From assembly GCA_013265495.1 (NCBI GenBank), contig MU057632.1, positions 914,054-978,053 of the forward strand: 64,000 bases of DNA. Reading direction: 5' to 3'. This stretch comes from Vicugna vicugna. Its lineage: Eukaryota. Under the pieces are notes generated by a model. That model made no database searches. It had not been told where the DNA came from and worked only from the letters and a program-made list of their open reading frames with translations. Below, one piece after another: positions 1 through 64,000 of the stretch; the stretch's first letter is position 1, and each line of letters starts with the position of its first letter. Both the position numbers and the translations under genes were made by a program.

Positions 1-1950
1 ATACAAGCATCAAATGAGCATTTTAGAACTGAAAAATAAGTGAACTTAAATAATTAGTAGCTTGGTCTACTTTTAAATTAGACAAAATTGAAAATAAGAT
101 TAGTGAGTTCAGATTAAGATTAAAATACACAGCTGAAGTAGGGGAAGAAAAATTGTTGAATTATAAAATAGGGATGATTGTAGGCGATACAATGTGGTAA
201 GAAGGTTTAGCGTAAGCGTAATTGAAGTCCTGGAAGGAGAGAATATAAAGTATGGAGCATAAGCAACACTTGAAGCCATGGTTTTCCAGAACCATCTGCC
301 ACAGACTCAATGTTGGCATTCCCTCCATATTCGTGTGTTGGAGTCTGAAGCCCTAAACCCTGCCGTGATGGTAGCTGGAAGTGGGCACCTTGGTCTTGGG
401 TTCCCCAGTCTCCAGAACTGTGAGAAATAAAGGTCTGCTGTGTAAGCCACCCAGTCGTGGTGTTTTGTTCTAACAGCCAGAACTGAGATACCAGTGAAAG
501 ACATCAGGCCACAGGTTCAAGAATTTCTGCAAAACCTAAGCAGAGTAAACACAGAGAAGACGATGCCTAGGCAGATCATAAGACAAACAGAGGAAACCAA
601 AGACAAATGTTTTAAAGCAGCCAGAGGATAAAAGAGTACTTTCAAGGGAGTAACCATAAGCCTGATAACTGCCCTCTGAACAGGAAGTCAGAAGACAGTA
701 CAATTACATTTTGGTGATGAAGGAAAAGAAATGCCAAATGGATTCTATAGTTGTGGAAAATGTCCTTTGAAAAAAAAAGCCGTTCTAATTCTACAAAAAA
801 CGAATGTGTTACCAGCTGAAGCATGATAAAGGAAACATAAGGGGAGTTTTTGGAAAGAGGATGATGCCAGATGGAAACTAGAACACAGGAAAGAACGGAG
901 AGCAACAGCTGGAAAATCTAAATGAATATCGATGATAAGCAAAAGTCACTCAAAGTATCTTAGGTTAAATCACAGTAATAGCAAAAATGTCATAGGGGAT
1001 AAATTACATTAATGTGGTAGAAGATTCTTGTAGTTTTGAGAAATAGTAAATATATTAATATCCATCAAGCATTAATAACATAATAATAATATAACATTTT
1101 GTGGATAACAGATAAAAGAAAAGCAAAATAATGTATTACTAAAAGGTAATGGAGAATAGAATGCTAAATTAATTCAAAAGTAGGTAATAATGGGGCAAAT
1201 GGGAAATACAAAGTAAGATGGTAAATTTGAACACAAATACAGTGCCACAACACAGAATGCAAGCAAATTAAATGCTCTAATGAAAAGAAAAAAATCATCA
1301 GACTGGATTTTGTAAACAACCTAATCCAACTATTTGCTAATTGGAAGAGATACACCTTGACTAGAAGGCTGTAGAGGTTAAACAAAGAAAAAGGAAAAGT
1401 ACTATCATGCAAAAACTGACCAGAAGAAAGCTCGTGTAGTTATGCTAACTTCAGATGAAGTAGACATGTTGCAAGAAATCTTACTAAAGATAAAAAGGTG
1501 CAATTCATTATGATAAAAGGTTAATCCATCCAAAAGACACCAAACTCTAAATTTATATGTATTAATAATATAGTGTCAACGTATAAAGCAGAACTTGACA
1601 AATAAAGAAAAATGGGCAAATCACAAGTATAAGGAGAAATACAGACACATCTCAAAGTAACTGACAGAACACGCAGACTAAACATCAGTAAGGGGGGTAC
1701 AGAGCTGAACAGAATTTGACCTAACCAACACACACAAGTGGAGCTGTGCTCATTAACCGCAGAGTAACAAATCTGTAAAGGCATGGCTCTAAAAGTACTC
1801 TCTGTATGTATCTGATGCAATCCTCTCCCCAACACACACAAAAAATTCCACGAAAAAAGCTTTTCTGGAAGTGCATAAGGCAATTCTAAAATTATTGTAG
1901 GATGCTAAAGGTCAAGAAGAACCAAGACAATCATGAAGAAGAAAAAGAGA
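1..1950 (+). mobile_element. Ancient degraded L1 (L1M-type): ORF1 region and start of ORF2 endonuclease
   Basis: A-rich; ~1260-1360 resembles the L1 EN start (LNAPIKR..LADWI....PTIC.LQETHL); no intact ORF. Confidence 0.75.
311..491 (+). mobile_element. MaLR (MLT1-type) LTR remnant inserted in L1
   Basis: ccagtctccagaactgtgagaaataaa...taagccacccagtc..tggt.ttttgtt is the typical MLT1 3' end. Confidence 0.8.
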
Positions 1951-1983
1951 CTTAGACTGCTTTTACTCCATTACTCCCAATAC

Positions 1984-2602
1984 TGTCACAGACCACTTTT
2001 TTTAAAGCATCAGTGTCAACAGGCCAATTGCAATTATTTCTCTACTATGAAAGCAGATAATTCTTAGCTAATCTAAGAAAAAATAGTATAAGATACCTGT
2101 AGTGGAAGCCCTGAGAGCTGGGGTTTTTTTTGTTTTTGTTTTTGTTTTTTTCTGTTTTTTTGTTTTCTTTTTCAATGCAAGTGCCTGACTTAAGCATTGA
2201 TTATGGAGGCATTCACTTCAAGAATGACTATCTCAAATGAATACGTAGCCAGCCACAGGACAAGGTAAAAGAGCCAGGCCACCTCCCTCTTTGTTTTCCA
2301 GATCTTGGTTGATTTGGGCCCCCTTGTTTTTTCTCTTCCCAAGCTTCAAATTCCTGCTCTTCTGTTTCAAATTCACCCACCAAGAGGGGCTTGGGAAACC
2401 CTACCCCCCAACTCCCAACCCCAATAAAATCAGAGCCCCAGGCCCAGCTCTCTTGCTATCTCTATGCCTCTGTGAAACCGTGCTTTGTGGCCCCAGATCG
2501 GTCATGTAATTTCCAGGACCCGGATGTAGTAAGTCTTTTGTGTTGTTGTTTCCTGACGGTTATTGCTGAGGGCATCTTGCAATGAGATGGGCTCAGGACA
2601 AC
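1984..2602 (+). mobile_element. Probable ERV LTR remnant
   Basis: TGT start, AATAAA-like motif at ~2423, U5-like tail ending ACA; family and TSD not resolved. Confidence 0.45.
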
Positions 2603-3047
2603 ACCTGAAAAGATTCACAATGACTGTACGTCTTGGATTTTCAGGCAGTCTTATCTCCATGTATTTCAGTTATTTCAATATATGTAGATTAATCAAATAT
2701 CAATTACAAGTAGATAAATGATCATGCATTTGTATGAATTTTCACATTAGCCAATTGACCAGTTTCTTTTCCTCTTAACTTCTCATAGCATGTTGTTCAT
2801 GCATTTTTGATTTCATATTAATTGCTAGCTTTTCATTGTTATTATCTGTATTAAACTATAGCTCCCTGAAAGCTGGGTCTTTTTCCTTTTCTTTCTACCC
2901 CTCGTATTCTCTAGGCATAACTGATGCTCAATAAATTTCTGATGACTTGTTTGCTTCCTTTTAATTTTACATTCTGTATTGTACAGTCAATATATCCATC
3001 CATTGGTCAGTTGCCAGTAAGCACAGAAATAAACTGCTTCTTAGGGG

Positions 3048-3612
3048 TGAGACAGGAGGGAAAGGGGGCAGGGCACAACTATTGAAGGAATGACACAGCA
3101 ACTGAGGACAGGACAAACTGCTTAGAACCAAGATGGCAGAAGACTGGATGTCCAGTAGACCTTGAGCCCCATGGCGCATCCACAGGTGCCATGACAGTTC
3201 CCAGGCTGCCCATAAAAGGTCAAAAAGTAGGTGGGGGCCTGTTTCCTGGAAAGCCCTGCTCCTTCTCCAAAGTAGTTGGAATAATCCTACTAATTAGCAT
3301 GTGAAATTACTGAGCCCATAAAACCTAACAACTCCGCACCTCGTGGTCGCTCTCCTTTGCCTTCTGAGATGGTCCCACTCTGTCTATGGAGTGTGTCTCT
3401 GGCTTTTACTTTAAACTAAACATCCCACACCTGTCAGTCTCTCTTCTCACCTTTTGAACTGTGTATCTCCTAAGTCGCTTTCCCTTCTGAGTGGAATAGA
3501 CCCCACTCTGTCTAAGGAGTGTGTATCTCTCTAAATAAATTTGTTTTCACTTTACCATGCCTTGCTCTTGAATTCCTTCCTGTGAGAGGCAAGAACCTAT
3601 TCTCTGGCAACA
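3048..3612 (+). mobile_element. Solo ERV1 LTR, MER41-like
   Basis: TG...CA ends, 4-bp TSD GGGG (3044-3047 / 3613-3616), aaccaagatggc motif, AATAAA ~3534, internal repeat cccactctgtcta.ggagtgtgt. Confidence 0.8.
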
Positions 3613-4831
3613 GGGGGACCAAAAAGCAAAAGACAAAGATTCTGTGTTCTGTAAAAATGTGTAACTCTTTCCACTTGTAACTATCTTCCAGCTTGCAAAT
3701 TTATAGCTGTTTCTTTCCAGGAATCAGGCAGTCTGCCAAGCAGAGACAACTCATCTCATAGAACAGCAAAGATATTGTGAAGCAGTATAATCACTTGCAA
3801 AATCAAGATTCTAATTAATTCTCTGCCTCCATTAGGTGAGAGTTATTGTCTCAGCTGTCTCTTTCTCCATCTTTTGTACCTAGTGGGCATGCAACAAATT
3901 CTGTCCTTTTATGACCTGTATGTTTGGAAATTTGAATATTTTTAAAAATTAAAAAAAAAACTTCTGTAGCATTAAAACCACCTGTACAAGCAAACATGAA
4001 AAGGCAGTAATTTGTTGAACTCAGCATATTTTCCAAAATAATGCATTTAAGGGGATAACATGACAGATTGGCAGGTCCTATCTATAATCCTCAGTAACCT
4101 TATATCAAAATCATCACAACAGATTAAAAACAGGTCAAACATATTAGGTCTGCTTCCCCTAGCCCCTCCTCAGGATTTTCTAAGGCTCCACTGGAACTTT
4201 CTCTGTCTGTGCAGCAAAAACATAAACCCAGTTTTGTTTGACTCGACTGCAGGTGTGTTGCTGCTGGTTTTATCTGATTGGTTTTATAGCATAACAGTGT
4301 AAGTCTGGTTTTGTTACATAATTTTTCGTAATACATTTGTAAGTGATTTATATCAGTATTTTTAGAACTAATAGAGATTAGAAAGTGGCCCTGTGAAAAT
4401 GTCACTTACCTTTTCAGTATATTTTGTTCTGAGAACAATATGCTATTGTGGTTCTTGCAAACTCGGGGATTTATTAAAGTCTTGAGATGGAGTTTTTTCA
4501 AATGTCAAAGTCAGCTCCATCCTGAGGAGAAACATCCTTGGTGGCTACGTTAGAAACCAACATATATTCTGATCGGGGTCTAGAATATAAAGATAAAAAA
4601 AAAAAAACCGAGCCCAACTCCTTAATTTTGCTAGTGAGGAAACTGACAGAGAGGCCATGAACTGCTCAAGGGCTCACAGTGCAATCAGTTAGGAGTTTGT
4701 TGTTTTTAGGTGGGGTATGTATGCCTTATTTCCTAATTTAAGGTTCCACGAGTGCTGGTATCTCTACAAATGCTGTGATAATAACAACATACAACCAACA
4801 ATAACACACATACTCACGCTGGTGCACAGCA

Positions 4832-4868
4832 GGCACACAAACACACACACACACACACACACATACAC
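4832..4868. repeat. (CA)n microsatellite
   Basis: Direct observation. Confidence 0.9.
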
Positions 4869-6079
4869 GAGATATCTGCTGCACAGGAACCTTAGGTTAG
4901 CTGTAGTGTCGATGCAAAGTTGGTGACAGTCTTGGGAATGGAACCAAATCAACACATTCAAGATGTCAGACAAGAGCACGCAGAGATTTAACAGGGAGGA
5001 ACACAGCGTGGTGACCAAGCACCACCTGGGTTACTGGTCATCTGCACATCTACACAGTTTGACACAGAAGGAAGGCGCGGTCCTGGGATCAGCCTCAAGG
5101 TTTCAGCTGAATGCCTTGCTCTCCCGTCCTGAGAGTCATAACCCAAATCAACAGAAGTGGTGAGACTGCACACATATTGTGCCACTCCGTTGTTGGCAGC
5201 TTCTTGACTTCCTCCCTCCCACAAGGACTCTCTAAAACTGGCTACTCATCTCAAATACCAGGGCCATATTTGACTTTGTCGACCCAGTATTTTCCTTTGG
5301 AATTCCTTTATGGTTCCAGTTTCCATGAAGCAATTAAAGCTGGCTTTTCCCCACAAAGCCATGCACTTCAACAATTCCCTGTTTTGATGTGGCTTATTCA
5401 ATGAAAGAGAAATGGGACCAACTCTACATCCTAGGTTTTGGAATTGTCTTCCTTCCTCTAAAAGACCACTGCCAACCTTATACAAAGAAGGAACTAAGAA
5501 GTAACTATATCATTCTGCTCATCATTTTGAGATAAACATCATATTTAAGAACATTTTATGAGTGGCCTACATGGTAGAAACAAATTGAAACAGCTTTCAA
5601 TTGAAAAAAATAAAAAAGGAAAATGCAGACACACCACACCACCATTAACACTGTTTTCTGGGCATCAGTTTACCTACTGCACACCAACCTATCACAAGTA
5701 ACGCAACCACGGTCATCAAAGACCTTGACAATTTTGATTCATAAAACCTATGGATTGGAAAAATGTTATCTGACACAGATTTCACACAGACAGAAGTCTG
5801 TAACCAGTCATTTAAAAAATCTTTTCCTTATTATTGTTTATGATCTGGGCGTAAATTCTGATGGGTTTTAGAAATGAATACCAATACATATCTACTGTTC
5901 TCAGAAAGGGAAAGATGTCATGTTACAGAGGAAGAATTGACTGTCTAACCTGTTAAAGTGCATATTGACTATGTTTAATGTTCTGCTACTTTCTGTTGGA
6001 ATATCACTTCAAAATGCTAACAAAGTATCTCCTATTTTGTTCCAAGAAGTAAAGAAGGTGTTGTCACTAAAATGACACA

Positions 6080-6280
6080 GTGGGAAGAAAATAGTCTTTG
6101 GGGTTAGGTATACCTGATTTAGTGCTCTTCGAAAAACAGTAAGTCAACTTACATCTATAGACTTAAGTTTCCTCCTCTGTAAATTGAGGGTAATAATACT
6201 CAGTTTGCTAAATTTGGGGGTATGTGCTGGAAAAGAGAATTTATGTAAAGTGGCTAGCACAGTGTTTGAGATTTAGAAGG
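6080..6280 (+). mobile_element. MIR fragment
   Basis: agtttcctcctctgtaaattgagggtaataatact MIR core. Confidence 0.7.
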
Positions 6281-6631
6281 AGGCTGAGTTAAATTGACCC
6301 TCACAAACTCAGTTTACAAATTTTAAAATACCGATCTCTTATCAAACATCATAAAAAATTTAAAAGACCCACTAACAACTAAGGCAAATGCAGAATTTCA
6401 ATTTTAATAATTGTTTAAAAAGCATGATATATTTTTTCAAAAGAATGCAAATGATAAATATTTTTACTGCAAGAATGTGAGAACTTGAAGGAAGTTTATA
6501 GACCACTTAAGTCTAGACCCATCACTTCCCAGGAAAGGAAACTACATTTAGATCACTTGCCCACAGTGACACATTGGATTAACAGCTCAGCTGAGGTGAG
6601 AAACGGCCACTTTAATCAAAGTCTAGTGATT

Positions 6632-6709
6632 TATCATTTTATCACAACCTCCATTATGCCAACACCACTCTATCATTTTATCACAACCTGCATTATGCCA
6701 ACACCACTC
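6632..6709. repeat. 39-bp tandem duplication (2 copies, 1 mismatch)
   Basis: tatcattttatcacaacct(c/g)cattatgccaacaccactc x2. Confidence 0.95.
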
Positions 6710-7664
6710 CAAACACAGATTCTGAAAAATAGATTTAAAAAGTAAAACAGCAACAATTGTTACCCTTAAATACCTATTAAAAACTTATAATGTCAGTATT
6801 CATTCTGCCATGGGTTATTTAAATTGCGGTAACGTATAAATAACTGTATAAAATGTCAAAAGGGGGGGGAGAAATTAATTGGGACCCTCTCTAGTCTCCT
6901 TCATTTGAAGGAAATTGTTATCTTTCAAATACTGAGCATACTGGTCATCATTCAACACCATCATTCTTTGGGAAAATGTAACTTTCCAATGATAATGGAA
7001 AGATGTAGCCTCTAATTTACAAATTAGAAGCCCCACAGGCGTTAGTCTACGCTGACGGCCGCCATGTGCAGGCCACTTGCTCTACATCCCTGGTCGGGGG
7101 AGGGGTTAGCATTTCACCTCCATCGTTTCTCTCATCTCATCACTGCCATGTATCTCAGAACACATCGCCTCTCAGAGAATCATTACCCAAACTCCAACAC
7201 GGTGTTTTTGAACGACTCACTTTGCCACTGTTTCAAGTAGTTTATTAAACTCTCTAACTCTGAAAACATTCCTGAGAAATTATCTACTCCCAGAAGTTGT
7301 GCAGAAAGGTCTATCAATCTGCCGTCAACAAGACTGGAATTTGCACCAATTGCAAAATGCGAGATATTTGTAACCTACTGCTCATTAAAAGTGGGAAAAT
7401 GAGTAATTTCTGTTTTTTCCTGCTGTCTTCAGTGAACATCACCACACTAAGGCATGATTCCCCTCCTCCTTCTGGACTTGCTCCCAACTTCTTACCCCCA
7501 ACCCTTGGGAAGAGTATTTACTTTTTACTGAAAGATGTATTTTTTTCATCTGCATGATAATAGGAAAATAAGTTCTCACAAGTTTTACTTTATATATTAC
7601 ATAAATATTGATGTCTCTTAAGGACAGAGAGACAAATATGAACTAAGATGATTACTTAATCTTT

Positions 7665-7778
7665 TTTTTTTTAAATTGAAGTACAGTCAGTTACAATGTG
7701 TCCGTTTCTGGTGTACGGCACAGTGTCCCAGTCATGCATACACGTACATATATTCCTTTTCATATTCTCTTCCATCAA
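7665..7778 (-). mobile_element. 5'-truncated young L1 3' end with TSD
   Basis: poly-T + aaattgaagtacagtcagttacaatg; TSD taagatg(a/g)ttacttaatcttt at 7644-7664 and 7779-7799. Confidence 0.85.
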
Positions 7779-8298
7779 TAAGATGGTTACTTAATCTTTG
7801 ACAACAAGAAGGTGGGACGTATAACTCCAGATACCTAATTCCTGGTCTGAACATCTCTGTGCAGCGAGAAGTCTGATAGCACTGACACACGTAACAGGGG
7901 TCTGCTCTCCTGTCTGGAGAAATGAGGGCGCTTTCTCTCATAAACTGAAACAAAATAAAAGTAACCGTCATAAGGTGCTTAAGGCATTAAGTTTGAAATA
8001 TAATAATCATGCCAGGTGGAAATATTAAACCCAAATGTATGATACTGTGTAATAGGGAATTTCCTCTTCCTGATGCCTTGACTTCTGCCAGGCAAAATAA
8101 TAACGTATTCTTTAAAAATTCTAACCTTGTTGAAATACTTTAAACTGATCAGATATCTACATATCCTCACTCTAGACTTTTCGGCTTCTGTTTAACCATG
8201 TTGTCTACGTCGTTTCTGAGTCTCACTGTGTTACCACCAGGCAGGTAGGGTTACACACAACCTAGATCAACCGTGTTTCTTGTTGGTAACCATAAATT

Positions 8299-9723
8299 TA
8301 AAGACAACGATGTAAAGAGAAGAGAAAAGCCTTTTCTTAAAGGAGAAAAGTTGATAATTTAAGTGATTTGTTAATCAAAATTTCACATTATTATTGTTTA
8401 CTGTAAATCACTGATTAGAACAGTTTACTAAACCGACACACGTTGGCTCCACGTTAGTCAGAAATCCTATGTCCATAAGAATGGAGAACATTTTCGCTGT
8501 AGCCCAGCATACAGAAGGGAAGTTGTCCCCAAACTGTGTGGACCAATGCTAGAGCATCCCACAAAGTATAAAGGAATTAACTTGCTGGCTTCTTCAGGAC
8601 TATTCAGGTAAAACCTTAAATCAGCCTTCACATTTCTTACCTTATTTAAAATAATGACCTTTAATTTCTTTTACGTTTGGACTTGTTTAGGTAACTTGAA
8701 GAGTGTAACTAAAAACATGTTTCCTGGATTAATCTGGAAGGGTGAGACATTTGTATCTGTATTTAATCTGTGACTTTTTCCCATTTAAAAAAATTGAAGT
8801 ATAAAATGTGTGATCTTTTAAATAACACATGAGAGAAGGAAATTCTTTTAAAAAACACTAAGAATAAAGAATTAAAAATAAAGATTGTAACTGAAACCTG
8901 AAATTTCCCTTTCATACAACATCTGATAACTATTACAACCTAGTTCACATGCAACAAATGTCATTCAGTGTCTGTTGTTCCAGGTACTAATCAGGCCTTA
9001 GGGGAACGAGAGGTCCTCATTATCATGATGCTTATATGCCAGGGGAAAGAAGCAGACGATAAAAGATACACTGACAATACGCCATGAATGTAGGTAGTGC
9101 TGTAAGGAAACGTAATTTGGAAAACAGGGCTAGGGAGTCCCCAGAGTGGTAACCAGGGATGCTCCTTCAGAAGTTTTCAGGACGTGCATCTCTGAGGAGG
9201 GACCATCTAGAATGACGTATGCCAGAAGAGTATTCTAGGAACAGGGGCCTGCAGGGCAGAGGACTTGTGGGCTGTGTCTGAACAGGAAACCTGTTTTTAG
9301 TTACATGCTTCAAGTTACACAAACAAGTCCAAATGCAAAAGAAATTAAAGGTCTTTATTTTAAATAAGGTAAGAAATGTGAAGGCTGATTTAAGGTTTTT
9401 TGGATAGTCATGAAGAAGACAGCAAGGTATTTTCTTTATTCTTAACTTTGTGGGATGCTCCAGCATTGGTCCACACAGTCTGGGGACAAGTTCCCTTCTG
9501 TATGCTGGGCTAGAGGGAAGATATTCCTCATTCTTACGGACATAGGATTTCTGGCTAACGTGGAGCTGCATTGGTTTAGTAAACTGTTCTAATCACTGAT
9601 TTACAGTAAACAGCAATGCATTCTTTTAATGAGAACTTTTGATTATAAAAATCGTTTTAGCTATCAACCTTTCTCTTTAAAAAAGGATTTTTTTCTTTTC
9701 TTTACATCATTTTTTTTTCTTTA
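8299..9723. repeat. Long inverted repeat: arms 8299-8726 and 9283-9723, spacer ~556 bp
   Basis: 8611-8654 is the exact reverse complement of 9355-9398 (44/44); 8500-8567 matches 9445-9512 at 65/68; arms are colinear throughout. Confidence 0.95.
8955..9282 (-). mobile_element. L2 3' fragment, apparently resuming at ~9880-9960 after the right arm
   Basis: cattcagtgtctgt..ccaggtact...tgcttatat...gtgctgtaaggaaa and tgtagggttttgtaggtcttggtaa resemble L2 antisense sequence. Confidence 0.55.
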
Positions 9724-10199
9724 GGAAAGCTAAACTTTAATTACTCAGGCAGTTTTTACAACAAAAACAAGTACCCAAGGACTGGTCTTAAATTTTAGTG
9801 CGTGACTGTACAAAAGAGGCCCATGCGTGGAGGGGACAATGTGAAGGGGACGATGTGAAGAGGGTGGTGTGAGGGGGCAAGATCAAGCTGGGGTAGGGGT
9901 GGTGGGGAGGAGATCCATTCCTGTAGGGTTTTGTAGGTCTTGGTAAAGCCCTGTCTCTCAGTAAGTGTCCTTCCAACGCTATCTCTACAGACCCAAAGAT
10001 AGGTGGACGGATGGATAAATGGGTAGGTAGATAGGTGAGTGTGTATGTTTATATACACACACATACATACATACATGCCCACATATGTTCGTGCATCTAG
10101 GGTTTTTATTCGGCTATTGCAAAATACGATACTGCTCATATGCAATATCCCTAGGGTTCTGAAATGTAAAAGTCAGACTGCTCATGGTAAATTCATTTT

Positions 10200-10341
10200 A
10201 TTTTATTTTTTTATTTTTAAAAAATTGTTGGGGGGGAGGTAATTAGGTTTATTTATTTTATTTTAATGGAGATATTGGGGATTGAACCCAAGATCTCTGA
10301 ATGCTAAGCATGCATTCTACCACTCAGCTATGTCCTCCCCA
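10200..10341 (-). mobile_element. tRNA-Ala-derived SINE (camelid Vic-1 type)
   Basis: ggggattgaaccca...gctaagcatgcattctaccactcagcta (A/B boxes); TSD atggtaaa(t/c)tcatttt at 10184-10199 and 10344-10359. Confidence 0.85.
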
Positions 10342-10819
10342 CTATGGTAAACTCATTTTAAATGTCGACAGATGTTCATGAACTGCCCTTCAAAACGGAC
10401 TGTACTAATTTACTTTCTCACCAGCAAAGTACAAGAACAGCCACTTCTCAAAATCCCCAATGATACTGGGTGCCACTCGTCTAAGGAATTTTTGTCAGTC
10501 TGATAGTGAAAACAATATTTCATTGCACATCACTGCTGATTTTGCTTAATGTACTTCTAGGTTACTTGTCATATGCCTTCTGTGAATTTCACATATCTTT
10601 CTCATTGGGTTCTGTTTCTTTTGTTTTAAAGACGCTTATTTGGTGGTTTTTGTTCTGCTTCCCTGGCTCTCATCCCAAATCTCTGATGTTTAACCAATGA
10701 CAATAGCCAGATGTGTATCCCTTCTTAGCTCTCTCCTCGTTCATACAAATATATACAAGCTTGCTTTCAAACCTATATACCTGTTTGATTTTCAATTATT
10801 TGAGAAGACCAGGAAAGGC

Positions 10820-11030
10820 ATTTATGGAGACAAAAAGTAAGATTAGTGGTTGCCTGGGACTGGGACCAGGCATGGGGATGAATTACAAACAGGCGGAGGG
10901 ATCTGGTGGGGGATGAAAATGTTCTAAAATGGCTACTGATGATGGTTGTACCACTCGATTGAGTTACGAGTTGTACGTTTGAACGAGATGAGTTTTATGT
11001 GTATATTTCAAGTTGTTTTAAAGAAAGAAA
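10820..11030 (+). mobile_element. Old L1 (L1MB/MC-type) 3' UTR fragment
   Basis: agattagtggttgcctggg...gatgaaaatgttctaaaat...gatggttgtacca. Confidence 0.7.
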
Positions 11031-11239
11031 TACACACACTACTCGGCAACTAGCTTTTCTCAAATATCAATATGTCATGGGTATTCCTACGAGTCAGTAC
11101 ATACAGTCTACCTTTTCTGTAGTTTTTACGCACATGTGCACATATGCACAGACTCATGTATGATTTTGCACGACTTAGATCATATACACTTTAATATTTA
11201 TGTACATATTTGCACCTTACTTTTAGCACATAAGAGTGA

Positions 11240-11720
11240 AACAAAAAAGCTTTGAAAGCAAAACAAAATCAGTAAACAAGACATAGCTTCAGAAAAATAT
11301 ATATGGACATATATTTATGCTACATTTAACAGATAAAATGCCAATATATTTAATATACAAAGAGTGCTTCAAATTGATATGGAAAAGAGAAATCAATAGA
11401 AAAATGAGCAAAGATTAAAAATAAGCAATTCTCAGAAAATCAAACCCAAATGGCCCCAAATATATGAAATAATACATAAGTTTAACAAAAGTCTAAGTAA
11501 TACAAAAGACTGAATTAATAATTAAATGTTAACTTGTATGCATTCGGTTGACAGGAATAAAAAAAAAGTCAACATTTATTACTGGTGGATATGTGGAGAA
11601 GATGTACTATCAAATGGTTCTTAATTATTAAAACATTTCTGGAAAGCAGTTTAGAAAACCTATTTTTTAAAATTTATCTTTAAGATATAAAACACTAACA
11701 AGTAAGAATATATTTGCAAG
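11240..11720 (+). mobile_element. Ancient L1 ORF2 3' remnant (host of a younger L1)
   Basis: Degenerate A-rich ORF2-like sequence that continues after 12497. Confidence 0.55.
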
Positions 11721-12480
11721 CAAATGATAAATACTGGAGAGGGTGTGGAGAAAAGGGAACCCTCCTATACTGTTAGTGGGAATGTAGTTTGCTGCAGCCA
11801 TTATGGAAAGTAGCATGAAGATTCCTTAAAAAGCTAGAGTTGCCATATGATCCAACAATCCCACTTCTGGGCATATATTCAGAGGAAACTCTAATTTGAA
11901 AAGATATATGATCCCCAATGTTCATAGCAGCACTATATGCAATAGCCAAGACATAGAAGGAAACTAAATGTCCATCAACAGATGACTGGATAAAGAAGAC
12001 ATGGTATATTTATACAATGGAATACTACTCAGCCATAAAAAGGATAAAACAATGCTATTTGCAGCAACATGGATGGACCTGGAGATTGTCATTCTAAGTG
12101 AAATAATTCAGAAAGAGAAAGAAAAATACCATATGATATCAAAAGACAAAAATGAACTTATTTACAAAACAGAAACAGACTTAGACATAGAAAACAGACT
12201 TATAGTTACCAGTGAGGAAAGGATGTGGGAAGGGATAAATTGGGAGTTTGATATTTGCAGATACTAACTACTATATATAAAGTAGATAAACAACAAGTTT
12301 CTACCGTATAGCACAGGGAACTATATTCAATATCTTGTAGTAACCTATAATGAAAAAGAATATGAAAAGGAATATACATATGTATATGTATGACTGAAAC
12401 ATGATGCTGTACACCAGAAATTGACACAACACTGTAAACTGACTAGACTTCAACTAAAAAAAAAATCAAAAGTTAAAAAA
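11721..12480 (+). mobile_element. Younger 5'-truncated L1 (ORF2 C-terminus + 3' UTR + A tail), nested
   Basis: ORF2 C-terminal peptide FAATWMDLEIVILSEI; TSD aagaatatat(t/g)tgcaag at 11704-11720 and 12481-12497. Confidence 0.9.
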
Positions 12481-12799
12481 AAGAATATATGTGCAAGGAT
12501 ATTCACTGTAATATAAGTCCTAGTGTGAAAAAAAACCTTGGAACAGTAAGAATGCTGAATACATTTTGCTATATAATATAGAGTCCACTAGGCTCTTGTA
12601 TGAACTCAGAGTATGGGTTGAACTGTTTGGACATGGTAACACCCTCTGTGAAACTCCCCACTATCTTCTTGCTTACTTCCCAGTCCTCTTCAGCTTTGTG
12701 GAAAGGTAAAGTTGGTAGCAGGCTGAGGGGTGGAGGAAGGTGTGGCGGTGCACAACAATGTTTAATAGTGCTACTTGGATTAGTGCTACTGAAAGTCTA

Positions 12800-12940
12800 T
12801 GACTAGGTACCTCCAGAGAGGCTGTCAGAAATGCAGCCCATCTCAAACCTACTGAATTAAAATTAGGGGGCAGAGGGCCCAGAAATCTTTATTTAAACCA
12901 GCTCCTCAAATGATGTGTTTGCAGTGGCCTAGATTTTAAA
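12800..12940. mobile_element. MER5A-like hAT-Charlie fragment
   Basis: aaatgcag...acctactgaatt...ccccagaaatct..tttaaac.agctcctca..tgat. Confidence 0.55.
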
Positions 12941-13758
12941 GTACACAGATTTGAGTACAGCCTTCTCCAGCCCAGCAAGGGCAAGGAAGCACGACCTTGA
13001 ATTACTGCCCTGAGCTTAGCTTCCTCATCCGTCACATGATGACAGTACTAAGGTCGTCTGGATGATCCAATCTAAAACAAATACATAGCATATACACTTC
13101 CCCTGAGAACACTAGCACCTGACGGCAAGGATACTATATGCTCAGTAAACACTGGCCCCAAAATGTTCACCTCCCCAGTTGGTGATATTTTCAAACAGAG
13201 TGTCTTGCAGATCAACTCTCATTATTATATTATCACTGTCACAATGCCAACTTGGTCACATTTAGGCCATCCTATTCCCATTTTATCTTCAGGGAGAAAC
13301 GGGCACTTTCCGCCCTGCTCGCTATCCAAGGATTCTAACCCCTGTGATGTTTGAGAATGAAGACTGATGGAGCTCCCCTTGCTAACCACCATTGGTGTTA
13401 TCAGCACATGTAGGCGCGAGGTCTCCCTCCACTAATGGAATGCAACAGAGTCAAAAGATGCACTGAGAACACGGCAGGTAATTAATCAATGCCTGAGAAA
13501 CCAAACTGATCAATTCCCATTTCCTCCTTGGAACGCCTTCCCTTTTTTAATTCTGTGTTGCTTTGAAATAATGAGTGGGAATTTTCATAACTTGAAGGAG
13601 TCCCTCAAGGTTATTTAAAAAAATATTTTGCCAATATCCTTGTTTTAAAAAGAAATATCTGGTCATTCTTTTATCCATTAGCATGGGCTTTTAAATTCTT
13701 TTCCAGTGCCTTAGTGTATTTTCCTCAAAGGGAATACCAAAATTTCAATCCTTTGTCC

Positions 13759-13851
13759 TTTTTTTTTTTCTAAAATGGAGGTACTGGGGATTGAACCCAG
13801 GATCTTGTACATGCTCAGCATGCACTTAACCACTGAGCTATACCCTCCCCC
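13759..13851 (-). mobile_element. Vic-1-type SINE
   Basis: ggaggtactggggattgaacccagg...cactgagctataccctcccc; flanked by ttgtcctttttt direct repeats. Confidence 0.85.
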
Positions 13852-15555
13852 ACCTTCCTTGTCCTTTTTTTAACTTTTCAAATAGTCTGTAGGGTAGAAT
13901 TTGCCCCAACAAATAAAAGGTATCAGATACGTGCTCCAAAATATGTTTTAAAATAATGTGCTATTTTTGGAAGAATAAATAATAAATAAAATAATAAAAA
14001 CACTAAGATAAAAAGTATACAGTAACAGAATTATGTTGATGCTTCTGTAAGAGAATTTAGTGGATCAAACTACACAATATCCCCAAAACACATGTCTCTA
14101 AGAAGATTATCCATCATTATGACCTACTTCCATAATCAGGCTCTACCTTGATATTTTACTTAAAAATGGATGTGGAATATACACAATTTATGCTTAACTG
14201 CTGCAGTGGCATGGATAAAATATTGACCTAAAAATAATCAAATCTCCCAGCAAAGGAATGAATATATGAATAAAGTAAAACATGCTTTTCCCTGGAAAAT
14301 AAAGCTGGTGTACAAAATAATAAATTCTGAAAAAAACAAGTAGTTGGGAATAACTTACACCACATAAAAATAAATGTCATTCAAGCACATTAAATAATCA
14401 AGTTACTGAAATAATCACCTAGTCAGAAAGTTTGGGCTGACACAAATAATTGGCACATAAAGAGAAAAGCAATTTTAAATTCAAACTAGCCAGCAAGATA
14501 AAAAAGAAATATGAAATTGAAATTCTTCTCTAGAATAACTGAAATAAAATCTGAGAAATTCCTAATAACTAAAATAAGCTGGTGGAAATTGTTTTTAGTT
14601 CTTTCTAATTATTTTGCAAGACTCGAAATAATCTCATCCTGAAATAATGTGATTAGAAGGGAGAACTTGTAAAGGAGGATCATAGAAGAGTCGTATCTTC
14701 TAGTATCTGTATGGGAATTGTAAGTAACAAATAATCAGGTTTTATAGTGTGAGAATCCAGGCCACATTTGGTTTATTACAACTTATGGATGCTTCTTGAC
14801 ACTATATGAGTAGGTAGTCATAAAGGAATGATTAGAAGCCGTTACTGTTTTACTGCAACTATCACAAGCTAACAGAGAAGAACTGTCCATTTTCAACAGT
14901 TTGCAGTGAGTGAAAGAAATATAGTTTACTCAGTTTTTGGAGGAAAAAAATCAAATAAAAGCCCAACTGCAAAAAATGAGCAGTAATCACAGATGCTCAC
15001 CTAAGCTCTTTCTGCTCTATTAGGAACCCAAGTCTTATGTGAAAGACATGAACAAAGAAATACTTAAACACATACAGTTTTCTAACACTAGAAGTTTCTT
15101 ACTATTTTTTATATTGAATAGCTCTGAGCAGTAGGGAATGTGTAATGATATTATTTCCACTTTACAAGTAGAAAAGTCAGTTCAGGGAAGCTGTGATTTT
15201 TTCCCCCCCAAGTCATAAGGCTGCAACTCAGACCACAACGCCCCAACTCCCAGTGCGCCGCTGTTATGATCATCCCAAACATGGCCATTTCTTACACTCA
15301 GTGGAAGTCATCCGCTCTACGGTGATGCCTCACAGATAATGTCTTATAAGAGCACATCAACATGAATGGTTCTTTGACCAAGTGTGAATTTACACCAGTA
15401 AGTTCAACTTATCAAAGATCACTTGAGAGCTTCCTGAAGTCAAGAGGGGATAAACAGAGAATAATTAAAAACAATTCTGGAAAAATTTCAAATGTGGAGG
15501 AAACATGGGTGAATTTTTTCAACGGTGGTAATGAAAAGAGAGCAATAATTATGCT

Positions 15556-15983
15556 ACGAGTGATATCATGTGCTATTTGTCTTTCTCTTTTTGGCTTACT
15601 TCACTTTGAATGATGATCTCCAGGTGCATCCATGTTGCTGCAAATGGCATTATTTTGTTCTTTCTAATGGCTGATTAGTATCCCATTGTATAAATATACC
15701 ACAGCTTCTTTATCCAGTCATCCGTTGATGGACATTTAGGTTGCTTCCATGTCTTGGCTATTGCATATAGTGCTGCTATGAACATTGGGATGCATGTGTC
15801 TTTTTGAATCATGGTTCTCTCTGGATATATACCCAGAAGCGGGATTGCTGGATCATATGGTAAGTCTAATTATAGTTTTTTGAGGAACCTCCATACTGTT
15901 TTCCATAGTGGCTGCACCTAAATACATTCCTAGAATTGACTGTACTTCAATTAAAATGTTTTAAAAAATAAATTTAAAGGAAT
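15556..15983. mobile_element. 5'-inverted (twin-primed) L1 insertion
   Basis: Antisense ORF2 3' segment 15556-15930 joined to a sense 3' terminus gactgtacttcaattaaaa + A-rich tail; TSD aataattatgct at 15544-15555 and 15984-15995. Confidence 0.8.
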
Positions 15984-16530
15984 AATAATTATGCTCTGGT
16001 ACTGACCTTAATGAGTTAATTTAATGTCATAAAATGATCTCGAATTATCGCACCCAAGATATGAATATTAAAGAGAGAACATTATACTCACAGAGGAAAT
16101 TAAGATCTCAATAATGCATATGATGCTAAAACTAAAGAAGGAAGGAATACTTAACACACACACACACATCTTGCAATTAATATAATCTGGTCAGTTTGGT
16201 TCATTTCAAAAATAAGGAGTAAAAATAATGATAATGGTGTGGTGGAGAAGTAATTTATGAAGATATTAATCTGTGAGGTTTTTTGTCTCTGGATTATGTA
16301 GCCATTTTCAAATCAGGCTAACTACTCTCTATTTCTTTCTCTTGGGGATTTTTTGTAAGATAAAGGACTATAGATTTTAACAGGGAAATCCTGCAAGATT
16401 CCTGAAAGACTGGAAGTTGGCTTCTAGAAGCCTTGAAGACAGCAGAGACACACACATAGCTGGCTGCTGACGCCCTGGGTATTTGGCAAAGCCTTTAAGG
16501 GGATGGGTGTGTGTGGACCCAGGGAGGATG

Positions 16531-17182
16531 TGTAAGGGTGAATATAACTTTAGAAAAATGAAGTAAAAAGAGGTATAGTTCTCCCTGTTGAAAGCAAGGG
16601 AAGATTTCTCTCTCCTACGTTTTTTAGAGCATTTACTTTGGAAAGCTTAAAAGTTCTTTCTCTGTCTCTTTGAAATGTATGTAAATTTTTCCCAAAGCTA
16701 CAAATCCTCTGGCCAGCCTGGACTCAGTGATGTGTTTCCCGATGACAGTGCTTTGGAGTGCAGCCGTGGAGGACAACAGCGCCCTCTCTCGGTTTCTGGC
16801 TGAAGGTAGGAGGCTGACTTCCTCCAAGTTGAGAGGTGATGGGAACTTTATTTTGTCTTTGGACAAAGCCAGAGAGCTAACACAGACGGTCACCCCAAAT
16901 ACCAGATGAAGTTAGGTTGGACTACATGTGACAAATGGCGCTATCAAGTCCTCTTTCTTGCGGACTAATCACTGTTTATCTTGAGGACACATTTGCAATG
17001 AGCTACCTGAGCTCTGCTGTATGCAGGGGGAGATTTCTGTCTTTCTCATGCCTTGCTGGTGAAGCACATCACATTCTGGTTTAAAGCTTATTCAACAATA
17101 AAACTGTTTTCTTTCTCCACTACTTTTGTGAAGAGGTTTCCTGGGTTGAGAACACGATTCTGTTTTTAATTGTATCTCCCAC
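16531..17182 (+). mobile_element. ERV1 solo LTR (MER34/MER4-group-like)
   Basis: ctctttgaaatgtatgtaaat, ggtaggaggctgacttc, caataaaactgttttctttctc; TG start and CA end. Confidence 0.65.
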
Positions 17183-18417
17183 AAACTGGACCAGAAGCAG
17201 AGAACTCCTGCCACAATCCGAGCATGGCACCTGGCCTTGTAATAGACTCTGTGGTTACTGAGTGGGCTTGGGGTCTATACGATGCTTTGGTAGTGAATAC
17301 ATGAGGTGCGTATCTGGGACTTGGGGATATCACAAGGATTAAACCTCAGTGATTCCTGAGACTGGATTTCCTTTTGGCCTCATAGGATGAAACCTTACAG
17401 TCAGAATTAAGTAAGTGGAAGTTGAGATGATTCAAGTGATTTCAAGTACTCTGTGCACAGTTAATGCCACTAAAACTTGGGAAATAGAACACAGTTTGGC
17501 AGAATATTTGCATACAAGACAGTACACCCAAATGAAAGGGAAAGAAAACCTGCACTGCATGTACTGGTATTAGCCCAGAGCAGGACAGAGTGCAGACCAC
17601 AGTTGGAGAAGCAGAATTGAAGCTCATAAATCAGAGGTGACCTGGTGTCTCTTCTTTTTGGTGACAAGAAACAAACACAAGGTATTAATGTCAATAACAC
17701 CATTCTTAAACATCAAAAGAGCTGGAAAAAATATTTCTGGAGAAGGGGTGTTATGCTTTGGGGCAGGCAGCTCCTACCCACCAGGAGGGAAGTTAGAAGA
17801 TACTTGGTACAGGCAGAGGAACTTTGAGAAGGAATCTTGGATATTTAATCTCAAAATGACACCCAGAGAAGGGAGCCAGAATCATGTTCCTGATAAATAT
17901 CAGAACATTGATTTTAGTCAGAATGCTACATATGAATGAAACTTGATGGAAGAAAGAAAATAAGGAAATCTAAGCATTTATATACATTTCATATCTTTTC
18001 CCACTATTGCGAAGCAACTACCTCACACTCAAAAGAGGAAAGAAGGGGTGTTAGCATTTAGAGCTTTCTAATACTCTGTAACTAGACAAAGATGATTCCT
18101 TCTGAACGCACCTGAAAACTCCTTCCCATCCTTTTTAACTTGTGATATGTCACAATTGATCAATTTTAATGCAATTTTAATAATTTAAGATTGAAACCAG
18201 GGATATGCATGATAATGAGTATATTGTCAAGGAAATAGGTTTCTGTTTTGCTTTGTGATAAAATATAGATACCTTCTTGTCACAATAACAAGTGTGAATT
18301 GCTAATCATACATTTAGTTTTAAAATTTACACACCAAACTTCTTATGATAATTTCAATTATTAAGCAAAAGGAACTCCAGTTGGACTACGTATCCAGGAA
18401 CACAAATAAAATAATCA

Positions 18418-18495
18418 TGGATATATATACACATATATATATATACACACATACATGCATATACATATACACATACATATATACATTCATATAAA
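18418..18495. repeat. (TA/CA)n low-complexity repeat
   Basis: Direct observation. Confidence 0.85.
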
Positions 18496-18747
18496 TTCTT
18501 TTAGTAGTTTATATATTATATTATATTAAAATTACTTAATTATTATTTTACATTAATGTTACATGTTGTTATGTATGTGTAATATATAGTTTGTTGATGT
18601 TTATTATATGCCAAATATTTTGCTGAATCTTTGATATGTAACCATCTTATTTAATGTACACAAGCCAATGAAAAATATATTCTCTCACTCTCACACATGT
18701 ACTAACAATCACACACACACTTTTAGTAAGGTAAATAGTGTATAAAA

Positions 18748-19864
18748 ATAAACAAATGGGACTTCATTACATTTACAAGCTTTTGCACAGCAAAGGAGCC
18801 CATAAACAAAATGAAAAGACACCCTACAGACTGGGAGAAAATATTTGCAAACAATGTAAGAGATAAGGGCTTAATTTCCAGAATATTCAAAGAACTCATA
18901 AAATTCAATAACAAAAAAACTAAACCACCCAATAAAAAACTGGGCAGAAGACCTAAACAAACATTTCTCCAATGAAGACATATAGATAGCCAATGGGCAT
19001 ATGAAAAGATGCCTCTAATTCTCAAATTATCAGAGAAATGCAAATCAAAACTACAATGAGGTATCACCTCACACCAGTCAGGATGACCATCATTAAAACA
19101 TTCAGCAATAATAAATGCTGGAGAGGGTGTGGAGAAAAGGGAACCCTCTTACACTGTTGGTGGGAATGTAAATTGGTGAAGCCATTATGGAAAATAGTAT
19201 GGAGATTCCTTACAAAACTGAAAATACCCTTACCATATGATCCAGCAATCACACTCTTGGGCAAACATCAGGAGAAAACTAATTTGAAAAGACAACTGCA
19301 CCTCAATGTTCATAGCAGCACTATTTACAATAGCCAGGGCATGGAAACACTACCAAAATGTTCATCAACAGATGACTGGATAAAGAAGATATGGTGTATA
19401 TATACAATGGAATATTACTCAGCCATAAAGAAGAATGAAATAATGCCATTTGCAGTAACATGGATGGACATGGGGATTATCATACTAAGTGAAGTGAGCC
19501 AGACAAACACAAATATATGATATCACATTTCATAGGAAAGTTAACAAGAAAATGGCAAAATGAACTTATTTGCAAAACAGAAACAGACTCACAGACATAC
19601 AAAACAAACTTATGGTTACCAAAGGGGAAAGCATAGGAGGAGGGATAAATAAATTGGGAGTTTGGGATTAGCAGAAACAAACTACTAAACATAAAATAGA
19701 CAAACAATAAAGTCCTACTGTATAGCACAAGAAAATATATTCAATATCTTTTAATAGCCTATAATGAAAAAGAATAAATATATATACATGTATATATAAC
19801 TGAATCACTGTGCTGTACACCAGAAACTAACACAATGTAAATCAAATATACTTCAATAAAAAAA
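18748..19864 (+). mobile_element. 5'-truncated L1 (ORF2 C-terminal region + 3' UTR)
   Basis: ORF 19038-19520 [16 protein letters not shown]...[21 protein letters not shown]...[11 protein letters not shown] is L1 ORF2p; agtgtataaaa direct repeat on both sides. Confidence 0.93.
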
Positions 19865-19961
19865 GATACAGTGTATAAAATTAATAATGCAATGAGACCA
19901 ATTGCTCATTTTCTTCCACTGAGGGCTGATTTGTAGTACTATTCAAAAGATTGTCCTAAAC

Positions 19962-20248
19962 GAGGGTCATCAACCTGCAGCCTGTGGTCCAAATCCTGTC
20001 TGCCATGCCTTTTTGAATTAATTAAGATTAATAAATTAAGATTAATAATTACATTTTTAATGGCAAGAAAAAAAAATCAAAAGAAGAATATTTTGTGACA
20101 AGTGAAAATTACGTAACATTCCAGTAAAGTTAGACTTCATCAGGCGTATCTATCCATTTACACAGATTTAAATAGTTTTTAAAGAACTTAAGGCCCACAA
20201 AGCCTAAAATATTTACCATCTGGCCTTTTTATAGACAACTGACCCCTA
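19962..20248 (-). mobile_element. MER58B-like hAT-Charlie MITE
   Basis: ggcccacaaagcctaaaatatttaccatctggcct...gacccct terminal sequence. Confidence 0.75.
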
Positions 20249-20427
20249 CAGAGTAGGGATATTTTGAAACTTAAATAATTATCTATAATGTAATGATACA
20301 GGGGTTTTGAAAGAGTAAGTCATGTGGTTATGAATCCTTAGCAATGCATTCTGGGTTGTATCATCTAAATAGAACATAGAAAAGCTGTCTTCAGTCTGCT
20401 TCCAGTTATCTTGTTTCTTACAGTGTC

Positions 20428-20893
20428 TTTTTTTTAAATTGAAGTATTGTCAGTTTACAATGTTGTGTCAATTTCTGGTGCACAGCATCATGTTTCAGTC
20501 ATACATGTACATACATATATTCCTTGTCATATTCTTTTTTATTATAGGTTACTACAAGATATTGAATATAGTTCCCTGTGCTATACAGTAGGACCTTGTT
20601 GCTTTCCTATTTTATATATAGTAGTATCTGAAAATCTCAAACTCCCAATTTATCCCTTCCTACTCCATCTCCCTGCTGGTAACCAAAAGTTTATCTTCTA
20701 TGTCTGTGAGCCTATTTCTGTTTTATAAATAAGTTCATTTGTATCATTTTTTTTTAGATTCCACACATAAGTGGTATCATATGGTATTTGTCTTTTTCTG
20801 GCTTACTTCACTTAGAAGGACAATCTCCAGGCCCATCCATGCTCCTGCAAAAGGCATTATTTTATTCTTTTTTGTGGCTGAGTAGTATTCCAT
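20428..20893 (-). mobile_element. L1 3' end, opposite orientation to the 18748-19864 copy
   Basis: poly-T + aaattgaagta...gatattgaatatagttccctgtgctatacagtagg...ggctgagtagtattccat. Confidence 0.9.
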
Positions 20894-22967
20894 GACAGTA
20901 TCTCTTGATCAAATTCTCTCATTTGCTTTTTATGAAATCTCAACTTATGCTTGGAATTACAGATTCTGATGTGACACTATCCCCCTCAACATTTGCCTGG
21001 ACACATCTTGATGACTTTTGTTAGTAACCAAACAAGAATTCCCACAGTCCACATTAAGAAGTCAAGGGGCCTGGAGGCTGCCCACTGCATCTGTACAAAC
21101 CTGAAGGTAGAGAGAGTTCAAATGGCTGCCAATTGTTTGAAGATGGGTTGGGCTTGTGCCTAAACTCAGACACTCTTGCCTTCACTCTTGTCTTCCTTGC
21201 TCTAGTCCAGACTGCCTTAGTGGTCATTTTAGCAATGTCACCAGAAATGACATTAAGTGGGAATAGAAAAAGATTTATATGCTCCCTAAACAAAAATATA
21301 GAGCAATTATATAGTTACAGTCTGTCATTAAAAATCACTTCTGCTAGCCATATTTTCTCCTTCTAAAATATGTTTAAACATAGTGTTTATATCTGTATCA
21401 CAGTTTAGAATTAAATATTTCAAAGATACTATCATTTTTAAGGCTTTCTGTGAATACAAACAAAAAATCAGGTTCGGAAGAGAGCATCTTAATACAGACA
21501 AGACTATGTGTGATCTAGCTGCAGGTGTAGGAAGTTATTTGTATTGCACAATATAAATTAAATGAAATTAATTTCACAGTTGAATCAAAAGTAGGAGATT
21601 AGATATTTCTACAGCCAATTGCTTAAGTTGTAGAATTAGTTACACAGTTTTAACTTTCTGAAATAAAATTAAAATGAAATAACTCCTACAGAATGCCTTA
21701 AAAATCATAAAAGCATGTGGCAACTTATGGGAAAACACTATATTAACATGCATTATATATTTTTTTGCTTAAATATTTTCTAATTTATTAACCAGTGATC
21801 TAAGTGGGGAAACACTTTTCTATAGCACACTGACAAAGCTAAATAAAGACAATCTCAAATGTTTGGAACAAATATAATCACTTTGTAAATCTCACTTGAT
21901 ATTGTATTTAAATTGGCTTATAAGGGATGACAAAAATACTGTTTGCATTATGTATCTGGGTCACATACTTCTAAAAATAAGCTCCTTATAATAAAAGAGT
22001 GAATTTAAAAAACAGATGAAATCACTTTCTAATAATACCACGCTTTGCCAGTAACAAGTTATTTATTTTATGCCTCTCGAAGAAAATCAATGACTATAAT
22101 AATATAAAGTATTTGACTCTCAACCAAATTCATATGTCTCCCAAAGATACAAATTGAAGTGAAGGAATTCATTTCAATTAATAATAAAGGACACACCAGG
22201 AAGTGTATGATTAAGGAGCATTCATGAGATGGAAACTGGATTACTTGCAAATCTGGAATGAATTGTCCCAAACATTACAATCTATCTTCTCCCTTCCTTC
22301 CTGGAGGTACCATGCGCTGCTGAGGTTGGTTCTGATTTGGACTTGGATAAGCTGAAAAGCTTGTGGGGAGCCTTCGCTGGTTCTTTTCAATTCAAGTGTC
22401 TCCCAGAGACTTGTGTGAGGATGAAGGGGACCAGATATCTCTCCCACACCATGTCATCTGCAGATTGGAGGAGGCCACGCCTGAGGCCAGGAGTTTGCTA
22501 AGACAGCCTCATGTAATAACTAAGTGATTTGTTTTAGGAGAGAGAGATCCTAAACTACAAAATTACATATGAGCATTGCAAACACTGGGATTTTAAAAAA
22601 ACTTAACCGAGGAAGAAAAAGCACAGTGAAGCCCTGTTCATTCATTCACTCACGTTCACAGAGTGCTGTTGTATGGGCAGCATCGTGGTAAATGGTGACC
22701 AAGGCACCAAGGAAAATGAAAGACAGCCCATGCCATCCAAGAGGTTAGAACAAGAGAAGGAATTAACACATGCCTGCAAATAAAATATGAGATTGCACAT
22801 TCCCTTTAAAATCTGTCAGCATCAGCAGAGATTGTTTCTAACCAGAGAACTTGTCTTGCAAGAAGTTAATCAAGTGATCTTACTTTGAAATTCACAAGCT
22901 TTGTGGCAGGTCCCTTGGATTTTCAAACACATCATAGCAACATTAAAAAAAAAATCTTTTTAGAGAC

Positions 22968-23067
22968 TTTTGTTTATTTGTTTGTATTTTTAACGGAGGT
23001 ACTGGAGATTGAACCCAGGACCTCGTGCATGCTAAGCATGCGCTCTACCCCTGAGCTATACCAACCC
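22968..23067 (-). mobile_element. Vic-1-type SINE
   Basis: ggaggtactggagattgaacccaggacctcgtgcatgctaagcatgcgctctacc.ctgagctata. Confidence 0.85.
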
Positions 23068-24465
23068 ATCGTCAATATTTTAATGTTATAAAAAAAATCA
23101 CTAAACTTTTTTGGCCAGACTTTCCATCCCTATTTGTAAAAAATTTTTTCCTGTAACAACTAAATGACTATCAGTGTGGGTATGAGACATAATACAAAGT
23201 TGGAAATTACCTCCTAGAACATTCCAAAAACGCTAAGCTAATAAAAAGACAAATTATAAAAGTGTATTTTTGGTTCGTTTGCACTTACTAAATTGTGCCA
23301 AGTCAAATTCTAATTCTCTCACTTTCTCTACCCATCACAATACTTTCCTTCACTAGCGAGAAACTCTTGTTTACATAATCCAAATATTTTTCTTTTCAAA
23401 AGAATTCAAGACATGTTAGAGAATAATTACTTCAGTTATTCATCTGATGTTTGATGTAGTAATAGTTCATAAAATATTCCCATTATTAAAAAACATACTA
23501 CAGATTACATTATCTTTGTCTGTGTATGTGATTTAAGGCAAAGAGTGAAAAGACCAAAAAGTATCTTGTAGTGAGCATTTATTTATACAGCATTAATCAC
23601 TCACTTAAGTTGTTTTAAAAATGGTCTCTGGTATTATAATATCATTGCACATTGGATGTATGTTTTCTCACTACAGTGATTACGATCCAACCTCATTACT
23701 GGAGTTCACTTGTGAACCAATCAACCCAGTAAGAGTTAGGGGTGACAAGAACTCAAGATGAGATTTTTCAAGGTTATATAAGGAAAAAAAAGTACTAAAT
23801 TTTTGAAGATATTCACCAGAAAGAGTATTTTAAAATCTTTCATGTTGACTATTCTAGAATAAAATAAACTTTAAAAGTTATCCATGTAGAATCTTGTCAG
23901 CATAAAGACTCAGTTTTTAAATTGGGGGAAGATTTATCAATCTATTTAAGGCCTTTTTGTCTAAAAGTTCAACATTATCAAACTTACTCAACAAAATTTC
24001 AGTTCAAGAAGGCACTCACCTAATCCTCCAAATACTACAAAAATACAAAAGTTAAGAATGAAACCTGGATATGTTCTGTGAAACAGGGTTAGATTTCACT
24101 AATAGGTTAAAAACTCAGGAATTTTTGGAAGACACGATCCAGATAAGAATCAAGTAAGACAAAGATCAGTCCAGGATCCAACAGAGACACAGGGCAGGCT
24201 GGGAGCGACTGGGGCCCCAGGAGCGCCCACGCTGAGGAACACATGGTGGTGCAGCAAGGGTGGGCTGGGGGCCCGCAGGTGAGGGCGGAAGGGGCCTCTG
24301 AAACCGTGCCATGGCTCTGTGCAAGGTCCTGGGGCTCCAAATTTTATTCCTCGCTTTAACATGCAAATATGGCAGGACTTTGCCCAGTGAAATTCTCAAG
24401 GTAGGAGGATTGTTTTGAGCAGAGAAGTTCCTTGCCCTGCCAACATGCAGCTGACACCACAAACA

Positions 24466-24865
24466 CTGGTTAATGCCATGTGTCAACCTGACAACCAGAT
24501 ACTTGGTCAACTATTATTTCTGGGTGTGACTGTGAGGTGGCATTTGAATTGGTAGATGGGGTAAAGTGGGAGACCCTCCCCAATGTCCCTGCTGAGGGCC
24601 TGAATAGAACAAAAAAGCGAAAGGAGTTCTCTGTCTGTTTGAACTGGGCCCCGGTCTTTTCCTGCCCGGAGATCAGGGCTTACACCATTGGCCCCTCTGG
24701 TTCTCAGGCTCTCTGGCTTGGACCAGGAGTACACCCCTGGCTTTTCTGTGTCTTATGACTGCAGACAGCATTTCCTGGGACTTCTCAGCCTCCACAGCTG
24801 CATAAGCCGTTTCCTTATCCTCCATCATATATATTGGTTCTGCTTCTCTAGAAAACCCTAGTACA
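24466..24865 (+). mobile_element. MLT2-type (ERVL) LTR
   Basis: ggttaat..atgtgtcaacctgac...gagggcctgaatagaacaaaaa...ggacttctcagcctcca...attggttctgcttctctagaaaaccct. Confidence 0.85.
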
Positions 24866-24869
24866 GTCC

Positions 24870-25990
24870 CATGTCTTGAAAGTGCCTGTCTAAGCCAGGC
24901 ACTGCTGTTGGCACTGAGAATACTGCAGAAAGTAAAACAAAGCCCCCTCTTCACAGGGCTCACGTTGAACAAATAAACAGATAGGTATTTTTTGGAGGGG
25001 AAAGTATCATGGAGAAAAATTGGGGAGGGAGCTCAGTGGTAGCGTACCTAGCATGCACAAGGTCCCGGGTTCAATCCCCAGTACGTCCATTAAAAAGATA
25101 ATGAATAAATAAATAAATAAACAAACAAACAAACCTAATTATTTACCCCTACCAAAAATATTAATTAATTTTTAAAAAGTGTGCAATAGCATTATGTCTA
25201 AGATATCTTTTAAAAAGAAAAATTAAACATAAAAAAATGGGAAAGGATATTGAGGTAAGGGAAGAGGCTGTAATTTTATATGGGGTGACTAGGGACGGCC
25301 CCTTTGATACAGTAATATTTGAGCAAAGACCAGAAGAGAGTTGAGGATTGAAGAATGGAAAGAGGGCTCCAGGAGAGGAAAAAGTTGTGCTAGGATGTAG
25401 GCAGACTTTTGTTTAGTATCTGGTGGGGCAGGAAGGTGGCAGCAAGCAAAAGGCAGTGGGCAAGTGGGAAATGATGGGGGATGATGAGCGTGTATGTGGG
25501 ACAGGGATCATGCAGAGTCTGGGTACCACTGTAAGGGTTTTCGTTTTCACTTTGAATGAGATGGGAAGCCATCATGGGGTTTTGAGCAGAGATGCGACAT
25601 GGTCTGTGTTACACTGTAAAATAATTATGCCAGCTAAGATTGGGCTTGGGGAGTGGCATTTTGAGGGCAGAAGGGAGAGGATCGTTAGCAAACCGATGCA
25701 ATAATTCAGACTAGCTGCTGTCTCGGAGCAGCCTGGAAAAAGAGGGGTTGTGAGAAGAGGTTGCCTTCTGGTTATACTGTGAAGACAGAGCCAACAGGAT
25801 TTCCTGATGGGTTGGTTATGAGATGTGAAGGGAAAAGGAGAAAGAGAGAGAGAGAGAGAGAGAGAGAAAAGTCAGGAGGATACTTAGATCTTTGGTTTGT
25901 GCTACATAAAGAATGGAGTTGCCATCCCCTGCAGTGAAGGAGACTGTGGGATAAGCTAGGCTGGAAGGTAAAAGTAGGATGTAGGGCGAA
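24870..25990 (-). mobile_element. L2 fragments interrupted by a SINE
   Basis: gccaggcactgctgttggcactgaga...tgagatgggaagccat...gagccaacaggatttcctgatgggttgg. Confidence 0.7.
25022..25160 (+). mobile_element. Vic-1-type SINE
   Basis: gctcagtggtag...aggtcccgggttcaatccccagtac + (aaat)n tail + cctaatta. Confidence 0.85.
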
Positions 25991-28109
25991 ATGAGGGGTC
26001 TTTACTTGTACTCCACCCACAAGAAAAGCTGAGGGATAGTCTTCTGTCCTTTAGCCTCCAAGAGAAAAGAGAAGTCATAGAAAACAAGACAAGAACATAC
26101 TATCCTGGTAAATAGAAAGGAAAGGCCGAGTTGGGCGACAGCGTTGAGACATTTCCGAAGGTAGTGGGGACAGTGTGGTCCAAGACGGACGGTTAACAAA
26201 CAGGTGACCTGGGCTGCAATCAACACATGCTAAGACTGCTGTGGAATCTCCGATACAATCTGCATAGGAGTTAGGCCTGCAATTCAGTGCTTGAGAAAGA
26301 CATGTCCAATAAAGAGGAGTCAGTTTCCAGGAAGGATTTGCTACAGGTACTGATATTAACACTTCATTGACACATAAAATGTCAGAGTCGAAGAGAAACT
26401 ATTTGTTATCTTGTTGAATTCATGTTTTTCCAACAAACATGAATTGGGTACCCAATGTGTGTCAAGCAGTGTCCCCATCACTGAGTATTCAAAGGAGTAT
26501 TTATTATTTCCAAATCAGCAAAAAAGAGAAATTAAAGTGGAGTGTCTTATAATGAAGATGTGCGAAAAGTACAGAAAGGGCTAGCTCTGCCTGAGATACT
26601 CAGGGAGGGCTTCACGTGGGGATGGCATTTGAGCTGCTGCTTGCTTTCATCAGTTAGATGCAGAAGCTGCTCTTCGTCAATTAGAAAAGTTGACTGAGGA
26701 TATTTTGGTACTGAAAGAAACTAAGACAAGGTATCTTTTATAAAAGATATGTATCAAGAGAAATTAATAGTATTGTTAACTGGTCACTTAATCCAAGCTG
26801 CATTTGATGCATGAATCGGCTCTACAAAACCCCCAATAAGTGGTCTAAGCAATTTGGGCATCTCTAGCAACTGTAAACTTTAAGGAGAACTAAAATACAC
26901 AGACATGAGAAGACCTGTTCTTATGATACATAAATAATCATAATGAGTAAGGAAAATTTTAACCTTGTGTAAGAGTAAATGGTAATAACCCCAGCAAACA
27001 AAACAAGGAAAACCACGGAGAATGTGCATAAACAAGAAATCTTTGTGGTGCTCTATTCCAGCCACCAAGCTGGGGCTTGATCTACTGCCCTCCATAGAGA
27101 CCTCCCGTAAGCGCATCATCTCCCTGAGACGATCGCATCTGGTAGAGCTTGTACCGAAAAACATGACTGTGCACTCTGCTCAGAGGTCTGGTGTTTCTAT
27201 GTAGTTTAAAGACACAGAACATTTCAAATTCCCTAGAAGTAACTGAAGAGTTCAAAGATGTAGTATTTTCCCCGAAGAAGATTACTCTTCTATTTCACCC
27301 ATGTACTTTGCTGCAATAGTATTCTATTGGCCAATAAAAACACTTGACTGGTTTTTATGAAAATTAAATCTTTAACAACACAGATGTTTAGAAGTTAAAT
27401 GCATAAAGTTATTTTTCCTCCATTATCAAGTAATTCCAATGGAATTTTGAAAACAAAGTATTTCCTCTAGAAGTTTATGTATGAAAATAATCTATTGTAT
27501 GAGCCTATTACATAGTAACAAAATAAACTGCTCAATAAATACATTTATTAAATGCCATAATAAACAAATATAAGAAACAAGGACTCCTTAAAATCCAGGT
27601 GCTTAGCTTCAATTATGACTACAAGATTTAGAACATATTAAAAAATGTTAAGCATCTGCAAATGTACTCTAATAAATTTAGAATATATTTGATAAAGTTT
27701 TAAAGATACCTCCAAAACAGTTGTAGAATCTAGCCATTTAATCAAATTCCATTTTCTTTCATCTGGTATTCCATAAATATTATTATTCATCATACACATA
27801 ACACACATGCACACTTTGAATCTGAACCTATTAAATGATAAGCTCACAGAAACAACTTTTACCTGAAACTAAACAGGAAGAGTGCATCTTGGCACGTATC
27901 ATCATCAAAACTGCATGTGTTGAAGCAATTAGGAGTTAATTTTGAAAGAACAAAAATTACATATAAGGATCCTCATGGGAGAAAACTTATAAATTAATAA
28001 ATGAAAAAAAAGAAAAAATATATTAATAAATGAGTACATCAGTGTTAACATAGAACCATCAGGAGTCTATTTGAAAGGCACCTCTACAGTAGTTACGTGA
28101 AGAGCTCTA

Positions 28110-31100
28110 CAGACTTCCTTTCCGGAAAAACAGCCATAACTGATGAATATTACTTTCTAAAAATAGGTATTTAAAGTCCCTGAAAATTGTCCAAAGGGCA
28201 TATTGCAAATGGAGACACATTTATTAAAGAAACTCTACCAAAGGTCTGTAAGCACAGTGAGGGTGTGAGGCATCTGAACTACAACTCCCTCCTTCTCTTC
28301 TTCCTTCCAAGCTCAGCAAGATGGAAGTTCTAATCTGAGTGGGTGCAGTCAAGCACATGGGCTCTGTCTATCCCCAGCCCCCATCAAGGGCTACAGTATC
28401 TGTCCCAGAGGGGAAGGCCACCAGTACTTCTCCCGCCACTGCCAGCTCCATGTTGCAGAAGCTCTGCTCTATGCAAGTGCAGTTGAGTGGTCAGGGGCTC
28501 CCTTCCTCCACCTATCTCTTAATTGTAGGGCTGAAGCTCTACCTCTGGTGTGGCAGGCCAAGATTCTTGGACCCCAATCACCCTTGCCCCAGCTTGCTCA
28601 TGGGAAAGGTTCCACACCAAAAAAATTAAGTGAAAAATACTAGGGATTATTGACCCCATCCGGTGCTACAGTCATAAAGCAGGAGTGTCCATCTGAGAGA
28701 AGCAGGCTACTGTCCTGAGCCCCAGCTCCAGAGTTCAGATTAGGGAAAGAAACAGGTCCTGAGATGAAAGAGCTCTTTAGCTTTCTCTAAGGGAACTAAC
28801 TTTATCTGAACAGAGGTCAGGAGCATTCAAGCATAGTAGCACTGTCGAAAATGATGCAGATTTTGGTGCTGAACCATTAGGAGAAGGCTGATAGCTCCAT
28901 GCTAGCAACAAAGGAAACAAAAGACCAACAAGGAGCTCAATAGAAAGAACCAGGGAAGCAGTTAAGAAGACCCTGGAATTTAAAGAGTAGGCTTCAAAGA
29001 TTGGTTCCAATAGGAGCAGAATAACTAAAAGAATAACTAGAATAACCTAGAATAACTAGGAGATCAGGAAAAGGAGAGATGGTTAAAGACAGCCTGGTTA
29101 AAAATGCTAGCATCTCTGGTGGGAAGGAGGCCCAAGTGATACGTGCATCCCAAAAGCTGTGCCCATGAGTAGTAACATCAGAGGCTGCACGCTGCAGGGG
29201 AAATAGGTTTCACTGAAATAGCACAACCAACTCACGAAACAAATGAAGCAAACAAGCACAACAGGCCCCAGGGGTGGGGACAGGGATCAGAATCCAGATT
29301 TGCTACAATATATTATCAAAAATGTCAGTATTCAGCTATAAATTATGAGACATGCAAAGAGAGCAATGCATTAGTCATTCACAGAAATAAAAGGCAACAA
29401 GACCCTCCTCAGAGTGGGTCTAGATTTTTAGACACACCAGGCAAAGACATTAAAGGAGCTGTTATAAATATGTTCAAAGAGCATGAAGAACCATGCTCAA
29501 AGAATACAGGAAGTTATGACAATAATATCTCATCAAATATAGGAGATAGATAAAGAGATATAACTTATTAAGGAAATAAAATTTATGTCTATATACGTAT
29601 AACTGAATCACTTTGCTGTACACCTGAAACTAACATTGTATATCAACTACACTTCAACAAAAAATAAGAATAGAAAAAGAAATAAAATGATTCTGGAGTT
29701 GGAAAGACCAATAACCAAAATGAAAAATTCACTAGAGGGGCTCAACATTGGGTTTGAGCTGGCAGAAGGAAGAACCCCATGAGCTTAAGGATAGATTGAT
29801 AGTGATTATGTAATCTAATGAAAAGAGAGACAAAAGAAGGAAGAAAAATGAACAGAGCCTCAGAAAAGTGTAGGCCACCATTAGCTGCACCAACATATAT
29901 GTAATAGGAGCTGAAATACTGAGGAGAGAAACAAACAGAAAAAAAAAAATTCAAATCATTAAGAGCTGAAAACTTCCCAAATTTGATGTAAAGCATTAAT
30001 CTGCATATCCACCTCCAAGAAACTCAATGAACCCAACTAGGAAGAACACAAAGAGATCTACACCTAGACACACACACATCACAGTAAATGCTGAAAACCA
30101 AAGGCAAAGAAAAACTCGTGCAAGCAGCAAGAGAAAATACTCATCACACACAAGAGTCTCTTAATAAGATTAACAGCTGACTTTTCATCAAAATCAGTGG
30201 AAGTTGGAGGCAGTGAGGTGATATATTTGAAGTGATGAAAGAGGGAAAAAGAAACTGTTAACCAAGAATCCTCACATCTAGCAAAATTGTCTTTCAAAAA
30301 TGAAGGTGAAATACATTCTTAGGTAAACAAAATCTGATAGAATTCATTGCTAGAAGATTCACCTTTAAGAAATACTAAAGGAAGATCTTAAGGCTGAAAG
30401 TGACACTAGACAGTAACATGAATTCCCATGGGAAAAAAAAGAACTCTGGTAAAGATAATTATAAGGGTAATTATTAAAGTATACTTTAACATTTTTTCTT
30501 CTTTGTTACCTTAAGTTATTTTTAAAAGTAGTATAAAATAGTATTAATACAGTAGTATTATTAAGCCTGTAACATAAAGAAATCAAATACAGTTGGCAAT
30601 AACAGCACAAAGGAGGTAGATGGAAGCAACTTTGTATTGGAGTAAGGAAATGACTCCAGATGGGATCTTGAATCCACAGGAAGAAATGAAGAGAACCAAA
30701 AATAGTAAAAAAGTACATTATATAACAGATCCTATAAATATATACTTGCTCTCATTTCTTCTCTCAGCTTCATTAAAAGACAAAACCACATAAAGTGACA
30801 GTTACAACAATGTATTATTTGACTTGTAACATATATAGACATAAAATGTATAAAAATAGTAGCACAAATAGAGTAAATGTGGAGTATAGTCTACCAAGAT
30901 GTATGCAACATACGCATGTATCAAACCATCACATTTTATAGCTTAAGTTTACAGTGTTCTATGTTAATTGTATCTCAATAAAGCTGGGAAAAAAATGTAT
31001 AGTGGAAACTCTAGAGTTGCTAAGAAAATAAATCAGAAAATATAGTGCGAAACTCACTGAAATAATTAAAACATGCCTAAAAATACTCATTTAACACAAA

Positions 31101-31415
31101 AGAAAGCAGTAAAGGAGGAATAGAGGAACAAAAAAGAGATATAAAAAGCAAAATGTAAACTAGGAAACAAAAATACAAAGATATCAATAACAAATACTAA
31201 ATATGAATGGATTAAAAATCCAATCAAAAAGTAAGGATTGTCAGGCTGGATTTAAAGATAAATCCACACTTAAATATACATTGTTTATATGAGACACATT
31301 TTAGATTCAAAGACAAACGTATAGGTCAATTAAAAGAATAGAAAAGGGTATTCCATGTAAATAGCAACCATAATAGAGCTGGAGAAGCTATACTAATATC
31401 AGATAAAATAGGCTT
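28110..31415 (+). mobile_element. Old L1 (L1M4/L1MD-like): 5' UTR, ORF1 and ORF2 start, with nested short L1 3' ends (~29582-29676, ~30900-30995)
   Basis: ORF1-like aaaacttcccaaatttgat...aactcaatgaaccc...acagctgacttttcatca; EN-like aatggattaaaaatccaatcaaaa...gagacacattttagattcaaagac. Confidence 0.75.
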
Positions 31416-32079
31416 TGTTTGTGACTAATAATTTATTCCCTACTAGTGGCAGCAATGATAGAAAAATCTATCTACTAATCAGATCTGTTGGCCAGCAGAC
31501 AGCAGGGATATATAGAAAGCTGGATGGCAGATGACAGGAAATCTGGCTGTTACTTAGTCTTTACACATGTCTGTTTGTGTACTGCTAAAAGTTCACATCA
31601 CTCAAGAAAACATCTTGTGCATGCTGAAAAAAGAATGTTTTTTTAAAGTCTGGGCTTAAGTTTCTGTGTTAATTTTGGACCTATGGCTGAGTGGTAAAAG
31701 CTGACTATTAAAAAACAGTCTTTTCAATTGGCAATGAAAGTCTCTTAAATTGTGTGCACCCTAGGGATAGCTAGTCTAGCAGACAGAGACTAGATTCCAA
31801 GTTATCTAAAACACAGCAGAGCTCCTGTTCTGACTGATTTATATAGATTACTAAGTATTTACATAAATCTAATGTAAAGGACATAATGAATCACCAGAGA
31901 GGGAAAAAACCAAATTCCTAACAATTCAAATATGCTAGCCATTTGAGAAGTATTCATTCTCAAGAAATTGCTAACTTAGAAACATTTTTATATAAGAGTC
32001 TAAATCCACAGAAAATGAATCCTTGTAGATATAAAACCAGTTTGATAATTTTGACCTAAAAGCAGCTTTGTGAAAAGCA

Positions 32080-32320
32080 CAACGAGATACCACATCACTT
32101 CACATGCAACACGATGGCTATAGTAAAAACACAAACAGACAAAAACGAGTGTTGAGGAGAACGTGGAGAAATTAGAACCCTAAAAATTGCTACGTAACTA
32201 CTTGTGGAAATTGGTTTGTCAAGTGTCTGAAATGTTACACATAGGGCTGTCATGTGACCCAGAAATTCCACTCCTGGGTAAGTGAACAAGAGATTTGACA
32301 ATTTACGTTCACAGAACAAA
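32080..32320 (+). mobile_element. L1 ORF2 3' fragment
   Basis: cacaacgagataccac...gtggagaaattagaaccct...tgacccagaaattccactcctgggta. Confidence 0.7.
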
Positions 32321-33506
32321 GACAAAAAACAAACCAGGTAGTTTGCCATAAGTTAGTCTTTAGCTTGGAAAAAGCAAGGTCACAGCTCCTGTCCTTAAAC
32401 TGGAAGGGTTTTTCTCTATACCCTGGTGCAACTCCCATAGTCCCAATACGTATCTGTACTGAACATTGGTTTGTAAAATGGTAATTTCCAGAAACAGATT
32501 TTATAAAGGTTTTAAACAATGATCTGGGGAGTCGGGGCAAAACCAGGACTATAAATTTCCTAATAATTATTGAATACTAGCAAACATTTCCAGAATCATA
32601 AAGCTAAATTCAAGAGATTAAAATTCCATGGCCCTGAAAAGCAGTGTAGCAAATTTCTAAAATAGATTTGCAATAAAAAATGTATGGCTTTCTGACTTAT
32701 CTAACAAAAATTTTTACCACTTGGTGTTTTATTCCTCTCTGGGACAAACACAAAAAAATAAGAGACACCTTGAGAACTCTAATCAATTACATTGCTTAGT
32801 GAAAGTTCTCTTCTCTGCACCCTAACATTTCCTTTTTGATATGTTTATATTTATAGACTTTTCTATTTAGAGCTATATTGACTTTCTAGATAGAATCTCT
32901 AAGAGAACATTCTTACAAAGAAATCCATCATAAAGAAAAAAGAGAAGACAGAAGTGGGCCCAGGGAAACTCTGATTGTCATTTTTTCAAAAGATTGAAGG
33001 TTGAAAAGTATGATCAGATGACATCATGTCATGGACTAAGTAGGGATAATTCTGAGAGATTTTCTCATAATGAGAATAAATATTTAATGCAATCATGCAA
33101 ATCATTGTTACAAATGGATATGATTCCACTGAATTGCTTGTCTTCATCTAACCCTAGTGAGAGAATAAACAAAATGAATTCATTTTGCTATTTAAGGACA
33201 GTCTGTGAGAGCAAAGTTCATTATGTTGCTAAGAACCAGTCATCCCATAGATGATGTTTTATGGTGAGGCCAGTTCCAAACTCAGTTTGTACTGTCCCAT
33301 TTCAGCCAACATTTCCATTTAATGAGTTTTTTCTATAAAAACATACTTTATCAGCATATCATTTATCAAAATGTCATTTAGCATGATTTTTACAAACAAA
33401 CATCAGTGAAAAGGTATGAGGAGCCAGTTTAAAAATGACTTTGTAAACACTGTAACTTACTAATTATTATCTTGATATAAAATGTTTGAAAGGTAGATAT
33501 GTGCAG

Positions 33507-33640
33507 GGAGAGGGTGTAGTTCAGTGGCAGAACACAAGCTTTGCATAAATGAGGACCTGGGTTCAATCCCCAGTACCTCCATTTGAAAAAAATACATAAG
33601 CCTAATTACCTACCCCACAAAATAAAAAAAAAAAACTTGA
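33507..33640 (+). mobile_element. Vic-1-type SINE with TSD
   Basis: tRNA-like head and A tail; TSD tagatatgtgcag at 33494-33506 and 33641-33653. Confidence 0.88.
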
Positions 33641-35093
33641 TAGATATGTGCAGTTTTCACATTAAAAAAAAAAAGAAAATAGTAGCCTTCTGTTTTTCAG
33701 AATCTTGCTGACATTTACTATAAGATACTCTTCATTTATAACACCTGGCAATTTTTGTGTGAAAATCAAGACTAACTAGAAATGTAGCAAGTTCAGTTTT
33801 TAGTTGCTCTATTCATGAACCAATCACCCCACCAAAAAAGAAATAGTGATGAGAATTTATGGGAAATCCCAAAGGGATTGAGTTTGGAGGATTCAACTCA
33901 GTTGATTGCATAAGAGCAAAGTGCTAATGTTATCAAAGAAAGTATCTAAGTTCAATACTCTGTCACCCAATGGATGATAAAACAAAGACAGAAACAATTT
34001 AAACAGACTATGGGGAAATCTGCAGTATTCCTATATACTTAGGCAGTGTAGAGGAATTTCAATGAAGTAAACAATCATAATTTTATCTCTGAAACCATGC
34101 AGTTGTATAAAATAACCTCTTATATAAGCTATTACATGTGTCAATTGCAAAGTGATTCTTTATGACAAACCATTTTCTTTATAAGGAAGTACACAATCTT
34201 CCAAATTATTAGAGGTGATTTAGGCTAAGAGTAAAGTTTTAAAATAAAATACAGCTAGGCTGCAAAAAATACAATCATTAACATTTTTTGATAGACTCCA
34301 TAAAGAAATATTTATATATTAGCTATTCTTAGGTCTTCATAACATATACACTAGTATGTTAGTCACATTATTCACCAATTTAACAAACTAAGTAGAATTC
34401 ATTACTATGATATTGCTCAAGCTGGAGATTGCTTTTAGACAAATTTTATTCATGCTTTTTACACTTTGCTTTCCTCTCACACCAACACACACACATCTGT
34501 AAATTATAATTTCTCCATGAAAGATAAAAGATCTCAGAGGAAAAGGGAAAGAAACAGCAATCAAGCACTTTGCTCAATACTCAGTTATTCTCATTAACAC
34601 AACTAAGACAAACGCTGACTTCAGTTTCCTTGGACTAGGAAGGCAATTCATTAACAACTTCAATAGGCTAAAAAGATCTTTAATGAAATTATGACAAAGT
34701 ACTTAAAAATAAATGGTAGATATATGCATCTTAATCAAAGTGAAGACAATAACTGAAAGTGATTGTATTTCACAGGTCTCTTCATTCTATGTTCAGCCTG
34801 AGAAACACAAAAATCCACCTGAATTCTTACTCCAAAGTCAGTCCATCATAATAAGCACAAAGAACCTACCACCACAGAAGTGCTGTCCGAGAACAATCAA
34901 CCTGGCCAGTCTCAGAGGAGTAGCTGAAGTCTTACCAGCAAGTCTGTGTAACATCAGCATTACTTATGTACTCAAACTTTAATTCTTTAGAAGAATGTAA
35001 AATTATATACATTTCAAATGCAGACTCATCTAAATAATATTCATGTACCAAAGTGTGACATTCCAATTATATTTTTCCTAATACGATACATTA

Positions 35094-35517
35094 CCGGCAT
35101 CCCCTGCTTTTTGAAAGTTCACGTTACTCCACTTTGCTTTTACGAAAATCATACTGTCATACCTGTTTTCACTAAACAAAAGAAGTACAAAGAGGATTTT
35201 CACTTTTACAGAGAAAGGTGAGATGTGAAAACAGTAGTTAGTATTTGTCCTGCCCTGAGCGGTACTACAGGCAGCAGTACCCAGAGCAGAGAGAGCAGCC
35301 CCACCACGCTCCTTCCCCAGGAACCACACTCAGCATCTCAGCATCCAGCCACCAGAGCTCTGAACAGTGTCTTTGAGCATCTGTGCTTTATCATGATTGA
35401 TTTTGTGCATCTATGAGCAAGATGTGTCCTGAAGTAACTGTTTCCTCCCTTTACGCCATTTAGGTTTATGAAAGATTGCATAGGAATGCTCTACTGTCAG
35501 ATAGCCAGGGAAACCTG
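35094..35517. mobile_element. Tc1/mariner (Tigger-like) non-autonomous element
   Basis: TA flanks at 35092-93 and 35518-19; imperfect TIRs ccggcatcccctgct / agccagggaaacctg. Confidence 0.65.
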
Positions 35518-36469
35518 TATTGTATTAAAATAATAGCCCCTAACATGATCTCACAAACCACCAGTGCACAAGCAAACACATTTAGTGAGAATAAACTACC
35601 TTATATCATTTTCAACCTGATTTCTTTTTCATAGAAAAAACTGATGAACATATGCTAGCATCAAGTTTAAGGGCACAAATTAATGTTCAATTTAACTTCA
35701 TGCTTGCTACCTATGCACCATAGTACGTAATCTAAACTTTAAACCAGTGGAACAAAGGCAGCTGAGCTGACATATTGAACCCAAAATACTCTTTGCCTCA
35801 GTCTCATATTGGGAAATCAGTGAACTTTGGGGAAATTGTAACTTACACCAAATGAAAGTGTATAGTATGTACACAAAGGACAGGCTGGCTGAAGCTTCCA
35901 CACATACCCTATCTTACTGAGTACAGCCTCTGTGGTTTGCATAGCTGATCAGAGTTAAAGGTGAACTTTCACTCCCTGAGGGAGTGATTTCAATGCCTGA
36001 AGGAGAAGAAAAGAGCAAAACTGTGGTTCAATATGACAACTCTGCTACTTGTGTTCTACTGAAAGGTCATTTTATTTTGAGGTCTTGATTTTAATTTGAT
36101 CCATTCTCTCCACTAAATCCATCCATTTCATTCCTTCTGTCACAAAGTTTCAAATTACCTGCCTATGCATCTACTGAGTGCTGAGAAAGGTAAAGCTCTC
36201 TAGACTTGGCTGTTCTGGAAGGCAGGTGGAGCAGTCTCAAAACTCAGAAAACCCAGAGGACAAATGAGTTTCATGATTTAAATTATATTAAAATATCACT
36301 ATTCCCATGAGCTCAAACGGTAGTGCTCCTGGATGTTTATTTTTTTCCCATGAGAACTGGGAAGGTGCTCTTCCTAGCATTGTAATTTCTTTGTGAAATA
36401 CAGTACTTAGCAACACAAGGTCACAACATTGTAACAACAAATGATAGAAAAGAAATCATGGATTCTAAC

Positions 36470-36481
36470 CACTTTGTCCTC
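36470..36481 (-). CDS. RIMS1: RIMS1 12-nt microexon encoding EDKV
   Basis: Minus strand reads ...ggatgcttccccaaag|GAGGACAAAGTG|gttaga. It supplies exactly the EDKV between ...LRSNN and VMWVC... in RIM1; phase 0/0; long pyrimidine tract upstream. Confidence 0.93.
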
Positions 36482-36565
36482 CTTTGGGGAAGCATCCAAG
36501 GAAGCAGGGTAAAGAGAGAGGGGAAAGAAGAAGAGAAAAACAAAAAGAAGGCATATATTAATAAA
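36482..36565 (-). promoter_or_regulatory. Microexon 3' splice-site region: branch point candidate, long polypyrimidine tract and UGC motifs
   Basis: Minus strand: tattaat...cttctttttgtttttctcttcttctttcccctctctctttacccTGCttccttggaTGCttccccaaag. Confidence 0.75.
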
Positions 36566-38879
36566 CAGATCTTACAAAAAACAATTATGTGTTACTTTAA
36601 AGTGTTAAAACACAGATATTTTGAAAAGTAAATGTTTATTCTTACCAAAAAAATAGTCATTGTTCAATCTTTCATTGAAAATGCACAAATCTGGCTCCTG
36701 TTATATGTTGGATACAAAAGTTGGGCACTATAATTTCAGAGTTATCTAGAACTTGGATTATTAAATCTACATTCTTCATAAAACATTCTTCAGAAAGAAA
36801 ACTTAATTTACTACCATATTTAGCCTACCTATTATTGAAAAGACATTTTAAAATGCATAAAATTTGAATGAATAATTATCAAATTACTGTTCACATATCT
36901 ATAGTTACAAATTGGAAAAATCTAAGAATGGAAAATATTTGGAATAAATAAAAATGAGAAAAGAAATATGTTAACTATTTTAGCCATAAATTATCCCATC
37001 AGAAATATTGATTTGTAATATACATTTCAACATTTACAACATCACAGGAAAAACCAAATTAATATACTTTTCCCTTTTAGGCCCAAGATTAAATATTTTA
37101 AGTTGTGCTTTCTTTACTTTGCTTTATGAATTTTTTCCCCAAGGTTGGATAGGGTTAGTAAAGATGGATGAACTCCATTAGGCTTGAGTGTCTGCTCAAA
37201 GGCATTGGTACCTCCTAGTTCAAGTTCCTCTAAGCACTTTTCCTGTTTAAAATGTGAGTTTGACTCTATGTTATTGGCTTGCCTCAAACCTATAACGTGA
37301 AATTAAAGCATTCAACAGCTGCGGGACTCAGCCAGCATTAACACTCAGCCCATGAGCCCCTACCTTTCAGGGTCAGCACCTTTTCAGATTAGACAGAACC
37401 CTTATCATATGAGTTGTTAACTATTTTGAATATCATCCCAGGTCTCATTTGTGAGGATTCATTCCAAAACAGTGCATTCAAGAACTAAAGAAGAGAAAAA
37501 GAACAAATCGGTCTTGTGCACCTTTATGTGCCAGATGCTCTTAATCTAAGGTGCTTCTAGAAGGCCTTTAAGGTAGCATTATGAGGATTAACTAAAACAA
37601 ATAACTTTTAGGAGAAAAACTGAAAACTTTAGCAGCCATAAGAATGGGACCTAAAGAAAAACTAAATATGCATAATTTGAATCATTTAAATTTAATTCTT
37701 ATACCAACCATATGCAATACTTATTACTATTCAGTTTCATCGATAAAGAAGCTGTTATTCGGAAAAGTTAAGGCTTCAAAGATAATCGAATAATAATGTA
37801 TCCTTAAGTATAATAATGTGTCTAACTTACTAAATGTCAGTTTCCTTGGGAGAGGTTTTAGAATAATACCCAACTTACAATTCAAATACACAGCCAAAGA
37901 ATATAATGTTGATTGGAAGGTTCATTTTAATTTCAACTATGATTTTTCCCAATTAGAAAGATATCAAGGGCACTTAAAGCACTCTTACTTTGAAATACAT
38001 CTTTAAGTTAAATTCTATACATGAGTAGATAATATGAGAAATTCTTTAAAGAAACACTGGGAGTTCTTTAGGTATGTGATCATCTTAACTGTTCTGTATT
38101 ACACTATAGACCTACATAAAAGAAAACTCACCCAGACATCCCTATAAATAATTCCACTGTACTAACATAGGGGATATAATAAAGTACAGCACTAAGATGT
38201 ATTCTAAACTAAATATTTATTAAAATTACTCTAGTACTTATAAATAATAATACTGAGTCCTTTATATTAGCATTTTAGTGCCTCAAAAACTGCATATATT
38301 CAAATCACTGTCATAATAGAAGAGAAGCTAATATTTAAGCCGACTAAAGAAACTGCAATGGGCGAGTCTACATCTCATAGAGAAGTTCAATTCTCTCCCC
38401 TACCAATTAAAAAAAAGTGTATTTTGACATACTATAAATATCCAACTAATTTCTGTGAGATCAGCTCAGTATTATATTCTATTAACATGATAATAAATAT
38501 GAAATCACTCTCAAGAGAGGCTAATTACTGCTCTGCACATTATTATATTGGGTTAAATTTAATGCCATGCAGTACACCTTGATTTTACCTTCCTTCAAAC
38601 CAAACATACGTTGCAGAAACTAAAGGATTTTCTTTGTTTTGTTTTGTTTTGTTTTTTTGTACAAGGAGAACTGGTCTTAGCAACTTTCAAGAGTTTCATA
38701 ATTCATGATACTAAATCTACATTGACTACATTTGTTCAGAAAATAAATTTACTCCTCAGGTAGTCTGTTGGTTTGGGATAGTAATCATTCATTAAGATAC
38801 ACACATACAGAAAGTGTCTTTTGTTTACCATTTCCCTAATCCACTACTCTGAGCCTTACGAAAAACAAAGGGTCAACAC

Positions 38880-39140
38880 GAGGGAGGGCACGGCCACGTG
38901 TGCGCGGATGCCCGGCTGCTTCCCACCGCGCACGCGCCGTCTGCGGGGATGCGCATGCGCCGGGGACACTCACGTTGTTGGAGCGCAGCGACACGCGGCC
39001 CCCGCAGCGCGCGCAGAACTTGGTGCGGCAGTAGGAGCACAGGTGCCCACACCCGTCCGCAAACTTGGTCTTGTGACAGATTCCACACGTCGGAGCATCG
39101 TCTTTGTGCTCGCCCTGGTAACGCCTCGCCTCTTCCCCGA
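38880..39140. promoter_or_regulatory. CpG-rich patch over the exon and its donor side, with NRF1-like and E-box motifs
   Basis: Dense CpG in an AT-rich background; TGCGCATGCGC at 38950-38960; CACGTG near 38895. Confidence 0.5.
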
Positions 39141-39187
39141 TTTTCCTCACTTGCTCCTTGTAGCTTTCAAATTGTTGATGCAGTCTC
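38974..39187 (-). CDS. RIMS1: RIMS1 coding exon (exon 3 in human numbering): Rab3-binding helix end plus first part of the zinc finger
   Basis: 214 nt; acceptor ccttctcttttgtccag|G, donor AAC|gtgagt. 1 nt + 71 codons RLHQQFESYKEQVRKIGEEARRYQGEHKDDAPTCGICHKTKFADGCGHLCSYCRTKFCARCGGRVSLRSNN, recognised as RIM1 (RIMS2 differs, e.g. FEMYKEQ). Confidence 0.97.
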
Positions 39188-41059
39188 CTGGACAAAAGAG
39201 AAGGTGGTAGCAAACTGAGTAAGTGATGGATGACCAAAGGGAAAACAGTTTTTCCTAGCAAAGTATAGCTCTTTGAACTAAGGCAACACGTGCGAAGCCA
39301 TTTCCCCACTAATCTCACCTCCAGAGGTGAGACAGGTATTAGCATGTCTTCAGTTAATTTCAGTACTGCTGACTAGCACCGAACCACACGTAGCTGGATG
39401 CTGTAGCACCCTGGTTTTTCCCACACAGTGGAATTCATGTACCCACTCCATGCCTCTGCTTCTTTTGACACCTGGCTTTCAGAGTATCTTGACAGACTTA
39501 ACACTTTACAATTATAATCACGTGGATATGTAACTGAAGCAGAAGTTATACGTGACACAACTATATAACGTGTTCTGATATTTTCTATCTTCTATTGGAG
39601 GTTTAATACTGAATCCTATTTTTCAAAAGTTTGTCACAGTAACTCGATTCCATGGCCCACTGTTTCAGCATGATACATACTTCGGAAAAGATTGTTTTAA
39701 ATTACATCGCTGGGAAATCTGTCCTCCACCAAGTATCTTCCTTCACCCCCATTCCTGGAGACTGGCACCAAGCATTTCATACAGTACTCAGAGTGTACTG
39801 CTTATATGGTTATATACCTTACACTGGGGCTCACTTAGTTTGTTCCAGTCACATTAAGAGTTCAAAGCGTACCTTGCAAATATTGGGACTTTTACATACC
39901 CCAGTCTTCCTTGACCTCTCCCAGGTTACATGCATGAGGGTTGCTACTACTCTTTATTGATCCACTGGAGGTGAGACAACTAAATTCGTTGAGGGAAAGT
40001 ATTTCCTCTAAGATCGTTTATGCTTAGTATCTTTGAAGTTTCCTCCTTTCCCATCGGTCCCAGTCCCAGTAAATCCTTAAGCTTCTACAGATGGAAACTG
40101 TTCACCGTTCTGTACAAAACAGTGTGACATCCAGTGAATCCCCAGTGAAAGGATGCTTCAATTTTGTAAATGAGAGCTGAGAGCATTGTCCTCAGTGTAG
40201 CTAATAGTCATCGACTTTTACACCGAAAGAGAGACTCCTGGGAAGTGGGGGATCAAATGCATCTGTGTATCTGGCCGATTTCCCTGATGTGAGTATCCCC
40301 AGGATCAGAGAACACGTGCTACTGTTAATTCAGGTGGTTAGCCTGATGCCCTACATCTAAGACAACCGTGGGGAACTGGTTCTCCCTGGAAACAGAATCA
40401 CATGAATTAAGTCCAAGCACTGTAGTGTTTGAAGGCTGGGATTTCATTATATTTTCCTTTTAACATCAACAGGTTTTGAGCACAATTTAGTGATGACTTT
40501 AAAAAATTCTGAAATCCCTTTCCCGCTTTGCCAATGGACACTTTTCCTCTTTAATTCCCATAATTAAAGCAAAGCGTTGCAATAGCATATAAAGTAGCTT
40601 AGAATTGGCAACCCTTCCAATTTAAAGGCCGGCTAGTTTCAGCTCATAGAAAGATACTGTGATATTTTATTTAATGAATGCAAGAGTGTCTGATCAATTT
40701 ATTGAAGAGTCATTCAATACACTGAACTTTTTATAGTTTAAACACCATTAATCTAGCCTCAAGTTGGTAGACAACAGCAGTGGATTTCTATTATTTCAAA
40801 AGTAACCATACAAAATAGCACTGGATCTCTTAAAGCTTCTATTAAGGAAAATAATTATTAAGAAATAGGAGCGAGGAAATATCTCTGATCAAAGAGACAG
40901 AAATAAGCACTAAGCAGAGAGGGGGTGGTGTATGAATAAATATTTATTGTTAGAGCAACCAAATCAAATATATTTAGGAAAAGGAGAAAATGAGGCTAAG
41001 GAAACAGTTTCCCTATACACTTACCTTGCGATATAGCACATGGTTTAGTTTGGGTACTG

Positions 41060-41258
41060 AAAGTAAATATTTGTAAGTATTTTAGACTCTGTGGGCCATA
41101 CAGTTTCTGTCACAACTACTCAACTCTACTGCTGTAGCGTGAGCATAGTAACATAGAAAATGTGTGAATAGTAAGCATGGCTGTGTTCCAATAAAACTTT
41201 ATTTACAAAAATCATGGTAAGTCAGATTTAGCCCGTGGACCAGTTTGTCAACTCCTGA
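41060..41258 (+). mobile_element. MER58A hAT-Charlie MITE
   Basis: gtgggccatacagtttctgtcacaactactcaactct...ggctgtgttccaataaaactttatttacaaaaa. Confidence 0.85.
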
Positions 41259-41689
41259 CTTAGTATATAAGTAATACTAAGGCATAATGGTTTGAAAATC
41301 AAAGGTTTTCTGTTTTTTTTTTTTGTAAATTCAAACATAAAGAACTTTTATCCATCCAATAGGACCCAATCAAAAAGGTATCTATTTCAGGAAACCTTTG
41401 AACAATATACATGTGCAGGGCACTGGCCACTGAGATGAAACATTACTCTACTGCAGTCTCATAGCATTTCCTTTGGTCATTCACAGACGACTTAATCTTA
41501 TTTCTACCATATATTATTACTATTTCTGTACATGACACCTCTCTTCTACCAAACTGTAAATAACATTAGAAATGTACCGTTCAGCCACATGGTAAAGACA
41601 TATATTTCCTTAGTAGTAGCCAATAATACTTTTTCTTAGTCCACTTGGGAAAAAACAAAAACTAAATTTACTAACAAGTTTATACTGAA

Positions 41690-42880
41690 AACAAAATATC
41701 CTGAAAAATCTGATTGTCACAAAATGCTAGAAATGCTGGATCAAGTATTTAAAAGACGAATTTTTAATTTGTGTTTGACCTGAGAAGAAAGTACGCAGAG
41801 CCTCAAAGGAAAAAAATGAGATCAGAGCAGTAATTCAGAGAAAACATAGCTCTGAAGCCGACAGCTGCCCCAGGGACATGGGCTGAGGCTCTGTGACCAA
41901 GAACTTCAGTTTTATGTTTCATACACGTGACTGAAAATAAAATTTTAGTTAGGTGGCCACCAAAAATAATGGAAATAGAGAGTATAATATCCAAACCAGT
42001 AGAGGGAAAACCAGAGAATGAGAAAAAAGTCAATCCAAAGAAGATAAGAAATGAAACAAATGAACATGGACCAAACGAACATGGACGAATAGAGCCTGAG
42101 ATGGTGAAAACAGTACAATGGGTCAGGAATCACAGCAAGAGTAACGACCACAGCATGATTAAAAGACGAAGAGCATCATGTCAGCTTTCAAAAGTTCAGC
42201 TAAACTAAATGAGGAGCAGAAGAGCTATACCCAAGCTATTAAAGCAGAGAATGCTGGGAACAAAAGGATGGGAAAAATACATCCCAGGGAAAGAGTAACA
42301 ACAACACAACAACACAAAACAGGACCAGCAACAACAGCAGAAACAAAACAAAACGTGCCAGGCAGAAAGCGCTACTTCAGATAAGGAGGGCAGCCTGCGG
42401 TGAAAGACGTATTCATCTCACGTGGCAGGTGACAAGTCTACACTGATAACATACAGCGACACATCAAGCCAAAAATGGGTAAAACCACCCGGACTGAGAA
42501 ATCCACCGTCCCAGCAGGCTGTTTCAACACGCCTCTCTCTGTGTAGGTGATGGACCAGACAGGTCAAAAACAAACGATGACAGAGACTGGAACAGCACAA
42601 TTAACAGGTTCCTGCATCTCTATGTCTGTGCAGGAAACCAGACTTGTTGAGGACATTAAATATTCTCAACTATAAAATGTACTCAACAGTGGGAGAATAA
42701 GTATTTTTTCATGAAGATATGAAATGTTTCCAACTCTGGGTCTCAAAGTACTGGCAATGTTTGATTTCTTAAGATGCATGGTGGATGCATGTTGTACGTT
42801 TCATTCTTTTTCTTTATGCTTTACATATATGTTCCATAATACTCTTGTAGGTATAAAATATTTTATATTAAAAAGAAAGA
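41690..42880 (+). mobile_element. Highly degraded L1ME-like remnants
   Basis: A-rich with weak EN-like segments and an L1 3'-UTR-like end at ~42750-42875. Confidence 0.45.
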
Positions 42881-44162
42881 AAAATTCAGTTCTATCCCAT
42901 TAGAAATGAGTGCTATAAAGAATTGAAAAAATGACTATTTGACAGCATCAAAATCTGCACAAGAATTGACCATTTATGGAATCTAATTAATTTTAAGCAG
43001 AAACGCATATGTTGAACCGCATAATGATTCTATGAGGCAGACAGTATTATTGTTATGATGATGAGGAAACTCATTTTTGTTTGGGACTTTGCTTTTGTTT
43101 TCTACTTGAACAGGTCATTCTCAGTTTCACACACTTTAGATCTTGTATTGAGCTCACATAAAGCATGAGAATAAAGACAGATTCAACTTGCAAATGGAAG
43201 TGTTTCTGGACTCAGGAGAATGTTCACTATGAGGAGATGTCCATTTTTGATCGTGGTGAATTGACAGTATGAGAACAAAGCTGACTGTGGGAAAGTAAAA
43301 GCCATGCTGATACACTTCTGCCTCGGTACCTCTTGCAGACCCTACCCTCCTGCTCCGTCCCCCCACTCATGTTTCAAACCTTGTATGGTAATTCCCAAAC
43401 TTTCTTTTTGTAAATCGACTTCAAGCTACTGTGAAGAAGCTGAAAGACTCAAAGGTCTGTTTTGGTGGTCTGCGGACCCAGTGTTGGTCTTCTACGTTTA
43501 TGCAGCTTAGACCATGGGGTCTCCCAGGCCGTGCTTGGTGGGCGGAATGTGATGGTTCCTTCCCCAGAGGCCACGGCAAGGGGGTTGGTAAGATGAAGCT
43601 TCTTGGTTGAGGTATGAGGGTAAGGTCTCTAGGATCCCAAGTTCTCCATGGGACGCATCTCAGAGGGGCATTCTCTTCCAGTCTCACCGGAAATGGGAGA
43701 AAAGTCCAGCCCACAGAGTAGTTCCTAAGGATGACAGATACCCAGGGACAGAGCTCTTCTCCCAGAAGAATGGACCTAAGTAGCCTGGCTCTTCACCAAG
43801 GGCCTCAGCATTCACACAGGCATCCCTCCAAACTCTGCCAGGACCACATCCTCCTGGAGGCCAGTACTCCTCTGTACCGTCCTCTCATGTGTATTTAAGA
43901 TTCCTCCTTGGCTTCAGCGAAGGGCCATGTTTATACTGCTGGTTTGGACATCACCACGGGAAGCAGAATGAGAGAAGAAAGTGCTGTTTCTCAGCCCAGA
44001 GTCTCCTACATCTTCACACCTCTTTCTTCCTGGGCTTCTTCCTCTACTTACAGACAGGACTGCCTTATTCTGCACCTAAGGAACAGTCCAACCCAAGTCC
44101 CCATCAACCTCTCTGACTTACTTCCCAGATACTCCTTCTTTATACCAGCAGACATTTAATAA

Positions 44163-44220
44163 AAGGAAAGCAGGAAGGAAGGCAGGAAGGGTGGGAAGGA
44201 GGGAAGGAGGGCGGGAGGAG
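44163..44220. repeat. Purine-rich (GGAA/GGAG)n repeat
   Basis: Direct observation. Confidence 0.8.
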
Positions 44221-44601
44221 CAGTCTTCATTACTCCCACTTCTACAGAATCTACTTATTCCATAACCTTCTGCAGTGCTCTATTAAACTGTCTCTTAAAA
44301 ACCAACCTTAATGCCCTTTTCTTAATTCGTATTCCCCTTACGTTACTCCGACATCGAACACTGTCAAAGATGCTGTCCTCATAATAAAATATGCTTTTGG
44401 AATCAGGATACTGGTAGTGAAACCATAAACAGCATATTTATTTTTTTAATCTAATGTTTTACTGTATTAATCCAGTGTTCTATTATGAATAATAAATGGA
44501 AATACATATTTTATGATATGGTATTACAGTAAATGTGGGGCTGCAGAATGTAAAATCTTTATGTGAAATTTACTTGTATATTTTAATTTTTATTAAAAAT
44601 C

Positions 44602-44690
44602 TTTTTTAATTGAAATATAGTTGATTTACAATGTTGTGTTTCTGATATACAGCATAGTGATTCAGTTATACATATATATTACATATAATT
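44602..44690 (-). mobile_element. Short L1 3' end
   Basis: ttttttaattgaaatatagttgatttacaatgttgtgtt...cagcatagtgattcagttata. Confidence 0.75.
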
Positions 44691-45209
44691 AATGCTATAT
44701 TCTTATTGATCTGCAAGGTTAACAAAATATATGATGACAAATCTCTGATTTAAATTATCTGCATAGAAAATGGAGAGTTCTAAACTATGCAGTGCTGTCA
44801 AAAGAAAGCAAGGATACAGAAACCGTGGTTTCCTCCCTGGGTGTGACTTTCTCCATTGTTTCACTGTGGTAACCATCACTGCCTTATTTTAGTATCTGTG
44901 CACTCAATTCAAGAAACTCCAAGATTCCAGTTGTAAAGAAGTTATTTGGGTGATTAGTGGTACATATTTGAAGGAAATAAAGAGGAAACCTGAAAAATTA
45001 AATATCACTCTTATAAGTCTATAAAATATACATCATCCTATAATGCAAAATAACTAATTTAAACAGGAAGGTATTAACAACATCCTTGCCAGTTAGTAAG
45101 TGTTCGTTGGTCAGTCCCTATAAATAAGGCATGCGGAGGATGCTAAGTGACCAGGGATGGTGGAGTGAAGAGGGGGCTCTGGAACGGGCGTGGCACCTCA
45201 TTTCTTTCT

Positions 45210-45381
45210 TTCTTTTTTTTTGTACATATATATTTTTATTGAAGTCTAGTCAGTTTACAATGTTGTGTCGATTTTTGGTGCACAGCATAATGCTTCAGTC
45301 ATATAGAAACATACATATATTCTTTCATATTCTTTTCCAACATATTTTACTACCAGATATTGAGTATATTTCCCTGTGCTA
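45210..45381 (-). mobile_element. Short L1 3' end with TSD
   Basis: TSD cctcatttctttct at 45196-45209 and 45383-45396. Confidence 0.85.
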
Positions 45382-47344
45382 GCCTCATTTCTTTCTGTTT
45401 TGTGTTTGTCTTCCCCCCATCCCCAGGTGGTCAGAAGCTCAAGGAGGGCAGCTCCCCCTTTCTTCCGGGCTGTCCTCTGCAGTGTCTGGACTACATTTCC
45501 CTGGAGTGGGAGGGAATGGGAATCTGGGCTTTGATGTCTCAAAAGACAAAGGTAATAGGTCTCAAAGGAGGGTGAGGGCTTTCCCCAAGATGAAGGGAGG
45601 GGCGGAGACCAGAGTGGTTTGCACGCAGCACCCACGATGGAGACTCTTTCAGGGATGCACATACATAAGCGGGGAGGCATGGGTCCTGAAAACAAGAAGT
45701 GTGGTCTCTACTTCCCTCCCCAGCCTCGGCACAGGACACACGGAACAGGGCACCATCAAGGGTCCACGACGTTAGTGGCAGGAGATCAAAGCCAGGAGAC
45801 TTTTCCGAGAATGCTGAATTGGTGAAGCACCTCCACAAGACCTGGGGGTGTCCAGACAGGAGCCCTGATAATGACTGAAATTAAATGTCTGCCCGCCTGA
45901 TATGATGAAGGCTGGCTTTCAAAAAGTTGACATCAAACACTGTTGTCAAAAAACTCACACTAACCTCTACTCTAAAGCACATTTCTTGACTCCAAAGAAG
46001 GAACAGTCTACCTAGGAGGTAAGTTTCTTGTAAACATAAATTAGCAGTTTACGGCAACATATACCAAGTGACAAAGAATGGAAATACGTTGTTCAGTAGA
46101 GACTAATAATTCTAGATGAAACGATCAGGGAGATTTCTTTGGCTTAGTTGGACAAAACATTTTTCTTGATGATTTGGAACTTGGACTGTTCTCTGAAGAA
46201 ATAAAAATCCGGCACGGAGTAGTGTTAATAGAAGTACTAATGCAAAGAAATAGGAAAACATGCTAAGATAATAATAAAGTAATTATGAATGCCCCCAAGC
46301 TTCTCAGAACTGTAGTTGAAACCAAGTTACATTTTAGAGTCTTTGCATATCAGCCAAGCGTACAGCGCATACATTCTAATGAATGACAGCCCAAAAACCA
46401 TACATAACTATGAAGTCAAAACATAGGTGCAGATTAAAAAAATGACCCCTTGGCCCCCACACACCACTGTCCTCTTTTTAGTGACACTGTCTCTGATTCT
46501 ACTCTGTAAAATTCTGCTGCATTTCAGTGGTGATTAATGTTTTTAAAAATGATGCTTGGAAATAACAGTCCCTTGTATCAGAGTGGAGTTGAAAGTAACA
46601 AACATCACAGTCTTTTAAGCAAAACCAGAATTTGGTGCCACTCAGTTGTTGGAAGGGGGACAGAAGTGGGTGCTTGGCCCGATTTCCAGGACAGATTCCC
46701 AAAACAAAAGCATAAATCCAGCAACTCTAAATTCCTCAACCAGAAGGCTGTAGAATCAGAAAGGTACTGTCCACATTGCCCTGAATCACACCGGGATTCC
46801 AGCTGCAGGAGGGCCCGTGAAATTGAGTTGTTAGATTCCCAGCTTCTTCCTAGTAATCCCTGGAAGGATTCTGGAACAGATGTTGTGAGGGTCAGTCTTC
46901 CAGTTCATCTACAATCCTCTGATTTAGGTCAAATTTCTTAATCCCTTCCGCTGCACCTGAGCTGAGCAATAGCTGAGTCTGGAATTTCTCACTCATATGT
47001 ATTCTTCACTCATATTCTCTCTCTCCCCGAGCCCCTCATGCTAAGCACCCCTAGTGCCTACTATGAGAAGCATTTTGCCTCCACCAGGAAATTTCTTTTG
47101 ATGGACGTCTTCCCTTAAGAAACTTACATATACATATACGTACTTGTCTCTGTCCTGTTCATTTCTTCTAGTGAGAAGGCTGTAAGGACAGCAAGTCCAG
47201 GTAAAACTCAGGCTCAGATACAAGACACTTGTATACAGTCAAACCCCAACACACAAAACCTTCCTTCTGAGATCAGATGCACAGCGCAAATCTACCACCT
47301 GTGATGAAGATCATTATTCTCAGCTCAGATTATTTCATCAACTT

Positions 47345-47449
47345 AAAAAAATTATTTTAATTAAAGTGTAGTTGACTTACTGTGTTTGTTTTAGGTGTAC
47401 AGCAAAGTGGTTCAGTTATATGTACACATACATCTATATTGTTTCTTTT
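47345..47449 (-). mobile_element. Short L1 3' end with TSD
   Basis: TSD cagat(t/c)atttcatcaactt at 47326-47344 and 47450-47468. Confidence 0.8.
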
Positions 47450-47934
47450 CAGATCATTTCATCAACTTTTTAATTAGGCTCTGGCCAATGGGTTCCATCC
47501 CTAGTTCATCTTTCACACTGTCTGAATGATCTTCCTAACAAACTGAACCAATTACATCAATCAACAGCTAAACCATCATTTCTAAGAGAGTCTAGTTCTC
47601 CATCCTGGCATCCCAGGTGACTTTCCCTTTGTTCCCATCTATCTACTGGCTTCTCTCACAGACCCTTCTCCTGTATCTTATACCTACCATGATGTCAGGC
47701 TTCCTCCCTAGTTACCAGACACAGTGGAATCTTACAAACACCAATTCAACAAACATTTATTGGGCTCCAGGTGTCACTGCCAGAGTCCCCGGGGGTACAA
47801 AGAGAGTTTTACTTACTGTTTACTTTATTTAAGGCTTTTCGATCAATATCAGAAAATGGTCTTTTTGTTTTTCTTTTGTACATGGGCTCATCCTTCCATA
47901 TTAGAGATTATTTTTTCTCTTCAAAGCCTAATGT

Positions 47935-48690
47935 GCACTGTTGGTGGAAATGTAAAAGCCACTATGGAAAACAGTATGGAGGCGCCTCAAAAATTTAAAA
48001 ATAGAATTACCATATGATCCAGCAATCCCACTCCTGGGCATAGATCCGTAGGAAACTCTAATGAGAAAAGATGCACGCACCCCAATGTTCACAGCAGCAT
48101 TTTTTACAATAGCAGAGATATGGAAGCAACCTAAGTGTCCATCAACAGATAAATAGATAAGTAAGAAATTATATATATAATTATATACATATATACATAA
48201 TGTATATATATACATTTATATATACATAATGGAATATTACTCAGACATATAAAAGAATGAAACTGCTGTTTGCAACAATATGGATGGACCTAGAGAGTAT
48301 TATGCTTAGTGAAATACGTCAGCAAAAGACAAGTACTGTATGTTATCACTTGTGTAGTCTAAAAAATGAAACGAATGGATATAGCAAAACAGAAATAGAT
48401 TCACAGATACAGAGAACAAAGTAGTGGTTACCAGTGAGGAGAAAAAAGTGGGGAGGGGCAAGACAGGGGTAGGGGATGAAAAGGTACAAACTACTGTGTG
48501 TAAAGTAAATAACCTATAAGGATATATTGTACAGCACAGGGAAGTATAGCCACTATTCTGTAATAACTTTAAATGGAGTATAAACTATAAAAATATTGAA
48601 TCACTATGCTGTATACCTGAAACTAATATAATATTGTAAATCAGCTATACTTCAATAACAAAAGACATCATGATGAAACCTGTTAAAAAA
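47935..48690 (+). mobile_element. 5'-truncated L1 with TSD
   Basis: ORF2 end + 3' UTR; TSD aaagcctaatgt at 47923-47934 and 48691-48702. Confidence 0.9.
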
Positions 48691-49614
48691 AAAGCCTAAT
48701 GTAATTTGATTGTGAAAATAAAACTAAATTTATTTTAACAAAATGTAACCTTCTAGGCTGTATTCACAAAATTAACGAAGGTTTATGATTTGCTATTATT
48801 GATGACTAATTGAAGTATTTTTTGTTACTTAGAGCAATTAGCCTTGCTTAAAATGTGCAAGTGTATTTTTGCAAAGTTTTCAGATTGTATTATATAATGT
48901 AACAAGTTGTTTACAAATAAATATTCTTCAAAAGGAAATGACTGCAATTGCAAATTTGTGTATTTCAAGTGTGATCACTTTTACAACCATGCGTTTTCCT
49001 TTCTACCTTGGACTTCCTTTTGCAATTTGAACCCTTACCAAGTATTATAAAAATTTAACTTGTGAATAATCTGCTAATCTAAATTTACTTAGGTTAAGTT
49101 TTCACTTAGCACTGATCTGCAGGAATACAATGTGCTGTTTCTCTATGTGTCCACGTTGGTTTGCTTTTGAGAGAAGTCTGAGTTGTTCTGTATTTCATCT
49201 TTGTTTTCTTCTTTAACCCTCACAAATCATTCCCGACATTTAAGAGCTGTTGTAAAACTTAGTTGTACAGACTTGAAACCAAGGCCCCCATCTACTTCTT
49301 TGCTAGGAGTTGGAGTTCACAACTTTGGAATCATTTAAACTCCATTTTCAGAGTGAGAAAAGATAAAGGAAAGATTCCAAAACCTGGTTTTAAATGGAAA
49401 ATAGAGACACAGGAGGGAATTTAAAGATCTCTGGGGACAAGTTTCTCATTTATAAATGGGAAAACTTAGACCCATACTTAAAGTTGCTTGCATAAGGTCC
49501 TAAAATTGGCTTGCGATAATTTTCAACTGTCCACCTCACCTTCCTGTCTTCAGATACTCATCTGAGTATGGCTAAAGGAATGGAAAGTTACTGTTGTATG
49601 AAGCATGTTTCCTT

Positions 49615-49760
49615 GGTGTTCTCAAATATAGTATGCATCAAAATTATCTAAGGGGCTTATTAAAATGCACCTTAACCTAAGGTGCTTCTGACTCAGTAGG
49701 CATGGGATAAATTCCAGGAAACTACTTTTGTAATGGTCAGTAGTGACCCTGCTGCAGACT
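49615..49760. mobile_element. MER5-like fragment
   Basis: ttctcaaa..tagtatgcatcaaaatta....gggcttattaaaatgca...tctgactcagtagg. Confidence 0.6.
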
Positions 49761-50049
49761 ATCTGATGGCTATAATATAGCAGAGATCCTCACATTAGAG
49801 TTAAATTGGAAAATGAAGGCGTTTTTTCCCCATACATCTTTCATCTCACTTGTTAAAAGTAATTTTCAACATATAATTACATTTTAATTATAAATGCAAA
49901 ATTTGGGGGGCTGCCTGTGTGAAAATAGGCAGAAAAATGTAAATATTATGTTATATAATTTAATTTGATATCCACTCTTGTTTAAAGCTTACAATTTTAC
50001 AAATCACAGGCATGTACATATCAGTATTTGGTGGTTTAGACAATAATCG

Positions 50050-50397
50050 TAGGAGGGGTTGTGGGGAGGAAGGGATGAGTAAGTGGAGCAAGAGGATTCT
50101 GGGGGCAGGCAGACTACTCTATATGATACTGTAATGGTGGATGTATGTCATTAGACATTTGTCCAAAGCCACAGAATGTCCAACACCGTGGATGAATCCT
50201 AATGTAAACCATGGATTCTGGGTGATGATGACGACATGGGACGGTCATCAGTTGTAACAAATGCACCTGGTGGGGGATGTGGATAATGGGGGAGGCTGTG
50301 CATGAGTGGGGACAGGGGATATATGGGAAATCTCTGTGCCTTCCCCTCGATTTTGCTGTGGTCCTAAAACTGCTCTAAAAATAGTCTATAAAAAAAC
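50050..50397 (+). mobile_element. L1MC-type 3' UTR
   Basis: tatgatactgtaatggtggat...gttgtaacaaatgcacc...atatgggaaatctctgt...taaaactgctctaaaaata. Confidence 0.85.
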
Positions 50398-50728
50398 CTT
50401 TGCTTTCAAAAAGGTTATAATATCTCTTTGGAACAGATTCTCAGAGCTATCTGAGATGCTGTTGCCCAGGCTATAGCCCTCATTTTGCCCCAAATAAAAC
50501 TTAACCCCCGGCCCCGCCAAAATTATATTAATATATAATATATAAAATGTTATATTTCTAATATATTTACATATATTTATATATGTGTATTCTAAACATT
50601 TAAGTAATTCAGAAATGTACCCTGGATATTACTGAGTAATTTGTATAAGTGACTGCAGACAAAAAATTATTTTTCAGTTTATCTTCAAGATCCTATTTAG
50701 TCTTTAAAACGAATGCACGTTTTAGTTA

Positions 50729-50754
50729 TTGCAAATGCCCAGCAGATGGCGCCA
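50729..50754 (+). promoter_or_regulatory. Candidate CTCF site (core + upstream module)
   Basis: CCAGCAGATGGCGC (50739-50752) fits CCASYAGRKGGCRS; preceded by TTGCAAATGC. Confidence 0.7.
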
Positions 50755-51989
50755 AAGATCTGTTTTTTTTTTTACATTGAATTCTTAGCTATTGAAAGGG
50801 CTTTTCTTGAAAACAGCTAATGCGTGAAATAAAACCGGACTGATCAGCGGGAGGAATAACTTATTAGAAAACACCCTGTGTTTCCTGAGGTAGGTGAAAA
50901 AGAACAAAAGAGAAGTTGATAAAGGATGGCAACCTTTGCTCTTTTGCGGAGGACCCTCATTCTTCATGCCCTTAGACAAATTTTTGTGTTAAGGGTATTG
51001 TCCTGTATTTTTCTTTGTTTTGGGTGGGTTTTTTGGTTTTGTTTGTTTGTCCTGAATTGAGCACCGTTATAAGTGCAGTTCACCCAATCAGCATCCCGCA
51101 GTGCTCTGAAAGCACGGAAGGATGACACTTAGGAGGAAGAAGAGAGTGGCTGATTATCAGCTGTTAGTGTTTTACAGCTGGTTACTTCGGTCAAGCCTTT
51201 ATTCTGAATTCCGTTTTCCATCTACCGCAGGCGGCCACTGCCGAGTAAGCATCAGGTGAGCATCTCAGGACACAGAGGCTCCCCCGCCCCCCACCGCCCT
51301 CAGCACACATTTAAATTTCCTTCCACTTCATCTCCCAGGAAACACCCTTCCTGTGCTGCTGAGTGTTAAGGCCTGCGTAGGAGCTTTGTGTCTTAGGTCC
51401 TAGAACTCTAGTTGCCAAATCACGGAATAGCGTCACTGCTTTCTAACACTTGAGATACCCCAGAAGCCTCAAGCTGAAAATCTGGCACGAGGAGGAATCA
51501 TTCTAATACTCTGATAAACAGGTTACCCACTCCCAGCCCAGTTCGAGAGAAGAAAATCAAGGTTAAGGAAGAGAAACCAGAAAGTAGTAGATTAACTGGA
51601 AATGAAATTGTAGGAGGGAATGAAGTTAACTTTCAAGAAAATCTAATAGGTAAGGTTGGTGCCGTCTAGAGGATAAAAAAATGTAATTGATCAATAAGAA
51701 AGACATCAAATTACATTCCTTGTGAACTTTTCTGAGCTAAATCCATCTGATCCATCAAGGGCAAACTCCACATGTGGACAATTTAGAAGAAGGCGGTGTC
51801 CACACAGATGATAAAGCCAAAGAGTTGTATGATCAATTCACACGAGTATCTTCTGGAACGCACAACACCCTTGTCAACCTTGCATTTGCTGCACTCCTGA
51901 CTACACCACAAGGCTGGCTCTGTTTTATTCATACAGAGAGGGCAAAAATAAACCAACTCCACTCCACAGCTGGAAGCTTTTTGGAAGGG

Positions 51990-52248
51990 AATCAACATGC
52001 TGGTTTAAGCACAAGTCTAGGGGGAGCCTACTCGGGATCAAATCCAGTTCTGTTTCTTAGCTTCACGAGCATGGAGAAATTATATAAACTCTTGATTCCT
52101 TTGTTTTCTCATCTATGAACTGGCGATATAATAATAGTGACCTCATAGGACTGCTGGGAGGGTCAGTTGAGATCATCAGTGTAAAGTGCTTATTAGCACA
52201 GAGTCTCACACGTGCTGCAGGCTCAGTAAATGTTACCTATTATTATTA
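51990..52248 (+). mobile_element. Near full-length MIR
   Basis: tcaaatccagttct...ttttctcatctatgaactgg...acctcataggactgctgggagg...gctcagtaaatgttacctattatta. Confidence 0.8.
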
Positions 52249-53369
52249 CACGGACACCCAGATAATCATGAAGGAAGAGAGCACCTTGCTTTGAAGTCTC
52301 TGAGTTCCCACACCTGAGAGCTCTGGGACGCAGCTACGACTGATGGGATTTCCTGGCACACTGGGATCAGTATGAGTGACTTTAGATCATCTGTCGATAG
52401 ACAGCTAATAAGGGACAAAAAGCTCATCTTATAAAAGACAGAGACAAAGGCGGGCCCACCAGTCTAGCCTGTTTTGTGAAAAGTCCAGGACGCACAGCCA
52501 CTGGGAGAAATACATGTCATTTTATCTGAAAAATTTTCAGCATTTTCTTGTGGTCATTGCTAGTTCCCACAGACAGGAAAAGAGAAGGATTCTCAAAGCT
52601 GATATTGACAAAAGGAGTATTATCACTGAGTCTACTTGGAGCTGAGCCCGCAGATTGCCCGAATCACAAGTATCCCCAGTGCGCTGAGTGGTGAATGGAT
52701 GGACGATGGATAGAAAACTCCCATCTAACATGTCGAAGGTCGTTCTCGCTTTTGCTTCTAGTGTCTGGTACATTTACACACGCTGCATTTATCCTTCTTA
52801 CTAGTGAGTTAACCAAGTTTTGCTGCTTGTTCTTTTGAATGATAAAATATGATCTGGGACGGGGCCAAGGTGAAACTGTCAATGTAATTTGGACAAATAG
52901 GACCTTACATTTGGAACATTTGATCAGAATAATTGCTTTAAAATCTCAGTGGTCCCACAAAGCTCTGTAATTTTCTTTGTTTCCCAGAAACCAAACAGCC
53001 ACAGGAGTATAAGTGAGACTTGTGACATGCTCTCATTTGCAGACATCGAATGAGCGCCTCCGTGGACAAGATCTTCTGTCAGTCATGCTTAGAGCTTACC
53101 CACCCCAGTTCCTAGGTCTCTGCTGGCCACCAGTAACATTCCTGTCTTGTCTGGTCAGATGTCTGTCTCATTTGTTGCTAGAAGGGAGTTAATGAAGAAA
53201 ATGAAGACATGTCAACCCTCCTCTGGGTCTTGAAGGGAAATGCATTACCTGCTTCTTGCTCCAGGAAGTGAGGGCCCCAAAACGCTTCTCTGGTTTGGGA
53301 TTTGGCCCACGTGGGTGTGTGAGACCTGAGAGCCCAAGGCTTCGGGGGCCAAATTCCTGGGCGCAAGTC

Positions 53370-53570
53370 TTTCCCGGGCTCTTCCGTTAACCAGCTTTGT
53401 GGCCCCACAAGTTATTTAACACTCTAAGACCTCGCTTTTTTATCTATAAAAGGGGGATGACAATGCCTGCCTACTTCTGGGGTTGCTGTGAGGATTAAAA
53501 TAGCTAATACATGTAGAGTACTTAGGGAGGCAGGGACATTAGTAAGTCCATAAAATATTAGCTCTTTTTA
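53370..53570 (+). mobile_element. MIR fragment
   Basis: caagttatttaac...atctataaaagggggatgacaat...ggttgctgtgaggattaaa. Confidence 0.75.
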
Positions 53571-55640
53571 TAATGTACAGAGAAAGCAGTGAGCACAAAT
53601 CAGATAAAGCCTCTGTTTTTGTTCTGTGACATTGCACATTATTTAATGGATTGCAACATATAAGTAGGATTTAGAATAATGAAGTATCTAGGTTGAGTTC
53701 AGATTTTTAAAAGCAGCACCAGCAAACATCCTACTTTTAAAGCCTCAATTGAATATCTGAGGACGAACAAATTTATTCCAAAAAGGCTTCCTTTTTTCCC
53801 CCATTTTTCAAAAGCAGGGAAATATAAGCTTCCTGGATTTTACTTGCACAGCATACCGAATTAGTCACCCATCATTAGGTACAGTACTTTCTAAGCCATT
53901 TTGGAGTGCATTTCGAGACAAGTGACAAGATGTAATTTCCTTCCCATTATATTTGCTAATGGTGACATCTGTTTTCATCCTTTAATTAAAATACATTGTT
54001 AATATGCATTTAAGATTTAACAATCAGCTAAATAATATAACAGGTGTTGTAAATAACTTACGTTCTTTTAGAGCCATGAAAGGGAGATCATAAAGTGGGT
54101 AGTTCACATGATTTTGCAAAGGTAGAAGGTAAAATTCCAGAGAATAGCAGAAGAGTTTTTAATTTATCCAAATGTATATTTACTCTATATCTCTCCCACA
54201 TGACCCAGAACCCCTACCCCTATTTAATCAACTCCAGACAGCATCTCCTACCTTCACCAGCCACTGCCTAGGAATAATCAAGTCTATTTATAAAACTTAC
54301 CATCTTATATTTAGAGGCTAAAAACGTGTCATCATCAGCTTTCTCTAATCACAGTGTGCACACAGCTAGAAGTAGTCCATTTCATCCTTTGTCATATTGC
54401 ATTACCTATGGAAAACTTTGAATACTGTCGAGGTCCTTTAAATCTGAACTGAATTTAATTCAACAGAATATGGACAGAACATCTTGCAGTTTTTGTCACC
54501 GGAGTCATCAGATTAGGCAGGATCTAACTCCAGCTCAACAATCGGATCAATTTTGCAGCAATTGGTCAAAAAGAGAATGTTTTGCTATACTTCATTTACG
54601 AGTAACACCCTATTTTACACTTTTCGGGGTTATTTTCCTTGAGTGGTTAATATCCTCTGATGATCACCTTAACCTTAAAATCTGGGTCCCAAGCTCTCTT
54701 GCCCACTGAGTGAGCCCTGCCTGCATCAAGTCCTATAGAACCGGAAATCAGTAAATATTTAGAGTTTAACTGACCAGGAAGCTATGGAGTGGCATGACCC
54801 CGAAAGACACCTTGTCATCTTACAGATATTTTACCATCATCCAAGGACTTTGAATGCTAGGTATTGTAGGCTACTGTTGAGTTCCTGCTTTTTAAAGTAG
54901 AAATGGGGATGTCAGGGAAGGCTTGACTGAGATGGTGGACATTAAGGGAAGATCTGATGGGCTGGGGGCGCCAGAGAGGCTGGAGCCCGGGAGGGCTGGG
55001 CTGGGGCAGGGCTTCCTCTGGGTGAAGGGGAGCCTGCGGAGGAGTGTGGCTGGAGGAATCAGATGCCTGGGCTTGGTTTCACAGCATCCCGGTGGCTTCT
55101 CTGTTTGCAGTGGGAGAAGGGAGTTGGATGAGGTCTTGCAGTGATCTGGATTAGAGATGGTGGATGTCTGGACCCAGTCTCAGGGGAGGAGGTGGTGAGA
55201 TGTGCCTCTCCCTTTCCTCTTGCTTCAAGTCTTTCAGAGCTGCAGGGAGGCAGATTTTTATGTTCATGACTGTAACATGGTTTCTTTTTCTTTTAAGGCT
55301 GGTTCTCACCGCATTCTCCACTTCGTGTGGTGCAGCTTTCCTCACCTCGAAGACAATCACTGCCCGAACCACAAATGAGGAAGGTTTGGATTTCTGAGGC
55401 TGAGGGACACCCAAGAAAACCACCTCCGAAGGGATTACTGCATAATTGGAAGGAGATGCGGAAGCACCACGCTACATCGTCTGATCGTTAAAAACACCCA
55501 AACGTCGTATGTGATGCCCTTTTGGCATCACTGAGGAAGCACCACCTGGAACTGGCCTGACTTGTAAAACCCGGCAACTTCTGAAACATCAGGATCAACC
55601 TGAATTCATACACTGACTCACTTTAAAATTACCAGAAACT

Positions 55641-55981
55641 TAAAAAAAAAAAAAAACACACAAAGGAACTTATTTAAAAAACAGAAACAAAATCACAGAC
55701 ATAGAAAACAAACTTATGGTTACTGAGGGAAAGGAGGTAAGGAGGGATAAATTGGGAGTTTGAGATTTGCAAATACTAACTACTATATATAAAACAATTA
55801 AACAAGTTTCTACTGTATGGCACAGGGAACTATATTCAGTATCTTATAGAACCTACAATGAAAAAGACAATGAAAAGGAATGTATGTGTGTGTATGTATG
55901 ACTGAAACATCATGCTGTGCACCAGAAACTGACACAATGTTGTGAACTGACAATACTTCAATTTAAATAAATAAATTTTTA
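55641..55981 (+). mobile_element. L1 3' UTR insertion with TSD
   Basis: TSD aaaattaccagaaactt at 55624-55640 and 55982-55998. Confidence 0.9.
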
Positions 55982-56376
55982 AAAATTACCAGAAACTTCA
56001 TTTATTTTACATGTTTTATTAATAATGTGTAGGCAACGTGACTACACAATCATCTCGAGTCTGGAAATCTTATGTTAACAGCGTCCCCTCAGCTCCCTTT
56101 CACTCCTTGCTCTGGGGCCAAAGCCCACTGTGGTCACAACTCGTGTGTCCACGGCACGCAGGGAAGTCCAGCTCACACTAAATGGTTCTTAGGAGGTAAG
56201 TTCTGTGAGCAAACAGAAACTGAACAGCTCTAATTTTACATATTTAAAAAAATACGTTTCTTCTGTTTGTGTTTGTAATAGATTCCACCTTCCCTTGGAT
56301 TATTTATAGAAAGTTGAACTGTGGTACACTGATAAAGTCAACTTCCTCAAATGCATTAAATGCCTCAGTATGTAGA

Positions 56377-56438
56377 GTGTGTGTGTGTGAGAGAGTGTGT
56401 GTGAGTGTGTGAGAGTGTGTGAGTGTGAGAGTGTGTGA

Positions 56439-56469
<31 letters not shown>
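56377..56469. repeat. Compound (TG)n/(GA)n microsatellite
   Basis: Direct observation. Confidence 0.95.
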
Positions 56470-58009
56470 GTAAACCTTGTTCGATGATCCGGGCTTTCAC
56501 AGAGTCTCGGGGTCTTCATTTTGATATAAGTTCTCCTGGCGCAATGCTGCGAATACAGATACAGAAGGAAGAAATGGGGAATTGGCCCAGATGTGAAGGA
56601 AGTGCTTCTTGGAATAATCCCTTATATCATCTTCGGTTTGGTTTTGTTGTTTATTTGTTTATTTTGTTGGTTTGGGTTTTACTTTGTTTTTGCTCCTGCT
56701 TCTCCTAAGCCTAGGAGTATGCTTCGAACTAATGGAGGGTCTCAGGGACAGGTAGTGGCCACCATTCCAACCCTCCATCAGACACTAGTGAACCTAAACG
56801 GAGCTCTTTGGTCCACCACGGGAGGGGAGCTGGGGTCTCAGGTGGTGGCATTAGGGAAGCGACAGGGCCTCTGAACGGGGGCTCTGGGCATAGCTGCTCC
56901 CTCCACGTCTGGTTTTGTAAGGACAGGCACCCTGGCCAACATGACAAGGAAACTGTTCTTAGTGGCAAGGCAGTGTGCAAGACAGAGGATTCATGGAACA
57001 TGAGGATCTGGTACTGGTGAGAGAGAGAGAGAAATGCAGCACAGTGTGACTACGGGCAAAGAGGGAGGGAGCGTTTCATATTAATTACTCACATCTAAAA
57101 CCTGGTGTGGACAGTATGTCTCCTGCCTAAAAATAATCTGAACAGCCTGGCTGGGAGCACTGCTAATTTGTCTTTGTGTGCATCCCGCAGCTCACCTTTC
57201 CACAGGATCTGTGTCAAAAAACATTTCAAAGGCTACTTCAACCCCACCATCCCAGCTCCACCAAGTGATAAGACTGCTGACTTCATGCGTAAATACTCTT
57301 GGCTTCGACAATGCATGAGTTATGTACAGTTTTTTTAATAGGTTGCTTTCAAAACACAGGTTTCTGCCTTTTATTTTGGCTTTGAATACTAATTAGAAGT
57401 AAATAAAAAAGCAGTAAATAAAAGCACAAGAGCACAAGGCAAGGTGTTTTATAAATTCTTGAAAACTCTGCTATTATCTAAGGTGAAGCCAGCCTCTTCC
57501 TTTAAAATCCTGAGTTAATGAAGGTTGGGAAGTTTGTTTCACCCATGGACTCTGGTCAGCATCTTCTGGGTACGGGCTTGACCACCAGATACAAGCCGGT
57601 GTTGAAGCACAATCTCTGCCTGAGACTTGCCGAGTGACACAAAGCGATAAGAGTCTGTGTCTTCTTCTCCTTGTCTGTGGAGTGAGGACACTAACTGCTA
57701 CCACTCAGGACTGTAAAGATGACCTAGTGAGTATCTGATGCAGACTCAACACTCAGTGAATCACAGTTCTTTCCCTACTTCCCTCTTTTATGGCAGGACG
57801 TTTGCTCTTTACTCTGTGCTCCTACAGGAGAGGCTGAGAGAGAGTGAAGGAACAACCACTGAAGGAAGGAGATATGGTTTCAGTCCTGGTTTTGCCTCTC
57901 CTGTCCCAGGGAGCTTCAGACACAGCCCCAGCACCTCTGTGCCAGGCTGCTTTATCTCCGTAGGAGTGATCACCTTGGTCCATTCCCAGTCATCCTTCAG
58001 TAATTTGTA

Positions 58010-58480
58010 AATTCAGCAAATAATGAGTATCTACCACATTCTGGGTGCTCTGAGAGCTGGTGATTTCCACTAAACACAACTACCTCTCTGTTCACAGGAA
58101 ACTTACATTTAACTAAAGGGAGATAGGTGTTAAAAAAAACACCAACAAGAGAACCTGTGATAGCCTAGTATCAGTAGCACTATGATGACGTGAGGCCATG
58201 ATGACAAATGAAAGAGGCTGCAGAGGAGAGAGTGTCAGGTGGGGGCATGGGTACAGAGGTGGGATGGTTTGGGGGTGCAGGAGAGAGCCTGGGTGACGGC
58301 AGACAGTGCAGGGGAGGGGAAGGACTGGAGACGAAGGTTACAGTCAAGAGATGGCAGGAAGACCTTCAGGACCATGGAGAGCACCTTCAATTTTCTACTG
58401 AATGGGCTGGAAGACCACTGCAGGGTTCGAGTGACTAACGGACATGACCAGGGAGGCTGAGTTTATTGTGTGGAGAACAG
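58010..58480 (-). mobile_element. L2 fragment
   Basis: attcagcaaataatgagtatctaccacattctggg...aacttacatt...ttttctactgaatgggctggaagaccactgcaggg. Confidence 0.6.
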
Positions 58481-58694
58481 ACCATAAGTGAGGCGGTCAG
58501 GAGAGCCAGCTACATGGTTCTTTGATTGGTTGCTTGTGGTGAGGACAGTAAGTCAAAATGAGGATTTTTTTAAAAGCCATCACTCCAGTGTAAGCTTGTA
58601 TTTTAGCACATCTCTATTGAGCTTGCTCCATCTTTAAACACTCGCCAGCTCTGCAGTGTTAAGCAAATTACTTGACCTCCTCCTTAACCTTCAG

Positions 58695-59067
58695 GGGCAG
58701 GGACACAATGTGTGTGACTTCCCCAGACTCACGTGGTGAAGCCCTAACTCTCATGTGATGGCATTGGGAGGGGGGCCTTTGTGGGTGATTGGGAGTAGAT
58801 GAGGTCATGAGGGTCAGGCTCTTGTGATGGGATTAGTGCCTTTACAAGAGTTGGAAGAGGCCAGAGCTTGTCATCTCTCCATCACGTGAAGACACAGTGA
58901 GAAGCCTGACATCTGTAAGCCAGAAAGAGAGCCTTTAGAGGGAAACCAAATCAGCCAGCTCCTTGATCTTGGACTTCCAGCCTCCAGAGCGATGAGAAAT
59001 GAACTCCATTCATGTAAGGCACCCAGTCTACGGCATTTCGCTAGGGTAGCCTGAGCTGACTGGACAC
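58695..59067 (+). mobile_element. MLT1A-like MaLR LTR nested in a MIR (~58640-59170)
   Basis: tgaagccctaactc...gatgaggtcatgaggg...ccttgatcttggacttccagcctccaga; MIR halves on each side. Confidence 0.85.
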
Positions 59068-59250
59068 TGTCTTTTCATCTGTCAGTGGGAGTGATGGTGT
59101 TGCCCATTCCACAGCATCATCATGGGACCTGAATGAGATGTGCTGAGGAAAGTGGAATGTCCCACACATGTGAAAGTCTTAGTATATTTCAGCAATGACT
59201 CATGTAATTTAAAACGTCCTCAAATCATAATGATTAATAAAAAGGGTCAA

Positions 59251-59390
59251 TTCTTAGGAATAGTCATTTTAAAAATTCTTAAAGTTTGCCAGTTAAAATT
59301 TAATATTATAAGAAATGCAATTCCTAGGATTAATAATTTTAAAAATTGTTAAAGTTTGCCAGTGAATATTTCATATGACAAGAAATGTAG
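59251..59390. repeat. 70-bp diverged tandem duplication
   Basis: ttc.tagga...ttttaaaaatt.ttaaagtttgccagt...aagaaatg at a period of 70. Confidence 0.85.
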
Positions 59391-60519
59391 GTCACATGTC
59401 ACTACACATGAACAAACAGGTCACATGTTCACAAGAAACTTAGGTGAGTGATTGCAAAAATTTATCTGCAGTTACCTTACAACATTTGAGATTGAGCAAA
59501 ATTAATTCTAGTTTTTCAAATCATTGGTTGTTTAGTCTTTCACAAAGAAATGTTTTACTTTCTTTTTCTATTTGAATGGATATTTTAAGAGGCTAGTCTA
59601 AAAAAAAGACTTCAATGTAGAATTCTGTAAAAACAACCCTTACTAATTAGAAAAAAAACTTATTCAGACTTCTTGGACAGGTATAGATTCCTAATTTGTT
59701 TGGACTTTTGTGCCATTCAGATACCTGCAGAAAGGATTGAGAACGGATGAAAATTTTAGCTCTGTGGCTCCTAAACATCCCACTTTTATTCTTCTATTCT
59801 TAGTTAAGCAGAATAATAATTTATTAACCTCATTAAGCATGAGGCTGCAGAATGAAATTCCTTCACATCAGAGTCCATATAGAAATGAAAAATAAAATTC
59901 ACCATCACCTGATTGTGACATAAATTGGCATCTCTTTTTCCAAAGGTTGGTCTGAGTTTCCTCTCAAGATTATTGCTGAACACGTGGACTTCCCCTTTTG
60001 GAAGGGTCCCTCCCCCTACGCATGCAGGCTATTCCTCGCTGAGGAAGGGGTTAACTGCGTAGCTTCCATTAAGCATCAAACCAGGTTCTGAAATCAGCGA
60101 TGGGCAACTGCACATGGTATTTACACCCAGAACTCAGTTTATACCCTTGGAAAGTGCTTACTGTCTACACCCAACAGCTACTCAAACTGCAGAAACAAAC
60201 AACATACATATTTTCATCTTCGAGGTGTTGACCTGCCAATGACACAATGTTTCACTCTAATGATGGTTTTTAACAAGTTGTTGTGTCCGTGTTTGCCTAG
60301 ATTTCAAACAAGAGACATATCAATGAAGTAAAAACAACTATGAATACCAGTGAGGTGATGCAATCCATTATGTGAATCAATGTTGCTCTGTAGGTGTGTC
60401 TTCCCATGAGTCTTTTCAGCAAATCTAGGAGGGCCTTGCCTCTCCCTTAAGGGGACAACATAAGGAGCCCTGGGAGAGGGGGTCAGAGGAAGCACCCCAT
60501 TCCTTCATCAGCCAAGTGC

Positions 60520-60870
60520 AGGACTTAGGATTTGCAACCATTTTGGGTTTATGGATGACTGTCAATCTATGGATCCCTTCTCAGACTGATTTTTTTTTTA
60601 AATTGAAGTATAGTCAATTTACAATATTGTGTTAATTTCTGGTGTGCAACACAGTGATTCAGTTATACATACATATATCCCTTTTCATATTCTTTTTTAT
60701 TATAAGCCATTACAAGGCATTGAATATAGTTCCCATTTCTTCTCAGATTGATGTTTTTAGGCAGATATCATAAAATGTGCCAAATTATAAAGGAAAACCA
60801 ATTCTGCTGAAAACGTTATCAGAATATTAAAAGAACACATTGATGACGCAGTAATATGTGTGGTCACTTC
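60520..60870. mobile_element. hAT-Charlie (Charlie4-like) fragment interrupted by a short L1 3' end (~60591-60737, minus)
   Basis: cccttctcaga...aaaggaaaccaatt...gttatcagaatattaaaa; L1 TSD ttctcaga(c/t)tgat. Confidence 0.6.
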
Positions 60871-63346
60871 ACGTTCTTGGACACATACAGGAGAACACCT
60901 TTTAAAGGTACACAGCAGGCTATAATATATTGATGTTTATTTCATATGTCAAAGCAACTGCATGGAGAGTGACATTGACAGGCTCAGAGTTAACATATAT
61001 GGAAACTGTGGGCCAGGGGAGTTAGTTACAGACGAAAAGGCACAACCTCCACGTTCACCAGTGGGTGGAGCTCTGGGTTCTGCATGGTGACCAGGGAGCT
61101 GCTCCATTTGGACAGACACTTGACCTGGACACCGGAGTTAACTGGCTTTCCTTTGTGAAATTTAATGCAGCATTTTTTCCGCTATGAGAAGCAGTCGGAT
61201 GCTCAATATTAAATTTTATGTGAAAGAAAAAATAGCTGGGAAATAAACGTGATACTTGGCTGTAGGTACCAAAATCTATCATTTGGTATAAGAAGTATTT
61301 TTATCTCTATTAAGTTTTTGGCTTGTATTTTGAATTCATCTCTGTAGAAAATTCATGTTGCATTCAGTGTTTTTCTCTTTCTTCTGCTAAGCAATGGAGC
61401 TCAGTTTTAACCTTCAAATATTTGTTCTGATTTCACTGAGATCAGTGTTTAGCTCTGGCAAGGATATGATTTGCATTTTATTTGTATGAAGAGCCAACAC
61501 TGATTTGCACAAGAGACATTTAGAGTGACAAGAGCTGAGACACAAAGGATGAAATTTCCAGTGTAAATTCTGCAGGTGCTAAAAAAACAAAACCAAAACC
61601 AAAATGGAGTGGATGACAAAAATACAAATGCTGCTCAAGAAAGGGGCATAGGTTTTAAGAGATACTGCCGAGTATCTCACATTCTTTTCTTCACAGACAG
61701 GGCTCTAAAGATCCTTCTGAAAGCCCCAGAAGATATTTCTCTATTGACTTGGCCCTCTCAAAGTTAGCCAAGCAACAAGCAATGTTTTACGTTTCTTGAA
61801 AGACCAGGAAATAACAGAGCATGTGTTTAGCTTACATGCTGGTCAGCACGAGGGCTCTGTGTTTTGGTCACTGATCTGTCTCAAGCAGCCAGAACAAGGC
61901 AGAAGTTCAATGCACATTTGTTGAATGAGTGTTGATGAGTTTTTTTAAGCTAGAGGAAGATAATCCAGGATGTTTCCGGTAACTCATCTTGTGGCCGAAT
62001 CTCCTACAAATTAAGAGACTGCAGAGAAGTGCCGACATTGACTTTCATGTTGCTGGCCTGGGATTTCCTAGAGGGCAGGAGTCTTTGTGAGCTCTTGTCC
62101 TGGTTTCCCACAGTGGGTGCTCCTTAAGTGAATAAATAATGGATGGATGTTGTTCTCCCCACCATGCAAACTTCCTTCCCAACTCAGCTGATAGTTGCTC
62201 GTGCTGGAATCCTCACCTAGAGCCTCTGCGTTCTTAGCACTGTCTATTCAAATTACACCCAATCTTCAAGGCTCTGTTCAGAGCCCACTTCCTTCCTGAA
62301 ATCATCACCAATGCCATGCTCTTTGAATGACTATGGAATGTCAGTCCACACGTCACTCCTTCTGTGTTTCATGTGTTTATGTTCATTATTTGCAAAAGTT
62401 CCTTTGTCTCCCTTTGAATCCACAACATGGATTCCCTTTGTATTTTCCACAATTATAGATAGAATGTTTGGCAAATCCATCAATGCACAAGAAATTTCAA
62501 AATGTGTGCATGACATCAGGGAGTTACTCCCTAGGAAGCTGTTAACAGGGATCGTACACGTCATTGAACCTCAATTCCCTTCTGATCCGCGAATCCCATC
62601 GACAACGTGCTGACTCAGTGTTCCCCAGGTTCTGTCCACACCTTCCAGGGAGATCAAGGGATTACCATCTGAGACATATAATCTCATATTTGAAGAACAA
62701 CTGGTGTATATTTATATTGAGCCTAATATGCCTGCACCCGGCACTTGGACACCTGCCTTTAGCCCTGTGGCTCACACAGAATAAACCTAATCCTTTTCGC
62801 ACGTGATATCATCCTAATATTTGAAGAGTGCTATCTGTTATGTCCCCGCGGAGACTTCTGTTCCTCAGGCCACATCGTTTATCGTTCGGCATGACTCTGC
62901 ATCCTTCCGCAACCTAGCAGTCCCCCTGAAGACACTTCTGTCTTCTACTCCAACCTGAAAGTAGGGTGCCCAGAGTGGAACCAACGGTTCAGGTGTGATG
63001 TTAGTGTTCCTTGCTTTATATGCTAAACTTCTATTCACAGGCCTGTGTCACGTTCGCTTTTTAGTGGTCATCCTCACACAATTGATGTCTATTTGAACTT
63101 ACTGTCCCCTCCAGCTCCGCTGTCATTTTTCCACGTCCAGAAGTTAAATTGCTCATAATGGTGTGGTTACTGAGGCCAACCCGGAGAACCTCACATCCTA
63201 CCTGCTCTATTTCATCTTGCTGCATTCGCCCCACACCTCCATGGCATCAAGAACCTTTTGTATTATAAATACCTCATGTAACTTACTGTTTCTCCCAGAT
63301 TCATATCTTGTGAAATATGTAATGAATATACTCTCCCCACAACAAG

Positions 63347-63708
63347 TGTAGGCAAGTCTTTTCTGGGAAGGGCGAGATAGCAAATAGCTTCCGGCTTGCA
63401 GACCAAGCCGCCTCTGTCTTGATTATTCAGTGATGCTGTTGCAGTGAGAAAGTAGACACTGACAATCCAGAACAAATGAAGGCGACTGTGAGCCCACAAA
63501 ACTAGATGTTTACACATTGGAATCTCAATTTCATGTAAGTTTCACATGTTACATGTGCTAGAAAGTATTCATGTGTTACAGAATGCTATTTGCATTTTGA
63601 TTTTCTTCCATCTTTTAAAAACAGAAAGGCTATTTTTGCTTCACAAGCTGTACTAAAACGGGGCGGACGGGATTTGGCCCCCCCCCCCGCCTAGTTTGCT
63701 GACTCTTG
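63347..63708 (+). mobile_element. MER58-family hAT-Charlie element
   Basis: ggcaagtcttttctgggaagggcgagatagcaaat ... ggatttggccc...tagtttgctgactcttg termini. Confidence 0.7.
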
Positions 63709-64000
63709 ATCTAAATCATTACTGTAAATGATGTGAGCAGCAGAGCCTCTCTCAAGGCCCCACAGCAAGCACCGAGAAACCTCTCGCCACGCTGGTCCTT
63801 CACAACAAGGGCTCAGCTACGAAACGGATTCAAGAATCGCTAGAAATACAAAAGCCGAGGTGCACACCCCAGAAGCTGGCTCAGCGGTTCAGGAGAGAGG
63901 CTGAGGAACGCCTGTGTCCTGAAAATGCCCCCTGGATGTTTCTTACTTACAGCAACAATTCTCTACCTGGATTCTGTTGCTGTTAACAAGAGTTTTTACA

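What the first reader, a model, noticed from the sequence alone, without database searches (positions are those of the whole stretch)
8299..9723. ~430-bp inverted duplication of apparently non-TE sequence able to form a long pre-mRNA hairpin in a RIMS1 intron
Seen: the arms 8299-8726 and 9283-9723 are colinear reverse complements with blocks of 44/44 and 65/68 identity separated by more diverged AT-rich patches, with a ~556-bp spacer. I do not recognise the arm as a TE. The right arm seems to interrupt an L2 relic, suggesting it is the derived copy. Established: long intronic dsRNA in neuronal transcripts is an ADAR substrate and can alter splicing or yield small RNAs. Inference: patchy high identity could reflect selection for pairing or arm-to-arm gene conversion.
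Basis: partly seen in the sequence, partly recalled or inferred. Interest (0 to 1): 0.75.

Follow-up and report, generated by a model that had tools for sequence, protein, structure and literature searches.

The report
Copy-paste repair scar in RIMS1 intron
A 430-base mirror-image duplication really sits in an intron of the synapse gene RIMS1, but it looks like an old DNA-repair patch (a backwards copy of nearby DNA plus a scrap from elsewhere in the genome) that has been decaying since, and nothing yet shows that the RNA hairpin it can form does anything.

Summary
The inverted repeat is real: arms 8300-8726 and 9283-9717, 88% identical without gaps, 556-bp spacer, in a RIMS1 intron transcribed from the minus strand. 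Three of three DNA runs laid on it carry the inner junction and no third copy of the arm at 80% likeness or more. The right arm is only part of a ~517-bp insert (9285-9801). Its last ~85 bp match a second locus outside the window. The insert has short microhomologies at its joints, a possible decayed 11-bp target duplication (p 0.01-0.04), and probably splits an old repeat (weak). This fits a single fold-back and template-switch repair event. Selection for pairing is unsupported: G-U-compatible changes are 15 on the sense strand against 17 on the other, and the duplex is no more stable than simulated neutral decay. Four L1-type inverted pairs in the same intron form similar duplexes. Left open: the inner 330 bp are significantly more alike than the outer 97, and the perfect 45-bp block covers a strong splice-donor motif. 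Editing and orthologues in other mammals could not be tested.

The parts
8300..8726 (+). Left arm, the probable template. In the RIMS1 pre-mRNA (minus strand) it is the 3' arm of the hairpin.
   Evidence: over 9370-9612 the left-arm contig of X4, X10 and X7 shows 22 differences from the right arm, the same number as in the window
8727..9282 (.). 556-bp spacer (loop): AT-rich unique part to about 8940, then the 3' part of an old repeat (L2-like by recall, reading on the minus strand)
   Evidence: one 762-nt contig spans both inner arm ends and the spacer in 3 of 3 DNA runs; 9148-9275 matches 25284-25398, p 0.0098 against random windows
9274..9284 (+). First copy of a possible 11-bp target-site duplication (GTGTCTGAACA)
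   Evidence: 9 of 11 match with 9802-9812; p 0.04 over a 112-nt search range, 0.0125 over 40 nt
9283..9717 (-). Right arm, the derived inverted copy; 3-bp microhomology (CAG) at its inner joint
9710..9718 (-). A9 tract on the minus strand at the joint between arm and foreign piece: poly(A) remnant, or slippage at a TCTTTA microhomology shared with 8297-8302
9716..9801 (-). About 85 bp copied from a second locus outside the window; ATTAAA at 9741-9736, 17 nt before the A tract
   Evidence: 9716-9760 matches one other long contig in each of 3 of 3 DNA runs (41 of 45; contigs of 27166, 8243, 12409 nt); a 184-nt contig of X20 matches 9716-9793; chance expectation 5e-10; not found elsewhere in the window
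9802..9812 (+). Second copy of the possible target-site duplication (GTGACTGTACA)
9813..9950 (.). Continuation of the interrupted old repeat (L2-like by recall)
   Evidence: 9825-9932 matches 25428-25541, p 0.02; joint colinear score best of 696 windows, but p 0.06 against composition-matched shuffles
8610..8654 (-). Perfect 45-bp block; holds the only AAGGTAAGA donor-like motif on the minus strand of the window (starts at 8643)
   Evidence: collapsed 45-nt contig in 3 of 3 DNA runs
8641..8733 (-). Candidate 93-nt cryptic exon (acceptor-like CCTTCCAG before, GTAAGA after); stop codons in all three frames; unverified
   Evidence: absent from 119 of 119 RIMS1-like proteins that span the junction; no protein homologue of the right-arm frame
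36470..36481 (-). RIMS1 12-nt microexon (EDKV), the last exon found upstream of the repeat
38974..39186 (-). RIMS1 zinc-finger exon

Best explanation
A germline copy-and-paste repair scar that now evolves without selection on pairing. A break or stalled fork in an old repeat freed a plus-strand 3' end at about 9285 (inferred). It folded back 556 nt on a 3-bp microhomology and copied about 430 nt of its own strand, giving the right arm (anatomy shown, mechanism inferred). Synthesis then jumped to a second template outside the window and copied about 85 nt (second locus shown). That template was either a polyadenylated RNA, primed by the T-rich end, or DNA, by a 6-bp microhomology; I put this at about 55:45. 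The end then rejoined, possibly duplicating 11 bp (weakly shown). Since RIMS1 is transcribed through it, a ~430-bp duplex probably forms in the pre-mRNA and may be edited by ADAR like any inverted repeat pair (inferred from general knowledge, untested). That would be a by-product. Age: K2P 0.13, at or below the 0.14-0.22 of L1-type and tRNA-SINE pairs in the window, so probably tens of millions of years and within the camelid line (inferred; family labels and species recalled).
For: Two-copy arm with intact inner junction in 3 of 3 DNA runs; second-locus match in 3 of 3 DNA runs and in X20. Microhomologies CAG and TCTTTA. 9/11 direct repeat bracketing 9285-9801. Flanks colinear with another old repeat: 550-bp gap here against 30 bp there. 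G-U symmetry 15:17. Sense-strand duplex -528.8 kcal/mol against a neutral mean of -560.7 +/- 13.0, with 148 of 150 simulations as stable or more so. Four other inverted pairs of 370 bp or more in the same intron give -427 to -579 kcal/mol, one with a 547-bp gap. Copy-and-paste events that mix local inverted and distant templates are described (PMC7025897 passages; PMC11724301 abstract).
Against: The inner 328 positions are twice as alike as the outer 97 (p 0.025 and 0.006); a single event with uniform decay does not predict that, and GC content does not explain it (the perfect block is 24% GC). The perfect block covers a strong donor motif (post hoc p about 0.008 for the block, 0.08 for the arm). 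The target duplication and the split repeat are each only weakly significant. 430 nt is far longer than documented local inverted insertions (3-30 bp; 5-34 bp; up to 128 nt). No empty-site orthologue was seen.
Confidence: 0.66

Rival explanations
1. Same origin, but the hairpin has been kept by selection. It masks the AAG/GTAAGA donor of a 93-nt stop-containing cryptic exon in the left arm, or serves as an ADAR substrate that tunes RIMS1 splicing.
For: The only such donor on the sense strand of the window lies in the perfect 45-bp block; an acceptor-like site lies 93 nt upstream; the inner part is more alike than the outer. Intronic inverted Alu pairs can alter exon choice (PMC11263572 passages).
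Against: No sense-strand G-U bias; duplex no more stable than neutral simulations; the 45-bp run is not significant alone (p 0.056-0.14); no such exon in 119 of 119 junction-spanning proteins (a stop-containing exon would not be expected there); X4 and X7 carry a G>A change at 9300 in the right arm; other inverted pairs in the intron are as strong.
Confidence: 0.09
2. The duplication is older than 13% divergence suggests, and the inner 330 bp were kept alike without any role for RNA pairing: by arm-to-arm gene conversion, or because the left copy's core is a constrained DNA element, which would halve the pairwise divergence.
For: Change point at 8395: 23.7% outside against 10.1% inside, close to a 2:1 ratio.
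Against: Over 9370-9612 the left-arm contigs of three runs show the same count of differences as the window, so no recent conversion tract is seen. The outer part is homopolymer-rich and hard to align. The foreign piece differs from its donor by 4 of 45 and 7 of 74, like the inner rate.
Confidence: 0.13
3. Two separate events: a plain inverted duplication first, then a short 5'-truncated retrocopy of an mRNA end inserted at its T-rich outer end.
For: ATTAAA 17 nt before an A9 tract; such a signal occurs by chance at 4.3% of positions; donor locus exists.
Against: I saw no direct repeat around the 85-bp piece alone that would serve as its own duplication (one search list); the one candidate duplication brackets arm and piece together.
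Confidence: 0.08
4. The arms are terminal inverted repeats of a DNA transposon, or two independent insertions of one repeat family.
For: An ancient, highly diverged repeat cannot be excluded: the old repeat in the spacer also drew no other copies at 80% likeness, and no repeat library was available.
Against: Depth over 9458-9586 equals that of the single left-arm contig in 3 of 3 DNA runs, whereas two family members 88% alike would have many siblings above 80%. No direct repeat abuts the outer ends. No Pfam match for the one long frame over the arm. The spacer appears to continue outside the right arm.
Confidence: 0.04

Closest known systems
Local-distant clusters and templated insertions among copy-and-paste structural variants (PMC7025897; passages read)
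   Same: One event combines a locally derived, inverted fragment with a piece from elsewhere, with low copy gain.
   Different: Described in tumours, somatic; this one is germline, old, about 0.5 kb, and held by relatives.
Templated sequence insertion polymorphisms, class 1 and class 2 (PMC5110952; parts 1-2 of 4 read)
   Same: Insert from another locus, of similar size (73-414 bp in the experimental set); poly(A) signal with A tract and possible target duplication as in class 1; microhomology as in class 2.
   Different: Most of this insert is a local inverted copy; the A tract is internal, not next to the duplication; no TTTT/A site on the priming strand; no empty allele seen.
Fold-back inverted duplications and inverted templated insertions (PMC3907307 abstract; PMC11724301 abstract; PMC11292364 passages; PMC7954356 passages)
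   Same: Inverted copy separated from its template by a single-copy spacer, with microhomology at the fold-back point.
   Different: Published local events are 3-128 nt or chromosome-scale; this is about 430 nt and continues into a foreign piece.
Intronic long inverted repeats and inverted Alu pairs as dsRNA sources (PMC5414712 passages; PMC11263572 passages)
   Same: Lineage-restricted intronic inverted pair able to form long pre-mRNA duplex.
   Different: Arms are not a multi-copy SINE; no editing or splicing effect shown here.

Membership tests
TIR DNA transposon or MITE | Multiple genomic copies of the termini | tested here: not met
   Only the partner arm was laid at 80% likeness in 3 of 3 DNA runs; blind to families below 80% and to records the tool drops
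TIR DNA transposon or MITE | Target duplication abutting both outer ends | tested here: not met
   Longest direct repeat 6 bp, about 20 bp off the left end
TIR DNA transposon or MITE | Match to a curated repeat consensus | not testable with these tools
   No Dfam or Repbase library
Class 1 TSIP (L1-mediated) | Target-site duplication of 5 bp or more | tested here: inconclusive
   9 of 11, p 0.0125-0.04
Class 1 TSIP (L1-mediated) | 10-40 A residues 10-30 nt after a poly(A) signal, at the end of the insert | tested here: not met
   ATTAAA + 17 nt + A9 is present but internal; about 430 nt of arm lie between tract and duplication
Class 1 TSIP (L1-mediated) | Insertion at 5'-TTTT/A-3' | tested here: not met
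   The priming end reads GAACA
Class 2 TSIP (break patch) | Donor at another genomic locus | tested here: met
   For 9716-9793 only; donor is outside the window, its distance is unknown
Class 2 TSIP (break patch) | Microhomology at joints, no TSD, no poly(A) features | tested here: inconclusive
   Microhomology present, but so are a possible TSD and poly(A)-like features
Class 2 TSIP (break patch) | Polymorphic (empty allele exists) | tested here: inconclusive
   No skipping joint in 3 of 3 DNA runs; contigs drop rare variants
Short-range template switch or Pol-theta inverted insertion | Inverted copy of flanking DNA with microhomology at the switch | tested here: met
Short-range template switch or Pol-theta inverted insertion | Short copied tract (3-30 bp; median 12, maximum 128 nt) | tested here: not met
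   About 430 nt against the ranges
Local-distant copy-and-paste cluster | Local jump and distant template joined in phase on one haplotype | tested here: inconclusive
   In phase in the window; inner joint confirmed on contigs, outer joint not covered; single origin not shown without outgroups
ADAR-edited intronic dsRNA | Long duplex possible within one transcript | tested here: met
   Predicted only
ADAR-edited intronic dsRNA | Clustered A-to-I changes in the arms | not testable with these tools
   No RNA holder listed; the one possible RNA run did not cover the arm interior
Conserved functional RNA structure | Covariation across orthologues | not testable with these tools
   No orthologue outside close relatives found
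Conserved functional RNA structure | Substitutions biased towards pairing on the transcribed strand | tested here: not met
   15 vs 17 of 32 transitions; duplex energy not below neutral simulations
Known Rfam RNA (miRNA, snoRNA) | Hit at gathering score in the arms | tested here: not met

The most novel reading that the evidence does not exclude
A repair accident created a lineage-specific RNA switch in a core synaptic gene. The inverted copy pairs with the left arm and hides a strong 5' splice site (the only AAG/GTAAGA on the sense strand in 64 kb, inside the perfect 45-bp block) of a 93-nt stop-containing cassette exon. The inner 330 bp were therefore kept alike, and ADAR editing of the duplex could set RIMS1 levels through NMD. 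The scar itself would record fold-back DNA synthesis jumping onto a polyadenylated RNA in one germline event.
Probability: 0.07. Interest if true: 0.65.

Novelty: new member of a known kind. Interest (0 to 1): 0.22.

Why it matters
As read here it is a clean fossil of copy-and-paste repair in a mammalian germline: a mid-sized fold-back copy joined to a foreign fragment, longer than the local inverted insertions in the papers I saw. It shows how long intronic dsRNA can arise without transposons, but the same intron already has four comparable repeat-derived duplexes, so it adds little biologically. It would matter more if the hairpin masks the cryptic donor, or if the foreign piece proves to be an mRNA end, which would mean a DNA-to-RNA template jump.

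Tried and rejected
No whole genome is held for the window, so genome-wide copy number rests on laid contigs. Exact-pattern scans for the arm found 0 matches in metagenome, viral and prokaryote-genome contigs, and 0 for the foreign piece in metagenome contigs; these collections are not expected to hold mammalian loci, so this is no evidence. Sequencing runs: no RNA holder listed. X20 (RNA only by guess) gave one 247-nt contig at depth 2.2 in the spacer with 5 other letters (listed: C>T 9100, A>G 9145, A>G 9159) and none in the arm interior. These are not the T>C expected for sense-strand editing, could be strain or species differences, and are not used. 9802-9990 and the right arm's distal part were not covered; the tool drops records, so this is not absence. 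Rfam: nothing in the arms at gathering score; sub-threshold hits are a simple repeat at 10015-10088 and a T-rich stretch. Coding exon idea: the right-arm frame is open where the left has TAA, but there is no homologue (weak for a 41-aa query) and no such insert in the 119 of 120 proteins that contain the junction motif. Extending the arm alignment past the outer end: p 0.82. Finding the foreign piece in the left flank or spacer: p 0.2-0.9. Whole-window scans for relatives of the spacer repeat were inconclusive. In one search I chose the 7 target regions by eye; 4 gave p of 0.02 or less, 3 did not. In one search two of three chosen targets scored high against random windows, none passed composition-matched shuffles (p 0.06, 0.83, 0.053), and one scored as well in the wrong order. 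Literature: RIMS1 + inverted repeat + intron + editing gave 1 unrelated listing; RIMS1 + poison exon gave 0; none of the 10 listed for RIMS1/camel/alpaca mentions RIMS1. Only an open-licence library was searched and no supplements were read. Look-ups of earlier findings by relatives, by sequence and by one word set showed nothing.

Full report
OBSERVATION. The repeat is real and far beyond chance. Self-BLAST pairs 8300-8726 with 9717-9283 at 83.3% over 443 columns, E 6e-130. A global alignment gives 52 mismatches in 421 ungapped columns, 6 gaps, 32 transitions, 20 transversions, K2P 0.136. The spacer is 556 bp. The quoted blocks are 45/45 and 65/68. It is not an assembly fold-back. Of 24 listed runs, 19 from 8 studies hold 0.83-0.91 of the sampled words of 8000-10100 (one may be the source sample). 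In 3 of 3 DNA runs laid on 8727-9990, one 762-nt contig runs from the left arm through the spacer into the right arm, with the strand change at 8727/9283.

GENE CONTEXT. The exon at 39186-38974 on the minus strand encodes a RIM zinc finger and is 99-100% identical to its 120 best hits, nearly all of the named ones called RIMS1. The EDKV microexon is at 36481-36470. The next exon was not found in the window. The repeat is therefore deep in an intron, about 27 kb from the nearest exon found, and both arms are in one minus-strand pre-mRNA. That the animal is a camelid is my recall from its SINE and L1 sequences; earlier unchecked notes on this genome say the same.

IS THE ARM A TRANSPOSON? No third copy is in the window. 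At 80% likeness, depth over 9458-9586 equals that of the single left-arm contig in each DNA run (40.3, 13.5, 37.0). The collapsed 45-nt block has 1.6, 2.4 and 2.0 times the depth of the unique contig; the tool warns that depth is no copy number, so I take this only as consistent with two. A family whose members are 88% alike would have piled up. The test is blind to very old repeats, since the relic in the spacer drew no copies either, and the tool drops some records. No direct repeat abuts the outer ends.

ANATOMY OF THE RIGHT COPY. The right arm is part of a larger insert. First, 9716-9760 matches one other long contig in each DNA run, 41 of 45 letters, at about single-copy depth; the depth in the next bin is exactly what one contig ending at 9760 gives. 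A 184-nt contig of X20 matches 9716-9793 with 7 differences and a 4-nt gap, and runs on unlike before 9716. The chance expectation for the 45-mer is 5e-10. This piece is not in the left flank or spacer. Second, on the minus strand it ends ATTAAA, 17 nt, then A9; such a signal occurs at 4.3% of random positions. But the left arm's outer end also shares TCTTTA with it, so a DNA-level jump fits too. Third, the inner joint has a CAG microhomology. Fourth, 9274-9284 and 9802-9812 match at 9 of 11 (p 0.04 or 0.0125, by search range). Fifth, the sequences on either side match another old repeat at 25284-25398 and 25428-25541 in order: a 550-bp gap here against 30 bp there. This pairing ranks first of 696 windows but has p 0.06 against composition-matched shuffles. 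The name L2 is my recall. Together these define an insert of about 517 bp (9285-9801). The outer junction itself was not covered by a contig.

MECHANISM. Most likely a free plus-strand end at 9285 folded back over the 556-nt spacer, copied about 430 nt of its own strand, jumped to a second template for about 85 nt, and rejoined. The parts are shown; the order, the enzymes and the single origin are inferred. Fold-back priming on microhomology with a single-copy spacer is described for large human inverted duplications (PMC3907307, abstract) and for short yeast insertions (PMC11724301, abstract). Pol theta primes stem-loops from two base pairs, but its inverted insertions are 3-30 bp (PMC11292364, passages). 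Great-ape template switches have a median of 12 and a maximum of 128 nt (PMC7954356, passages). Insertions templated from distant loci, partly through RNA, are the TSIPs (PMC5110952, parts 1-2 of 4). Mixed local and distant templates are the local-distant clusters of tumours (PMC7025897, passages). The feature works like these. It fails class 1 TSIP on tract position and target motif, and the short-switch classes on length.

AGE. K2P 0.131-0.136 lies at or below that of four L1-type pairs (0.136-0.221) and two tRNA-SINE pairs (0.16) in the window. I infer tens of millions of years, probably within the camelid line. If the outer rate (24%) is the true neutral one, it is about twice as old. No outgroup was available.

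IS THE HAIRPIN SELECTED? Both strands fold into one long stem (-669.9 plus, -644.4 minus), which follows from the duplication alone. Against selection: transitions that keep a G-U pair number 15 on the RIMS1 strand and 17 on the other (p 0.86). The sense duplex (-528.8 kcal/mol) is weaker than 148 of 150 simulations with matching numbers of random changes; these place changes uniformly, so the test is rough. The 45-bp run and the 65/68 block are within chance. X4 and X7 differ from the window at 9300 in the right arm. Four inverted pairs of L1-type relics of 370 bp or more in the same intron give -427 to -579 kcal/mol, one with a 547-bp gap. For something more than uniform decay: a change point at 8395 separates 23.7% from 10.1% differences (p 0.025; outer bias p 0.006). 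This was the second set of tests I ran on the same alignment. The perfect block also contains the only AAGGTAAGA on the minus strand of the window, 93 nt after an acceptor-like CCTTCCAG; post hoc, p is about 0.008 for the block and 0.08 for the arm. The candidate exon has stops in all frames in the left arm. It is absent from 119 of 119 proteins spanning the junction, and the open right-arm frame has no homologue. A stop-containing exon would escape both tests. Conversion, constraint on the left core, or poor alignment of the homopolymer-rich outer part could each give the gradient.

WHAT COULD NOT BE TESTED. Editing, small RNAs, splicing, covariation across mammals, repeat-library annotation and the identity of the donor locus. 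I found nothing in print on this element; these cover an open-licence library only, and no supplements were read. Lineage-specific intronic long inverted repeats are a described class (PMC5414712, passages; the Wang and Leung 2009 survey was seen only as a reference title there).

VERDICT. A real, two-copy inverted duplication, best read as a composite repair scar whose RNA hairpin is incidental (0.66). A selected splice-masking or editing role is not excluded (about 0.07-0.09). New member of a known kind; interest 0.22.

Noticed in passing
window 36490-36377, minus strand: Short RIMS1 proteins from porcupine, leopard, aye-aye and deer (P0008, P0009, P0011, P0015) read through the EDKV microexon into the intron, and that peptide matches this window at 55-76% identity: a possibly conserved truncated N-terminal isoform, or just conserved splicing-control sequence.
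   Followed up: partly
P0103, P0104: Two crow RIMS1 isoforms carry an 18-aa in-frame insert after EDKV, so this intron can host cassette exons in birds; the sequence is unrelated to the arm.
   Followed up: no
window 19407-19872 and 20420-20893: Inverted pair of L1-type relics, 76% alike, 547 bp apart, predicted duplex -485 kcal/mol: a natural control for editing. Three more such pairs involve 11779-12464, 15560-15930 and 19163-19526.
   Followed up: partly
window 6632-6709 and 59248-59387: Local tandem duplications of 39 bp (97%) and 70 bp (85%).
   Followed up: no
window 13776-13847, 22994-23065, 33510-33581 and 10247-10340: tRNA-derived SINE copies; three pass Rfam's tRNA threshold.
   Followed up: no
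window 8845, 8975, 9300: X4, X10 and X7 all differ from the window at 8845 (C>A) and by a TG insertion after 8975; X4 and X7 also at 9300 (G>A).
   Followed up: partly
window 38785-39210: CpG-rich stretch over and just after the zinc-finger exon, in an otherwise AT-rich intronic region.
   Followed up: no
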